A stretch of 64,000 nt of DNA from positions 1,922,001-1,986,000 of the forward strand of contig NC_090367.1 of NCBI RefSeq assembly GCF_035084215.1, given 5' to 3'. The position numbers and the translations under genes are program-made. The first letter of the stretch is position 1. Each line of letters starts with the position of its first letter. The DNA is from Heptranchias perlo. Its lineage: Eukaryota. This document shows, in pieces, positions 1-64,000 of the stretch. The notes beneath the pieces were generated by a model. That model made no database searches. It saw only the letters and a program-made list of their open reading frames with translations, and was not told the DNA's origin.

Positions 1-207
1 AAAAATACAATATGCTTTTTACTTTAATATACACAGGACACATTACTTGGCAATAATTAACTGCTGATTATCCCTCGACTAACTTGCAATAAATGTGCTA
101 CAATCATTGCTCCTTGGTGTGGACATAGATATTCATAAACAGGGCGAGCACTGGCTGTTGCTATCAGAACCAAATCCCTCCCACATGAATTTCACTGAAA
201 TTATTAC

Positions 208-572
208 ATAATGAAGGGTTTTGATCGGAAAAACTGTTTACACTGGCGGGGGGTCGATAATCCCGAGGACACAGATTTAAAGTAATTGTCAAAAGACCCA
301 GAGGGGGAGATGAGGGGAATGTTTTTTTACGCAGCGAGTTGTGATGATCTGGAATTCACTGCCTGAAAGGGCGGTGGAAGCAGTTTCAATAACAACTTTC
401 AAAAGGGAATTGGATAAATACTTGAAAAGGAAAGATGTGCAGGGCTATGAGGAAAGGACAGGGGGAGTGGGACTAATTGGGGAGCTCTTTCAAAGAGCCG
501 GCACAGGCACGATGGGCCAAACGGCCTCCTTCTGTGCTGCATGATTCTATTAGACAGATTATGATTCTATGA
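208..572 (+). mobile_element. CR1 LINE 3' fragment
   Basis: WNSLPE...FKRELDKYL; ends in ATTCTATG-type tail. Confidence 0.85.
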
Positions 573-859
573 GTGGTTTCAAGCTTTTAATTTCATTTTT
601 TTAAACCAGAAAGCTTGATATCAATCTATTACTGCCTGATTGATTCTGTCTTCTCTCCTACCCTTTCCAACTTTGGTGGTGTCTTGCAAAATGAACTTGA
701 CCTTTCAACTAAGCATCTTAATTTTTTAAAAATTGAATTTGAGGGTTAGGATGGTGGTTATAAAGTGCTGGACTGGATGCGTGCCTCGTCACCATTCAAT
801 GATCCAGCAGTTTCCACACGGATCATGTCGTGATCTGAAATCAATACAATGTGTACCAA

Positions 860-1378
860 CACATAGTAAAACGTCCCAAGACGCTTCGCAGGAGCAATTA
901 TCAAACAAAATCTGACTCGAGCTACATAAGCAGAGATTAGGACAGGTGACCAAAAGCTTGGTCAAAGAGGGAGGTTTTAAGGAGCGTCTTAAAGGAGGGG
1001 AGAGAGAGGCGGAGAGGTTTAGGGAGGGAATTCCAGAGCTTAGGGCCCAGGCAGCTGAAGGCATGGCCGCCAATGGTGGAGCGATGGAAATCGGGGATGT
1101 GCAAGAGGCCAGAATTGGAGGAGCGCAGAGATCTCGGAGGGTTGTAGGGCTGGAGGAGGTTACAGAGTTAGGGAGGGGCAGAGGCCATGGAGGGATTTGA
1201 ACACAAGGATGAGAATTTTAAATTTGAGGCACTGAAGAACCGGGAGCCGATGTGGGTCAGCGAGCACAGTGGGTGGTGGGTGAACAGGACTCGGTGTGGG
1301 GTACGGGCAGCAGAGTTTTGGACGAGCTCACGTTTGTGGAAGATGGAAGATGGGAGACCGGCCAGGATAGCACTGGAA
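860..1378 (-). mobile_element. L2-type LINE 3' fragment
   Basis: Same 3' sequence as copies at 23535-23880 and 35820-36075. Confidence 0.75.
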
Positions 1379-1761
1379 TATAACTATTAATGTCCTTAAT
1401 GAGAGTATTCTCGGAGTCCTGCATCCTCACAGCGTTGAAATGAAGACTCAAAGCACTGTCTCCTACATAAACCCATTCTTTCCGAAGACCAAAAAACTGT
1501 GGGACTTCTCATCTCCCTCAGTCGTCTCTCCCTGCTACAAATTGACAGGCTTTTAAAAACCAAGTTGCACCTTCCTTCCTGATTAATCTTGGCTTTCATC
1601 CTTTTGTATTCAATGGGACACGGGGGTTTCACGGTGAAATGAAATTAAAAATAATTGATGATATCTGCAAAATCTGCTGATCGTGACTCCAGATAAAGGG
1701 TTAGTACATTCATGAAAATTCACCAACAATTCTTTGCTTCGCCTGGAAAAGAAGTGGAAAG

Positions 1762-2050
1762 CATGGTGCCATGGGGGTAACAAAGCATTGCCCCCACAGT
1801 GAAGTAGGACCTAGGCACGATTCGTGCCCTCGATCCGTACTCGTTGAGTGCTTGGGTCTTGGCTGTGCTGTCAGGAGGAGGTATACTGAGGGGGGTAGCC
1901 GGGGGCTGCACCGACAGAAAGGAAAGGGAGCATCATCATGGGAGGACTCGCAAGCTGCCTACTGTCGGCTGGTTACAGAGTGGCACTGCCAGAGGACGGG
2001 GCCAGGGGCCACCTGTCCTCCCAACCGCAGCTGTTGAACGCTATATAAGA
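1762..2050 (+). mobile_element. Probable old tRNA-derived SINE
   Basis: A/B-box-like head (TGGGGGTAA...GGCACGATTC), GC-rich body, CGCTATATAA tail. Confidence 0.4.
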
Positions 2051-2269
2051 GAAAAAACCCCATCATACTCTCATTAAGGAAAATGAGGAGGGGAAATCAT
2101 TTAAACAGGTAGATTACAACCGGATCGTATGTTCCCATGTAACACAAATACTTCTAAAAATATAAATAAGCATTTTAAAACAAAACAATTGTTTTTAAAA
2201 AAAAACTCAGTTAAAATAGTGGACGATGGAGTTTCGATTTGTGTTTTTTTTTTAAAAAACCAAGGGTAT

Positions 2270-2420
2270 TGGATGTACTTTACGTGGAGAGACTAGAGAA
2301 GCTGAGTAGAAGGGGAGAAAATTAAAGGGCACTGGGAAAAGAGAAGGGGAGTGGGGTTAACTGGATAGTTCTTTCAAAGAGCCGGCACAGGCTCCCTCTG
2401 TGCTATCAGATTCAATGATT
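2270..2420 (+). mobile_element. CR1 3' fragment
   Basis: CTTTCAAAGAGCCGGCACAGG shared with 208-572 and 36340-36500. Confidence 0.7.
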
Positions 2421-3699
2421 TTACAAACTCATCTGTTCTAGCACAGTTGCATATATGTGTCCCATATACCGTGAAAATTGCAAGGAATCGACCAGAGTTC
2501 ACTCCAACAACCTCAAACTTATAAACTTCACTCCTACACAGTCTCAAAGTTGCCCTTACCAGTTTCCACAGAATCTGGGTTCTCCTGATTCCAGTTGTTA
2601 AAAGTTCAGATAGCAATATTTGTCGATAATAAACCTTTCTCTTGTGCTCGCTTCCACACCCCTCGCTTCTGATCTTGCTCGCTCTTCTGCAGGGCGTAAC
2701 CAAAGGTTTCAAACTGCGAACAGTTTCCGTTGAGTAAGAATATCGAGTCACACTTCTGCTGTTGGACAAATAGACACCTACCCGGGTTGAGAGAGGCCAT
2801 CAAGATCCAGGGCTGACTTTTCTCCAGATCATACCGAATCCAAAACAATGCATGCACTTTGCAGAGCTCGCTGCATCAATGCATATAGTAAATCCAGATT
2901 TCTGCAGTGGCAATCTCTGCATACTGCATGCAAGAAGTGTGCAACTTGACTAGTGAGTGTGCAATAATGCATAGGCGTGCTGTGGCAATCCATATATGTG
3001 AGGCTGTGTTTTTAAAAAAAATACCTCTCGGGCTGCTTGTATGTGATTACAATCCCTGTCTATTTGCCTGCGAAACTCTCACCCCTCCTAGTTTGGCTAC
3101 CCTTATACTCACACTCAGATCCTTTTTTTTCGTTGTAAATTTGTTTAAAGCTGAGATTTTTCTTTGCTGAGAATCGCGGTAAAGGTTGGGACTTGTAAAA
3201 AGGCCCTGTTTGAACACGTTGTGAGGGGTTATTAACAACAGTCACGATTGCCCGAGTGTGTGTGATGTGTAGAGGCTGCGGTATGCATGTTCTCGTCTAC
3301 AGCTAAAATAACTCTACACAACACTTGTAGTCTGCACACAAACAGGAGCAGACTGGCCTGTGTGTGCTGTGACACTCCTATTGGGGGAAAAAAGGTACAT
3401 AATCATTCACAGCTCCATTTCTTATACACAACGCGCTGTAGAGTATTTTCAAAGATCAGATAATTGACCAGCCAGCCTAGCTGACCTAGAGCTGGAACTT
3501 GAGACTATACATCATCTGTAAGTCATGCACTGACTCATGACGTTTTCACAATTGTTGTGTTGATTATTAAGAGGTGATTATATTCCTTTAAAACACTTTT
3601 AACGGGTCAGGGTGTAGGTCGTCATATTTGATTGCTTTGTACATAATGCCATTGATAACTGTTGGGATTGTGGTCACCATAAAGCCCTTGTCCAATTCC

Positions 3700-3890
3700 T
3701 TCCAATGACGTGAGGGGGAGGCCTTGCGTGATCCCATGAACCTGAGAGCTATGCTGGCAGGAGTTTAACTCCTGGAAGGGCCACCCAAGTCAGACAGGTA
3801 GAAAGACAGGAGCCTGACTAAAGGCAGTGCACTGGACCTCCTGGTAGAGGGCTGAGAGTCAGGCTAATGAAATGTCCAGGTAAAAATGCC
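3700..3890 (+). mobile_element. RTE-like 5'UTR remnant
   Basis: TGCGTGATCCCATGAACCTGAGAGCTATGCTGGC...GGGCCACCCAAGTC...CACTGGACCTCC...GGCTAA resembles RTE-clade 5' leaders (recalled, not searched). Confidence 0.45.
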
Positions 3891-5129
3891 ATTATGGAAA
3901 CATCCCAGAGACAAGACTGGACTGTTGCAGGCTTGCAAATGTAGACATCAACTGTGTTCTGTGGGATGTGAGACAAGATGATACTCCGATCGCAGTCAAA
4001 TATCTTGTTCTAGACAAAGAGGAAGAAATGGGTTGCCTCGTGTGCTGCTAGGCCCAGGAGACCCTAACTAACTTGTCCAATTACATAGAACAACAGGTCT
4101 CTGGGAGTTGTCACAAGGACATTTTCAGCCATTGTTAGCGTTACAGGTTCGAACAACCTCCACCATTTTATTTTTAAAAAATATTAAATTCCATTATTTT
4201 AATTTTCTTTTCCCTAATTGTCCTGGGTTTACCGCCCCTCCCAGGAGATTACATGGCTTTCGGGTGGGGGGTGGGGAGTGTACGTATTGTGATGTACAAG
4301 GCATCGCAGTTGTATGGGACAGGCTGGATGGATCAGAGGGTCTTTTACTGTCCATCGTTGTTTGTATAAAACCCAGTACAACACTCCGTATCTGCTGAGG
4401 GCGACTGCAGCCTTCACCTAGTTACGGATCCTTGTAGAAACAAAATTCTACTTTTGCTCTTCCCACTGACAAGGCGGCCGGATTCACACCAACTTCCCCC
4501 CCCCCCCCCCCACTTCCGAGTGGGATAGCACTTTCCCTCCACTCCACATCTCCCAGTAAGCCGGAGCTAATCTTAGGCACTAGACAGGGACAAACTCACA
4601 TCACAGCTGTTTTTCTAGCTTCTAATACTTGTGTATTTATAATAATTACTGTCATTGGTTAACTTACTAAGATCAGGAAGGGTAAGGTTCTGCCAACTCA
4701 TGATTTAGTATATCTGAGCAAAACGGCTTCCTGTTTCTCCTGTCCATTATTCCTAATATTCCTCCCAAAAACCAATTGTGAATATTTATTTCTCCCAACT
4801 AGGTTCCTGTCCCTTCCATCCTCTTTATCCTGTTAGTGCTACAACGGACAACCATTCGTATCGAGACACTGAGGCCTATTTCCTGTGCACTGCCTACACA
4901 GGAAACTCTTAGTTACTGTTATATGACCAGTGAGCTGTGGCTTTGAACTTTTGTTCCTGTTGCTTGGCTGAAGGCTCCCCCAACAGACTGACATTTCTCT
5001 GCCTCCTGGCATGCCAAGAAAGGGGTTTCCCCACCAACTGCTTTCAACCCCATCTGTTCTGTGGCCTATTTTCACAGAAGTGATGCTGAATGGTTATAAT
5101 GAGGGCCAGTGCCAGTGTGTTGGTGTCTG

Positions 5130-5585
5130 CCGTGACTCAGTGGTACCACTCTCGCCTTTGAGTCAGAAGATTGTAGGTTCAACTCCCACTCCAGACACCC
5201 GAGCACAAAATCTAGGTTAATGCTCCTAATGCAGTACTGAGGGAGCACTGCACTGTCAGAGATGCTGTCTTTTGACTGAGACGTTACACCGAGGCCCCGC
5301 CTGCCTTCTCAGGTGGATGTAAAAGATCCCATGGCACAATTTCAAAGAGCAGGGGGAGTTCTCCCCCATGTCCTGGCCAAAATTTATCCCTCAACCATCA
5401 TCACTAAAACAGATTATCTGGTCATTATCACATTGCTATTTGCAGGACCTTGCTGTGTGCAAATTGGCTGCCGCGTTTCCTACATTACAACAGAGGCTAC
5501 ACTTCAGTAGTACTTAATTAGCTGTAAAGCACTTTGGTGCGTCCTGAGGTCGTGAGAGGTGCTATATAAATTTGAGTCTTTCTTT
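5130..5585 (+). mobile_element. Full-length Deu-domain tRNA SINE (SacSINE1/AmnSINE1-like)
   Basis: tRNA head GACTCAGTGG...GGTTCAACTCC; Deu core AAAGATCCCATGGCAC...GTCCTGGCCAA; GCTATATAAAT tail. Confidence 0.8.
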
Positions 5586-5594
5586 TTAACCAGT

Positions 5595-5845
5595 GCACTG
5601 CTTTGACCTGGATGGTGTCGAGCTTCTCAAATGTTGTTGGAGCTGCTCCCATTCAGGCAAGTGGAGAGTATTCCATCACATTCCTAACTTGTGCTTTGTT
5701 GGTGGTGGAGGGGCTTTGGAGTCAGGTGAGCCACTTGCCACAGAATATCCAACCTTTGACCTGCTCTAGTTGCCACAGCATTTAGGTGGCTGCTGCAGTT
5801 GAGCTCCTAGTCAATGGTGACACCCCTAGGATGTTGATGGTATTT
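5595..5845 (-). mobile_element. LINE RT fragment, same family as 41140-44180
   Basis: Matches 41560-41815 by eye. Confidence 0.75.
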
Positions 5846-6580
5846 ATTTCAAAAGCCTCAAATCCTTGAAAAACGAGCTTCCTGTGCTGCTTAGATCATC
5901 CTGTAGAAGTTTGTGCTTGGACAGACAGCAATGTTCTGGAAGACTGCATTGAGAATTTTCCTCAAACATGACATCCACCACCTCATCATCCATGCAGGAT
6001 GGTACTCCCATTCATGCAGTCACTGGAGCAGGGCTTTCAAGATCTTGCTACCTCTTGCAGCTTCGGACTACCAGTTTTAAACAAAAACAAGGAGGCCGAG
6101 AAGCCAATTGCAATGCAAATACCTCCCCTCAAGTGACATTTCGGAAGGATGTAACAAATTCAGATGAAATGGAGTTCCCCTTAAAATATAGGAAACATGG
6201 ACTTTTCATGGCAAATAGAATACTTTAATCGTGATGCTACAACTGACCTCAATGCCCGTCACCACCACCCACCCCCTGAATTTTGAGTGGGGGGGGGGGG
6301 GGAAATCCAGCTCCTGATGACCACACTTATTTCAAGGCTCACAAGAATGGTCATTTGGGAAGGTACCCCAGGAAGTCTATGGAAATATATCCCAGGAAAA
6401 GCTAGCACTTTTGGGAGAGGAAGGAAGGAATTTGGAGGAAATATTTTGACTAGAGCTCCCATTTTAGATGGACAGAGGTAAGAGGCGGTGAAAAAGCAGA
6501 AACAATATGGTATCAGTGTATACAATTAAGTACTTGCTATGGAACCAGTCATGCAGGCAAGCCATTCACCGGAGAGAAGT

Positions 6581-7028
6581 TTTATTAAATTTCAGGCATT
6601 GCAGAAATTTCTCTCAGTTGTTGAGGAAGAAGGGGGAAAAGAAGATAGGTGTTTCTCAACTTAAGGGGAAGTTTACACTAAAATTAAGTGTCACTACATT
6701 ATCTGTGAATTGCAACATTTATAGCAGCAGAAATTAATAAAAATTGACTAAAAATGTATAGTTGGATACAACTTTTTATTGCAACTCTCTGCATGCGATA
6801 AACTGCAAAATATCTGAAAACCCCGACATCTCTGCGGTTACTGCAAGGTGACAACAGCAGCAGAGATGCACATTTCACATTGTCTTCTTACAAATGAAAA
6901 AAATTAAAATTACAGAAAGTGCACAGGCTATAGGTTTGCACCAAGATCTTGCTAAATATCGTCAGATATCTAAATAATCAGATGTTACAAATACAAATTA
7001 AGATGAGATGCTGTACACGGTGTTTATT
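6581..7028 (-). terminator. STIP1 3'UTR candidate polyA signals
   Basis: AATAAA on the minus strand at 7023-7028, 6775-6780 and 6581-6586; which is used is unknown. Confidence 0.55.
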
Positions 7029-7124
7029 TTGGCTATTTTAATTCCCCCCCATCCCAAATCCCCAGAGGGTATGCTCCTGAAGAACTGTCCTAGTTTCATC
7101 TCTGCTGAAATTTTGTGATAGTCA

Positions 7125-7197
7125 TCACCGGATTGCAATGAGACCAACATCGATGAGTTTTTGAATCTTCTGGGCTATAACAGGATTCTTCAAGTGG
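7125..7197 (-). CDS. STIP1: STIP1 exon 14 (last coding exon)
   Basis: [23 protein letters not shown] then TGA TGA; the 14 exons sum to 1632 nt = 543 aa plus stop. Confidence 0.98.
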
Positions 7198-7481
7198 CTG
7201 GGGAGAAAGGAGAGGAGAGCAAGCATTAGTTGCACTGATATGACAGTTCAGCAACATAACAGAGTGCAAATTTGTCTTCCCTCCCCCATTTAAGACCAAT
7301 ACGGTGGGGTAGCACAATACCACACTGCAATAGAAATCTAAATGAACTACTTTACAGGTTTAGAAGAGTTGCTCATCAGCAATTATACTAGGCATGCTAC
7401 ATAAAGCGAGGCTCCAAACTCATACAGGACAGTCATGAATAAGATGCAACCAATTTTTGATAGGTTAATGCATGTACTCAC

Positions 7482-7654
7482 TCGCTTAGTGCCTGTGGGT
7501 CCTTCTGCATCTGCTCCAAGATCAGCCTCATTGCAGGGTCACTCATGATCTGCTGCACCTCTGGGTCACCCATGGCACGGCGTTTTACATCCTCCGGGGT
7601 ATCATTTCGGTTATACTGCATCATAAGGCAGCGCTGGTAGCCTTCAGAAGCTTC
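7482..7654 (-). CDS. STIP1: STIP1 exon 13 (DP2)
   Basis: [57 protein letters not shown]; 173 nt. Confidence 0.98.
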
Positions 7655-8368
7655 CTAAGCGAGTTTGGGAAAAAGTTATTTGTAGGATTGTTTTGATCAC
7701 AGTAACTCCTGGTTACTGGATGTTGCCTAGCAATGTCTGCATGTTGATGCCATTAGAACTGTCCATGAAGTATGTGCTCCACATTGACAATGTCAACACT
7801 CCCCACATTTCCAACTGTACACTTAGGAATTGTCCCACCCCCAAGTTATGGGAAAAGTTCTAAGTGACTACAATTGTTAGCTTGTCAGAGTACTGCAGCC
7901 CCAACAGTGTCACAACTTCCAAAACGGTCACCTAAACTAGTCCACTAGCTTGGTGGAGAACTTGTATTTTCCTGAATGTGTCTTATTGGCTGTGTTTTGG
8001 GAGGGATGGGTCCAATGCTGTTTTACCACTTGTGTCCTTGTCAGAGAGACAGACTGTTTATGCACAGGGCATGGAATCAGCTCTCAACCATCAATCCACA
8101 AAAAGAGGATTGCTTGTTCACCAGATCCTCACTTTTCACTTCAAGCTCTGATATAACTAAGGAGGAGTGTCCTGGATTGCAACCCTCTGTATAAGACATT
8201 AATGCTACCCCTTCTCCTTACCCACAACAACCGTCCTCTATCTCCCATAAGATCACCACAAACTACTTGATTGAAGTCTCTCCAATCTATAATGCTCTCC
8301 TTAGATTTTTACATCATAGCCTTCGAACAGAACCAGAAGAGCTGAAATCAAAGATGATCCAATCATAC

Positions 8369-8472
8369 CTTGGAGTTAGAGTCCAGCTCAAGTGCTTTCT
8401 GATAAACATCCATGGCTTTTGAGAAATCCTTCAAGGCTTCGAGGGCTGCTCCTTTTCTTGTGTAACCCTTAA
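8369..8472 (-). CDS. STIP1: STIP1 exon 12
   Basis: [35 protein letters not shown]; 104 nt. Confidence 0.97.
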
Positions 8473-9615
8473 CTATAATAAGGTAGAGTGTTTGAATTAG
8501 ATTCATTTGCAACATTCTATACCCAAACTACAGACAGCCTCCCTTTCAGAGACAAAAAAATCTAAACAACTGGATTTTTATTTCTGCATTAATTAGATGT
8601 GCAAATCAAAAGGTTTGCAGGGAACCAGATTTTGACACACTGACTGCCATTCTAACTCCACTGTGCTCAGCACACCTGTTATAAAACTATATGATAAATA
8701 GCATCTAGGTTACTGTCTTACTAATCTTGCGATCCAGTCACTCAACGGGATTATTGCCGGTTACTCAATGCCAGTCTCAAATGTATCGCATATTCAGTGT
8801 CTCCTCATTCCCCCTCACCAGTAATCAAAGTACAGCCCTTGCCAAGAAATGTCTGATCTAGCCTCTAACTGGTATGCATTCAGCCCTGGATGAATCTCAT
8901 ACTGTTTTACCTGTGAGGACCTTAATGCTGCCACTCAGCGCCTCCCCATCATATGACAGGAGGTTTTAATTTTGATATTTTAATGCTGCAGTTTGGGGGG
9001 GGGTTTCAACATTGAACTGTCTCTGTGCACAACTAGTCTCTAACCTAGCAGCTTGGGGTGAGGAAGTGGGGGGGGGGGGGGGAATTATGACCCAGGTATA
9101 TTAAGAAGTACCTGATGTTGAGAAGGCAGAAAGATAAACGGCTGCTACAGCTTTTGAGGAATTTACATTTGACTTCAACATCCCTGGATAGGGAGGAACA
9201 AATAGCAAGAACGCTAACTGGCAAACTCTGCTACAAATGCATGTGTGTGAAGGCAGGACTAGACTTGGCTATGAGAACACTGGTGAGGTACCAGAGAGTT
9301 ATCAATGCTATTCCAGTAGAGGAAGAAATTGGCAATGAGAAAAATCCATATCAAAATATACAGACAAAATGTCTTTGAAAGAAGTTTTTAGAGGTACATC
9401 TTTTGTTACAGTCATAAATTGTAACATAGCAACAGGTTAGACTTTAATATTTAAAATAAGTGCTGTAATCCACCAATAGGACTTCTACCTGCTCCCTCCC
9501 AACAAAAATTAGTATGAATTTGGGTTGACAAAGTTTGACAAAATTTACATAGGCTGAGTTTAAGAATCAATGCAAAACAGACCGATTATCCCATAACAAA
9601 ATCTGAGCTACTTAC

Positions 9616-9652
9616 GGAATGTGGGATCAAGTTGGATACAATCCTCACAGTC
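9616..9652 (-). CDS. STIP1: STIP1 exon 11
   Basis: DCEDCIQLDPTF; 37 nt; acag/GTAAG. Confidence 0.95.
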
Positions 9653-10243
9653 CTGTAAGCAGAGAAGAGAAAAGGCATCTTAAATTATTGCCAGTTACAG
9701 GCTCAAATAACTACTCATGCATGATTCATAAATCAAGACATACGGGGGATTAAAATGCCATCATTTGATGAAAAATATGAGTGAATATTCTAACTGGAAA
9801 AGTTAATGATTTTCATATATTACCTGGTTAATAAAAAGGCAGTGATTAAATTACTTATGGTGGAGGGGGGGGGGAAAGGGAGAATAAAATTCCATTGGCC
9901 CATTATTTAAAACTGGAAAGAAAAAAAAGTCAGATTGCAAAAATTGGAAATTTATTTTATAATCACATTGACCTATAGCAGTGGAAATTCCACACTTTTT
10001 CTGACTAGAACTAGTGTCTTCAAGACCTATAAATATATTTTATAACAAGGTAGTTATAACCTCAATATTATGACGACGTTAGGGAAAGTTCCCAACGACC
10101 GAATAATACTTCATAAAAAATAGCAGCATTGAAAGTACCTATATTTCAGGTTTAAGCTCTGAATCTATTTGAATAGGGATTTCAAAACTCATGTTATTCA
10201 TCCCCTAATCTCCACTTTATTACAAGTTTGTGTTCAGCACTTG

Positions 10244-10425
10244 GAAAATCAGCAGCCTCCATTAGACTCCTACTTAGAGGAAGTTAGAAAATCCATTTTC
10301 ATTCCCATCCTACCAACCACATCACAGCAGTAATCATTGCTGGATTATTGTAGTCAGTAGGACGTGAATGAAAATGGTTTTTCTAATCCCTCTAAGTAGG
10401 AGTCTAGTGGAGGCTGCTGATTTTC
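10244..10425. repeat. ~182-bp near-perfect inverted repeat (hairpin)
   Basis: 10244-10304 is the reverse complement of 10366-10425 with few mismatches; inner region also pairs. Confidence 0.9.
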
Positions 10426-11204
10426 ATTGGATGCAGATGAATAATGGTCAGCTTTTCAAAACAAAAAGCGTTGAGTGGCTTTTTTCTATTCCACTGCAGC
10501 TAGCTGGGTGTCAAAGGCAGTTATTTGAAGATCAAAATATAGTCCATTAGCTAGAATGACAGATTGCCAAATTGAAATTTGCATTCTGGCTTCTAAAACA
10601 GGCAAGTTTCAGCTGACATGTTGGGTGCAGTAGCTTTCCATCACCTCATATGTATGCTTCCCAACCAGTCACTCACCAGAGCAGCATTGTTTGCATTTGT
10701 AGACTATATTTTCACTTGGGACATATGACTTGTCCTGGGTTAGGAAGGAAAAAAGAAAACCCCAACCAGAATTTCTGCTCCTGATCGATAGCCAGTGATC
10801 ATTGCTGGAAAAGGTGCACGTGTCAATGTTGGTTGAAGAAACAACTGGGCTCGGTTGTGATGTCTCTTTCCTAATCCCAATAGTTGAACACTGCTAAGGC
10901 TCAGATGAAAAATGGGCACTGGTACCATATCCCGCCAAGAATCAGCAACCTCCAGAAAACAAAAAGTGAAAAGATCGTCCCTTCAAAATTTCCTCCTCAC
11001 CTCCCCTAATTGTGCTGACACTTACTGCCCTCCAGTACTTGCATCCAAGTTAGGATTCAAGTGTGAACCTTGATACAGAGCGTGCCTACAAGCTATCCAA
11101 TCTAGGTTAGGTATGGAAAGGACACAGTCGAGCCAAATCTCGCCCTTACCCAAAATCCACATACACCTGTCCTCCCTCTCCAGCCAAGATCAGCTAATTA
11201 TGTA

Positions 11205-11530
11205 GATTTACATAGAATCTAGAGCATGGAAACAAGCCATTCGGTCCAACTGGTCTATGCCGGTATTTATACTCCACATGAGCTTCCTCCCATTCTAATG
11301 ACCTCTCCTGCCCCTGTATCCCACTATCCCCTTCTCCCTCATGTATGCATCATACCTGCTCTTAAATGCTATCTATTTCAACCACTTGAGTTCCATATTC
11401 TCACCACTCTCTGCGTAAAGAAATTCCTCCTAAATCCTTTATTTGTTCTGTTATTGGCCATCTTGTATTTCTGCTCCCTTGTTCTGGACTCACCCACAAG
11501 TGGAAAAAGTTTCTTCACATCCACCTTATT
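11205..11530 (-). mobile_element. CR1 3' fragment
   Basis: KLFPLVGESRTR...FFTQRVVRIWNS. Confidence 0.8.
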
Positions 11531-11655
11531 GAGCACAGACCAGGGATTAAACCAGAGATATTCCTGATCTGCATTACTCAGCTCCATGCGGCGCAGAAAA
11601 CTTACCAACTGTGCAGCTGGGGGAAGTTCAAGATTAACTGTTCTAAAAGCTTTTA

Positions 11656-11832
<177 letters not shown>

Positions 11833-13420
11833 TTAGATACCAAATGCAGTTTAATTCATACAGAAGCAATTGCGCATCATCCAGGATCTGTACAGACACG
11901 TTATAATCCACAGTCTCCAATCATGGATGGTGTGGATGAGATTTTGCCAATTATAAACGAGGTCTAACAATTTAAAGAAATACTTCAGGTTTGAAAGCTT
12001 CTATTTAGAACATGCTCGTCACACGTATCATCATCCAGTCTACATGTAAAAAAAAAAATCAGATGACCTCCCATTGCTTTATAAAACAAATAGCAAGTGT
12101 CTCAATGTTAAATAGAAGTGGTTTTCCCATTGAAGTCAAGCAACAAGAACATTAGACCAGTCATTCAGTTTCGCAACAGCACAAATGCCCCTCTTTCTCA
12201 CTGCCCATCCCATCCAATCACAGCACGGGAAGTACTCAACTCCAAACCAAGTCATCAATGAATGAATGTAAGCTATTGCAGTAAAGAGCAATCTCTATTA
12301 TTTTAATGGATTCGCTGCCCATTCTCCATCCTGCTATCACCCGTTCCCATTTGGCAGTGGGGCGGTCAGGAGCAGGAAAGATCCACTAGCGCCCTCTTGT
12401 TATTTCTAGGATTATCTGATGGAAGTGATGACAGACGGTGAATATGTCTGTCCCTATCTGGGCGAACATATTCAAATAAAATAATTCAATGAAGGAGGAA
12501 TGTGTCAACAGACATATTTCCCATTATTAACACCGTAGCAAATCTAGGTGTCAGGATCTCAGTGTCTAGCATTGCTAAGTTGCAAGGGCAGGTCAAAATC
12601 AGAGAGCCATCTCACAGTGAAATCAATCGATTGCAGTAGGCATTTCCCAGTCTTGTGGTTCACTGGACAAGCTACATTGCAGCAGGTCCTGTAGCCATTT
12701 CCCTCTCCCTCCACCCAATGTGGATGACCTGGTGGCATTAGAAATACTGGGAGCCTGCCAAATAAAATTTAGATGAGCTTGACCCCAGGTTCTTGCCGGA
12801 TCAGAAATTCTAGGCTTTTTAGCTGTGGGATTCCAACAGAACCTGTTTGAATGCCCCAAGTGGATTGGAATTTCACTTTGCTGCTCAGTGCAACACCTGA
12901 ACCAAACCACTGTAGTTTTGTTAGTCTTGTGAACACATTCCAACTTAAATGAAAAACACAAGTTGAAACGGGTTTAAAAAAATTCTGGGCAAGGTGAACA
13001 CACTTTCATGGTGGAAAGTCAGAAACTTTTATGCATTCAACAAATTGCTATAAAGAACTGGAAAAAAAGTTGAAAACAAAAGCACAGATGTATCACAATG
13101 AGAGGTACAAAACTAAGCATCACCAAAACTTGGCAGGTATGCAAACTTTCAGGTGAAAAAGCCAGTTGGGATAAATTTTAAAATACAGATATTTGTTAAA
13201 AAAAAATCACTGACATTGAACTTGTTTTCTAGACACTGATGCAGTGTTGGGGTTCTGTGGCAGCACCCTCCAGTGCCAGAATATTGCTACTACAGGATTA
13301 CGTCACTTCAATTTAATAAAACTTTGAACATAAAGATAAGTCAATCATTTCTGGTACTGGTTACACTCCTTTCCACCTGCATTTAAACACATGCAGAGCT
13401 TAAACTTAGTGTGACGTTAC

Positions 13421-13517
13421 CATGCTGAAAGAACTCATTGCCTTTGCTTTTTTCCTCAAGGGCGAGCTCAGGATTAAAGTACGCTGCCCGCTGCTCATCT
13501 TTCAGGATCTTCTCAGC
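13421..13517 (-). CDS. STIP1: STIP1 exon 9
   Basis: [32 protein letters not shown]; 97 nt. Confidence 0.97.
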
Positions 13518-13894
13518 CTATAAAATAGGAAGAGTTATTTTGGAAAATAAAGCCACTAGAAAAACTAGGCAAAATACACGAACACAGGCATTTGGATCCG
13601 TCTTCCACAATGGGAATTCCCATATATAGCAGCAAACAATACCAAGTGCACTCATAGCACCAGAAGTAAGGTATGTCCCCCATAGTGAAGGAGATTTAAA
13701 ACAGCCATAATTGGCCCCATTTTTAGTCTCTCCCACCCCCATTTTCCAGCCAAAAGAAAGCAGTGGGGTGATGACATTCCCTGACCTGGATCACTGGGTA
13801 CTAAAACCACCTGTCTGCTCGAGTATCAATTTCAGCATTACTCTTTAATCCTACCCAAGCACAATAAGAGTGGAGGTAAGGACAGAAAACTCAC

Positions 13895-14015
13895 CTGCTG
13901 ACATTTCTTTATGACCTCTGGAGTCCTATGCTCTGCTAGTGACTTATTGTAATACCGAATGGCATCTTTGTACTTGTCTTGCTTGAAGTAGGAGTTTCCA
14001 ATTCGTGCATATGCC
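13895..14015 (-). CDS. STIP1: STIP1 exon 8
   Basis: [40 protein letters not shown]; 121 nt. Confidence 0.98.
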
Positions 14016-14374
14016 CTGAAAAGATGCAAGGAAGTTAAGTTTTCAACTAAATGGAATTAAATGGACAATGTTGATAAGTCTTTATTATTTGTATCAAGGC
14101 ATACACAAGCTTTAATCTCCTCCCTTACCACCTGGCTAATCATATTCATGTAAAAGAATCTTAGTCCTATGCACTTAAGAATGAGGATCATAAAAGTTAA
14201 TCATTGTATTTCAACAAGATATTGTGGAATAGCATTACCTTATTGCTCCTGTTCAACCTTAAAACAAAATCAACTAGTTTTAAAAAAAGTATGCTCACTT
14301 TAGGCTGTCCTCTTTTCTTCTCCCAAAATGGTGAAGAAGAGGACTGTTCAAATAATGGAGTGAGCAGTCTTAAA

Positions 14375-16210
14375 GTTAGTGCTCAGCAGCTGGATTAGTC
14401 CACATATCACATTTATTCAGCTTACCATGACCGGCTCCCATTCTCCTGGTATAGTCTCATCTTTGCTCCTTCAAGTCAAAGAGCACAACCAAGTCTACCA
14501 TCAATCAGCTGTCTACATCAAGCTCTACTGGGCCTCACTCTTCTATGCAACATTCCTCCCCCCCCACAAACTACTCCGGGATCATCCTAGAGAGCAAAGA
14601 TAACACTGGCTTCTTCAATCCATGACCAACTGTCTCCTTAAATCCCTCTAGCCTTACCTCTAACAAGAAGCGCAAGGATAGAGACCATCCGTTCAGCTGC
14701 CTCTGCTGCTACCCTCCTCCACTAAACCAAACCTCCCCTCAGGACCCTGCCCAAGCCTTGAACACCTGTCTTTCTCTAATTTCTCTCTTCAGGCGCTCTC
14801 TGAGCTCAACAGATCCACAAGACCCACGTCCTTCTCCCTTGACCCCACTCCCACTAAACTGTTGACCATCCAACTTCCCTTTCCAGGCCCCATGCCAGCA
14901 GACATTGTAAATGGTTTCCTCTCCTCAGGCAATGTCCCCCTCATTTTCAAGACTGCAATCATCACTCCCTCCTCAAAAAAAAAAATCTATCCTTGACTCC
15001 TCTGTCCTTCAAAGTGTTGCTGCCTCCCGAATCTTTCTTGCAACCTGTTTGAATCTCTCCAATCAGGTTTCCACTCCTTTTATAGCATCAAAACGGCCCT
15101 AACCAAGTTCACAATCGATTGTCTCTTTGACCACGTACATAATCCCTCTTCATACTACCTGCAAGCCTTTGACACAGTTGACACAATCCGCTTATAATGC
15201 TTTTCGTCCACTGCCCTCGATTGATTCCACTTATACTTCAAACGTAGCCAAACAATTTCCAATAGTAATTTCTCTTTCCACCTCTGGGAGTTCCCCTTCT
15301 CTGCCGCAGACACATCCTTGGCCCCCTCACCTACATACTTGTCCCTTAGAGTCATCATCTGCAAGTATCGGGTCAGCTTTCACATGTACGCTGGTAGTAC
15401 CCAACTCTATCTCTACACCACCTCTCGATCTTCTGCGCTCTCTTGACTGCTTCTTCAACATCCAGTCTTGGATAAACTGCAATTTCCTCCAACTAAACAC
15501 TGGGAAGGCCAAAGCCATAGTCTTCAGTCCTTGGCACAAACTCTGCCCCCCTGCCCCCACTCCATCTCCTTCCCCAGCTACTGTCTCAGGCTGAACCAGA
15601 CGATTTGCAACCTCTGCATCCTATTCGAATTTGAGATCATAAAGACAGCCTCCTTCCACCTCCGTAAGATTGCCCACCTCGATCTCAATCTATATGCTAC
15701 TAAATCCCTTAACCACACCTCTGTCACTTCCAGATTTAAATATTCCAATCCTCCCCTTGGCTGGCCTCTCACCCTCTACTCTCCGGAAACTTCAGCTCAT
15801 CCAAATCTCTGCTGCCTGCAACCTATCCTGCACTAAGTCCCGCTATTCCATCACCCCTCTTTGCTCATCCAGTTATTTTAAAATGCTCATCCTCATATTT
15901 AAATCACTTCATGGCCTTAGCCCTTCCAATCTCTATAACCCCATTCCCCAAACTCCCCATTTCTCTGATTCTTGCTCATACCTTTGCTCCACCATTGATG
16001 GCCGTGCCTTCAGCCGCTCTGGAATTCCTAAACCCCTCTGCCTCGTCACCTCCCTTTGTTCCTTTAACACCTTCCTTAGAACCTCTCTTTAACCAAATTT
16101 TTGGTCATACCTCCTAATATCTCCTCCTTTGGCTCGACGTATGATTTTTGATTACGCCTTTGGGATGTTTTTCTACATTGAGGGCATTGTATAAATGTGA
16201 GTTATTGTCG
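14375..16210 (+). mobile_element. Degenerate L2-type LINE ORF2 3' portion
   Basis: Fragments WINCNFLQLNTGK, FHLRKIAHL, KLQLIQ; L2-like tail. Confidence 0.75.
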
Positions 16211-16319
16211 CTATGAAAAATACTACAACTAGGGCAGCAGCATTCAAAGGGTAATTAAACCTTTACCAGCAAATAGAGAGATGCACGTTTAGGGTAGACG
16301 TACTTTGCGAACATCTCCA

Positions 16320-19300
16320 TAGGTACATTGGAATATAGGAACAGGAGTAGGCCGTTCAGCCCCTCGAGCCTGCTCTGCCATTTGATAAGATCATGGCTGA
16401 TCTGTGATCTAACTCCATATCCCCGCCTTTGGCCCATATCCCTTAATACCTTTGGTTGCCAAAAAGCTATCTATCTCACATTTAAATTTAGCAATTGAGC
16501 TAGCATCAATTGCCGTTTGCGGAAGAGAGTTCCAAACTTCTACCACCCTTTGTGTGTAGAAATGTTTTCCAATCTCACTCCTGAAAGGTCTGGCTCTAAT
16601 CTTTAGACTGTGCCCCTACTCCGAGAATCCCCAACCAGCAGAAATAGTTTCTCTCTATCCACCCTATCGGTTCCCCTTAATATCTTATAATCTTTGATCA
16701 GATCACCCCTTAACCTTCGAAACTCCAGAGAATACAACCCCAATTTGTGTAATCTCTCCTCGTAACTTAACCCTTGAAGTCCGGGTATCATTCTAGTAAA
16801 CCTACGCTGCACTTCCTCCAAGGCCAACATCCGAAGGTGTGGTGCCCAGAACTGCTCACAGTACTCCAGGTGCAGTCTAACCAGGGTTTTGTATAGCTGC
16901 AGCATAACTTCTGGCCCCTTGTACTCCAGTCCTCTCGATATAAAGGCCAGCATTCCATTTGCCTTATTGATTATTTTCTGCACCTGTTCATGACACTTCA
17001 ATGATCTATGTACCTGAACCCCTAAGTCCCGTTGGACATCCACTGTTTTTAACTTTTTACCATTTAGAAAGTACCCTCTTCTATCCTTTTTTGATCCAAA
17101 GTGGATGACCTCACATTTGCCTACATTGAATTCCATTTGCCACAGTTTTGCCCATTCACCTAATCTATCAATATCGCTTTGTAATTTAATGTTTTCATCT
17201 ACACTGCTTACAATGCCACCAATCTTTGTGTCATCGGCAAACTTAGATATGAGACATTCTATGCCTTCATCTAAGTCGTTAATAAATATCGTGAATAATT
17301 GAGGCCCCAAGACAGATCACTGCAGGACTCCACTAGTCACATCCTGCCAATGTGAGTATCTACGCATTATCCCTACTCTCTGTCGCCTTTCGCTCAGCCA
17401 ACTTCCTAACCAAGTCCGTACTTTTCCCTCGATTCCATGGGCTTCTATCTTAGCTAACAGTCTCTTATGTGGGACCTTATCAAATGCCTTCTGGAAGTCC
17501 ATATAAATAACATCCATTGACATTCTCCTGTCCACTACTTTAGTCACCTCTTCAAAAAAATTCAATCAGGTTTGTCAGGCACGACCTACCTTTCACAAAT
17601 CCATGCTGGCTCTCTCTGATTAACTGAAAATTCTCGAGGTGTTCAGTCACCCTATCCTTAATTATAGACTCCAGCATTTTCCCCACAACAGATGTTAGAA
17701 TTATAGGTCTATAATTCCCTGGTTTCCCTCTCTCTCCTTTCTTAAAAAGCAGAGTGACATGTGCAATTTTCCCATCTAGAGGGACAGTTCCTGAATATAG
17801 AGAACTTTGAAAGATTATAGTTAGGGCATCTGCAATCTGCTCACCTACTTCCTTTAAAACCCTGGAATGGAAACCATCTGGTCCTGGGGATTTGTCACTA
17901 TTTAGTGCTATTATTTTCTTCATTAGTGTTGTTTTACTTATGTTCATTTTATTGAGTCCCTGTCCCCGATTCAATGTAAGTTTTCTTGGGATTTCCGGCA
18001 TGCTATCCTCTTTCTACTGTAAATACGGACGCAAAGTAATTATTCAACATGTCCACCATTTCCCCATTGTTGATGACAATATCCCCACTTTCAGTTTTTA
18101 AGGGGCCGACACTGCTCCTGACCACCCTCTTTTTCCTAATATAACTATAAAAGTTCTTTGTATTGGTTTTGATATCCGTTGAGAGTTTCTTTTCAATCTC
18201 TCTTTTTGTAGCTCTTAGTATTTGTTTCATGACCCTTTGTTGATCTTTGTATCTTTCCCATTCGCCAGGATCTGTGCCATTTTTTGCCTTTTTGTATGCC
18301 TGTTCCTTATGTCTTATACTGTCCCTTACCTCTTTAGTTGTCCATGGCTGTTTTTTTTTGGCAAATAGAGTTCTTGCCCCTCAGGGGTATAAAGCGATTC
18401 TGTATCACATTAAATGTTGCTTTAAACATTTCCCACTGATCATCAGTCATTTTACCCATTAACAGATTTGCCCAGTTTACTGTGGACAGTCTCTGTCTCA
18501 TCCCATGGATGTCGGCCTTACCCAAGTCTAGAATCTTAGCAGCTGATTCACTTTTTTCCCTTTCAAACACTACATTGAACTCGATCATGTTATGATCGCT
18601 GTTGGATAGATGTTCACACGCAGTTAAGCTGTTAACTAAATCTGGTTCATTACTCATTACTAAATCTAGTATGGCTTGCCCCCGTGTTGCCTCTAGGACA
18701 TACTGCTGTAGAAATCTATCCCGGAAACACTCAGCTTTGATGCTGGGTTAATCGCTTTACACCTTCTAGTTTTCACTGTATCTGTAGTGCCTTTCAGCTG
18801 CTCTACGCTTTTCCCTTCCCCTTGTTCTTGAACAACTATTTGTATTGTAAATTTCCTCTGGGTCCTCCCCTCTCTTGCTGCTCTCCTGACTCCACGCTCA
18901 GATTTCCATCCCCCTGCCACTCTAGTTTAAACCCTCCCCAACAGCAGTAGCAAACCGCCCCTGCAAGGATATTAGTCCCGGATCTGTTGAGGTGCAACCC
19001 ATCCGGCTTGTACAAGTAATCCCGAGATTACTACCCTTGAAGTCCTGCTTTTTAAACTTATTTCCTAACTCCTTATATTCTGCTTGCAGGACCTCATCCC
19101 TCTTTTTACCTATGTCGTTGGTACTGATATGGTACCGATACGTCCTCTGGCTGTTCACCCACCCCCTTCAGAATGTCCTGCAGCCGCTCAGTGACATCCA
19201 TGACCCTGGCACCAGGGAGGCAACATACCATCCTGGAATCACGTTTGCCGCCGCAGAAACACCTGTCTGCTCCCCTAATTATAGAATCCCCTATCACTAG

Positions 19301-19455
19301 TGCTCTCTCGACCTTTCTCCTCCCCACCCTGTGCAGCTGAGGCACCCATGGCGCTTTGGACTTGGCTCTGGCTGCACTCCCCAGAGGAACCCTCTCCCCC
19401 ACCAGTACCCAGAACTGAATATTGGTTGGAGAGTGAGATGCCCTCAGGGACTCCT
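16320..19455 (-). mobile_element. Young CR1 LINE (ORF1 esterase part plus disrupted ORF2) in STIP1 intron 7
   Basis: ORF1 LVIGDSIIRG...CLPGARV; RT KSPGPDG, DFQKAFDKVPH, KFADDTK; internal deletion at ~18733; CR1 tail at ~16320. Confidence 0.95.
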
Positions 19456-19805
19456 GAACTACCTCCATGGAGAACTTTAAAACTTTGACTTGCACATTGT
19501 ACAAAGGTTGTGTACGAAAAGTTTGCAGTTGTATTTTAGAATTGGAAAGAACAGAATCAATAGTACTCAACTCATGTACAGTAGATCGAATACTATCAAT
19601 GCTTATACCCCCCTCCCAAATATAGTTAAAATAATATAATGGGGCATAAAAATGACACTGATCCACCAGACCTGAGCCAGTGAACGACTGGTCCACGGGG
19701 ACTTAGGAATCTTACAGTGCAGTGAATTGTTGTACACTGAGTTCAGTGAATTCTACAATATTTTATCAGTAGACAAATTTTGTTGACTGCACATGGTTCA
19801 CTTAC

Positions 19806-19908
19806 TTTGCAATTGGCCTGTAATCTTCACGGTTTTCCCGTCCTACTTCAATGGCGTTTTCACAGATTTCACGGCATTTGTCAAATTCATTTCGCTCAAA
19901 GTACACAG
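19806..19908 (-). CDS. STIP1: STIP1 exon 7
   Basis: [34 protein letters not shown]; 103 nt; acag/GTAAG. Confidence 0.97.
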
Positions 19909-20527
19909 CTGTAAGAACAGAACAATATTTCAAGAGGTAGACTCAGCTAATTCTCACTGCAGACAAGTTGTTTTTTTTAAATAAAAGAGGGAAATCATTT
20001 ATTCCACGTTCACATCCTGTACCAACCCAACTGAGGGGGATAGACAAGCAACCAGCTCCCAGGTATCTGGAATCGCTATCTCAAAATCAGCTACAAGGGA
20101 GATAGCTGTACATGAACAACCTCGAGAAAATCCAACCAATTTTCCGTGAGCAAGTGTCTGGCTTCCACTTAACACAGAAAGGAAGTTTTGGGGGGGTGGG
20201 GGGTGGAGGAAGGGAAGGAGAGAGTAGAAATTCAGTGTACGAAGGATTATGCAGGCCACTTCTCCATGGTACAAAGCACCTACAAATTTCATAATATACG
20301 TTGTTAAAATAATTAAAACCCTTCATGACTGGTATGACAGTTTTTCCCCTTTTCTTCCCCTCTCACTTTTAAAGCCCATCAAGCACAATTCCCAAGAGAG
20401 CAGTCAAGTGACCTTCTCCAGGGTCCAGATAATGCAACAACATGTGGACTGGAGCCAGATGGGTCCTGACCTCTGATGGGCCTTCTGATGACAGAGTGCA
20501 AGAAATATAATTCACTACAATCCTCAC

Positions 20528-20654
20528 CTGCTTTGTTGGTTAAATAGGTCATATTCGTAGGGTCAAATTCTGCTGCCTGCTCATAATGCTTTAATGCTGT
20601 TTCAAAGTCCTTTTTTTTGTAGGCTTCATTACCCAATTCTTTCTCTTTCAATGC
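20528..20654 (-). CDS. STIP1: STIP1 exon 6 (TPR2A)
   Basis: [42 protein letters not shown]; 127 nt. Confidence 0.98.
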
Positions 20655-20769
20655 CTAAGAATTAATTTAAAAATACATATTTAGGATAATAATGGGAATG
20701 ACTGCGAGGTAATTTAATCATGATATTGCATTCCAAAGTGACAGAGGGCCCTTTTAGATAGTAATGTAC

Positions 20770-20932
20770 CTTTTTTTTATTTTCAGGGAGCTCCTCATCC
20801 ATTGGCTCTGGTTTAGTTTCTTTTTTGTGTTGGGGTGGAGCAGGATTCTCTTCCTCATCATCATCTGTGCCTTGCAGATCAATTCCAAGCAAAACACTTA
20901 GCGTGGTCATAACTCTGGGATCTTGCAGTCTC
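20770..20932 (-). CDS. STIP1: STIP1 exon 5
   Basis: [53 protein letters not shown]; 163 nt. Confidence 0.97.
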
Positions 20933-21374
20933 CTGAGAAAGCAGAAAGGACACCAGCTGCTTACTGTACATTCAACAACACACACTTTGCTCCTAACTAG
21001 AAGAGACAGCCAGCGATCTGTCCGACTATCTTTCAGAGGAAGACCAATGTATATTTTGTAGGGTAATAAACTTTAGAAATTCTTCAGGCTATTCTGGTCA
21101 CAGCTTTGATATAATTCAAACTGCACTCACTTAAGCAGTACCCATTTATTTGGCAGACTGGTTAAATGCACAGCCCAGTTTAGTGCAGTTTTAGCTAGAA
21201 AAATGTTAATATAAATGGGATTCAATGTACTATACAAGCGCAGGCCTTGCATTATGATCACTGTTCTTAAAAAAAAGAATCGATTTGGACTTACATTTTC
21301 CATTCCACTTAGAAAGAGACAGACACATTAACTCTGCACCTCTCTCAAACACCACAAAAAATTGGGACTTATTT

Positions 21375-21700
21375 CCCTGATTGTTCAGCCACAGACAAGG
21401 AAAGATCCAGGTTTGATCCGTAGTATGTGCTGGGTTACCTCATTTCAGCCAGGGCAGTGATATGATAGCTCCCTAGGTTAGGAAAGAGAACAAACAAAAG
21501 GGTTGCCCTTCCCAATTGCTATTGGATGATTCCTTATGGAAATACATGTGAACTTGGGCTCAGGGGTGATGCCCTCCCCTGTAAATGAATGGCTTGCCAA
21601 CACTTATTCCTTGTGTTTACACATGAAACACTACCAGAGCACAACTGTGGAATTGTACTGCTCAAGAGAATCAGCAACTTCAGGAGAGGGGCAACGGAGG
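21375..21700 (+). mobile_element. AmnSINE2-like SINE
   Basis: CCAGGTTTGATCC...TGTGCTGGGTTA...CTTCAGGAGAGG; related copies at ~10735-10960, 37045-37290, 38540-38800, 44290-44540, 56115-56430, 59860-60120. Confidence 0.6.
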
Positions 21701-22011
21701 AGAGAAGATTGATAAAAAGAGATTGAAACTTGCTGCATGGGTAAATAAAGGGCAGAAGCTGGGGTCATTTCATTCAGTATCTACTGCATTGTACTCATTT
21801 CACCAGATCTTAAATTTATATTCTAAAAGTATGGGTTTAGATCTGGAGTTGGAGTTAAGTATTCAGTATGGCTAGAATAGCATTAAAAAAATTCAGTGCA
21901 AAATGAGATATTAGCCAGCATTCTGGGTGACTTCAAAGTCAATCTTCTATCTAACTAAAAATTCTCCCAAATGATAATGGAATACCCTGAAATGGAAGAG
22001 ACTACACGTAC

Positions 22012-22153
22012 GTGGCTAGGTCAGCTGGTTTGTTTTTCAACTGTTCAATCATTTCTCTGTAGCTAGGGTCACTCAGTAGTGCCCTTGTCCTGGGGTCGCT
22101 CTCCAGCTTCTGGTACAGGTTCGGAGAAGCGAACGGGTTCATGAACTTCTTTT
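22012..22153 (-). CDS. STIP1: STIP1 exon 4 (DP1)
   Basis: [47 protein letters not shown]; 142 nt; tgcag/GTACGT. Confidence 0.97.
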
Positions 22154-22356
22154 CTGCAAAGAAAACAAATCACATTACTATATAGTGTCCAATAATAGAA
22201 TTATTTTGCATTTACAGTCTATTTTTGCACTGAAAATATGAATCATTCAGTAATGTGAATTAAGCAAAACATCACAGGAGGCTTTTTAAAAAGTAAAAAA
22301 AAATCCACTAATTCTAATCAAGAGGCTGAATTAGCAGAAATAGATTGTAAATAGCA

Positions 22357-22515
22357 ACATACCAGGGTAGATTTTCATCTTTAACGCCTGGGCAGTAATC
22401 TAGTGGAGTGGATCGCCCACCCAATTTTCATTCCATTGATTGTGATAGAGTGAAAATCAGGCGCTCTGTCAGATTACCACCCAGACATTGAAGACAAAAA
22501 TCTACCCTGGTATGT
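22357..22515. mobile_element. MITE-like palindrome in STIP1 intron 3
   Basis: Terminal ACATACCAGGGTAGATTTT ... AAAATCTACCCTGGTATGT plus internal complementarity. Confidence 0.8.
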
Positions 22516-22926
22516 CAAAACATCTTAAAAAGCACTTCATATAATCAATTACTCCTATCTGTTTCCTGACCAGAATCTGCTTCAAATTCCCTAATGAGAT
22601 GATAGGCAGGTGATCTGTTCCAAGGCACTTGAGTAGGACTTGGATTTTCTTTGCGAGAAAGGAAGGAATACACCTAGCCATTGATGCTCACCAGTGGCTC
22701 ACCAAGCCAAGATTGACACTTCAGAAATTGCACATGCAAATCTTTACCTTTCTGTGCACTGCATCAGCCTTTCATCCCACTGGCCAGCTCTATTTTTGTG
22801 ACAGCTTAAGTTGCTACAATACTGCAATATTGTACTGCAATATTGTACTATTTGATTCTTTCCAGTTCAAATGGCCAACTCCACCCTATATTAAGAAGTT
22901 TGTAAAAGTTAGATTTAGTGTCTTAC

Positions 22927-23068
22927 CTGCTAGCCTGGCATCCACATTTTGCATTCCCTCCTTCAGCTGTTGGCTCCCTGGTTCGTGCTTTAGTCCCTCC
23001 TCATATGTTTTCTTCGCCTCCTCAAAGCGATTAAGGAATTCCAAGGCTGCAGCCTTCCTTGAATAGCC
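22927..23068 (-). CDS. STIP1: STIP1 exon 3
   Basis: [47 protein letters not shown]; AG/GT boundaries; 142 nt. Confidence 0.97.
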
Positions 23069-23134
23069 CTAAATGTGGCACAATTATTAAAACAAATATT
23101 TTCAGGCATAAAAATATGAATGCAAGTTACAAAA

Positions 23135-23430
23135 AGTTATAGAATTTACAGAACAGAAACAGGCTATTTGGCCCAACTGGTCTGTGCTGGTGTTTATGCT
23201 TCACACAAGCCTCCTCCCCACCCTATCAGCATAGCTTTCTATTCCTTTCTCCCTATGCTATTTGCCTCAACTACTCCTTGTGGTAGGCAAGTTCCACATT
23301 CTCTCCAATCGGAGTGAAGACGTTTCTCCTAAATTCCTTATTGGATTTATTAGTGACTATCTTACATTTGTGTCCTCTACATTTGGACTCCCCCGCAAGT
23401 GGAAATATCTTCCCTATATCTACCCTAATA
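23135..23430 (-). mobile_element. CR1 3' fragment
   Basis: IFPLAGESKCRGH...FRRNVFT. Confidence 0.75.
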
Positions 23431-23534
23431 AAGAGGAAACTTGTGGGGAGCGCACTTGAGGTGCTGTGCCAGCAGGCAAGGCTCATGGCCGGGACTTGCG
23501 CTCGGGACGTCGGCCCCTGGAATGTTTCAACAAT

Positions 23535-23880
23535 AACTTGCATTTATATAAAAGTGTCTTTTAACGAAGTAAAACATCCCAAGGCGCTTCACAGGAGCAT
23601 TACCAAACAAAATTTGACACCGAGCCACATAAGGAGATATTAGGACAGGCGACCAAAAGCTTGGTCAAAGAGGTAGGTTTTAAGGAGCGTCTTAAAAGGA
23701 GGAGAGGTAGAGAGGTGGAGAGGTTTAGGGAGGGAATTCCAGAGTTTAGGGCCTAGGTAACTGAAGGCACAGCCGCCAATGATGCAGCGGTTAAAATCGG
23801 GAATGCGCAAGAGGCCAGAATTGGAGAACTGGGAGGTTACAAAGAAAGGGAGGGGTGAGTTTAAGATCATAAAACTCACT
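23535..23880 (-). mobile_element. L2-type LINE 3' fragment
   Basis: GGCAFSYLGPKLWNSLPK...FKTLLKTYLF. Confidence 0.8.
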
Positions 23881-24297
23881 CCCAACAGCTCTTTGGTTAA
23901 CAGATCTCCTGTGTTTAGGAGGGAGAGAACATTTTACGGGGTAGGAGAAATCAACCTGCGTTGGAAATCTCCAGTTATTGTACAAGTTTAAGGGAATTCG
24001 GAACTTTCCACAAGAGCATGTTTATCCTTGAACTGCTGCACCCTGTTTTGCCATTCACAGTTTCAAAATTAAGATTGGAGAACCTGGACCCCAGTGGCAC
24101 AACATCGTGATGTACAAGCACTTAACACAATACAAGTTAGAAACTGAAAGTGAACAAAAATAGAAACACAGAGACTAAAAAACAAAGTTGTATTTATGCC
24201 TTTATGCCCTCAGGACAGTACAAAAAGCTTCACACAATGAACTGCTTTTGAAACATAGTCACTTAAGTTTTAGGTAAACACAGCAGCCATTTTGTTT

Positions 24298-25240
24298 TAC
24301 ATACAAGAGTTCTATATACAAATGCATGGAGTATAAGGAATAAATTAAATGAACTACAGGTTCAAATTCAAATTGGAGGGTATGACATGATAGCTATTAC
24401 TGAGACTTGGCTGCAGGATGGTCAGGATTGGGAACTAAATATACCAGGTTATAAGGTCTACAGGAGAGATAGGGAAAATGGAAGAGGGGGAGGAGTAGCC
24501 TTAGTGATGAGAGATGAAATCACTTCAATGATAAAGGGGGATATAACGAGAGGTAAGCACCCATCAGAGACGTTATGGGTTGAATTGAGAAATAGGAAAG
24601 GATCTAAGACTATAGTGGGAGTTGTATATAGGACCCCTGGCAGCAGCTCTGAAGTGCTAGATTGTATAAATGCAGAGATTAGACAAGCGTGTAAGAAAGG
24701 CATAGTGGTCTTAATGGGGGACTTTAACCTTCACATAGATTGGGAAAAGCAGTCTAGCAACTGTCAGAAAGGTAGTGAATTTCTTGAGTGTTTCTGGGAT
24801 AGATTTCTACAGCAGTATGTCCTAGAGGCAACACGGGGGCAAGCCATACTAGATTTAGTAATGAGTAATGAACCAGATTTAGTTAACAGCTTAACTGCGT
24901 GTGAACATCTATCCAACAGCGATCATAACATGATCGAGTTCAAGGTAGTGTTTGAAAGGGAAAAAAGTGAATCAGCTGCTAAGATTCTAGACTTGGGTAA
25001 GGCCGACATCCATGGGATGAGACAGAGACTGTCCACAGTAAACTGGGCAAATCTGTTAATGGGTAAAATGACTGATGATCAGTGGGAAATGTTTAAAGCA
25101 ACATTTAATGTGATACAGAATCGCTTTATACCCCTGAGGGGCAAGAACTCTATTTGCCAAAAAAAAACAGCCATGGACAACTAAAGAGGTAAGGGACAGT
25201 ATAAGACATAAGGAACAGGCATACAAAAAGGCAAAAAATG
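24298..25240 (+). mobile_element. CR1 ORF2 endonuclease-only internal fragment in STIP1 intron 2
   Basis: IAITETWL...GGGVAL...MGDFN...SDHN (APE endonuclease); no 3' tail. Confidence 0.93.
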
Positions 25241-25606
25241 CAGCAGCCTATCAATCTGGAGGGTGGTAAACCTGCTTAAAAAATTAAAAAGACATCCTGA
25301 CGTCAAAATCACCAGGAAGTCCAGGAAACCCATACTTCCGGGTTTCCCACCTGGAAAAGCTCCCCCCACCCCTCTATCTGCAGCTCAGAGTAAAAATCCA
25401 GGTCCTAGTGTCCAGCTGGCAATCCTCCCTCAACCAACCAAAGCCATCAAAAACAGATCAACTTGCATTTATACTGCACCTTATCACAAATGTTCTCCAA
25501 AGCACTTAATGTTCAACAAATTACCCGGAGGTACAGTGATTTATGTAGGCAACCGCGACCATCATTTTGTGCAGAGGTTAACTGCATTTCCTGAAAGATA
25601 GCCTAC

Positions 25607-25816
25607 CTTGCCCCAGTCTGGCTTAATTTCAACAGTTTTGCAGCCATCCTCATAGGCTTTCTGATACTCTCCCTTTTTGGCATAAGCAGCAGACCGGTTG
25701 CTGTAAAGGACGTGGTTCTTGGGCTCCAGCTTTATGGCTTCACTGTAACATATGATGGCATCATCTATCTTCCCGGCACTTAGGGCTTGGTTGCCCTTCT
25801 CCTTAAGTTCATTCAC
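25607..25816 (-). CDS. STIP1: STIP1 exon 2 (TPR1)
   Basis: [29 protein letters not shown]...KPDWGK; ttag acceptor, GTAGGC donor; 210 nt. Confidence 0.98.
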
Positions 25817-26864
25817 CTAAGAGAAAAATAAAAAGTTAACATACTAGAATAAGACTATTGTTTCATCTTATGCTGTTGCACGAGTCTACCGTTAATTACT
25901 ATTCAACCACATTGATCAAGGTCATTATTTAGACATTGGCAGCTTTGGGCCTGAATCCACACAGTGCTGTTTTAACCTTACTTTTTGTATTCTCAATATA
26001 ATCATTTCTTCCTTTCATAAAGAGATAGTCTATGTCTATTTTAATTAGTAAACTATTCTAAAAATCCACTCAGCTTATTAAAGCTGGTAATGGGACCCCC
26101 CACGTAGCCGGATATCAACGATCTTCAGCTGATCAGCAGTAAACGAAGCAGTCCAGTTCAGTGACAAGTTCTGAACCAGTTGACAAGCACCCACTCGAAA
26201 CTATCATCACAGCAACTTTTCTGCTCAACAGCTTCCCGAACACCACGCAGGAGTCTGGGAACTCACCACGTAGAAATTCATGGACACAAATAAACACCAT
26301 ACCACTCCATGACAGATACATTTATGTCCTCACACATTGCTAAATATCTAATTTTGGTTCCTCTGGGACAAGCAGATGAATTTGGATGCTGGACTTGTAC
26401 AAGATGTCGTCATTTTTACATACCGAGGTAAATAGGCATGCCAGTAATTACAGTTGTTATAAAGATTCCAGAGAGGCAATGACATCAACAGGTGCAGGGA
26501 TCTTTTTAAAAAAAAATCTGAACTGTCATAAGTTATTTCAATGATACTGAATTGTACCAGGATTGTAAGAATTTCATTCATTCATTACTGGCTGAAGACC
26601 AACAGAAATGTAAAGCTAGTGGCCCACTAGATTATGCCACTGATCTATTATAGGCAGCATAAATAGTACTTCAGCACAGAAACACTATAAATGAAGTGTC
26701 ATATTCCTGTAAAAGCTGTAGTAAATGTAACTATTGCTCCAGTGTCGGACTTACTTCACGTACCAAAACTATTAGGACCACAGAGGTGGTAGCAACAAAA
26801 AAGACTCCAACCATAAATTGTAAATATACATTAATGTTACCATTAGTCAAGATTAACACATTTT

Positions 26865-27115
26865 TATTATTTATTGCTGGAATGGCAGTATTTATTGTCC
26901 GTCCCTAGTTGACCTGAGGACACTAAATGTTAAACACATAGTGTGGGACTAGAGTCCTTCGTAGGCCAGGCTGGGTCGGTGTGGCAATTCTCCTCTCAAG
27001 GATATTAGTGAATCAATTAGGTTTTTATAATAATCCAGCAGCTTTCATGTTAATTTTTGAATTCAATTTCACTCAACCTCCAGGTTGCTAGCACCATAAC
27101 ACTAGGCTACTGTAC
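26865..27115 (-). mobile_element. tRNA SINE sharing its tail with the 41-kb LINE
   Basis: Degenerate copy of 37300-37640. Confidence 0.6.
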
Positions 27116-28204
27116 CCGTACCTCTGGAATGGAATGAAGTTTATAAGTCACTTGCATTTGACATTCAAATTTACTAAAACTAACAAATTTCAAACTCAAG
27201 CATGTTCCTGTTGCTAAAACCATAGGAATCTTGTTCTCAGCCCCTGAGATAACGTTTCCAGGTCTTTTTCTATTATAGAATGTGCTGATTCCTCTTCAGC
27301 CTAAGAGTAAACATGTTTCCTTAGCAACTACACTGCTACCAGTGAATGGGAGATGTAAACCAGGCAATTAAAATAGTTTCTGTACTCAGAACCATAACAA
27401 CAGAACCAAACTTTAGCTGCTTGAAGACACCAAATTTGTTGCATTATCTTAATCCACTGCAAGGCTACATTGCTTTTATGCTTTATTCTAAACTTATAAT
27501 TTCCCTTTATTGCTGTTTATATTCCTGGCACAAACACAACACGCCATAGACCCACTAGATACATCCACCTGACTGAATCAGCATTACAACTCAACATCAT
27601 TCATTGCTCGTGGATATCGGTTAGGACAGCCCCTTGGATGTGGCTCCAGTACGCATCTCATGTATCCAGGTCAATTGGATGACATGGTCAAGAGATGAGC
27701 AGAAAATCTTTTGCACCTTTCCGAAAGAAGCAATTCCTGCTGATCCTGACACTTTCAGCCTGGTAAGTCAATTTGGTTCTGTGTAGTGTAACTAACAATG
27801 AGATCTGCAAATGTTAGACAGACCAGTGGCTACACAGACAGAAGGTGCTTTTACATTGCCATTTGTTTGGATCAGATTAAAGGAGTTGGTATCCACATGT
27901 CCGCTCCCACATTTTCACTGCTAAAACTAGCACCCTTCCTCTGGCAGCACAATTGTATGCTCGGTTTTTCATGGGTCTACGATTTTATGTTGAGGCTAAG
28001 AGATTGTTTTAGCAGTGTAAACATAGAGAGCCACTGTGTACAGATACAGTACCACTCCCTCACGATCCAAACAAGCAATGTCAAAGTGGCAGAGCAAGGC
28101 AGATGAAAGAAAGAACTTGCATTCATAGAATTCAAAAGAAACCATCAACTATTCCATATCTTAGGGACATCAAACATGGCTCCTACAGACCTAAACACGC
28201 AGGA

Positions 28205-28360
28205 ACGAGGTGGTTCAATTGGTTAGATACAGGCCTGTCACCTCTAGAACATGGTTTCAAATCCATACCAAACGGTTAGCATGAAAGTTGTGTCTGTCTA
28301 CTGACTTGAGTTCAATGTGAAATGACCTTGGGCTGTCTAATCCAATTCATTCACTAGACC
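28205..28360 (+). mobile_element. LF-SINE-like 5' half
   Basis: GCCTGTCACCTCTAG...TTCAAATCCA...TGAAAGT...TGTGAAATGA resembles the LF-SINE consensus (recalled). Confidence 0.55.
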
Positions 28361-28899
28361 AGCACTGCGCTACTATACGGCCATGCTGAGGTCTTTCAAC
28401 AAAGCTTGAAACATCACGCTGTACACACACACACACACACGTTATGTTTGTGATACTTGCCTTGAGCAGCAAATAGTTCTACAGAGTAACACTAAAAACA
28501 TTCTTGTATCAGTCACAGTAATTCTAACAATAGTTGATCTTGCTGTCCGAGAGTTCCAACTATCGAGATTTTAAATCAGTAGCAGAGCTAATTTTGATGG
28601 GGACCAAAATTCTCCTACTCCAAAGTCAAGGATCTAATCACCTGTAAAGTCATGATTAGCAATGGTTCAACAAGCCTCACATTCAGAAGGAATGGAAAAG
28701 ATCAACTCAAATTTAGATATGAATTGTCAAAGATTAACCAGCATTAATCTAAAGAAAATAGAAATAGGAAAAATTGATTTATAACAGATACAAATCTAAA
28801 GACAAGACCAGCAGCTTTCCTTTAAATATATAGTTATTTTGGGTCAGAAACAAGACAGCAGGAAAAAAAAATGGTCTCTCTTTTCTTAACAGGTTCATA

Positions 28900-29450
28900 C
28901 AAAAGTAACTATTTTGCTGGTGTTGTTAAATCCATCAGGTTATCTCATGCAATCACTGCAGTCTGATATCCATTACTACATCCAGCACCAACAGTGCTTC
29001 AAGGCCGTACCATATCTCAGGATTGTAAAGACATTGCTGAACAAAGCTGGAACTTTCCTCTTGCCATCTGTGATGTCAACAAACGATTGCTTTGTAACAC
29101 AATGGCACTTTGTGGCACAATTCTGTACTCACCAACATGTACATAGTACTTTACTCTGACCCTCAGACCAGGTGGATTGTCCAGACCATTACATCAATAA
29201 GTAACGACAACTCAGACATAGCTGCACGACTTTTTAAATATAATGTCAATTTAATAATCCCACTGATGTTCTTCATCAGCAAATCTGATCCCTGGAGCAT
29301 GAAAAGCTATAACAATGCTCAAAATGAACTCTCTACCAGTTGAAGTGATCTGGGGGACTAGTGAACATGTGCTTCCTATCTTGAGCAAGTACACACAGGA
29401 CACTTTCTACTGAAAGTCTTCAAACAAATCCTGGTGTACAGACACATACA
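28900..29450 (-). mobile_element. Ancient RTE-like LINE relic
   Basis: Minus-strand fragments IRFADE and WYGLEA. Confidence 0.4.
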
Positions 29451-29498
29451 GTAGACTGGTGATTTGACAGCTTGAAAACCTTTCTATGGAACAGGAGT

Positions 29499-29521
29499 GG
29501 GGGGGGGGGGGGGGGGGGGGG
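29499..29521 (+). repeat. (G)23 homopolymer
   Basis: Direct reading. Confidence 0.9.
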
Positions 29522-30133
29522 AAAAAGTAATTGGGGCTGTATCTAGTTAAATCGACATTCAATTGAAGTAACCAGGCGCACTGTAAAAGTTTGTTGTAGT
29601 ATGGTTTTCAGTGCATGCAATGGATGAACTTTGAATATCCTCCCCTCCCAAAGATCTCCAATTTAGCCATCGGACAGTGTCCTTTGGCTGTCAAGATGAG
29701 ATGGAATGAGTTAGATTGTGGAACTCTGATCAGTAAGCATGAAATGCAGACCAAAGAATTATATACAAATATACTTGTCCAACTCACTTTAAAAAACTGG
29801 ATCACAACCACTTTGACATGCAAAAAAAAGTATCAGGGATGGCAAAAGCAGGGAATGGAATACATCCCACTTTTACAACCAGCACTATCAAACTGTTCCC
29901 CACCCCCCACTAACACACGGCACAAGTTAGATGAGAGATAAAGCTCTCTCTACTCTCCCAACGTGCCTCAACTCAAACCTCAAAAGCACCATCCACTGCA
30001 CCCATGAATTTTCTAATGCCCGCATCAGCCATCCTGAAGACAGTTTTAATGCCAATTTTATGCAGTGCATCTGCAACAGTGAACCGTCTGTGGAGCGAAA
30101 TTTTAAAATGGCTCCCAAAGTTTAAAGACAGCG

Positions 30134-30625
30134 GGGCGATTTTAACCCTACCCAATCGACGTGGGTGGGCTGTTAAAATGGCCCAGGTTACTTACCTGCT
30201 CTGAAGCTGCCCGAGCTGATTGTTCCCAATTTTAACGTGCTCAACAGAGCAAGCAACAAGGACACCTGCCCAAAGCGGCAGGGTCCCTCAGTTTAACATA
30301 TTCATGGCGGGTTCTGATGATGTCGCAGTAGCTTTCTCGCCAGGTGAAGACACCGGGGAAAAGGATCCGGGTCAGCAGAGGCACAAACAGTTACGGTTTT
30401 TAAACTTTAAAAAAAATTCCTCGTGGTGCGATGCTGTCAGTGGGTGGCCTCCAAGCCACGCGATTTTCTGCTGCTTCCTGCCCAGAACAGGTGGGAGGTC
30501 AGCCAGCAGGATTTAAATAAGGCTCAGAAGTTAAAATACCCCAGGCCTTATTTCTGGAGCAGCAGGTAAGTTTCTAACTTACACTGTTATTCACCTGCCC
30601 AAAACAGGCCCGGTATTAAAATCAG
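30134..30625. mobile_element. MITE-like non-autonomous DNA element
   Basis: GGGGCGATTTTAAC ... TTAAAATC termini; internal ACTTACCTGCT/AGCAGGTAAGT inverted pair. Confidence 0.55.
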
Positions 30626-32797
30626 ACAGTGTTATTTTACCTCATTTCTCTCTCTCTCTTCTCCATAACTCTCCCCACAGGTTAATTAATACCAATTACA
30701 GGTACACCACAATGGAGGCCTTTTGAAAAATGAAAACTGTTACCACGAATGGTAAAATCAATTGTAGATCAGTACAATATACAGTGCTACCCAATAAGAA
30801 CTTGAATTGTACATTTGGAAGGGAAACTTTCTTTGTTCTTAGATAAAATCCCCACAGATCACATGTGTAGTTAGGTTGCAATTAGAATTTACTGTTTCAT
30901 TTACAAAACCCTAAACTGGAGATCAGTTTAGGAAGTCTCCAAACAAAATGGTTGGAGAATCCAGAAACAGTGCTCAACTCCTGATAACTGTAGAATTGAT
31001 CAAGTAGGGAATGATGCATGGGGCCTAAAAGGACATGGCAAATGATCTCAAATATTTAATATATAAAATGAATGTAGAGAGTACTCAACCTCCAACAAGC
31101 CTTCAGGTGTAGCAGCCCACATGGCTGCGTACCATTCTCATTCACACCAAGAAGTTCTCAGCAGGATATCAACACACTGTACAATCAACAACCCTTCCCC
31201 ATCAAGTCATGCCTCTTGGAAGCACACTAGTAAAGATCCCTTAACAGCTGCCATATGAGTCTTCTTGGTGTGTGCACATGCCGAATGAGGGGAAGAATAA
31301 CAACTGTTACGGCTTGCATCCCCCACTATAAAGGACGATTGGAGATGGGAAAAGTTGGTAAATTGGACACACTGAGCTAGTTCTATGTCAGAAATGGAAC
31401 AAGTGACAAGAGATACCAGCCCAAAAGCAGTAACAACCTTGTATGTGGCTAATTTCTCCTTGACCACCTGTTAGCTTAGTAATACACATGCACTAATTAT
31501 TTATTTTTTTTGTTTCCATGGTGGGAGAAGAAGCTACATCTGGGCACACAGGAACTATCTTGAATAGCAACAAGGTCATACAAAACAATGAGTGTGCAAG
31601 AGGTACAAAATTACCATGAAACAAACTACCCATTAAAGATTTGCTGATTACAAGATGTTATTTAAGAGAATGAGATTAAGTCACAAATAGGACCTTGAAA
31701 ATATTGGTGCAGCATGCTAGAAGAGTTTTTTCAGACATGGAGGGAACTGCAACTTGGGGAGAGGGGCACACACTCATTCCTGGAGGCTTTCTGGCTACGA
31801 TTACGATAAGAGTGGATCCAACCGAGGACAATCTCACTCAGCTGGACAATGGAGGAGTCTGAATTTCAGCTTCTGTCACTTTTAATAAGTCTGTTTTCCA
31901 ATGGAGAACCCTAGCAACGAGAAATCTCGATTTGGTGAGACTCTGTTACAAGTTGAAAATTGACAGTTTCTGTAGTTACAACTTTGCAAAAGGTGGGGTG
32001 GGGGGGGGGGGGAGGGAACAGGGGGGGGGTGGGGAAGTAAATCAATTTGAACCAAAGATACTCCCCCATGACTTTCCTTTCCCTCTAAGCCAACAGTGAG
32101 ACTATAAATAGACTATCAGTGACGATTGTTGGGACTACTGATGAAGGATTGCCACTCCAAACGTTAGCCTATCTTTCTGTACTTCTATTTTTTTGAACTA
32201 CAGTCACCAGAACCAATTCTAAAAACACAAAGAAAATACCCACAGTATTCACAAGCATTTATAAAGCTGTCAGACGTAAAACCATAATGGGAGGGCAAGG
32301 AATTAAGGTAATTTATTACATTTTAAATCCATGATAATGTTCAAACCAAAGAGGTCACAAAGCAAAGAGATTACTAAAGTCCCCAATTTTCCTAAAGACA
32401 ATACTCAAGATGTCAACAGCAGCCTAGGTCACTATTGTGTAAACCAATCCCAATATTTAATTTTGTTTTTTTAAAAAAAATTGAGAGAAAAATATACATT
32501 TTACTTCTAGTTTCCCAAAAGAAAATCTGTTATCTGAAGAATTGAAACCAACAATGTTAAAAGTTAAATCGACTTAAGTGAAGGTGATTTTCCTTCTTTG
32601 TGTAGTTAGTTTACAAAGATTTTACAGTAGATAATTTAATTCCTTAATATGGTTTAGCTCCACCCAAACCCTTTACATATTATTATTAAAAAAAAATAAC
32701 ACCTACCTCCTCACAATATTTTCCCTACACTTTTTATCTACTCTATGTTCACTGTTAGTTGATTATAGAGGCGATGTTAATGTTTTAATTAGCTCAC

Positions 32798-32812
32798 CTT
32801 TGCCTGATCCAT
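32798..32812 (-). CDS. STIP1: STIP1 exon 1 coding part (MDQAK)
   Basis: Minus strand reads ATG GAT CAG GCA AAG|GTGAGC at the edge of a CpG-rich promoter; joins in frame to exon 2 (VNELKEK); human N-terminus is MEQVNELKEK. Confidence 0.85.
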
Positions 32813-33280
32813 TAACAGCTCGACCGTCTCACCGATTTACCATGCGCCTTCTCGAACTTACCAGAACTCGCACCAGAATCCCGCCCTCACCCACTCTCAT
32901 TGGCCGGACCTTTCGACACCTCCCTTCTGATTAGTCCGCTCATCAATCAATCACAGCTGGCGCCGGCCGGAAGGGGATGCGCGCGAGTGTGTGTAAAAAA
33001 AACCCGCCTACCAAAGGCGCTCATTGGTCGCTCGGATACATGCGGGTGGGGGGAAACCGCGTGGTTGTCAATCAAGAGACAACAACCAATCGCAAAAATA
33101 CATCCCGCCTCCGTTCTGTGACGGTTGAAGTAATCAACGGCGGTCCATCCCTCTCTGTGACGTAAGCAGCGTCCAGCGTAAGACCCTACCCTCCGCGTCA
33201 AACTACGCATGTGCCACGCCTGCCGCCTTCTCATTGGTTCCGCAGGCCATCAATCAAATAGGAACGCACGTCAGAATTTT
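32813..33280 (-). promoter_or_regulatory. STIP1 CpG-rich promoter/5'UTR
   Basis: CpG retention; GC box CCGCCC ~32881; CCAAT boxes (~32899, ~33023, ~33086, ~33233); CRE-like TGACGTAA ~33158. Confidence 0.8.
32848..32867. promoter_or_regulatory. Heat shock element (HSF site)
   Basis: cTTCt cGAAc tTACc aGAAc: four alternating nGAAn pentamers with one mismatch, 36 nt upstream of the ATG of a heat-inducible co-chaperone. Confidence 0.75.
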
Positions 33281-33499
33281 GACAGCTTTCTCCAAGAGTT
33301 AGATTGTGATTTAAACAAGGAACATTCTGGATCATAGCCATGGGGTGCTTCATATTTTGAAATTTGCACGAACTGTGCACCTCCCTGGATATCTAACTTT
33401 GTAAATTTAAAAATGCATGCAAAAATCAGAACTTTGGACATTTTATTAGGTTTCAGTTAACCTCAGGCTCCAAACTTGAAGAAAGAATTTGCAGTTACA

Positions 33500-33710
33500 T
33501 GGGCCTTTCCAATCCTCACAGCCAATGAAGTACTCCTTGTAAAGTAAACAACTGTGACTACAATGTAATGTCCCACAAACAGCAACGAGATAGATCTATG
33601 ACCAAATAATCTGTTTTATTGATTGAGGGATAAATGTTAGCCAGGACATCGGTAGTACTCCCCTGCTCCTTTTCAAAGAGTGTCGTGGGATCATTTACAT
33701 CTGCCAAGAT
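33500..33710 (-). mobile_element. Deu-SINE fragment
   Basis: Reverse complement of the 5310-5540 core. Confidence 0.6.
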
Positions 33711-33734
33711 CATGCTGCACAAGTTGACGTACAG

Positions 33735-34165
33735 AAATCTTTGAAGGTGGCAGGACAAGTTGAGAAGGCTGTTAAAAAAGCATACGGGACCCTTGGCTTT
33801 ATAAACAGAGGCATAGAGTACACAAGCACAAGCCTTTATAAATCACTGGTTAGGCCCCAGCTGGAGTATTGTGTCCGATTCTGGGCACCACACTTTAGGA
33901 AGGATGTCAAGGCCTTAGAGAGGGTGCAGAGGAGGTTTACTAGAATGGTACCAGGGATGCGGGACTTCAGTTAAATGGAGAAACTAGAGAAGCTGGGGTT
34001 GTTCTCTTTAGAACAGAGAAGGTTAAGGGGAGATTTAATAGAGGTGTTCAAAATCATGAAGGGTTTTGATAGAGTAAATAAGGAGAAACTGTTTCCAGTG
34101 GCAGAAGGATCGGTAACCAGAGGGCACAGATTGAAGGTAATTGGCAAAAGAACCAGAGAGGAGAT
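33735..34165 (+). mobile_element. CR1 ORF2 3' fragment
   Basis: LYKSLVRPQLEYCVRFWAPH...RRLRGDLIEVFK. Confidence 0.9.
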
Positions 34166-34760
34166 GACATCTGCTAATGCTCTGTAACCACTCACTCGGA
34201 GGTGAACAAGATTAGCTTGGGATGACTCTGCGTTTGACTTTGTTCTGTGTTTTTAATGGGTTTTTTTCTGTGGGGAAATGCCTACCTCCATTCAGCTTGT
34301 GGTTGAGAACACACTATGTGTGGAATCATGAGTGTACTTTATTCTGTGGTGCAGAATATATTTGAATACCTAAATGCAAATCCTCATCTCACTTAAAATA
34401 CATCATAAACACAGAAATGCAAGAAATATAAAAAGCCAAATAACCTTCAACTATGCTTTTTCAATACTTGCTATGTCTAGCTTGCTATCTCTTATTTTTC
34501 TTGTAACTACAAGCTCTCTTCAATATTGAGTTACTCTTCAGTGATATTTTGTGCCTGTGGGAAGGAACTATATGCAGATCTTCAGACACCGATTGAAATA
34601 TAGTCTCTCACCCAAAAAGCTGTTGAGGCTGGGGGATCAATTGAAAATTTCAAAACTGAGATTGATAGATTTTTGTTAGACAAGGGTATTAAAGGTTATG
34701 GAACCAAGACAATTAGATGGAGTTAAGATACAGATCAGCCATCAACTAATTGAATGATTT

Positions 34761-35090
34761 ACAGGCTCGATGGGCTGAATGGCCTCTTCCTGTTCCTATG
34801 CAACAGGCGCAAGGGGCTGAACGACCTCTTCCTGTTCCTGTGTAACAGGTCGAGGGGCTGAACAGCCTCCTGTTCCTATGTAACAGGCTCGAGGGGCTGA
34901 ATGGTCTCCTCCTGTTCCTATGTAACAGGCTCAAAGGACTGAATGGCCTCTTCCTGTTCCTGTGTAACAGACTCGAGGGGCTGAATGGCCTCCTCCTGTT
35001 CCTATGTAACAGGCTCCAGGGGCTGAATGGCTTCCTCCTGTTCCTATGTCACAGGCTCAACGGGCTGAATGGCCTCCTCCTGTTCCTTCC
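34761..35090 (+). repeat. Minisatellite, 8 units of ~42 bp, derived from a CR1 3' terminus
   Basis: Unit ACAGGCTCGAGGGGCTGAATGGCCTCCTCCTGTTCCTATGTA; preceded by CR1 3'UTR 34600-34760. Confidence 0.92.
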
Positions 35091-35129
35091 TAGAACAGAC
35101 AAGCAGGAAGAGAAAACTACAAATCCTAG

Positions 35130-35306
35130 AAGCCCTTGCGCTGGGCATCCGCCTCCCCTGATCTCTGATTGGCCTCCATTGCCCCGCGTCACGTACCCGG
35201 AAGAATTTCGCGGGCGTTGCGTGCACACGGCGAAGAAAGTTTTTAAAAAAAACTCAATTAAAAATTTTTATTTTAAAAACTCTTTTCCTCGACCCCCGCC
35301 GCACAA
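35130..35306 (+). promoter_or_regulatory. MACROD1 CpG-island promoter/5'UTR
   Basis: CpG-rich; CCGCCT, CTGATTGG (CCAAT box), GCGTCACGT, CCGGAAG (ETS); continues into CpG-dense exon 1. Confidence 0.7.
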
Positions 35307-35619
35307 ATGTTGCTTCAAAGCAAACCGATGGAGAAACTTTTCGCTTTGAGAAGCCGGAGTTGGAGTGCTGTTTGGAACGGGCGGCCGTTGGTGGTGTCGG
35401 CGCGCGCCCGCCGGCCGACAAGTTCAAACGCGTTCCAATCCCAACCGTCCCGCGGCTCGGCGCCCGCGCGCTCGCTGTTGTCCGTCGGCCGCCGCCGCCG
35501 CCGCCACTCGCTGCCGTCGAGCGGGGCCCCGGCTTGTGGCCTCTCGACGTCCTTCGCCAGCATGACATCCAAGGAGTTTAACCCCACTTACCCCACCACC
35601 GACTGGAAGGTGGCGAAAA
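35307..35619 (+). CDS. MACROD1: MACROD1 exon 1 (mitochondrial presequence-like N-terminus)
   Basis: MLLQSKP..., Arg/Ser/Ala-rich and acid-poor, ending MTSKEFNPTYPTTDWKVAK (human MSLQS...STSTDWKEAK); donor A|GTAAGT; head-to-head with STIP1 as in human. Confidence 0.88.
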
Positions 35620-35819
35620 GTAAGTTTCGTTTTCAGCCCCCTCCCCACACACACACACACAACTCCCTCCTTCTCCACCATCACCTCAAATGGAAGGGGA
35701 AAAACCAATCTTCTTGGAATCTAGAGATTAAAAAAACATATTTTAAAAAATTCATCTAACATTGCAATAGATTCTTCCTCAGAAATAAATGTTACTTCCC
35801 AATGTCACAAATATAACTC

Positions 35820-36075
35820 ACTTAACATAGTAAAATGTCCCAAGGCGCTTCACAGGAGTGTAAATCAGACAAAATTTGACCCCGAGCCACATAAAGCGAT
35901 ATTAAGACATGTGTGACCAAAAGCTCCAGCCAAAGAGGTAGGTTTTAAGGAGCATCTTAAAGGAGGAGAGATAGGAGGAGAGTTTTGGGAGGGAATCCCA
36001 GAGCTTAGGGCTTAGATGGTTGAAGGCACGGCCGCCAATGGTGGAGTGAAGAAAGTGGGGGATGCACTAGAGGCC
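35820..36075 (-). mobile_element. L2-type LINE 3' fragment
   Basis: Matches 860-1110 and 23570-23820. Confidence 0.8.
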
Positions 36076-36339
36076 ATGATTATTGGTCATCATTTTCTAC
36101 CAACATTTCCCATTCAGTTTCACTATTTAACCTATCGCCATCTGGTTACAGGCTTAAGCTAATAGATAGTTCTGTGGAACCAGTCTCTGAAGTCTTCCAT
36201 TGCCTTTTAAAAATAAACTTGTATTCATCAACTAACTGGGCAATGTCATGGACTATTTACTAGTTTACAGTAAAATATCAAAGCCTAACTGGAACTATTC
36301 CTGCAGTTGCAAAACCACTAAGTTTGGTACCAGCAACAA

Positions 36340-36500
36340 GGTGGAAGCAGATTTAATAATTTTCAAAAGGGAATTGATAAATACTTGAAGGGGGGGAAAG
36401 AGCAGGGGAGCGGGACTAATGGGATAGCTCTTTCAAAGAGCCGGCACAGGCACGATGGGCCGAATGTCTGCCTTCTGTGCAGTATCATTCTATGATTCTA
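36340..36500 (+). mobile_element. CR1 3' end
   Basis: Ends CATTCTATGATTCTA. Confidence 0.8.
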
Positions 36501-37299
36501 ATAGACTTTGATTGAATACCCTCCTCACCCTTCACTCTCAACCCGTTAACCTCCTCCTTCCTTCCTATTTGTTTCTCTCAGAAACTTTTTAAAGTTTAAG
36601 GCAGTCAAAATTAAATCTGCAACAGGCGGGTAAGTAGAAAACTGTCACTTTGTCTCACTCCCTCCCCCCCCCCCCCCTCACATAGCCACACACACACAGT
36701 ATCTGCATTTAAAAAGAAACTACAAATATCATCTCAGTAAAGCTTTCTAAATTTGTTATCTTGTTCTTTAAAATGATTGGAAGAAAAGTTACTGAATAGA
36801 TAGTGCTAGAAGTTTAAGAAAAATATTCCATCAGTACAGTTGTCTGGTATTGAGCATCCTGGGAAATTGCATCCTGCACATGCTCAGACTACAATATCCA
36901 AATCATTATAAGTCACATCACTGGGCAAAAGTATCATGCACGTGCCAAGGCTTTTGGGAGAGACTGAAACCTTCAAGTAAAAACTTTAATGAAAACATTA
37001 AAGAAAATGGATACATTTTTTCATGATATTGTGAAATATATAATTTGTTTGATCCCTAGACTACACTGAGTTAACTGTAATGTCAGCCAAGACAAAGATT
37101 AGGCATGCTACATGTGGCTACAGTGCCCTGGGTTAGGGAAGTAAAATTGGCCAGGGTTCCCGCTGCTGATAGCTGTCCGGCAACCGTTGCTGAAAGTACA
37201 CATGTGTAGGCATTGGATGAGGGCAGGATTCGGCTCAACTACGATGCCCTCATTGTATATTAGCACTCCCTGTTGAGACTTACACATGATTATAAAGGG

Positions 37300-37640
37300 T
37301 ACAGCAGTGTAGTGTTTATGTTATTGGACTAATAATCCAGAGTGTGAGTTCAAATCTCATCATAGCAGTTTGAGAATTTTAATTCAGTTTAAAAAAAGTG
37401 TACATGAAGCTATCGGTTTGTCGTAAAAACCCAACTGGTTCACTAAATGTTCTTTAGGGAAGGAAACCTGCTGTCCTTACCCGATCTGGCCTATATGTAA
37501 CTCTAGTCCCACACCAACGTGGTTGACTCCTAACTGCCCTCTGAAGTGGCCTATCAAACCACTTGGTTGTATCACCACCTTTTCAGGGCAATAAATGCCG
37601 GCCTTTCCAGCGATCCCACCTCCCGAGAAGGAATTTAAAA
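37300..37640 (+). mobile_element. tRNA-headed SINE with body and tail shared with the 41-44 kb LINE
   Basis: B-box GAGTTCAAATC; body CTTTAGGGAAGGAAACCTGC; tail GGGCAATAAATGCCGGCC. Confidence 0.75.
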
Positions 37641-38222
37641 AAAAATAATGCCCACTTGAATGAGGTACTGGAAAGCAGCTGCCATCTGTGGAACTGGATT
37701 GCTAGCAAGGGAGTCAAACTGTAGGAAGAGGAAAAAAAACTGAAGAGGGAATAAAAGAGTGGATGCAGTATTTGACAGAGGTCATGGATATGTGCCCACA
37801 ACTTCTGTTAGCTAGAGTTTAGGGTATGTAGAATAAGAGGTGTAGCTCAGGAATATTTAATAGTTTTTGAAAAGTACCTATGATTTCAGTTTGCTAAATT
37901 GTAACTTGTGTGCTAGGGAGTGCTTACATCTTCATACAAATTGTTCACTGGTGCATTGTGCTCAGGAGCAGTAGGATGTTTACCCAAGATATACCCCTGT
38001 GAATTTGTGATCTTGACCAGACTGACTGGAGTCAAAATGCTTCTGCAGAGAGAAAGAATTGTCAAAGATCAGTAAAGCCTTGGAATAGGTTGACTGGTTG
38101 TTTATTGTTGGGGGAAGGATGTGTGGCAATGGTAAGAGGATCTACAGTGGCATGGAAAATCCCTTGGGGAAAAACGGGGATAAAAATACAGAACCTTTTT
38201 GTTTGTCTTTTTTCTAATAAAG

Positions 38223-38324
38223 AGCATCTAGAGGAAATTGATCAAACAGAGAAACGAATATACTACAAAGCTGAAAGGTTTGTTACCCTTGATGAGATTC
38301 AAACATGGAAAGACTTTGCTGAAG
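38223..38324 (+). CDS. MACROD1: MACROD1 exon 2
   Basis: KHLEEIDQTEKRIYYKAERFVTLDEIQTWKDFAE (human FLKGLSDKQREEHYFCKDFVRLKKIPTWKEMAK); phase 1-1, 102 nt, GTGAGT donor. Confidence 0.9.
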
Positions 38325-39949
38325 GTGAGTAATATATTTTGATATTTAAAAGAAAAAAATAAACTTGAAGGAAAAGGTACCTCAAAAGTTAGAACTGTAA
38401 ATGGTTAATACTTAAATGTGTTCCATATCTTCCCTTCCTTCCTGAAAATTCTTATTAAAAAAAAATCACATTTTAAGGCTTATCAGTTTTTAGTGATCAT
38501 TAAGTCTGTGCAGAGTTAAGAGCTCTGCCAGGAGAAAAGTAAGAAGGGAAGGAGGTCTACAATTCACCTCAGTGTCCCTGAACCAGGAAAGGAAAAAAGT
38601 CAGCTAAGGTTCCTGCTCTTGGTTATTATCCAGTGATGGAAGTGTGCATATGTGGAAGTTTGGTGAGCATAAGATTGGGCTTGGCTTTGATGCTCTCCAA
38701 ATAGCCTGGTGACATTTATTCTCTCGGTGCACAAATGAAGAGTGGCCATTTCAGTGAGGTACTGGAACCTTTCCCCAGTGCGATTCTGCATCCTCAGGAG
38801 AAAGTTAGCAAGTTTGGGCAGAATGAAACTATAATTTTATCAATTAACTTCATATTTCAGAGTCCACCAAAGTGTTAAAAAACATGTCTTTGGTAATGGA
38901 GGAAATGTGTATAATATGGTTAAATTATTTCAAAACATTAACTTACTCAGTTCTGACAGCTGAGTAGGAAATGAGTTCCAATTTCCCCAAATATATGTTA
39001 TATACACATGAAAGAATGTTGAATAATAAATTTACTTAATAATCTGTACCAAAGATGGTATATATATTCTACACCAATATATATCAGACATTACTTTGCA
39101 AAATACTCTTTAAGGGCTTGAAATGAAAGCTGCAGAATCAGTGATTGACAAAACTCTGGTTTATGTATTCTTTAAAAAAAAAACTGGCCTGTCAATATCC
39201 AAAACATTGTGTACTTACTTTACATTATACATACAGTACCTGGAGCCACTTAGTAAAGATTGTATTATTCAGCATGTGGGAATGCTATGAAAAGACCATT
39301 ATGTTGCCATTGGAAATCAAGTATCAGTCCCTTGCACAAGTTCACTGCCGTGGGCCAGTCATATTACACAGCTTGCGTTGATTCTAAGTAGTTTCAGTTT
39401 TTCATTGACAATCAGGATGTGAAGTCACTCGAAGCAAACAGTGTGAGCCCATTTCCAAGAAGTGGTTTCACATTGCTTTGGCTTCACACCAGCTACAGTA
39501 TAACTGCAATTGGCATGTGGTAAAGTTTAAAAACTTTTCAGGTAGTTTGACTTTTCAAACTTTTTAAAGTTAACTGAAAGACTGCTTTACCTGCTCCTCA
39601 TCACTGTAAGGAGGTATCTGTCTCAAACTGGCAATTGTAATAAAACCATGCCATCACAGTTGTTGCTCCATTGCTAAGTCCAGTTATCTCGGTCTGGGAA
39701 ATCTGTTAATTTTAAGTCCTATTTTATAAGCTCAGCTGCATTATGGAATTATATACAAGTTCGTGTGGAGGATAAATGCCAAAATGGACTGGTTCGGCCA
39801 AACAGCCTGTTTCTGTGTTATAATTTCGATGTAATTCTATGTAATATATAGCAACATTTTCTGGAATTACAATTGTTTATCAGAGCTTTTACTTAATTAA
39901 AAGTGGCTATTCAGAAATTAAATCTACTTTAATGTCTTTTTGCATTCCT

Positions 39950-39955
39950 TTTATT
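39950..39955 (-). terminator. Candidate polyA signal of the RILPL2-like gene
   Basis: AATAAA on the minus strand ~180 nt after the stop. Confidence 0.5.
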
Positions 39956-40134
39956 TCTGCTCTAACTAGAAAAAGAAAGTAAAATCAACTTTTCGGTTTG
40001 TGTAGAAAAGTAAACTTTGAAAACTCTTGTTTCATGACAATATACAGTTGTTCCAAAGTACTGCAATTCTGTTTAATAAAGCAATGAGTTCAAAATACCA
40101 CGAAACCTTTTGAAGATCTGAGTCTCCCTGGTGG

Positions 40135-40698
40135 TTAAGGATTTTTTCTATGTTTAAGAGAAAACAGTTTTTTAATCATAGTTTGTTCACTAGCACCACT
40201 TGCACTTGACTCATTAATTTCTACGGTTTGAGATTCTTTTGTGGAGATTAATCCGCTTTTGTAACACTCAAGTTCTTCTTGTGCAACAAGCAACTGGGCC
40301 TTCAGCTTATTGCGTTCTTGCAATACATCCCTCAGTTCCTGTAGTGTGAAACGTGGGCGATCTGGGTTGTTGACATCAACCACAAGTTTGTCCTGCCGAG
40401 TGCATTGCTGCTTCTTTGAATCGCTTACTGCCTGTTGAAGTCTTTCCGTTTCAGCTCTGAGATTGTCCCGTTCAATTTTCAACGTTTCTACTGTTAGGTT
40501 GTGCTTATTCACCAGCGACTCGAACATTTCTAGAACTCTGATTATCTTATACTGCAGCTCAGAGACACTGTGGCAGCCTTCTGAGCCGCTGAGTTTGATT
40601 AAATCTCGGCCAATGACGTAAGATATATCGTAGACATCTTCAGCCGTGAGCTCGAATGGATCTTTCTCAAATGCTGATGCAGGGTTCAATTCCTCCAT
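40135..40698 (-). CDS. RILPL2: Intronless RILP-like protein 2 homolog (187 aa), nested antisense in MACROD1 intron 2
   Basis: RH1 (FELTAEDVYDISYVIGRDL...LQYKIIRVLEMFE), RH2 (VVDVNNPDRPRFTLQELRDVLQERNKLKAQLLVAQEELECYKSG) and C-terminal EQTMIKKLF match RILPL2; in-frame TGA upstream of the first ATG; symbol marks the family, may be a paralog. Confidence 0.9.
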   Translation of the reverse strand: MEELNPASAFEKDPFELTAEDVYDISYVIGRDLIKLSGSEGCHSVSELQYKIIRVLEMFESLVNKHNLTVETLKIERDNLRAETERLQQAVSDSKKQQCTRQDKLVVDVNNPDRPRFTLQELRDVLQERNKLKAQLLVAQEELECYKSGLISTKESQTVEINESSASGASEQTMIKKLFSLKHRKNP

Positions 40699-40879
40699 TG
40701 ATTTTTCTTGCAGTGCCAATTTGTCTCCTCACCCTCCTGCTAGACTGAAACAGAAAATAAAACCAGATGATCATCAAAGTTTAAGAATTACTGTTTTATA
40801 AATGGCATGCTTAAGAAAAGCTTCACTGCCTATATTCAAATAATACACTTATAAAATGGGCAGCTTTTTATTTGATTAC

Positions 40880-41021
40880 CTGCTTCAACAAAATGACTGT
40901 TCTCCTCACTTCCTTTTTTTGCAACTAAGTTTCACATGACAGGAAGCAGTAGAGTTGTTTGATTGACATTTCTAAAAACCAATCCAAGATTTTGTTTGCC
41001 AAACCCTAGTTGCTTAGCAAC
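40880..41021 (-). promoter_or_regulatory. Candidate non-coding first exon and promoter of the RILPL2-like gene
   Basis: Donor CAG|GTAATC at 40880/40879 and acceptor ttttctgtttcag at 40745 give a 135-nt intron; X-box GTTGCTTAGCAAC 41009-41021; GTCATGTGA 40932-40940. Confidence 0.5.
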
Positions 41022-41139
41022 ACTAGCAGAGAAGTAGGATTTGTGCCTGCTTTTTTCTCTTAAAAAGAACTTTTTTGATTCCATAATGGACTGCATGAAA
41101 AGTACTAAAATTAACATTTTTCACCCTCTTGTTTTTTTA

Positions 41140-44100
41140 TTCGTTCATGGGATGTGGGCGTCGCTGGCAAGGCCAGCATTTATTGCCCATCCCTAATTGC
41201 CCTGGAGAAGGTGGTGGTGAGCCACCTTCTTGAACCTCTGCAGTCCGTGTGGTGAAGGTTCTCCTACAGTGCTGTTAGGTAGGGAGTTCCAGGAGTTTGA
41301 CCCAGCGACGATGAAGGAAAGGCGATATATTTCCGAGTCGGGATGGTGTGTGACTTGGAGGGGAACGTGCAGGTGGTGGTGTTCCCATGTGCCTGCTGCC
41401 CTTGTCCTTTTAGGTGGTAGAGATCGCGGGAATGGGAGGTGCTGTCGAAGAAGCCTTGGCAAGTTGCTGCAGTGCATCCTGTGGATGGTACACACTGCAG
41501 CCACTGTGCGCCGGTGATGGAGGGAGTGAATGTTTAGGGTGGTGGATGGGGTGCCAATGAAGTGGGCTGCTTTGTCCTGGATGGTGTCGTGCTTCTTGAG
41601 TGTTGTTGGAGCTGCACTCATCCAGGCAAATGGAGAGTATTCCATCACACTCCTGACTTGTGCCTTGTAGATGGTGGAAAGGCTTTGGGGAGTCAGGAGG
41701 TGAGTCACTTGCCGCAGAATACCCAGCCTCTGACCTGATCTTGTAGCCACAGTATTTATGTGGCTGGTCCAGTTAAGTTTCTGGTCAATGGTGACCCCCA
41801 GGATGTTGATGGTGGGGGATTCGGCAATGGTAATGCCGTTGAATGTCAAGGGGAGGTGGTTAGATACTCTCTTGTGGGAGATGGTCATTGCCTGGCGCGA
41901 ATGTTACTTGCCATTTATCAATCCAAGCCTGGATGTTGTCCAGGTCTTGCTGCATGCGGCCACGGACTGCTTCATTATCTGAGGGGTTGCGAATGGAACT
42001 GAACACTGTGCTAATATCAGCGAACATTCCCATTTCTGACCTTATGATGGAGGGAAGGTCATTGATGAAGCAACTGAAGATGGTTGGGCCTAAGACACTG
42101 CCCTGAGGAACTTCTGCAGCAATGTCCTGGGGCTGAGATGATTGGCCTCCAACAACCACTACCATCTTCCTTTGTGCTAGGTATGACTCCAGCCACTGGA
42201 GAGTTTTCCCCGATTCCCATTGACTTCAATTTTACTAGGGCTCCTTGGTGCCTCACTCGGTCAAATGCTGCCTTGATGTCAAGGGCAGTCACTCTCACCT
42301 CACCTCTGGAAGTCAGCTCTTTTGTCCATGTTTGGACCAAGGCTGTAATGAGGCCTGGAGCCGAGTGGTCCTGGCGGAACCCAAACTGAGCATCGGTGAG
42401 CAGGTTATTGGTGAGTAAGTACCGCTTGATAGCACTGTCGACGACATCTTCCATCATTTTGCTGATGATTGAGAGTAGGCTAATGGGGCAGTAATTGGCC
42501 GGATTGGATTTGTCCTGCTTTTTGTGGACAGGACATACCTGGGCAATTTTCCACATTGTCGGGTAGATGCCAGTGTTGTAGCTGTACTGGAACAGCTTGG
42601 CTAGAGTCGTGGCTAGTTCTGGAGCACAAGTCATCAGCACTACAGCCGGGATGTTGTTGGGGCCCATAGCCTTTGTTGTATCCAGTGCACTCAGCTGTTT
42701 CTTGACATCACGTGGAGTGAATCGAATTGGCTGAAGACTGGCTACTGTGATGTTGGGGATATCGGGAGGTGGCCGAGATGGATCATCTACTCGGCACTTC
42801 TGGCTGAAGATAGTTGGAAACGCTTCAGCCTTGTCTTTTGCACTCACATGCTGGACTCTGCCATCATTGAGGATGGGGATGTTTACAGAGTCTCCTCCTC
42901 CCGTTAGTTATTTAACTGTCCACCACCATTTACGACTGGATGTGGCAGGACTGCAGAGCTTTGATTTGATCCGTTGGTTGTGGAATCGCTTAGCTCTGTC
43001 TATAGTATATTGCGTCCGCTGTTTAGCATGCATGTAGTCCTGTGTTGTAGCTTCACCAGGTACGTTTTTAGGTACGCCTGGTGCTGCTCCTGGCTTGCTC
43101 TTCTACACTCCTCATTGAACCAGGGTTGATCTCCTGGCTTGTTGGTAATGGTAGAGTGAGGAATATGCCGGGCCATGAGATTACAGATTGTGCTGGAATT
43201 CAAATCTGCTGCTGCTGATGCCCCACAGCGCCTCATGGATGCCCAGTTTTGAGCTGCTAGATCCGTTCTGAATCTATCCCATTTAGCACGGTGGTAGTGC
43301 CACACAACACGTTGGATAGTCGTCTCAGTGCGAAGATGGGACTTCGCCTCCACGAGGACTGTGCGGTGGTCACTCCTACCAATACGGTTATTGACCGATG
43401 CATCTGCGACAGGTAAATTGGTGAGGACGAGGTCAAGTAGGTTTTTCCTTTGTGTTGGCTTGCTCACCACCTGCCACAGGCCTTGTCCGGCAGCTGTGTC
43501 CTTCAGGACAGGGCCAGCTCGGTCAGTCGTGGTGCTACCGAGCCACTCTTGGTGATGGACATTGAAGTCCTCCACCCAGAGTACATTCTGTGCTCTTGCT
43601 ACCCTCAGTGCTTCCTCCAAGTAGTGCTCAAGATGGAGGAGGACTGATTGATCAGCTGAGGGAGGGCGGTAGGTGGTAATAGGAGGAGGTTTCCTTGCCC
43701 ATGTTTGACCCGATGCCATGAGATTTCATGGGGTCCGGAGTCAATGTTGAGAACTCCCAGGGCCACTCCCTCCTGACTGTATATCACTGTACTGCCACCT
43801 CTGGTGGGTCTGTCCTGGTGGGACAGGACATACCCAGGGATGGTGATGGAGGAGTCTGGGACGTTGGCTGAAAGGTATGATTCTGAGAGTATGGCTATGT
43901 CAGGCTGTTGCTTGACCAGTCTGTGGGACAGCTCTCCCAACTTTGGCACCCAGATGTTAGTGAGGAGGACTTTGCAGTGTCGACTGGGCTTGGTTTGCCT
44001 TTGTTGTGTCCGGTGCCTAGTGGTCTGTCCGGTTTTATTCTTATGACTTTTCAACTGAGTGGCTTGCTAGGCCATTTCATAGGGCGATTAAGAATCAACC

Positions 44101-44180
44101 ACATTGCTGTGGGTCTGGAGTCACGTATCGGCCAGACCGGGTAAGGACGGCAGGTTTCCTTCCCTAAAGGACGTTAGTTT
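41140..44180 (-). mobile_element. Near full-length CR1/L2-group LINE (EN+RT, frameshifted; no ORF1 visible)
   Basis: PDIAILSESYL, DFNVHH, SDHRTV, LDIKAAFDRV, VPQGSVLGP, WNSLP; tail GGGCAATAAATGCTGGCCTTGCCAGCGACGCCCACATCCC. Confidence 0.95.
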
Positions 44181-45689
44181 CATGGTTTTTCAACTTTAAT
44201 TTTCTTTTCACGAATTTGTCTCCCCTCCACTCTGATGGCACTGACTTATGTAGGAGTACAATTTCAAGAGTGCCAACCGCATGCCAGCATTTCACCAAGT
44301 GGCCTTGACAGTGAGTTCCTGATGGGCTATTTCACAATGGGGCATCGCAGCCAAGACGATCCTCTCTTCACTTAATGTACGTCGATGTACACTTTCTGGC
44401 AGATACCTGGATAGAGATGGGAAGCGGGAGCTCTGGCTGATACACTCACCTTCCAGTGTACTGACATCCTGGCTGAGAGAAACTAACTCAGCACAGATCA
44501 GCAATTGAATTTGGGACCTTCCTGTTCTGTATAACTGTATTACATTAGGTGCTGCATTTACCCCCTAAGTTATTGAGGGGGAAGAGATTGGCTTTTCAAC
44601 TTTATTTTCTAACCACCATGCTTTTTCTCTCATTTCTTTTTAAAGACATTCTTTCTCATATTAAAGGAATTGTAAGCCCCTCTAATTCTCAAAAAAACTG
44701 TAACAACTTTTCAAGTTCCCTCATTTCTCACAAGGCTGCTGTTTAGGGGGGTAATTGAGGCAGTCACAACCAGCCTGGCCATTGACATCACAAAACTGCA
44801 CCATCCTGCATTCTCTCTGTCCATTGTCATGATTTCATTTAAATACACATTCTCTTATCTCAGCTTTATTTTTTCCCAGCTGGGAGCCATTCCATCACCC
44901 AAGGGTTCTGATCTTCTGACTTACAGCACACACACCCTGCACATCACAATTTCTGTGTAGTTGCATGCAGGCTACCATCTCATTACTTCAGCAATGGACA
45001 TTTCGTCCCAGCTGATACCAAACATCTTCTTAGCACTGTGCCTTCCGAATGCATCCATCTGCTATTAATTTAATGCAGTTAACAATTAAGTATCATTTGA
45101 AATGTGTATTTTTAAAATTGGGGAATTAATTTCTAAATCTAGTCAGTCCCCACTTTTCCATCCTGTGTCAGATTCAGCTGGATCGACGAGCACTGCAGTG
45201 AGCAGGCATGGGAACGCTGAATATCTGACTGGAGTCCATTTTGATTGACATGTTCACAATTTTTATCACTGGCAGTTTACTTGAAATTTAAAAAAATGGG
45301 TCAGGGACAAATGCTTCTGAACTGATACAATGTAGGTATGAGCCCTTAATTTCCTATAGCCGGTTTCCTGATCTTGACAATGCCATTGGAGGAGGTGCAG
45401 AATAGGGTTTGAATGCCTCCTCTTTCAAAATAAGGCAAAAATGTCAATTGCCATGTCACCCAGTGCACCTCCAGGTCGGCACCTGCTCACATTCTCGATT
45501 GAATAGCTGAAGGCCGGTGATGTGAGGCAGGAGAGTTTAATTCTTTTGCTATATTAGTGTTCCCAAGTCATCAATTCTGTCTTTTTTTAAATTGAGCAAA
45601 CTGAGTGAAGGGCCAAAGCCCAAAGTGTAGGACACAATCAAATTTGAAAGGGATAGAAGAGAAGACCATGCAAATCAGTAAAATAAAAA

Positions 45690-45820
45690 GGAAAAACTGC
45701 AAATGCTGGAAATCTGAAGTAAAATGAGAAAATGCTTGAAATGCACAGCAGGTCAGTCAGCACCTGTAAAGAGAAAAGACAGTGTATGGCATTTTGGGTA
45801 TGTATCTTTCATCAGATTGT
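45690..45820 (+). mobile_element. Penelope-like terminal repeat remnant
   Basis: AAATGCTGGAAATCTGAA...CAGCAGGTCAGTCAGCACCTGT; related pieces at ~56965-57105 and ~60295-60345. Confidence 0.45.
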
Positions 45821-48249
45821 AAAACGAAGTAAAAAAGGAAGTAAAGAATTGCACAATATTGAGGTTCTAGGAAAGAAATAGAATAACAGACTGATGAGTT
45901 TTGATTTCGACACAGTAAGGATGCAGAGAGGAGAAGGAGCGTATTTATTCCACAAGTTTGTGTTGAAATAATAAAATAGGTAAACAATATTAAATATTTT
46001 TCATTTCCCCCACAAAGGTATTTATCCGTCCTTTGGTCTCTCTATCTTGCACCATTCCCAGCCAAGGGGATGGTTTGACAAATTGTTCCTAGACACCTAC
46101 CAATGTTGCTGTAAAAACAGCTTTAAGGAGATGTCTAAGTCTGTATATCCCTGTGATAGTTCACTCCCTTCCTGTAGGGAAGTCTTTTGCTCATATGTGC
46201 CCATAACAGCATGGTCGAGAACAGAAACTCTATGGAGGATTGTGGTGGAAACATACTAGTGCAATGCATTTTAGATCCATAGTGTCGGGCCACCTTTCTT
46301 CCCCACTCACTGTGTTTCAGTGAGTGTGTTGTATGAAGAAGCATTGTTCAATTTCTTTAGTTGTGGTAATAAGGGAATTGCAAGGTGGGTAAAACTGAAT
46401 CGAAGCAATGTTTCCATTCTGTCCCATTCCCTGAAAGTAGAGCAATTCAGATGAGTTTTGCTGAACCCTGATGAGTTTTTCAGTGTGCTTTTATCATCTC
46501 TTCTACCCCACCCCAAGGCGTTGCTCATAATTGTTGATCAATTAGCTTAAGTAGGTAGCTGGACAAAAGATGCTGTGTGCATTTACTTTGCTTTGAGGGT
46601 TTATGTCACCGTATTTTATAATGCGTGTTCATAAGAAAAGTTCATGTTAAAAGATGGCCATTTGGCAAATCAAAGCTCATCCCTCTGGTACTATACCTGG
46701 CAAATTATTCTAAACATTTCTTGCTCTGATTAAAGACAATCTTCCGATTATCTGTTCTGAACTTAGTCTTAACTCATTTCCTTTTATGTCCTCTGGTCCT
46801 ACTTACTTTGTGTACTTTAATACATGGGTTTACCTTATGCATTGATAACATTTAATATTTTAATACTTAAAGACAGCCCTTCAACTACATTGCAATGGGT
46901 TTAATGCACTGAACACTTGTGCCTCTTGTGTCTGATTTTAAAGAGGTCAGTACCTTTTATTAAGCAGTTCCTAATATCACCATAGCTGTTGCTAAAGTAA
47001 CACATAGGAGCAAAAGAAAATGGGACCCGCACCGTCCTAAAGTAACCATCCTTAAACACTGTATTTATCATGGGTTAAAACTGCTATTCTACTCTTGTGA
47101 TCTTTCTCCACAATTAGTTCAGTGATGGAGACAAAATATGCAGTGGAATGGGATGAATTGGATTGGGCCTACCCCAAGCCTGCTTTGTTTCCCATCTGGT
47201 TAGTGATGAACCTAAAAAGAGGCCATGGAGTCTCCCTGCAGAGGATAGAGGAGGAATTGGATGAAATTGTTCACAAGCCTCTTTATGGGTGGTCAAATGA
47301 TGGAGGCATTGAGCATCTTTGCAGGATTTTTTTTTGCTGAGTATCCGAAATCCCCGTGAGTGAGATTCTGAAAGCAATTGAGCGCTGATCAGTCCCAATG
47401 ACTGAGAATCATCATTTTTTTTGTTTTTTGTTTAAGCCCCTTGAGAGGTGGGGTGGGGGGGGTATAGGTGTGAATGTGGCCCATTTTTCTGATGACACTG
47501 GGCCATCCATGTCATCCCGACAGATCAATTAAAAGAAACAAATTAAATCATAATTTTATTTTCCTCATCGACGATGCACTCCTGTCCCTGCGGTGCCCAC
47601 CGGTCGTGGAAAGCCTCAAGCGCACCAGCATCTTTGCAACATCAATAGGGGAGACCTCTGGTTTGCAGGAGCGAGGACAATTGGAATACCTCAAGAATGC
47701 CAAGGTGTGATGCTTGCTGACTGCAATACATTTAGAGACTGACTGCAGAGAACCGTGAGTGAAGAATTCAGAGACCGTATTTCAGTGCAACAGTCTGTGT
47801 TCAAACAGATCAGAAGTCAACATGAGCAGTTGCCTTACACAGTGTTCCTAGATGAGGTCAAAGTTGCTTTGTCACTTGCACTGAATAAGATGACTGGAGT
47901 AGTAGGGGCTACTGGTGCAGATGGTGTAGTTGTCTGTTTCTAGCACATTTGTTTTCATTTTAGACTCCCAGCATTCATACTTAAAAGATCCAGTTGCATC
48001 AACACAGAATGTCTAATTCAGTTGAAGTGTGCCTTTTCACTTATCCTTTGTAGAAACTCTTTTTCAGAACTTTTTTTTCACCATGTCATTGTAAGCATAG
48101 AATTCTTTTGTTCAAGTTTATATTTATGGAACATGCCTCATTTATTTTTGAATGGAGAATATTTAAAAGGAAAAAATAGTTATGTTATCAGCTGAACATC
48201 AGCTAAGTCTTTATTTGCAACTGTGTATTAAATTGACTTTTGCAATAGA

Positions 48250-48580
48250 TTTTTAAAAAATTGTTCTAGGGACATGGGCAACCCTAGCAAGGCAGTATTT
48301 ATTGCCCATCCCTAGGTGCCCTGAAGATATTGAGTCAACCACATAGTGTGGAACTGGAGTCATATGTAGGCCAGACAAGGTAGAGATGGTAGTTTCCCTT
48401 CCTTGAGGGACATTAGTGAAGCATTGTTTTTTTTTACGACAATCCAACAGCTTTTATGATCATTTTTTCCTGGTGCCAGCCCACAAGCCAGATTTGTTGA
48501 ATTAAGTTTCACAACTTGCTATGATGGTAGTTGGAGTCACAATCACTTGGTTGCCACTAAACTAATAAAATAATATAATA
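48250..48580 (-). mobile_element. tRNA SINE (same family as 37300-37640)
   Basis: ATTTATTGCCCATCCCTA tail plus GTTTCCCTTCCTTGAGGGACATTAGTGAA body. Confidence 0.65.
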
Positions 48581-49679
48581 GGGGCTTCGCCCCTTTCACT
48601 CTATGCTGTCCTAGTACTGCAGTACCTCTAGAAATGGTGCTGCCTCCCTCTCTGGGATGGGAATATTCATTCAAACAGAGAATAGAAGTTAATACAGTAT
48701 TTATCATGTTTTATAGTTGTATTTAACGAGGTAATAAGAGATCACATATGAGGAAATATAACATTTTATTGGATTGCTTTTGTTGAACCATGATGTTCAC
48801 CACTATAAGTATCATTCATGTGTGAAGTGACTTTTAAAAAGTCATCTCAACACTTCAATCTGATCAGCAGTGTAGTGTCCTCACCAGTGCCGCCAAGGAG
48901 CAGAGATGTGCCTAGAATGTGTGCTGTCAATATGATAGTGTATTTTTGATTTTGATTCCACTGGTTCAAATCTTCAACCTTTTCAATTATTTATTTACCT
49001 CCCCCACTCTGTTTATTCTGGCAATTATATAAGGTATAATTACTGCATTGAAACCATGCCCCTGCATCGAGAGTACCTTCACTGAACTGCCCCCTGCTAA
49101 CACCTTTGCTCGAGCATGAGAGAGAAAGTAAACTCAATGTAGAAGGTAAATACTGTTATAAATTAGCATGGATCGGAGTACAATTCAATTAACTACACAT
49201 AAAAGAATCTGTATATAATTTTTTTAACTGTTTATGATTAAACCCAGAATGGGCACCAGCTTTAACATTTGTACTTTTATTTCACTAGACAATAAAGAAA
49301 GGATTTCACATAAAGGCTCGTAAAGAGATTTAGAATTTTATTAAATGACACTTAATGAAATGCAAAAAGGACACCATCTTGACCACTTATAGACTCATTT
49401 GTATCACTTGGTAATAATTGAGAGGCTTCCACAGTTTAGGAAGTGTGTTGCATAAATGTGTGCAAAGACATTATTAATTTGATCAAATTGCTTACAGAAA
49501 GCTTAATAGAAACCATTAAAGAGCCATTCAGATGTGAATTTTTATTTTACTGTCTCATATTCAAGAGGTTTTCACAGTTTAGGAGGTTTTAAAAAAAATT
49601 AAATGCACCTTCAGGAATTAAAACTCTTGTTCTTACTCAGAATTAGCGGTCTGCTACTGGAAACCCTCGCTTTCACAAT

Positions 49680-50130
49680 AGGGCTTCAGTTATGTGGCGA
49701 GATTGGAGAAGCTGGTGTTGTTCTCCTTAGAATAGAGAAGGTTAAGGGGAGATTTAACAGAATTGTTCAAAATCATGAAGGGTTTTGATAGAGTAAATAA
49801 GGAGAAACTGTTTCCAGTGGCAGAGGGTCCCTAACCAGGGGATACAGATTTAAGATGATTGGCAAAAGAACCAGAGGCGACATGAGGAAACATTTTTTTA
49901 CACAGCGAGTTGTTATGATCTGGAATGCACTGCCTGAAAGGTCGGTGGAAGCAGATTCAATAATAATTTTAAAAAGGGAACTGGATAAATATTTGAAGGG
50001 AAAAAAATTACAGGGCTACGGGAAAGAGCAGGGGAATGGGACTAATTGGATAGCTCTTTCAAGGAGCCGACACAGGCACGATGGGCCGAATGGCCTCCTC
50101 CTGTGCTGTATCTACTATGGTGATACTATG
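49680..50130 (+). mobile_element. CR1 3' fragment
   Basis: FFTQRVVMIWNALPE...KRELDKYL. Confidence 0.88.
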
Positions 50131-50134
50131 AATG

Positions 50135-50292
50135 CCTGTTTCAGGCGTGTGCCCTAGTTGTCTACGGAATAGTCAACACCAATATGGTGGGTGGCGCACT
50201 TCCAATGCAGATTGAGTGCATGCATGCCGCCCACCATATTGGACTCTTAGGCGCCTGTGAAACGGACGCAGCGTGATCCAATTTTCAGCCCA
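50135..50292. mobile_element. MITE-like remnant with internal hairpin
   Basis: CCAATATGGTGGGTGGC ... GCCGCCCACCATATTGG. Confidence 0.5.
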
Positions 50293-50681
50293 TTATCTGG
50301 TCATTTATCTTATTGCTGTTTGTGGGACCTTGCTGTGTGCAAATTGGCTGCTGCATTTGTCTATAATTTTGAAAATACTTCATTGGCTTTGAAATGCTTT
50401 GGGATATACTGAGGATGTGAAAGGCAGCATATAAAAGCAAATTTTTCTTCAGTAAGACAATTAAATTTTCATACAGTTACTGCCTAGTTATGTTGTTAGA
50501 AGGTATAGGATGCTAATGTTCTGTTAAATTATTCTGGGGGAGAGTGGGGCTAGGGCTCACTGTCTTGGTGTTTATACCCAGAAAGAGTGTTTTGCTCAAA
50601 AAATAGTTCAAAACCTCTGGTTTAGCTTTGTCATGGTTCTGTTTTGTAATTACCTAATTTTGCCTACATTTTGTTTTGCAG

Positions 50682-50798
50682 AAAATAAGTTTAAACAGCT
50701 GATATCCCACTATGCGAAGGACGATGTTATGAATGAAAAGCTTTCACTCTTGCAGGAGGACATCACCAAGCTGGAAATTGATGTAATCGTCAATGCAG
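50682..50798 (+). CDS. MACROD1: MACROD1 exon 3 (start of macro domain)
   Basis: ENKFKQLISHYAKDDVMNEKLSLLQEDITKLEIDVIVNA; macrodomain DITxLxxDxIVNA motif; tttgcag/GTTGGT; 117 nt. Confidence 0.93.
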
Positions 50799-51394
50799 GT
50801 TGGTACATTGGCACCTACATTACATGCAAACATACAAAAAGAATGGCAAGAAAAGGCAATCAAGCTTGCCCCACCCAGTTGATGGTGCAATCCACAATTC
50901 TATAAAAATAACCACCGGGAAGAGGCAAAAAAAGTAGGAAAAACCTGTGGCCAATTCAGGAAAACTCTGGGAAATGTCTCTCATCCCAGATGTGGCCCTC
51001 AGACTGTGGCAATCTGACCCTCAAAGTCAAGGCAGTTCGGTCCTATTTGTACTTATGTTTCTTACTTGCTTTTTTTGTCCTGTTCTTAATTTTGTGAGCC
51101 TGGAGGTTTAGAGGGCCATTTATAGTGCCGTTGGTTCATTGTTGGATTAAAGCATTTCCTAAATCAGGACATCAAGATCTGTTAGTATCATCAACTTGAG
51201 ATAGATGCAAAATTAATGGGAATATGGAAACTTTATATATGGCCACCAAAGCTCCATGGTATGCATCTATGTGATGCATGAAGAAGAAAGTCTCCCCATC
51301 TTAAAACAACCAAGCTCCAGGAGAATGTAATTGCCTATGATTCATGACAGTCTCTGCTAACTAGCAACTTACCCCTCTGGATGAAGAGAAAATA

Positions 51395-52650
51395 ATTAGA
51401 AGCGGCCAAGACGGATTTCAGAAAGGAAGATCGTGCTTGAAAAACCTGAACCATTAGACAAAAGAATTATTTGAAGAGATGACAGATATCGTGGATGGGG
51501 GAGATGAGGTGGATATGGTGTACATGGACTTTCAGAAAGCCTTTGACAAAGTACCTCACAGGAGAGTATCGGAGAAGATTAAAGGGTTTGGATTCAGGGT
51601 GGGTAGCAAATTGGATTCAAAACTTAGGAAGGAAGAAACAGAGAATTGAGGGCAGTTTCTCCGAGTTTTTGGAAGTGCGTAGCAGTGTCCCACAGGCTTC
51701 TGTCTGGGACCGCTTCCGTTCACTGTGTACATAGGGCTAGAGGGAGTGGTGTGCAAATTTGCAGATGATACTAAAATACGAGGCATAGTAAATAATTCTG
51801 AGGACCAAAGGAAGCTACAAGGGCATATTGATATGGGCAAAAAAGTAGCAGATGGAATTTAATGTCACTAAATGTGAGGTGGTACATTTTGCTGAAAAGG
51901 GGGAAAGCTGGGTGATTATATTTTGAATGGGGGAAAGCTGGGTGCAACAGCAGAGGGATTTGGAGTTTCAGGTTCACAAGACCTTAAAAGCAGTACCTCA
52001 AGTGCACAAGGCCATAAAAAACTAGAGGTATACTGGGTTTTATGGCAAGAGGTATAGAATATAAAAATCAAGATGTAATGGTGAATCTATATAAAACCTT
52101 AGTAACACCAGAGTTGGAGTACTGTTTGCAATTTTGGGCTCTGCACTATAGGAAGAATGTTGGGGCGATATAGAGGGTATGGTGCAGATTCATGAGGAAA
52201 TTCACGAGGCCTGGTATGAGGAAATACAAATATGCAGAAAGACTTGGAAAAATTGGGGCTGTTTTTGTTAGAACAACAGAGATTATGGAGTGATTTAATA
52301 GAGATATTTTAAATTATGAAGGGATGGGGCAAAGTAAATAGAAACTGTCTCCAGTGATTTAGGGGTCCAGCATGAGGGAACACAGATACAAGATTAATGT
52401 AAGATATTTAGGATAGGGGATGGGAGAAACCTTTTTACATAGAGGGGATTGTGAGGCTGTGGAATGCAGTACCAAAGGTAGCAATTGAAGCAGAGACCAT
52501 GTCAACATTTAAGAATAGGTTAGATAGGTGGTTGAACTAAAGGGGAATAAAAGGATTTGGAAACAGAGGGCACAAGCGATTAGGATTGCTGCTCATGTGG
52601 AGGATAAACACCACCTGGATTGTATTGTAATTTCTGTAATTCTATGCAAC
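51395..52650 (+). mobile_element. Degenerate CR1 RT region
   Basis: DFQKAFDKV and KFADDTK fragments; same subfamily as 63265-63955. Confidence 0.85.
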
Positions 52651-53349
52651 TGGAATTGTCCTTTCAGGAACTCGTTAAGTTGCCTTTTAAAGGACTGTAG
52701 CAACTCCATATTTACCAAGTCTTGGCAGTTTATTTCAGACGGCGATGACTTGGCTGTGAAAAATATTTCTTGGCATCTAACCTAATTATTTTTCTATTGA
52801 TTTTATAGGCATGACCTCTAATCCTACTGTAACCTATCCATTTCAAATAATCTATCTAACTGGACTGTATCCAATCCCCACATCATTTATAAAACTTCAA
52901 TCACATTCCCCCTAAGGTGGTTTTTAAATTGTAAAGAAACACCTGTCTGGTACCATGGACAGCTCTTATCAAATTTGTTCTGTAACACTGAGTTAACAAT
53001 CCATTCACTTTTATCCTGCAGGAGATGGTGGGGTGGGGGGAATCATAGTCAAGCTTGGAGGGTGTTATTTACATGACACAACATCTGTACATTGTGACTG
53101 AAATACTGGACAATAGTTTAACTTTTGGGATATTTATGCTGATATGGGATTGCCAGCCATGCAGTTTTGTACCAGGTAGTCTGATGAACCCTTCCTGGAA
53201 TTTATAAAACAATAGACTAGGTACAAAGTCTGATTTTTATTTTCCATTCACATCTGTGTCTCTTGATATGGAGGCATTTACCGGTTATTATGATTTTCAG
53301 TAAGTTCTCATCACCAGCAAAGAAAACATCTTTTAATTGAGTTTTAATT

Positions 53350-54915
53350 GAGTGCTCAGTGCACTGGATACTGCAAAGGTTATGGGCCCCGACAACAGCC
53401 CGGATGTAGTGCTGATGTCCTGTGCTCCAGAACTAGCCAAACTGTTCCAGTACGGCTACAACACTGGACATCTAACCGACAATGTGGAAAATTGCCCAGG
53501 TTTGTCCTGTCCACAAAAAGCAGGACAAATCCAATCCGGCCAATTACTGCCCCATCAGCCTATTCTCAATCATCAGCAAAGTGATGGAAGGTGTCGTTGA
53601 CAGTGCTATCAAGCGGCACTTACTCACCAATAACCTGCTCACCGATGCTCAGTTTGGGTTCCGCCAGGACCACTTGGCTCCAGACCTCATTACAGACTTG
53701 GTCCAAACATGGACAAAAGAGCTGAATTCCAGAGGTGAGGTGAGAGTGACTGCCCTTGACATCAAGGCAGCATTTGACCGAGTGAGGCACCAAGGAGCCC
53801 TAGTAAAATTGAAGTCAATGGGAATCAGGGGGAAAACTCTCCAGTGGCTGGAGTCATACCTAGCACAAAGGAAGATGGTAGTGGTTGTTGGAGGCCAATC
53901 ATCTCAGCCCCAGGACATTGCTGCAGAAGTTCCTCAGGGCAGTGTCCTTGGCCCAACCATCTTCAGCTGCTTCATCAATGACCTTCCCTCCATTATAAGG
54001 TCAGAAATGGGAATGTTCGCTGATGATTGCACAGTGTTCAGTTCCATTCGCAACCCCTCAGATAATGAAGCAGTCCGTGCCTGCATGCAGCAAGACCTGG
54101 ACAACATCCAGGCTTGGGCTGATAAGTGGCAAGTAACATTCGCGCCAGACAAGTGCCAGGCAATGACCATCTTCAACAAGAGAGAGCCTAACCACCTCCC
54201 CTTGACATTCAACGGCATTACCATCGCCGAATCCCCCACCATCAACATCCTGGGGGGTCACCATTGACCAGAAACTTAACTGGACCAGCCATATAAATAC
54301 TGTGGCTACAAGAGCAGGTCAGAGGCTGGGTATTCTGCGGCGAGTGACGCACCTCCTGACTCCCCAAAGCCTTTCCGCCATCTACAAGGCAGAAGTCAGG
54401 AGTGTGATGGAATATTCTCCCCTTGCCTGGATGAGTGCAGCTCCAACAACACTCAAGAAGCTCGACACCATCCAGGACAAAGCAGCCCGCTTGATTGGCA
54501 CCCCATCCATCACCATAGACATTCACTCCCTTCACCACCGGCGCACCGTGGCTGCAGTGAGTACCATCCACAGGATGCACTGCAGCAACCCGCCAAGGCT
54601 TCTTCAACAGCACCTCCCAAACCCGCGACCTCTACCACCTAGAAGGACAAGGGCAGCAGGCGCGAAGGAACACCACCACCTGCACGTTCCCCTCCAAGTC
54701 ACACACCATCCTGACTTGGAAATATATCGCCGTTCCTTCATCGTCACTGGGTCAAAATCCTGGAACTCCCTTCCTAACAGCACTGTGGGAGAACCTTCAC
54801 CACACGGACTGCAGCGGTTCAAGAAGGCGGCTCACCACCACCGTCTCAAGGGCAATTAGGGTTGGGCAATAAATGCTGGCCTTGCCAGCGACGCCCACAT
54901 CCCATGAACGAATTT
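53350..54915 (+). mobile_element. 5'-truncated LINE, same family as 41140-44180
   Basis: ORFs 53482-54267 and 54302-54859 nearly identical to the minus copy; MFADDC; same tail. Confidence 0.95.
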
Positions 54916-56723
54916 TAAAAAATGGCTTTTGACTTGGCAAAAGGTGGCAACCCTATATATCACAAAAGAGCTAAAACTGCCGATGCCATCCACCATGTAA
55001 GTTATAAAGTGTCGATTGCCATCTTTGTGGTTTTGGCACAATGGGGGTGGGGATGCGAGCTAGTTGGGGTGTGAACAGATGTCCTCACTATCCCTGCATA
55101 ATGCTCCTTGCCCTAAACATTTTCTCATGCGATGCTTAGCAACCGACAGCAGTGTCCTCTCCACTGCACTCTATCACCTTTATCACACCATTAGTCTTTG
55201 TTCCTTTTTGCAAGGCTGCTTAAAAACTTCTATATCTAAATTGTTATAAGGTCCTAACATCCACCTCCACTGATTGTACCTCACACTTCCATCCCACATC
55301 TCATATGTTGGCTAAAAGGTGAACATGTGACCCTCAATCATACAGCAGCAATTTTAGTAACAGAGTCAGCAGGTCATGTCGCTATGCAAAATTTCAAATT
55401 TGAATGGTTAATTAAAAAGTTATTCGTTTGATGCAAAGTGACTACAAAATATTACATTTAATACAATTTAGTACAAAATTCTAAGTTATATTAAAAATAT
55501 ATATTTAATTTTTGATCCTCTGGGACCAATCATTTTTAATTCTGATCATGTCTTAAGATTAAGGACCAGATAATTCCAATTTATATTCAGGAGGTTGGCT
55601 CTGAATGCAGATGAAGGGTTATGATCTTCCAGCTCTGACCTGCCCCTTATTACCTGTTACTCGACGGTTGTCAGTGATTGTATTTGCTGGAGAAAGTTCA
55701 CAAAATACAGTTACTGATTAGCCTGGGTAATGAACAGTAAAATATGAATCAGGTTTGGAAGATTGCAACTGTTTCTTTGAGTTCAGATCCAATCTTCTGA
55801 AAAATACATTTTATTTTGAAGATATCCAGAATTTTTTAAAAAAAGAATCTGAGCTGTGAGATTGTGTGAAATTTGTTGAGTTAATAGATTTATTTAAATA
55901 ACTTGTGTTGTTTCTATATTAAAATAAATTCAGTTTATTATCTTGAAACCTGTGCATCAGCTTTAAAGCACTTTTTAAAATTAATTAATAGAAAATTTTC
56001 AGTTCAGGGAATATGCTGTATTCCATTACCGAGATGCCTTGTGACCTCAGCTGAACTGATGGTTTGTAAGATATGTTCACCCTTCAGTCTGTTTACCTTT
56101 TTCCAGTTTTTTTCCTTTCCTGAAGCCACTGACTCCTGTCGGGGCATAGCTCCATGGATACGAGCTCTCTGGTACCTTACTCAAGTAGCCCTTCTTCATG
56201 TGAACTTAGGCAGTAAGACTATTTGAGAGTAGGGGGCATCATAGCGGAACTTATCATGTTCATGCATGTGCATATCTGAGCAGGTGTCACAGGACCACAA
56301 TCAGGAGCAGGAATCCTGGACAATATTTTCCCCCTCTCCCTGGCCCAGGGTCACAGAGGTGAATTGTAGCACCTCTCTGCTATCCAAGCTGAGATCAGCC
56401 AACTCAGCACCGACTGGGAATAAAATCTTGCTTATGCTGAAATCATTCAGGATGGTGGTAGGCATGTGACACTGGTCTTAGTGTCCCTGAGTTAGGAATG
56501 GGAAAATTCAGGCATACTTCCCATTCCTGAATGCTATACAGTGATCTCCTTCCCTAAGCTGAGGCACTGAAGCCAATTGTGTCAGACCAGGGACTAAACC
56601 TGGGACCTTCCTGATCTGTATAGATTGGTACCACATCAGATAGCGCATTTACTACTGAACAAATGAGAAAGCTATCCTCATAGTTTTCTAAAATCATCTG
56701 AAGTAGATTGGAAAAATCAAAGG

Positions 56724-58332
56724 GATGTTGAAGTTAATCATAGTTCTTTCGAAAGACTTATGGAAGCAAGACAATCTCTTCAATTAGAATGAGAAAGCAA
56801 CGAGAACCTGAGATGGGTGAAAAAGATAACGGAGTACAAATGGGATACAAATATAAGAGGGCATGCTGGAAAACATGGCTTGTGAGAAAGAGTACTTGGA
56901 TGAGAAGAGAAATGGACAATGGATGCAGGGCAGTATTTGGCAAAACTGGAATAAAAACCACCGAAAATGCTGAAAATCTGAAATAAAAACTGCAAAGCTG
57001 GAAATGGAAAGCATTTCAATCTGTCAGAAACTTGCTTCCATCTGAAACATTGATCTCTGTCTTTTTCAGATGCTGACTGACGTATTCATTTCCAACATTT
57101 TCTGTTGGATAAGATTGGAACTGATAAATAGAGTTGAAGTATATAGACATTTCTTTGGAACTCTGCTAACCTCAACAGAAATAATATAATTCCGATTGGT
57201 ACTGTGAGCGGTAATGAATATGAATGACAGTATTTCATTAATTTTGCTATCACTTGCAATATTCATCACTGTTTTTCTCAACCCTTCAGTTTCATTATTC
57301 TGTGGCTGCACCAATCTATTACTGCTGGTCAAGGCAGCAGATTTCCTGAGAAAGGGTGGCTAAGTCAGTGCTTTTAACATCCTTTTTAATTGTGAGGGTA
57401 ACATTGTTTTTCTTTCCAAACCATGTGGTCAAGAGGCTGGTGGTGCAATCTGCTCCCAGGATTCCCCAAGCACTGCTGTAAAACCAGTCACTAGGAGGTC
57501 CACAAAAACAACATCTGGGATGACTATGCCTTGAAATTTACTCTCCTTTCCTATAGGAAACCACCGAGCCTCTGCTGGGCACTTTAACCTAGGAATTCTG
57601 TAGTGCCTTGGAATAACCCAGGTCTGCTTACTCACTCATTTGAAATGAAACTTTTAAAAAATCTTAATTTAAAAATCAACACTATTTTGACACACCTAAC
57701 TCTGAAAAGCAAATAACGACCCCATGTGTAACAGGTTCGGCTGCTTTCCGTTTCCAGCATTGTCATTTTTATTTCAGATTTTCAACATTTGCAGTTTTTC
57801 TTTTTATTCCAATTCTGCCAAATATTGCCCAGCATCCTTTGCCCATTTCTCTTTTCCTCTGAATACCCTTTCTCACAAACCATGTTTTCCAGCATGCCCT
57901 TCATGTTTCTATCCATAGAGCTAGGCCATTCAGGAATGAAATCAGGAAGCACCTTTTCACAAAAAGGGTAGCAGAGAACTAGAGCTCCCTCCCCAAAAGG
58001 ATGTGGAGGCTGGGGGACAATTGGAGCTTTCAAGACTGAGAAGGATAGATTTTTGTTAGGTAAGGATATCAAGGGATATGGAGCAAAGGCAGGTAAATGG
58101 AGTTGAGGTGCATATCAGCCCTGATTTAATTGAATAGCGGAGCAGGCTCAAGGGGTTAAATGGCTTCCTCCTGTTCCATATATTCCTATCCCATTTGCTG
58201 TTCTTTTCAAGTTTTTTTTGCCCTCCATGATCTTTTTCACCCCTCTCATCCTGGCAACCCTTCTTGTTGTTTTCTCATTCTAACTGTAGAGGTTACCTTG
58301 CTTTCATGTCTTTCAAAAGAAACTTCAGCATC
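56724..58332. repeat. Element with ~290-bp degenerate inverted arms; right arm interrupted by a CR1 tail
   Basis: 56724-57013 is reverse-complementary to 57742-57914 plus 58186-58332. Confidence 0.75.
57915..58185 (+). mobile_element. CR1 3' fragment inserted into the inverted arm
   Basis: CR1 tail GGCTCAAGGGGTTAAATGGCTTCCTCCTGTTCC; TT(T/C)CTATCC on both sides (possible TSD). Confidence 0.75.
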
Positions 58333-60344
58333 GGTTTGCCGTATGTCATGTGCTCTCTACCCTTAACATTTAATCTAAAATATGCTTGACTGTAACAGTT
58401 TATTGGCCCCAACTTAACCTCAGATTACCCAAAATCTTTTATTACTTTCTATTCTGTTTGTATCCTATCTCAGTTGCCATTTTTTTAAGGCATATTCTCC
58501 CTATGCTTCTCTTTTGGCTTCTGTCTTCAATCCTTTTCTCCTTTTTCGTATGCATTAATTTCAGATTATGTTTTGAATATTAACGTTACAAATGTGATAA
58601 TACTACTAAATGCCTGCTGGTGGTGCTGTTGATCTAACAGAAAGTCTGTTCCCCTCAGCACCACCTGCAGACTCTGTATTGTCCTTCTTTCCAACTTCTA
58701 AAATCAACCTATTCTCAAGACCATAATTTTTGCAGTGATTCTAGAAATGCAAAATGTCAAGACACAAAACGTATTGAGGTCTGCTATAAATCATCACCTG
58801 TGCTAAGTATAGAGTGAGGTGGTTGCATAGTAATTGGCACCCAGAGTCCCTCGCCATTTGGGTAAATTAAAGGTTGGTTCTAGGAAACAGGTTCTTTCAA
58901 GAGTATTTCATTTTTATTAACGCTTTTAAAGATTCCTTGCACAGTAGCCCAGATCAGTTGCTCGATAAGTAACTGCCCAGAAATACCTGGAAAGAATAGA
59001 ACCTTCTTACTCGAGCACTGTGCAGTCCATATATACACATAGTGAGCTGAGCTCATACTTCTGCTTTGTAGACATATGCACAAAAACATTTTACCTGAGG
59101 CATTTCTAAAGGTGGGGGGCAGAAGAGGGAAGAAATATTTAATGTGATGTATAAGGATGTGGAATGGAAATGATAAAAGCTTGTGATAGTACAACTGGTA
59201 CTTCAATACGTCAGTGTTGTAGTTACAGGAATATATTTTGTTTAAATGGTTAATGCTGATGACAACATGTCAGTTGGGAGCATTCACTGAGCCTTGCAGT
59301 ATGAGCAAGGAGTTAAATTAACATCGATAGTGATATAGTTGGAAAGGGGGGCCCTTCAGCTTCAACTATTTGCATTTTAGTAACTTCCCATGTTTCAGTA
59401 CCTTATTTACCCCCCTCTTCCAACTTGGTCTAAGGTTGTTAAAGTTGAATTAAAATTTCAAAATGGATTTCTTGGTGGGAATTGGATTGAAGGGATCTAT
59501 GTTTTCATCTACTGCTTTGAGACTGAGATTCTTAATCTACTCCCGCCATAATCTCAGTCCAGATTACTTTTTTGATGTGTTTTGTGTTCATCAAGTTGAG
59601 GGATGTTGGTGCTCGGCATCAGTAGTGAATAATTGCTGTAGGTTGATTTATTTTCCTTGTTATATATTCTGAAAATTCCCAAACAAATAAGTTTTTTTTA
59701 AAAATGGGGTGCTGATGGTGTTGCTCGCTGTTGAAATCAGAAATGAATGGCTGAAAGTTAACCAAATGTGTATTAGTGCTTTTGAAAGATGACATAACAC
59801 TAATTTGTAATGCCCACTCCTCCTCTTCTCTTCCAAAAGCATTGACTTATGCTGCTAAAAGGGCGCACAGGTACAGGATGGTCTCCAGTACCTTGTCCAA
59901 GTGGCTATTCTTAATGTGAGCCTAGACAGCGATTGATAACAGACTACTTTATCTGGCCACTAGACAATGATCAGGAGTGAGAACCCTGGCGGATTTTTTT
60001 TCTCTCTGCTGACTAACCCAACGATGCTGAGGCCAATTTAGCACCTTAGTTGTCACCCTGGCTAAGATTGATAAATTCATTAGATGCTGAGAGTTGCGAC
60101 CTTCTCATCTGTTTGGCCCAATTTACCATAAGCCCTTTGCCCCCTCCAACCTTTCAGGTTGTAACTGATTATAAATAATAAAATGGTAGTGATGACCTAA
60201 TGGAATGTAACCTTTTGATGATTTTGTGGATTCTTGCTGTTTACTCTGTTATTGCTTTATCAGTTTTTGATTAAACAGAGATAAAAAGAAAGACTATAAA
60301 TGCTGAAAATCTGAGAAAAAACAACGTTCTGGAAATTCACAGTA

Positions 60345-60600
60345 ACATAGAATCATAGAATCTTACAGCACAGAAGGAGGCCATTCGGCCCATCATGCCT
60401 GTGCCAGCTCTTTGAAAAAGCTAAGCAATTGGTCCCACTTCCCCCACTGCCCTTTCCCCATAGCCCTGCAAATTTTTCCTTTTCAAGTATATATCCAATT
60501 CCCTTTTGAAAGTTACTATTGAATCTGCTTCTACCACCCTGTCAGGCAATGCATTCCAGATCAGGACAACTCACAGTGTAAAAAATGTTCTTCTCATCTC
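60345..60600 (-). mobile_element. CR1 3' end
   Basis: CATAGAATCATAGAATC tail. Confidence 0.85.
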
Positions 60601-60984
60601 CCTCTTGATCAACATCTGAAAGGTATAGTCAGTATGATGCTGAGGGCCTCTTGTGCACTTTTTTTATTTCTTAACTACAGATGTGTGTGTGTCAAAAATG
60701 ACAATTTAAAAAAAAATATTATTCTATCCCAAAGTTCCTACTCACTTTCTCTCGACTTGTTTTGCCTACGGCCACTAGACTTTATGCTGATGAATATATT
60801 TGAGTCTGCTTGGAGAGCTCCGGGACTATTTACAATACATTTTGTCATGTATTTTTCCATTTGATCTGTTAAGTGTTTTCACTGAACCACTGAGACTATT
60901 ACCCAATTCTCCTTTCCGCAATATGTCTGTAAATAGGATTTGACATTTGTAGTAAGCCTACAATGTTCTAGATGCATGTGTCAA

Positions 60985-61335
60985 GCTCCCCTGATTGCTC
61001 AGCTGGTTAAAGTAGTATGTAGTTGCGCTATCTAGACCAGGAAGGGCTCAGGTTTGATAACCAGACTGTGCTGCATTAACTGATCTCAATCTGAGTGGCT
61101 GTAAGGGCATTACAATTGCTTTCTGCATTACTGGTCCTTGCTTCTGGTATATTATCCTTTGACACCTGCTAGATGTCAAGTGAGATCAGATCTGACTTGG
61201 CTGTAATGTCCTCCCCTCCCCCCAAACATGGTAATCTGTCCTGCTGATGCTCATTGTTTAGGATTAAAGGTGACAATTATTATCTGGACAAGGTACAGGA
61301 AACTAGCTGACTCCCATGGAACCATAATCCAGAAA
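60985..61335 (+). mobile_element. AmnSINE2-like SINE
   Basis: GCTCAGCTGGTTAA...AGACCAGGAAGG...CAGGTTTGAT...TGATCTCA. Confidence 0.6.
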
Positions 61336-61769
61336 AGTGGGAAAATTGACAGAAAAAGGATTTTAAAAAAAACTGAAGCTCATCTGTCACCAGGGTCTTT
61401 AGAATTCTATGGTACCTCAAGGCCAATTTCTGTGACAGTCCAACTAGGTTCTGCAGAGAAAGAATGTGGACTCTGTAGTGGGTTGATCCAATTGCTATGA
61501 CACATTATTGTGTGGTTCACACATTTATATCTTAAAGAAATTGTAACAGTGAAGAGTGGCAGGAAAATAACAAAGAAGCTGCTTACAAACTCCAGGCAGC
61601 ATATAATTACAATTACAATCATTTTACAGCAAAAAAGCAAACAAAAAACTTGCCAATTTTACATGTATCCTCTTATTACCCCTATAAATTGCTAACACAA
61701 TTCTTAGAACATTATCATAAAAGGAAAAACATGCTCATTTAAAGATTAATTTCTTTCCAATCGTAGCCA

Positions 61770-62565
61770 GAGCATCTCCAGCAGTGGCTTCTCTTCCCAC
61801 CCCTGCAATGTTACCTCTGGAGTCCGCCAAGGATCGATCCTTGGTCCCCTCTTCGTCCTCATCTACAAGCTGCCCCTCGGCAACTTCATCCAAAGATATG
61901 GGTGAGTTGAGTTTCGGACCCTATATCCTCTCCATCATGAAATCCGCCTACTTCCAACAAAGCCCACTTTAGCCCCTGCCTCAGCCCATCAGCTGCTGAA
62001 ACTCTCATCTGTACCTTTTTCGCCTCCTGACTCAACTATTCCAATGCTCTCCTGGCCAGCCTCCCATCCCTCCATGCTCTGTAAACTTCAGCTCAACCAA
62101 AACTCTGCTATCTGTATCCTATCCTACACCAGATCCCGCTCACCCATTACTCCTTACTGACCTACATTGTCTCCCTGTCCCCAATGCCTCCAATATAAAA
62201 TTCTCACCTTCATGTTTAAATCCCTTCACGGCCTTGCTCCTCCTGCAATCTCCGCCAGCTATACAACTCTCCCAGAACTCTCCATTTTTCTGACTTTGGC
62301 TCCTTGTGCATACCCACTCCTTTTGCCTCACCATTGCCGGCTGTGCCATCCGCTGTCTAGACCCAGTGTTCTGGAATAGCCTCCCTAAGGCACTCCGCCT
62401 CTCCATCTTTTAAGACCCTTCTGAAAACCCACCTCTTTGACCAAACTTTTGATGACTCCTCCTAATATTTCATTCTCTGCCTCAGTGCCCATTTTTGTCT
62501 GATTACGCCTCTGTGAAGCACCTTGGGACGTTCTTCTATGTTAAAGGTGAAATATAATTGCATGT
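61770..62565 (+). mobile_element. L2-type LINE 3' portion
   Basis: GVRQGSILGPL-like RT motif; YKILTFMFKSLHGLAP; L2 tail. Confidence 0.78.
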
Positions 62566-63264
62566 TTTTTTACAGCATTACTCAAAAAAAAATTAAAAAT
62601 AAACTTAAATGATATATGGTATGTTAAATCACATGTATATTAAACATAGATCTGTAGGAAACCAAATTAAACGCTCAATTTAAAAAAAAAGTACCTTTAG
62701 CAGTAGAGCAGTAATCTTTTGTAGGTGGTGCTGTTCAGTCACATGCAAGTCCTGCAGAGCAATAGTGGATCTGTAACTGAGAGCAGGCCTTTTATATGCT
62801 CCCTAGAAGCTGTCAACGCTTTCTTTGTTATTTTCCCACTGTGCTTTGCTGTGCTGCCATCTGATTGGTTCATTGATATCAAATGCTATTTTGAAATGCA
62901 AAAGAGCAGTTATATATAACACGACAGCCATTTTCTGTTCTTTATTTTTATCTTTTAAAAAATATTTTATGTTAAAAATGGGTTTTCCATTGTGGGGGAG
63001 AAACTCTGTTGTTAGTTAGGCAAGTGATGCTGCAAAATTGCAGAGTGCTAGGGGCTCTTGTTATTGTTGTAAGCAAAAATAGACCAGGTAACACGTCGGG
63101 TTGAAATGGGAAGCAGGAAGTCGCTGATCAAATGAAGCTATAAGTATCGCTGTGTTGAAATCACTACCTATCACACACAGTATCCTTAACTCATTCTTTC
63201 CCAGGACTTCAAAACTGTGAAACTCCTTACTTCCCTCAGTCATCCCTTCATCCCGCAGTTCATG

Positions 63265-63955
63265 TCCAAATTTGCAGAGCATAATAAAATAGGAGGCATA
63301 GTAAATAATTTTGAGGACTGAAGAAAGCTGCAAGGAGATAATAATATGGTGGAATGGGCAAAAAAGAGGTGGATGGAATTTAGTGTCAGTAAATATAAGA
63401 TGGTACATTTTGGTAAAAAAGAATAAACTTTGAATGGGGGAAAGCTGGGTGATGTGGAAGAGCAGAGGAATTTGAGTTTCAAGTTCATGAGACCTTAAAA
63501 GCAGCAGCTCAAATGAATAAGGCCATAAAAAAGCTGATGGAATGCTGGGTTTTATGGCAAGATGTATAGATGTAATGCTAAATCTATATAAAACTTTAGT
63601 AAAACGAGGTTTAGGGCTCCATACTGTAGGAAGGATGTTGAGGCAAGAGAGAGGGTACAGTGCAGTCATTAGAATGCTGCCTGGTGTGAGGAAATACAAA
63701 TATGCAGAAATTGGGACTTTTTTTTTTAGAACAGTAGAGATTATGGATTGACTTAATAGAGATGTTTTAAATTATGAACAAATGAAACAGAGCAGATAGA
63801 AACGGACCATTTCCAGTGATTGAGGAGTCTACAACGAGGGAGGCAAAACTTGTTCTACACAGAGGGTTGTGAGTTTGTGGAATGTACCACCAGAGTTAAT
63901 GATTGAAGCAGAGACCATGTCAACATTTAAGAATAGGTTAGATAGGTGGTTCAAG
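63265..63955 (+). mobile_element. Degenerate CR1 RT/3' region
   Basis: MLGFMAR...NLYKTLV; similar to 51760-52540. Confidence 0.8.
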
Positions 63956-64000
63956 GACCCCGATCCTGATCCCGGACCCGAACCCCAGACCCACTTACCT

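Follow-up and report, generated by a model that had tools for sequence, protein, structure and literature searches.

A RILPL2-like retrogene nested antisense in MACROD1 of Heptranchias perlo, with a leader probably inherited from its parent

The intronless gene, its host and its neighbours

The window, the whole 64,000-nucleotide stretch of Heptranchias perlo DNA analysed here, carries on its minus strand an open reading frame of 187 amino acids (40698–40135) without internal stops or introns. Pfam assigned to it an RH1 domain (residues 21–88, E 1.8e-14) and a RILP/RH2 domain (residues 118–175, E 3.2e-21), both over the cut-off; RH2 was placed at about residues 112–149 in our feature map, which also includes a C-terminal KKLF motif. 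Three RILPL2 chains were the only PDB relatives at E 0.001, and mammalian RILPL2 (4KP3, 6RIR, 7LWB), which gave the best PDB matches, has the same RH1 and RH2 layout. Translation and Pfam thus confirmed the uninterrupted 187-codon frame, with complete RH1, RH2 and C-terminal motif, that an earlier note on this DNA had described. Unlike mammalian RILPL2, the copy has no coding introns and does not adjoin RILPL1.

The coding exon extends into a 5′ UTR part (40699–40744) that is covered by contigs of sequencing runs X1–X3 and is matched in short pieces by the N-terminal extensions of whale-shark and skate proteins. Upstream of it lie a 135-nt GT–AG intron within the 5′ UTR (40745–40879) and a leader exon, of which the part under RNA-like contigs is 40880–40919 (X2 to 40905, X3 to 40919). 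The in-frame stop and strong acceptor reported earlier are both present, as a TGA 11 codons 5′ of the ATG and a polypyrimidine–CAG ending at 40745, with a GT donor at 40879. The 3′ UTR spans 39080–40134, with AATAAA at 39955–39950 and ATTAAA at 40077 and 39933. No A-run of eight or more occurs on the minus strand within 38901–40135, in agreement with the earlier statement that no poly(A) relic is visible; its absence is expected at the retrogene's age. No tandem repeats were found in 38000–42000, and the 5′ region of the retrogene was single-copy in the genome search. The window also holds broken frames at 41127–43719, 16603–19468, 24387–25184 and 53482–54859, which we take to be of LINE-type reverse transcriptase/endonuclease; one of these starts about 200 nt upstream of the retrogene leader and may bound it.

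The host gene runs on the plus strand. The coding part of MACROD1 exon 1 was placed at 35307–35619 from the sequence, and a host contig carries 411 nt ahead of exon 2 (38223–38324). A host transcript contig joins exon 2 to sequence with a single match in the window, at 50682, the start of exon 3 (50682–50798), which closes intron 2 and matches only human MACROD1. The retrogene frame therefore lies within MACROD1 intron 2, and the antisense nesting proposed earlier was borne out by the exon matches and the spliced host contig. A downstream exon on the genomic contig that holds the window scored 47.9 bits with MACROD1 against 45.0 with MACROD2, whereas the paralogous exon on C8 scored 59 with MACROD2 against 46.5 with MACROD1. 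A STIP1 exon (22928–23068, minus strand) lies upstream of the host gene. The GC-rich stretch at MACROD1 exon 1 (35100–35620) may be a head-to-head promoter shared with STIP1, and directly 5′ of it, at 34760–35090, an imperfect tandem repeat with a unit of about 40 nt can be seen by eye.

A 652-codon FLRT frame (C46:2003461–2001506, minus strand) lies antisense in MACROD1 intron 3, on the retrogene's strand, and by position it is FLRT1. Its paralogues were found at C8:86.36 Mb (62%) and C10:65.19 Mb (49%), the closest of them on C8, upstream of the MACROD2 exons found there. The FLRT genes nested in MACROD1 and MACROD2 resemble the retrogene in being antisense, with a single coding exon inside a MACROD intron. 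FLRT nesting is common to both MACROD paralogues (C46 and C8), whereas the RILPL2 copy is found in MACROD1 only. With FLRT in intron 3 and the RILPL2 copy in intron 2, the copy is therefore a second antisense gene nested in MACROD1, as had been suggested. Elsewhere on C46, simple tandem repeats give rise to long stretches that are open on both strands or in several frames (1893255–1895937, 1904864–1906982, 2142193–2143502 and 2227532–2229616). Clusters of Macro-domain matches at C7:19.96–20.10 Mb, C7:36.15–36.34 Mb and on C240, several of them single frames of about 770 codons, are probably expanded PARP9/14-type genes.

Transcription and the origin of the leader

Eight sequencing runs cover part of the window. 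None is recorded as RNA and the run type is our guess; they were treated as RNA because their contigs join host exons and skip a GT–AG intron. Pieces of host intron near exon 2 have a depth of 4–8, compared with 73–98 for the contigs over the retrogene frame, and this contrast, together with the spliced host exons, indicates that the contigs behave as RNA. In four runs (X1–X4) of one sample, organism A, single contigs cover the frame. The earlier note had proposed a check for reads spanning 40880 to 40744, and this junction was seen in X2 and X3, which join 40744 to 40880 over a 135-nt gap bounded by CT..AC on the plus strand (GT–AG on the minus strand), although contigs of this one sample give neither strand nor start. 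The loose end of the X1 contig continues with the next eight letters of the leader and then a tail that we take to be library adapter, and the X4 contig stops at 40739, short of the junction. We also weighed, and rejected, an origin of the transcripts by read-through or splicing from FLRT, which lies 39 kb upstream on the retrogene's strand: only the local junction was seen, and the X1 end consists of leader and adapter, with no distant exon.

At the 3′ side, the contigs reach about 39080 (the X2 record spans 39080–40744 and the X1 record 39099–39758). One contig extends all the way from 39080 into the leader, and transcripts continue for about 870 nt beyond the AATAAA proposed earlier. That hexamer is present where it was reported, but it is not the only 3′ end. 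In organism A no cover was seen above 40919. Of the four listed runs of the related organism B, two were aligned to the window; both cover the frame and retain the intron, reaching 40909 and 40870. A skate transcript record (P0175) also seems to retain the 3′ end of the intron. The read-through in organism B and the skate record imply that the intron is spliced in some transcripts only.

About 300–400 nt upstream of the retrogene ATG are collinear, in a gapped alignment, with the region upstream of the spliced RILPL2 gene of the same genome (the parent, described below). Anchored at the ATG, the 400-nt alignment scored above 300 of 300 dinucleotide shuffles in all three scorings. With the parent as query its score was reached by none of 1700 genomic windows, and with the retrogene as query by 1, 1 and 12 of 1700 under the three scorings. 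The anchored alignment had no significance at 100–200 nt, and when the upstream region was scored locally in four ways, 1, 516, 138 and 35 of 1732 windows did as well, so that one scheme is significant and another borderline. The splice sites themselves have counterparts in the parent. The retrogene donor, CAG/GTAATC, 182 nt 5′ of the ATG, aligns with CAG/GTGATC 164 nt 5′ of the parent ATG, and the acceptor TGTTTCAG aligns with parental TGTTTCAA, where the parent has CAA at the acceptor position. The retrogene's UTR intron thus aligns to the parent 5′ region and may derive from sequence that is exonic in the parent.

The best-matching part of this region is a block of 43 alignment columns (40949–40908) that is 70% identical to the parent (30/43, counted by eye) and in which two GGAA/TTCC cores flank TCATGTGA (parent TGACGTGA); the motif labels are those we presume to apply. 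The 5′-most contig ends, at 40870–40919, fall within or just below this block, which we regard as a candidate inherited core promoter. Weak as the similarity is, the leader was probably inherited from parental 5′ sequence rather than recruited from the host. The earlier proposal that the retrocopy had acquired a spliced leader thus stands as far as splicing is concerned, but the leader exon and its intron look parent-derived and not newly made from the host intron. The simplest reading is that a long parental mRNA carried a downstream promoter with it and that part of the leader was later spliced. Promoter inheritance by way of a long mRNA is estimated at about 3% of expressed mammalian retrocopies in section 6 of PMC4772013, and the cases described there resemble the present copy in that their upstream sequence aligns to the parent 5′ region. 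They differ in age: the dS values given in that section are 0.08–0.39, and the copy here would be far older. With intronized retrogenes (PMC3565874, PMC3002245) the copy would share a UTR intron within parent-derived sequence.

The parent gene, distribution and constraint

A search of the genome with the retrogene frame gave seven matches. One is the window frame itself; four are exons on C28, divided equally between a spliced RILPL2 and RILPL1; the remaining two, on C31, are weaker and probably RILP. The earlier note had called for a search for a separate spliced RILPL2 near RILPL1, and one is present in this genome. It adjoins RILPL1 and has four exons (C28:46639812–46639513, 46638155–46638004, 46636609–46636517 and from 46633786) with GT–AG introns, the first three being 300, 152 and 93 nt long and the last one short. 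All three parental coding introns are cleanly absent from the retrogene frame, which crosses the junctions, at codons 96/97, 148 and 178, in frame and without a gap, the signature of a processed copy. The copy is thus not a sole, ancestrally intronless RILPL2. BLASTN of copy against parent found no non-coding similarity except repeats, no parental intron or flanking sequence was found beside the copy, and the two 3′ UTRs have no significant likeness (score reached by 117 of 800 windows).

Exon 3 of the parent carries a TAA, so that its protein ends at 175 amino acids; RH1 and RH2 are whole, exon 4 still encodes IFSFGKDT, and the 175-residue protein is identical to record P0169, whose source label is Heptranchias perlo. 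An annotated parent isoform skips exon 3, with its TAA near C28:46636540, and ends in another exon near C28:46633400. With RH1 and RH2 intact, the parent here may still be functional.

The best protein matches of the copy come from sharks, rays and Callorhinchus, at 66–82% identity. Retro-type proteins account for 33 records, from 23 named cartilaginous-fish species including this one plus unnamed transcript records, and the frame is open in all of them. Loss of introns and position in MACROD1 were established in the Heptranchias perlo genome; for the other species the assignment is made from proteins, the tree and contig sizes. In all 13 species for which both contig sizes are listed, the retro-type gene and RILPL1 are on contigs of differing size, whereas parent-type RILPL2 is on a contig of RILPL1's size in both species that could be compared (2/2), as it is in gar, pike and opah. 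In several gene models of fishes, RILPL2 and its neighbour RILPL1 are merged.

In a tree of 37 rows, the 17 retro-type rows formed one clade with Callorhinchus (99/97) and three parent-type rows another (100/98); placing Callorhinchus outside the retro-type group or with the parents was rejected in each case (p-AU 0.009). Provided that the gene in Callorhinchus stems from this same insertion, the copy would date back at least to the crown of the cartilaginous fishes. When RILPL1 served as outgroup, two differing, partly implausible roots resulted, with 8 and 13 rows left out: a mixture model joined retro and parent types (99/97), whereas LG+G4 placed the parents with bony RILPL2 (95/98) and broke up the retro group. 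The clade of parent and bony RILPL2 was not rejected (p-AU 0.26), and the copy may accordingly be older.

The comparison with organism B lists 13 changes over the 564 nt of coding sequence, against 22 over 338 nt of flank (p 0.002); the counts are approximate and taken from the changes listed. The frame has one in-frame 12-nt indel, and the UTR has several others. Within the frame, 8 changes are non-synonymous and 5 synonymous, giving an omega of about 0.44 that is not significant (p 0.16), with no listed non-synonymous change in residues 1–81 or 112–149. The earlier statement that the copy is still under selection is therefore supported by the coding/flank comparison and by the frame being open across the class, but not by dN/dS; the frame kept open across the cartilaginous class is the stronger evidence. 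Disabled orthologues with dN/dS near 1 and no expression, which would have spoken against selection, are not what was found. Loss of introns, a separate parent, an open frame and transcription support the reading of the gene as an old, intact and expressed retrocopy. At window position 40441 the frame lacks 12 nt, four coiled-coil residues, that are present in organism B and most retro-type proteins; Pristiophorus lacks the same four residues, possibly independently.

In mammalian RILPL2, R130, R132 and K149 are required for binding of phospho-Rab, as stated in the part of PMC7139218 available to us; the X-cap RPRFT and the K149 equivalent are present in the copy, and R114, R116, K133 and E141 (equivalent to R130, R132, K149 and E157) are invariant in 21 of 21 aligned rows. 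RH1 of the mammalian protein binds myosin Va and RH2 binds phospho-Rab8/10, according to the accessible text of PMC7994366. F56 sets the preference for myosin Va over dynein, and V59Q abolishes binding, in the passage of PMC9284427 that cites Wei et al. 2013. At these two positions, with numbering taken from the 4KP3 alignment, all 33 retro-type records have Tyr50 and Ile53. The F56 position is Phe in 135 of 138 bony records (three being unmatched by the pattern) and in five of five parents, and Pro in 68 of the 70 RILPL1 records matched out of 84; the retro-type Tyr occurs in none of the 135 scored bony records. The replacement of Phe56/Val59 by Tyr/Ile is conservative and is not the RILPL1 state. 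Being conservative and fixed in the clade, it suggests that the copy likely binds myosin Va still, perhaps in a tuned manner.

Probable replacement of the parent and alternative origins

We consider it probable (roughly 70%) that the locus holds an intact, transcribed, nested RILPL2 retrogene that likely arose before chimaeras and sharks split, kept an inherited promoter block and took over from its parent in most cartilaginous fishes. On this account a LINE reverse transcriptase acting in trans would have made the copy from a RILPL2 mRNA with a long leader; transcription would start near 40905–40950 from the inherited block, and some transcripts would lose a portion of the inherited leader by splicing. 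The protein would form dimers and, like mammalian RILPL2, use RH2 to bind LRRK2-phosphorylated Rab8/Rab10 and RH1 to bind myosin Va. With the copy doing the job, the parent would have decayed from its C-terminus and then been lost several times.

The case for replacement is drawn from protein records and annotation. Parent-type proteins occur in 3 of the 23 species (five records), with annotated isoforms in three sharks. The Heterodontus parent, used as a query, returned the three known parents first (79–100%) and then retro-type proteins at about 60%. No other cartilaginous-fish parent was found among the best 120 of 515 matches or among 96 longer proteins, though RILPL1 is annotated in the species without a listed parent-type protein. 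On the usual species tree, as we assume it, these absences require at least three losses. The C-terminal basic-basic-Leu-Phe motif is present in 33 of 33 retro-type and 95 of 138 bony records, many of the other bony records having near variants or lacking the last exon, and in none of the five parent-type records, so that the copy keeps an ancestral tail that the parent has lost. Together these data suggest that replacement of the parent is under way. The same data bear on the possibility that retrogene and parent coexist everywhere and divide the work, the parents of the other 20 species being unannotated or too decayed. The parental RH1/RH2 cores are as near to bony RILPL2 (64–67%) as those of the retro copies (59–66%), the three sharks do have annotated parents, and the genome searches covered Heptranchias perlo only. 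Against this stand the failure of those protein searches to find a further parent where RILPL1 is annotated and the altered C-termini of all known parents, and we judge general coexistence unlikely.

Two other origins of the copy appear far less probable still. A duplication at the DNA level, carrying the promoter into MACROD1 and followed by recombination with a cDNA that removed the three coding introns, would explain directly the roughly 400 nt of upstream similarity that extends into promoter-like sequence. It leaves unexplained why neither intron nor flank of the parent lies beside the copy and why the 3′ UTRs are not significantly alike, and a long mRNA can bring a downstream promoter with it, as section 6 of PMC4772013 describes; we hold such a duplication to be very improbable. 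The lowest credence of all goes to an older paralogue, born of an early jawed-vertebrate duplication, whose introns disappeared and which survived in cartilaginous fishes but not in bony vertebrates. The grouping of parent and bony RILPL2, recovered under LG+G4 and not rejected by the AU test, is what such a history predicts. However, retro and parent types group together in the mixture-model tree, contig C8 with the paralogous MACROD2 and FLRT has no RILPL2-like match, and the retro-type Tyr is missing from every scored bony record.

The retrogene reading can be extended. A retrogene more than 400 My old would have carried its parent's promoter, intronized part of the inherited leader, fixed the Phe-to-Tyr change at the myosin Va specificity site and displaced its parent independently at least three times (in chimaeras, rays and most galeomorph sharks), with three shark lineages in which the parent is decaying from the C-terminus forming a graded series; the date and the species tree are those we presume. 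This fuller history is tentative, and we would put it at somewhat less than even odds. If the replacement pattern is borne out at the genome level, both copies, a truncated parent and a lost parent would stand side by side, and one could ask by experiment whether an inherited promoter enables a retrocopy to supplant its parent.

As a rule, orphan retrogenes come to notice only after the parent has gone. In the available parts of PMC3548309 (Ciomborowska et al.) and PMC4772013 (Carelli et al.), they are described as constrained, intronless coding copies with a lost or failing parent. The present copy differs from these in that a C-terminally altered parent survives in 3 of 23 species, this genome included. 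It is therefore not an orphan in the strict sense, and intermediate stages are visible. The copy is a real case of an old, working retrogene of known type and an unusually complete example.

The protein of the copy is already in NCBI and UniRef, so that the gene itself is already annotated. A literature search, in which most subscription papers were out of reach, found no account of its retro-origin. The main text of a preprint on retrocopies in 244 genomes (10.64898/2026.06.26.734816) does not contain the string 'RILP', and the supplements of that preprint may list the copy. The biological stakes may be modest, since RILPL2 knockout left ciliation unchanged in mouse or A549 cells, as given in the accessible text of PMC7994366. 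Most entries for sharks, rays and chimaeras under the name 'RILP-like protein 2' appear to represent the retro paralogue rather than the orthologue that shares synteny with human RILPL2, an identity that matters for comparative work on LRRK2–Rab–RILPL signalling.
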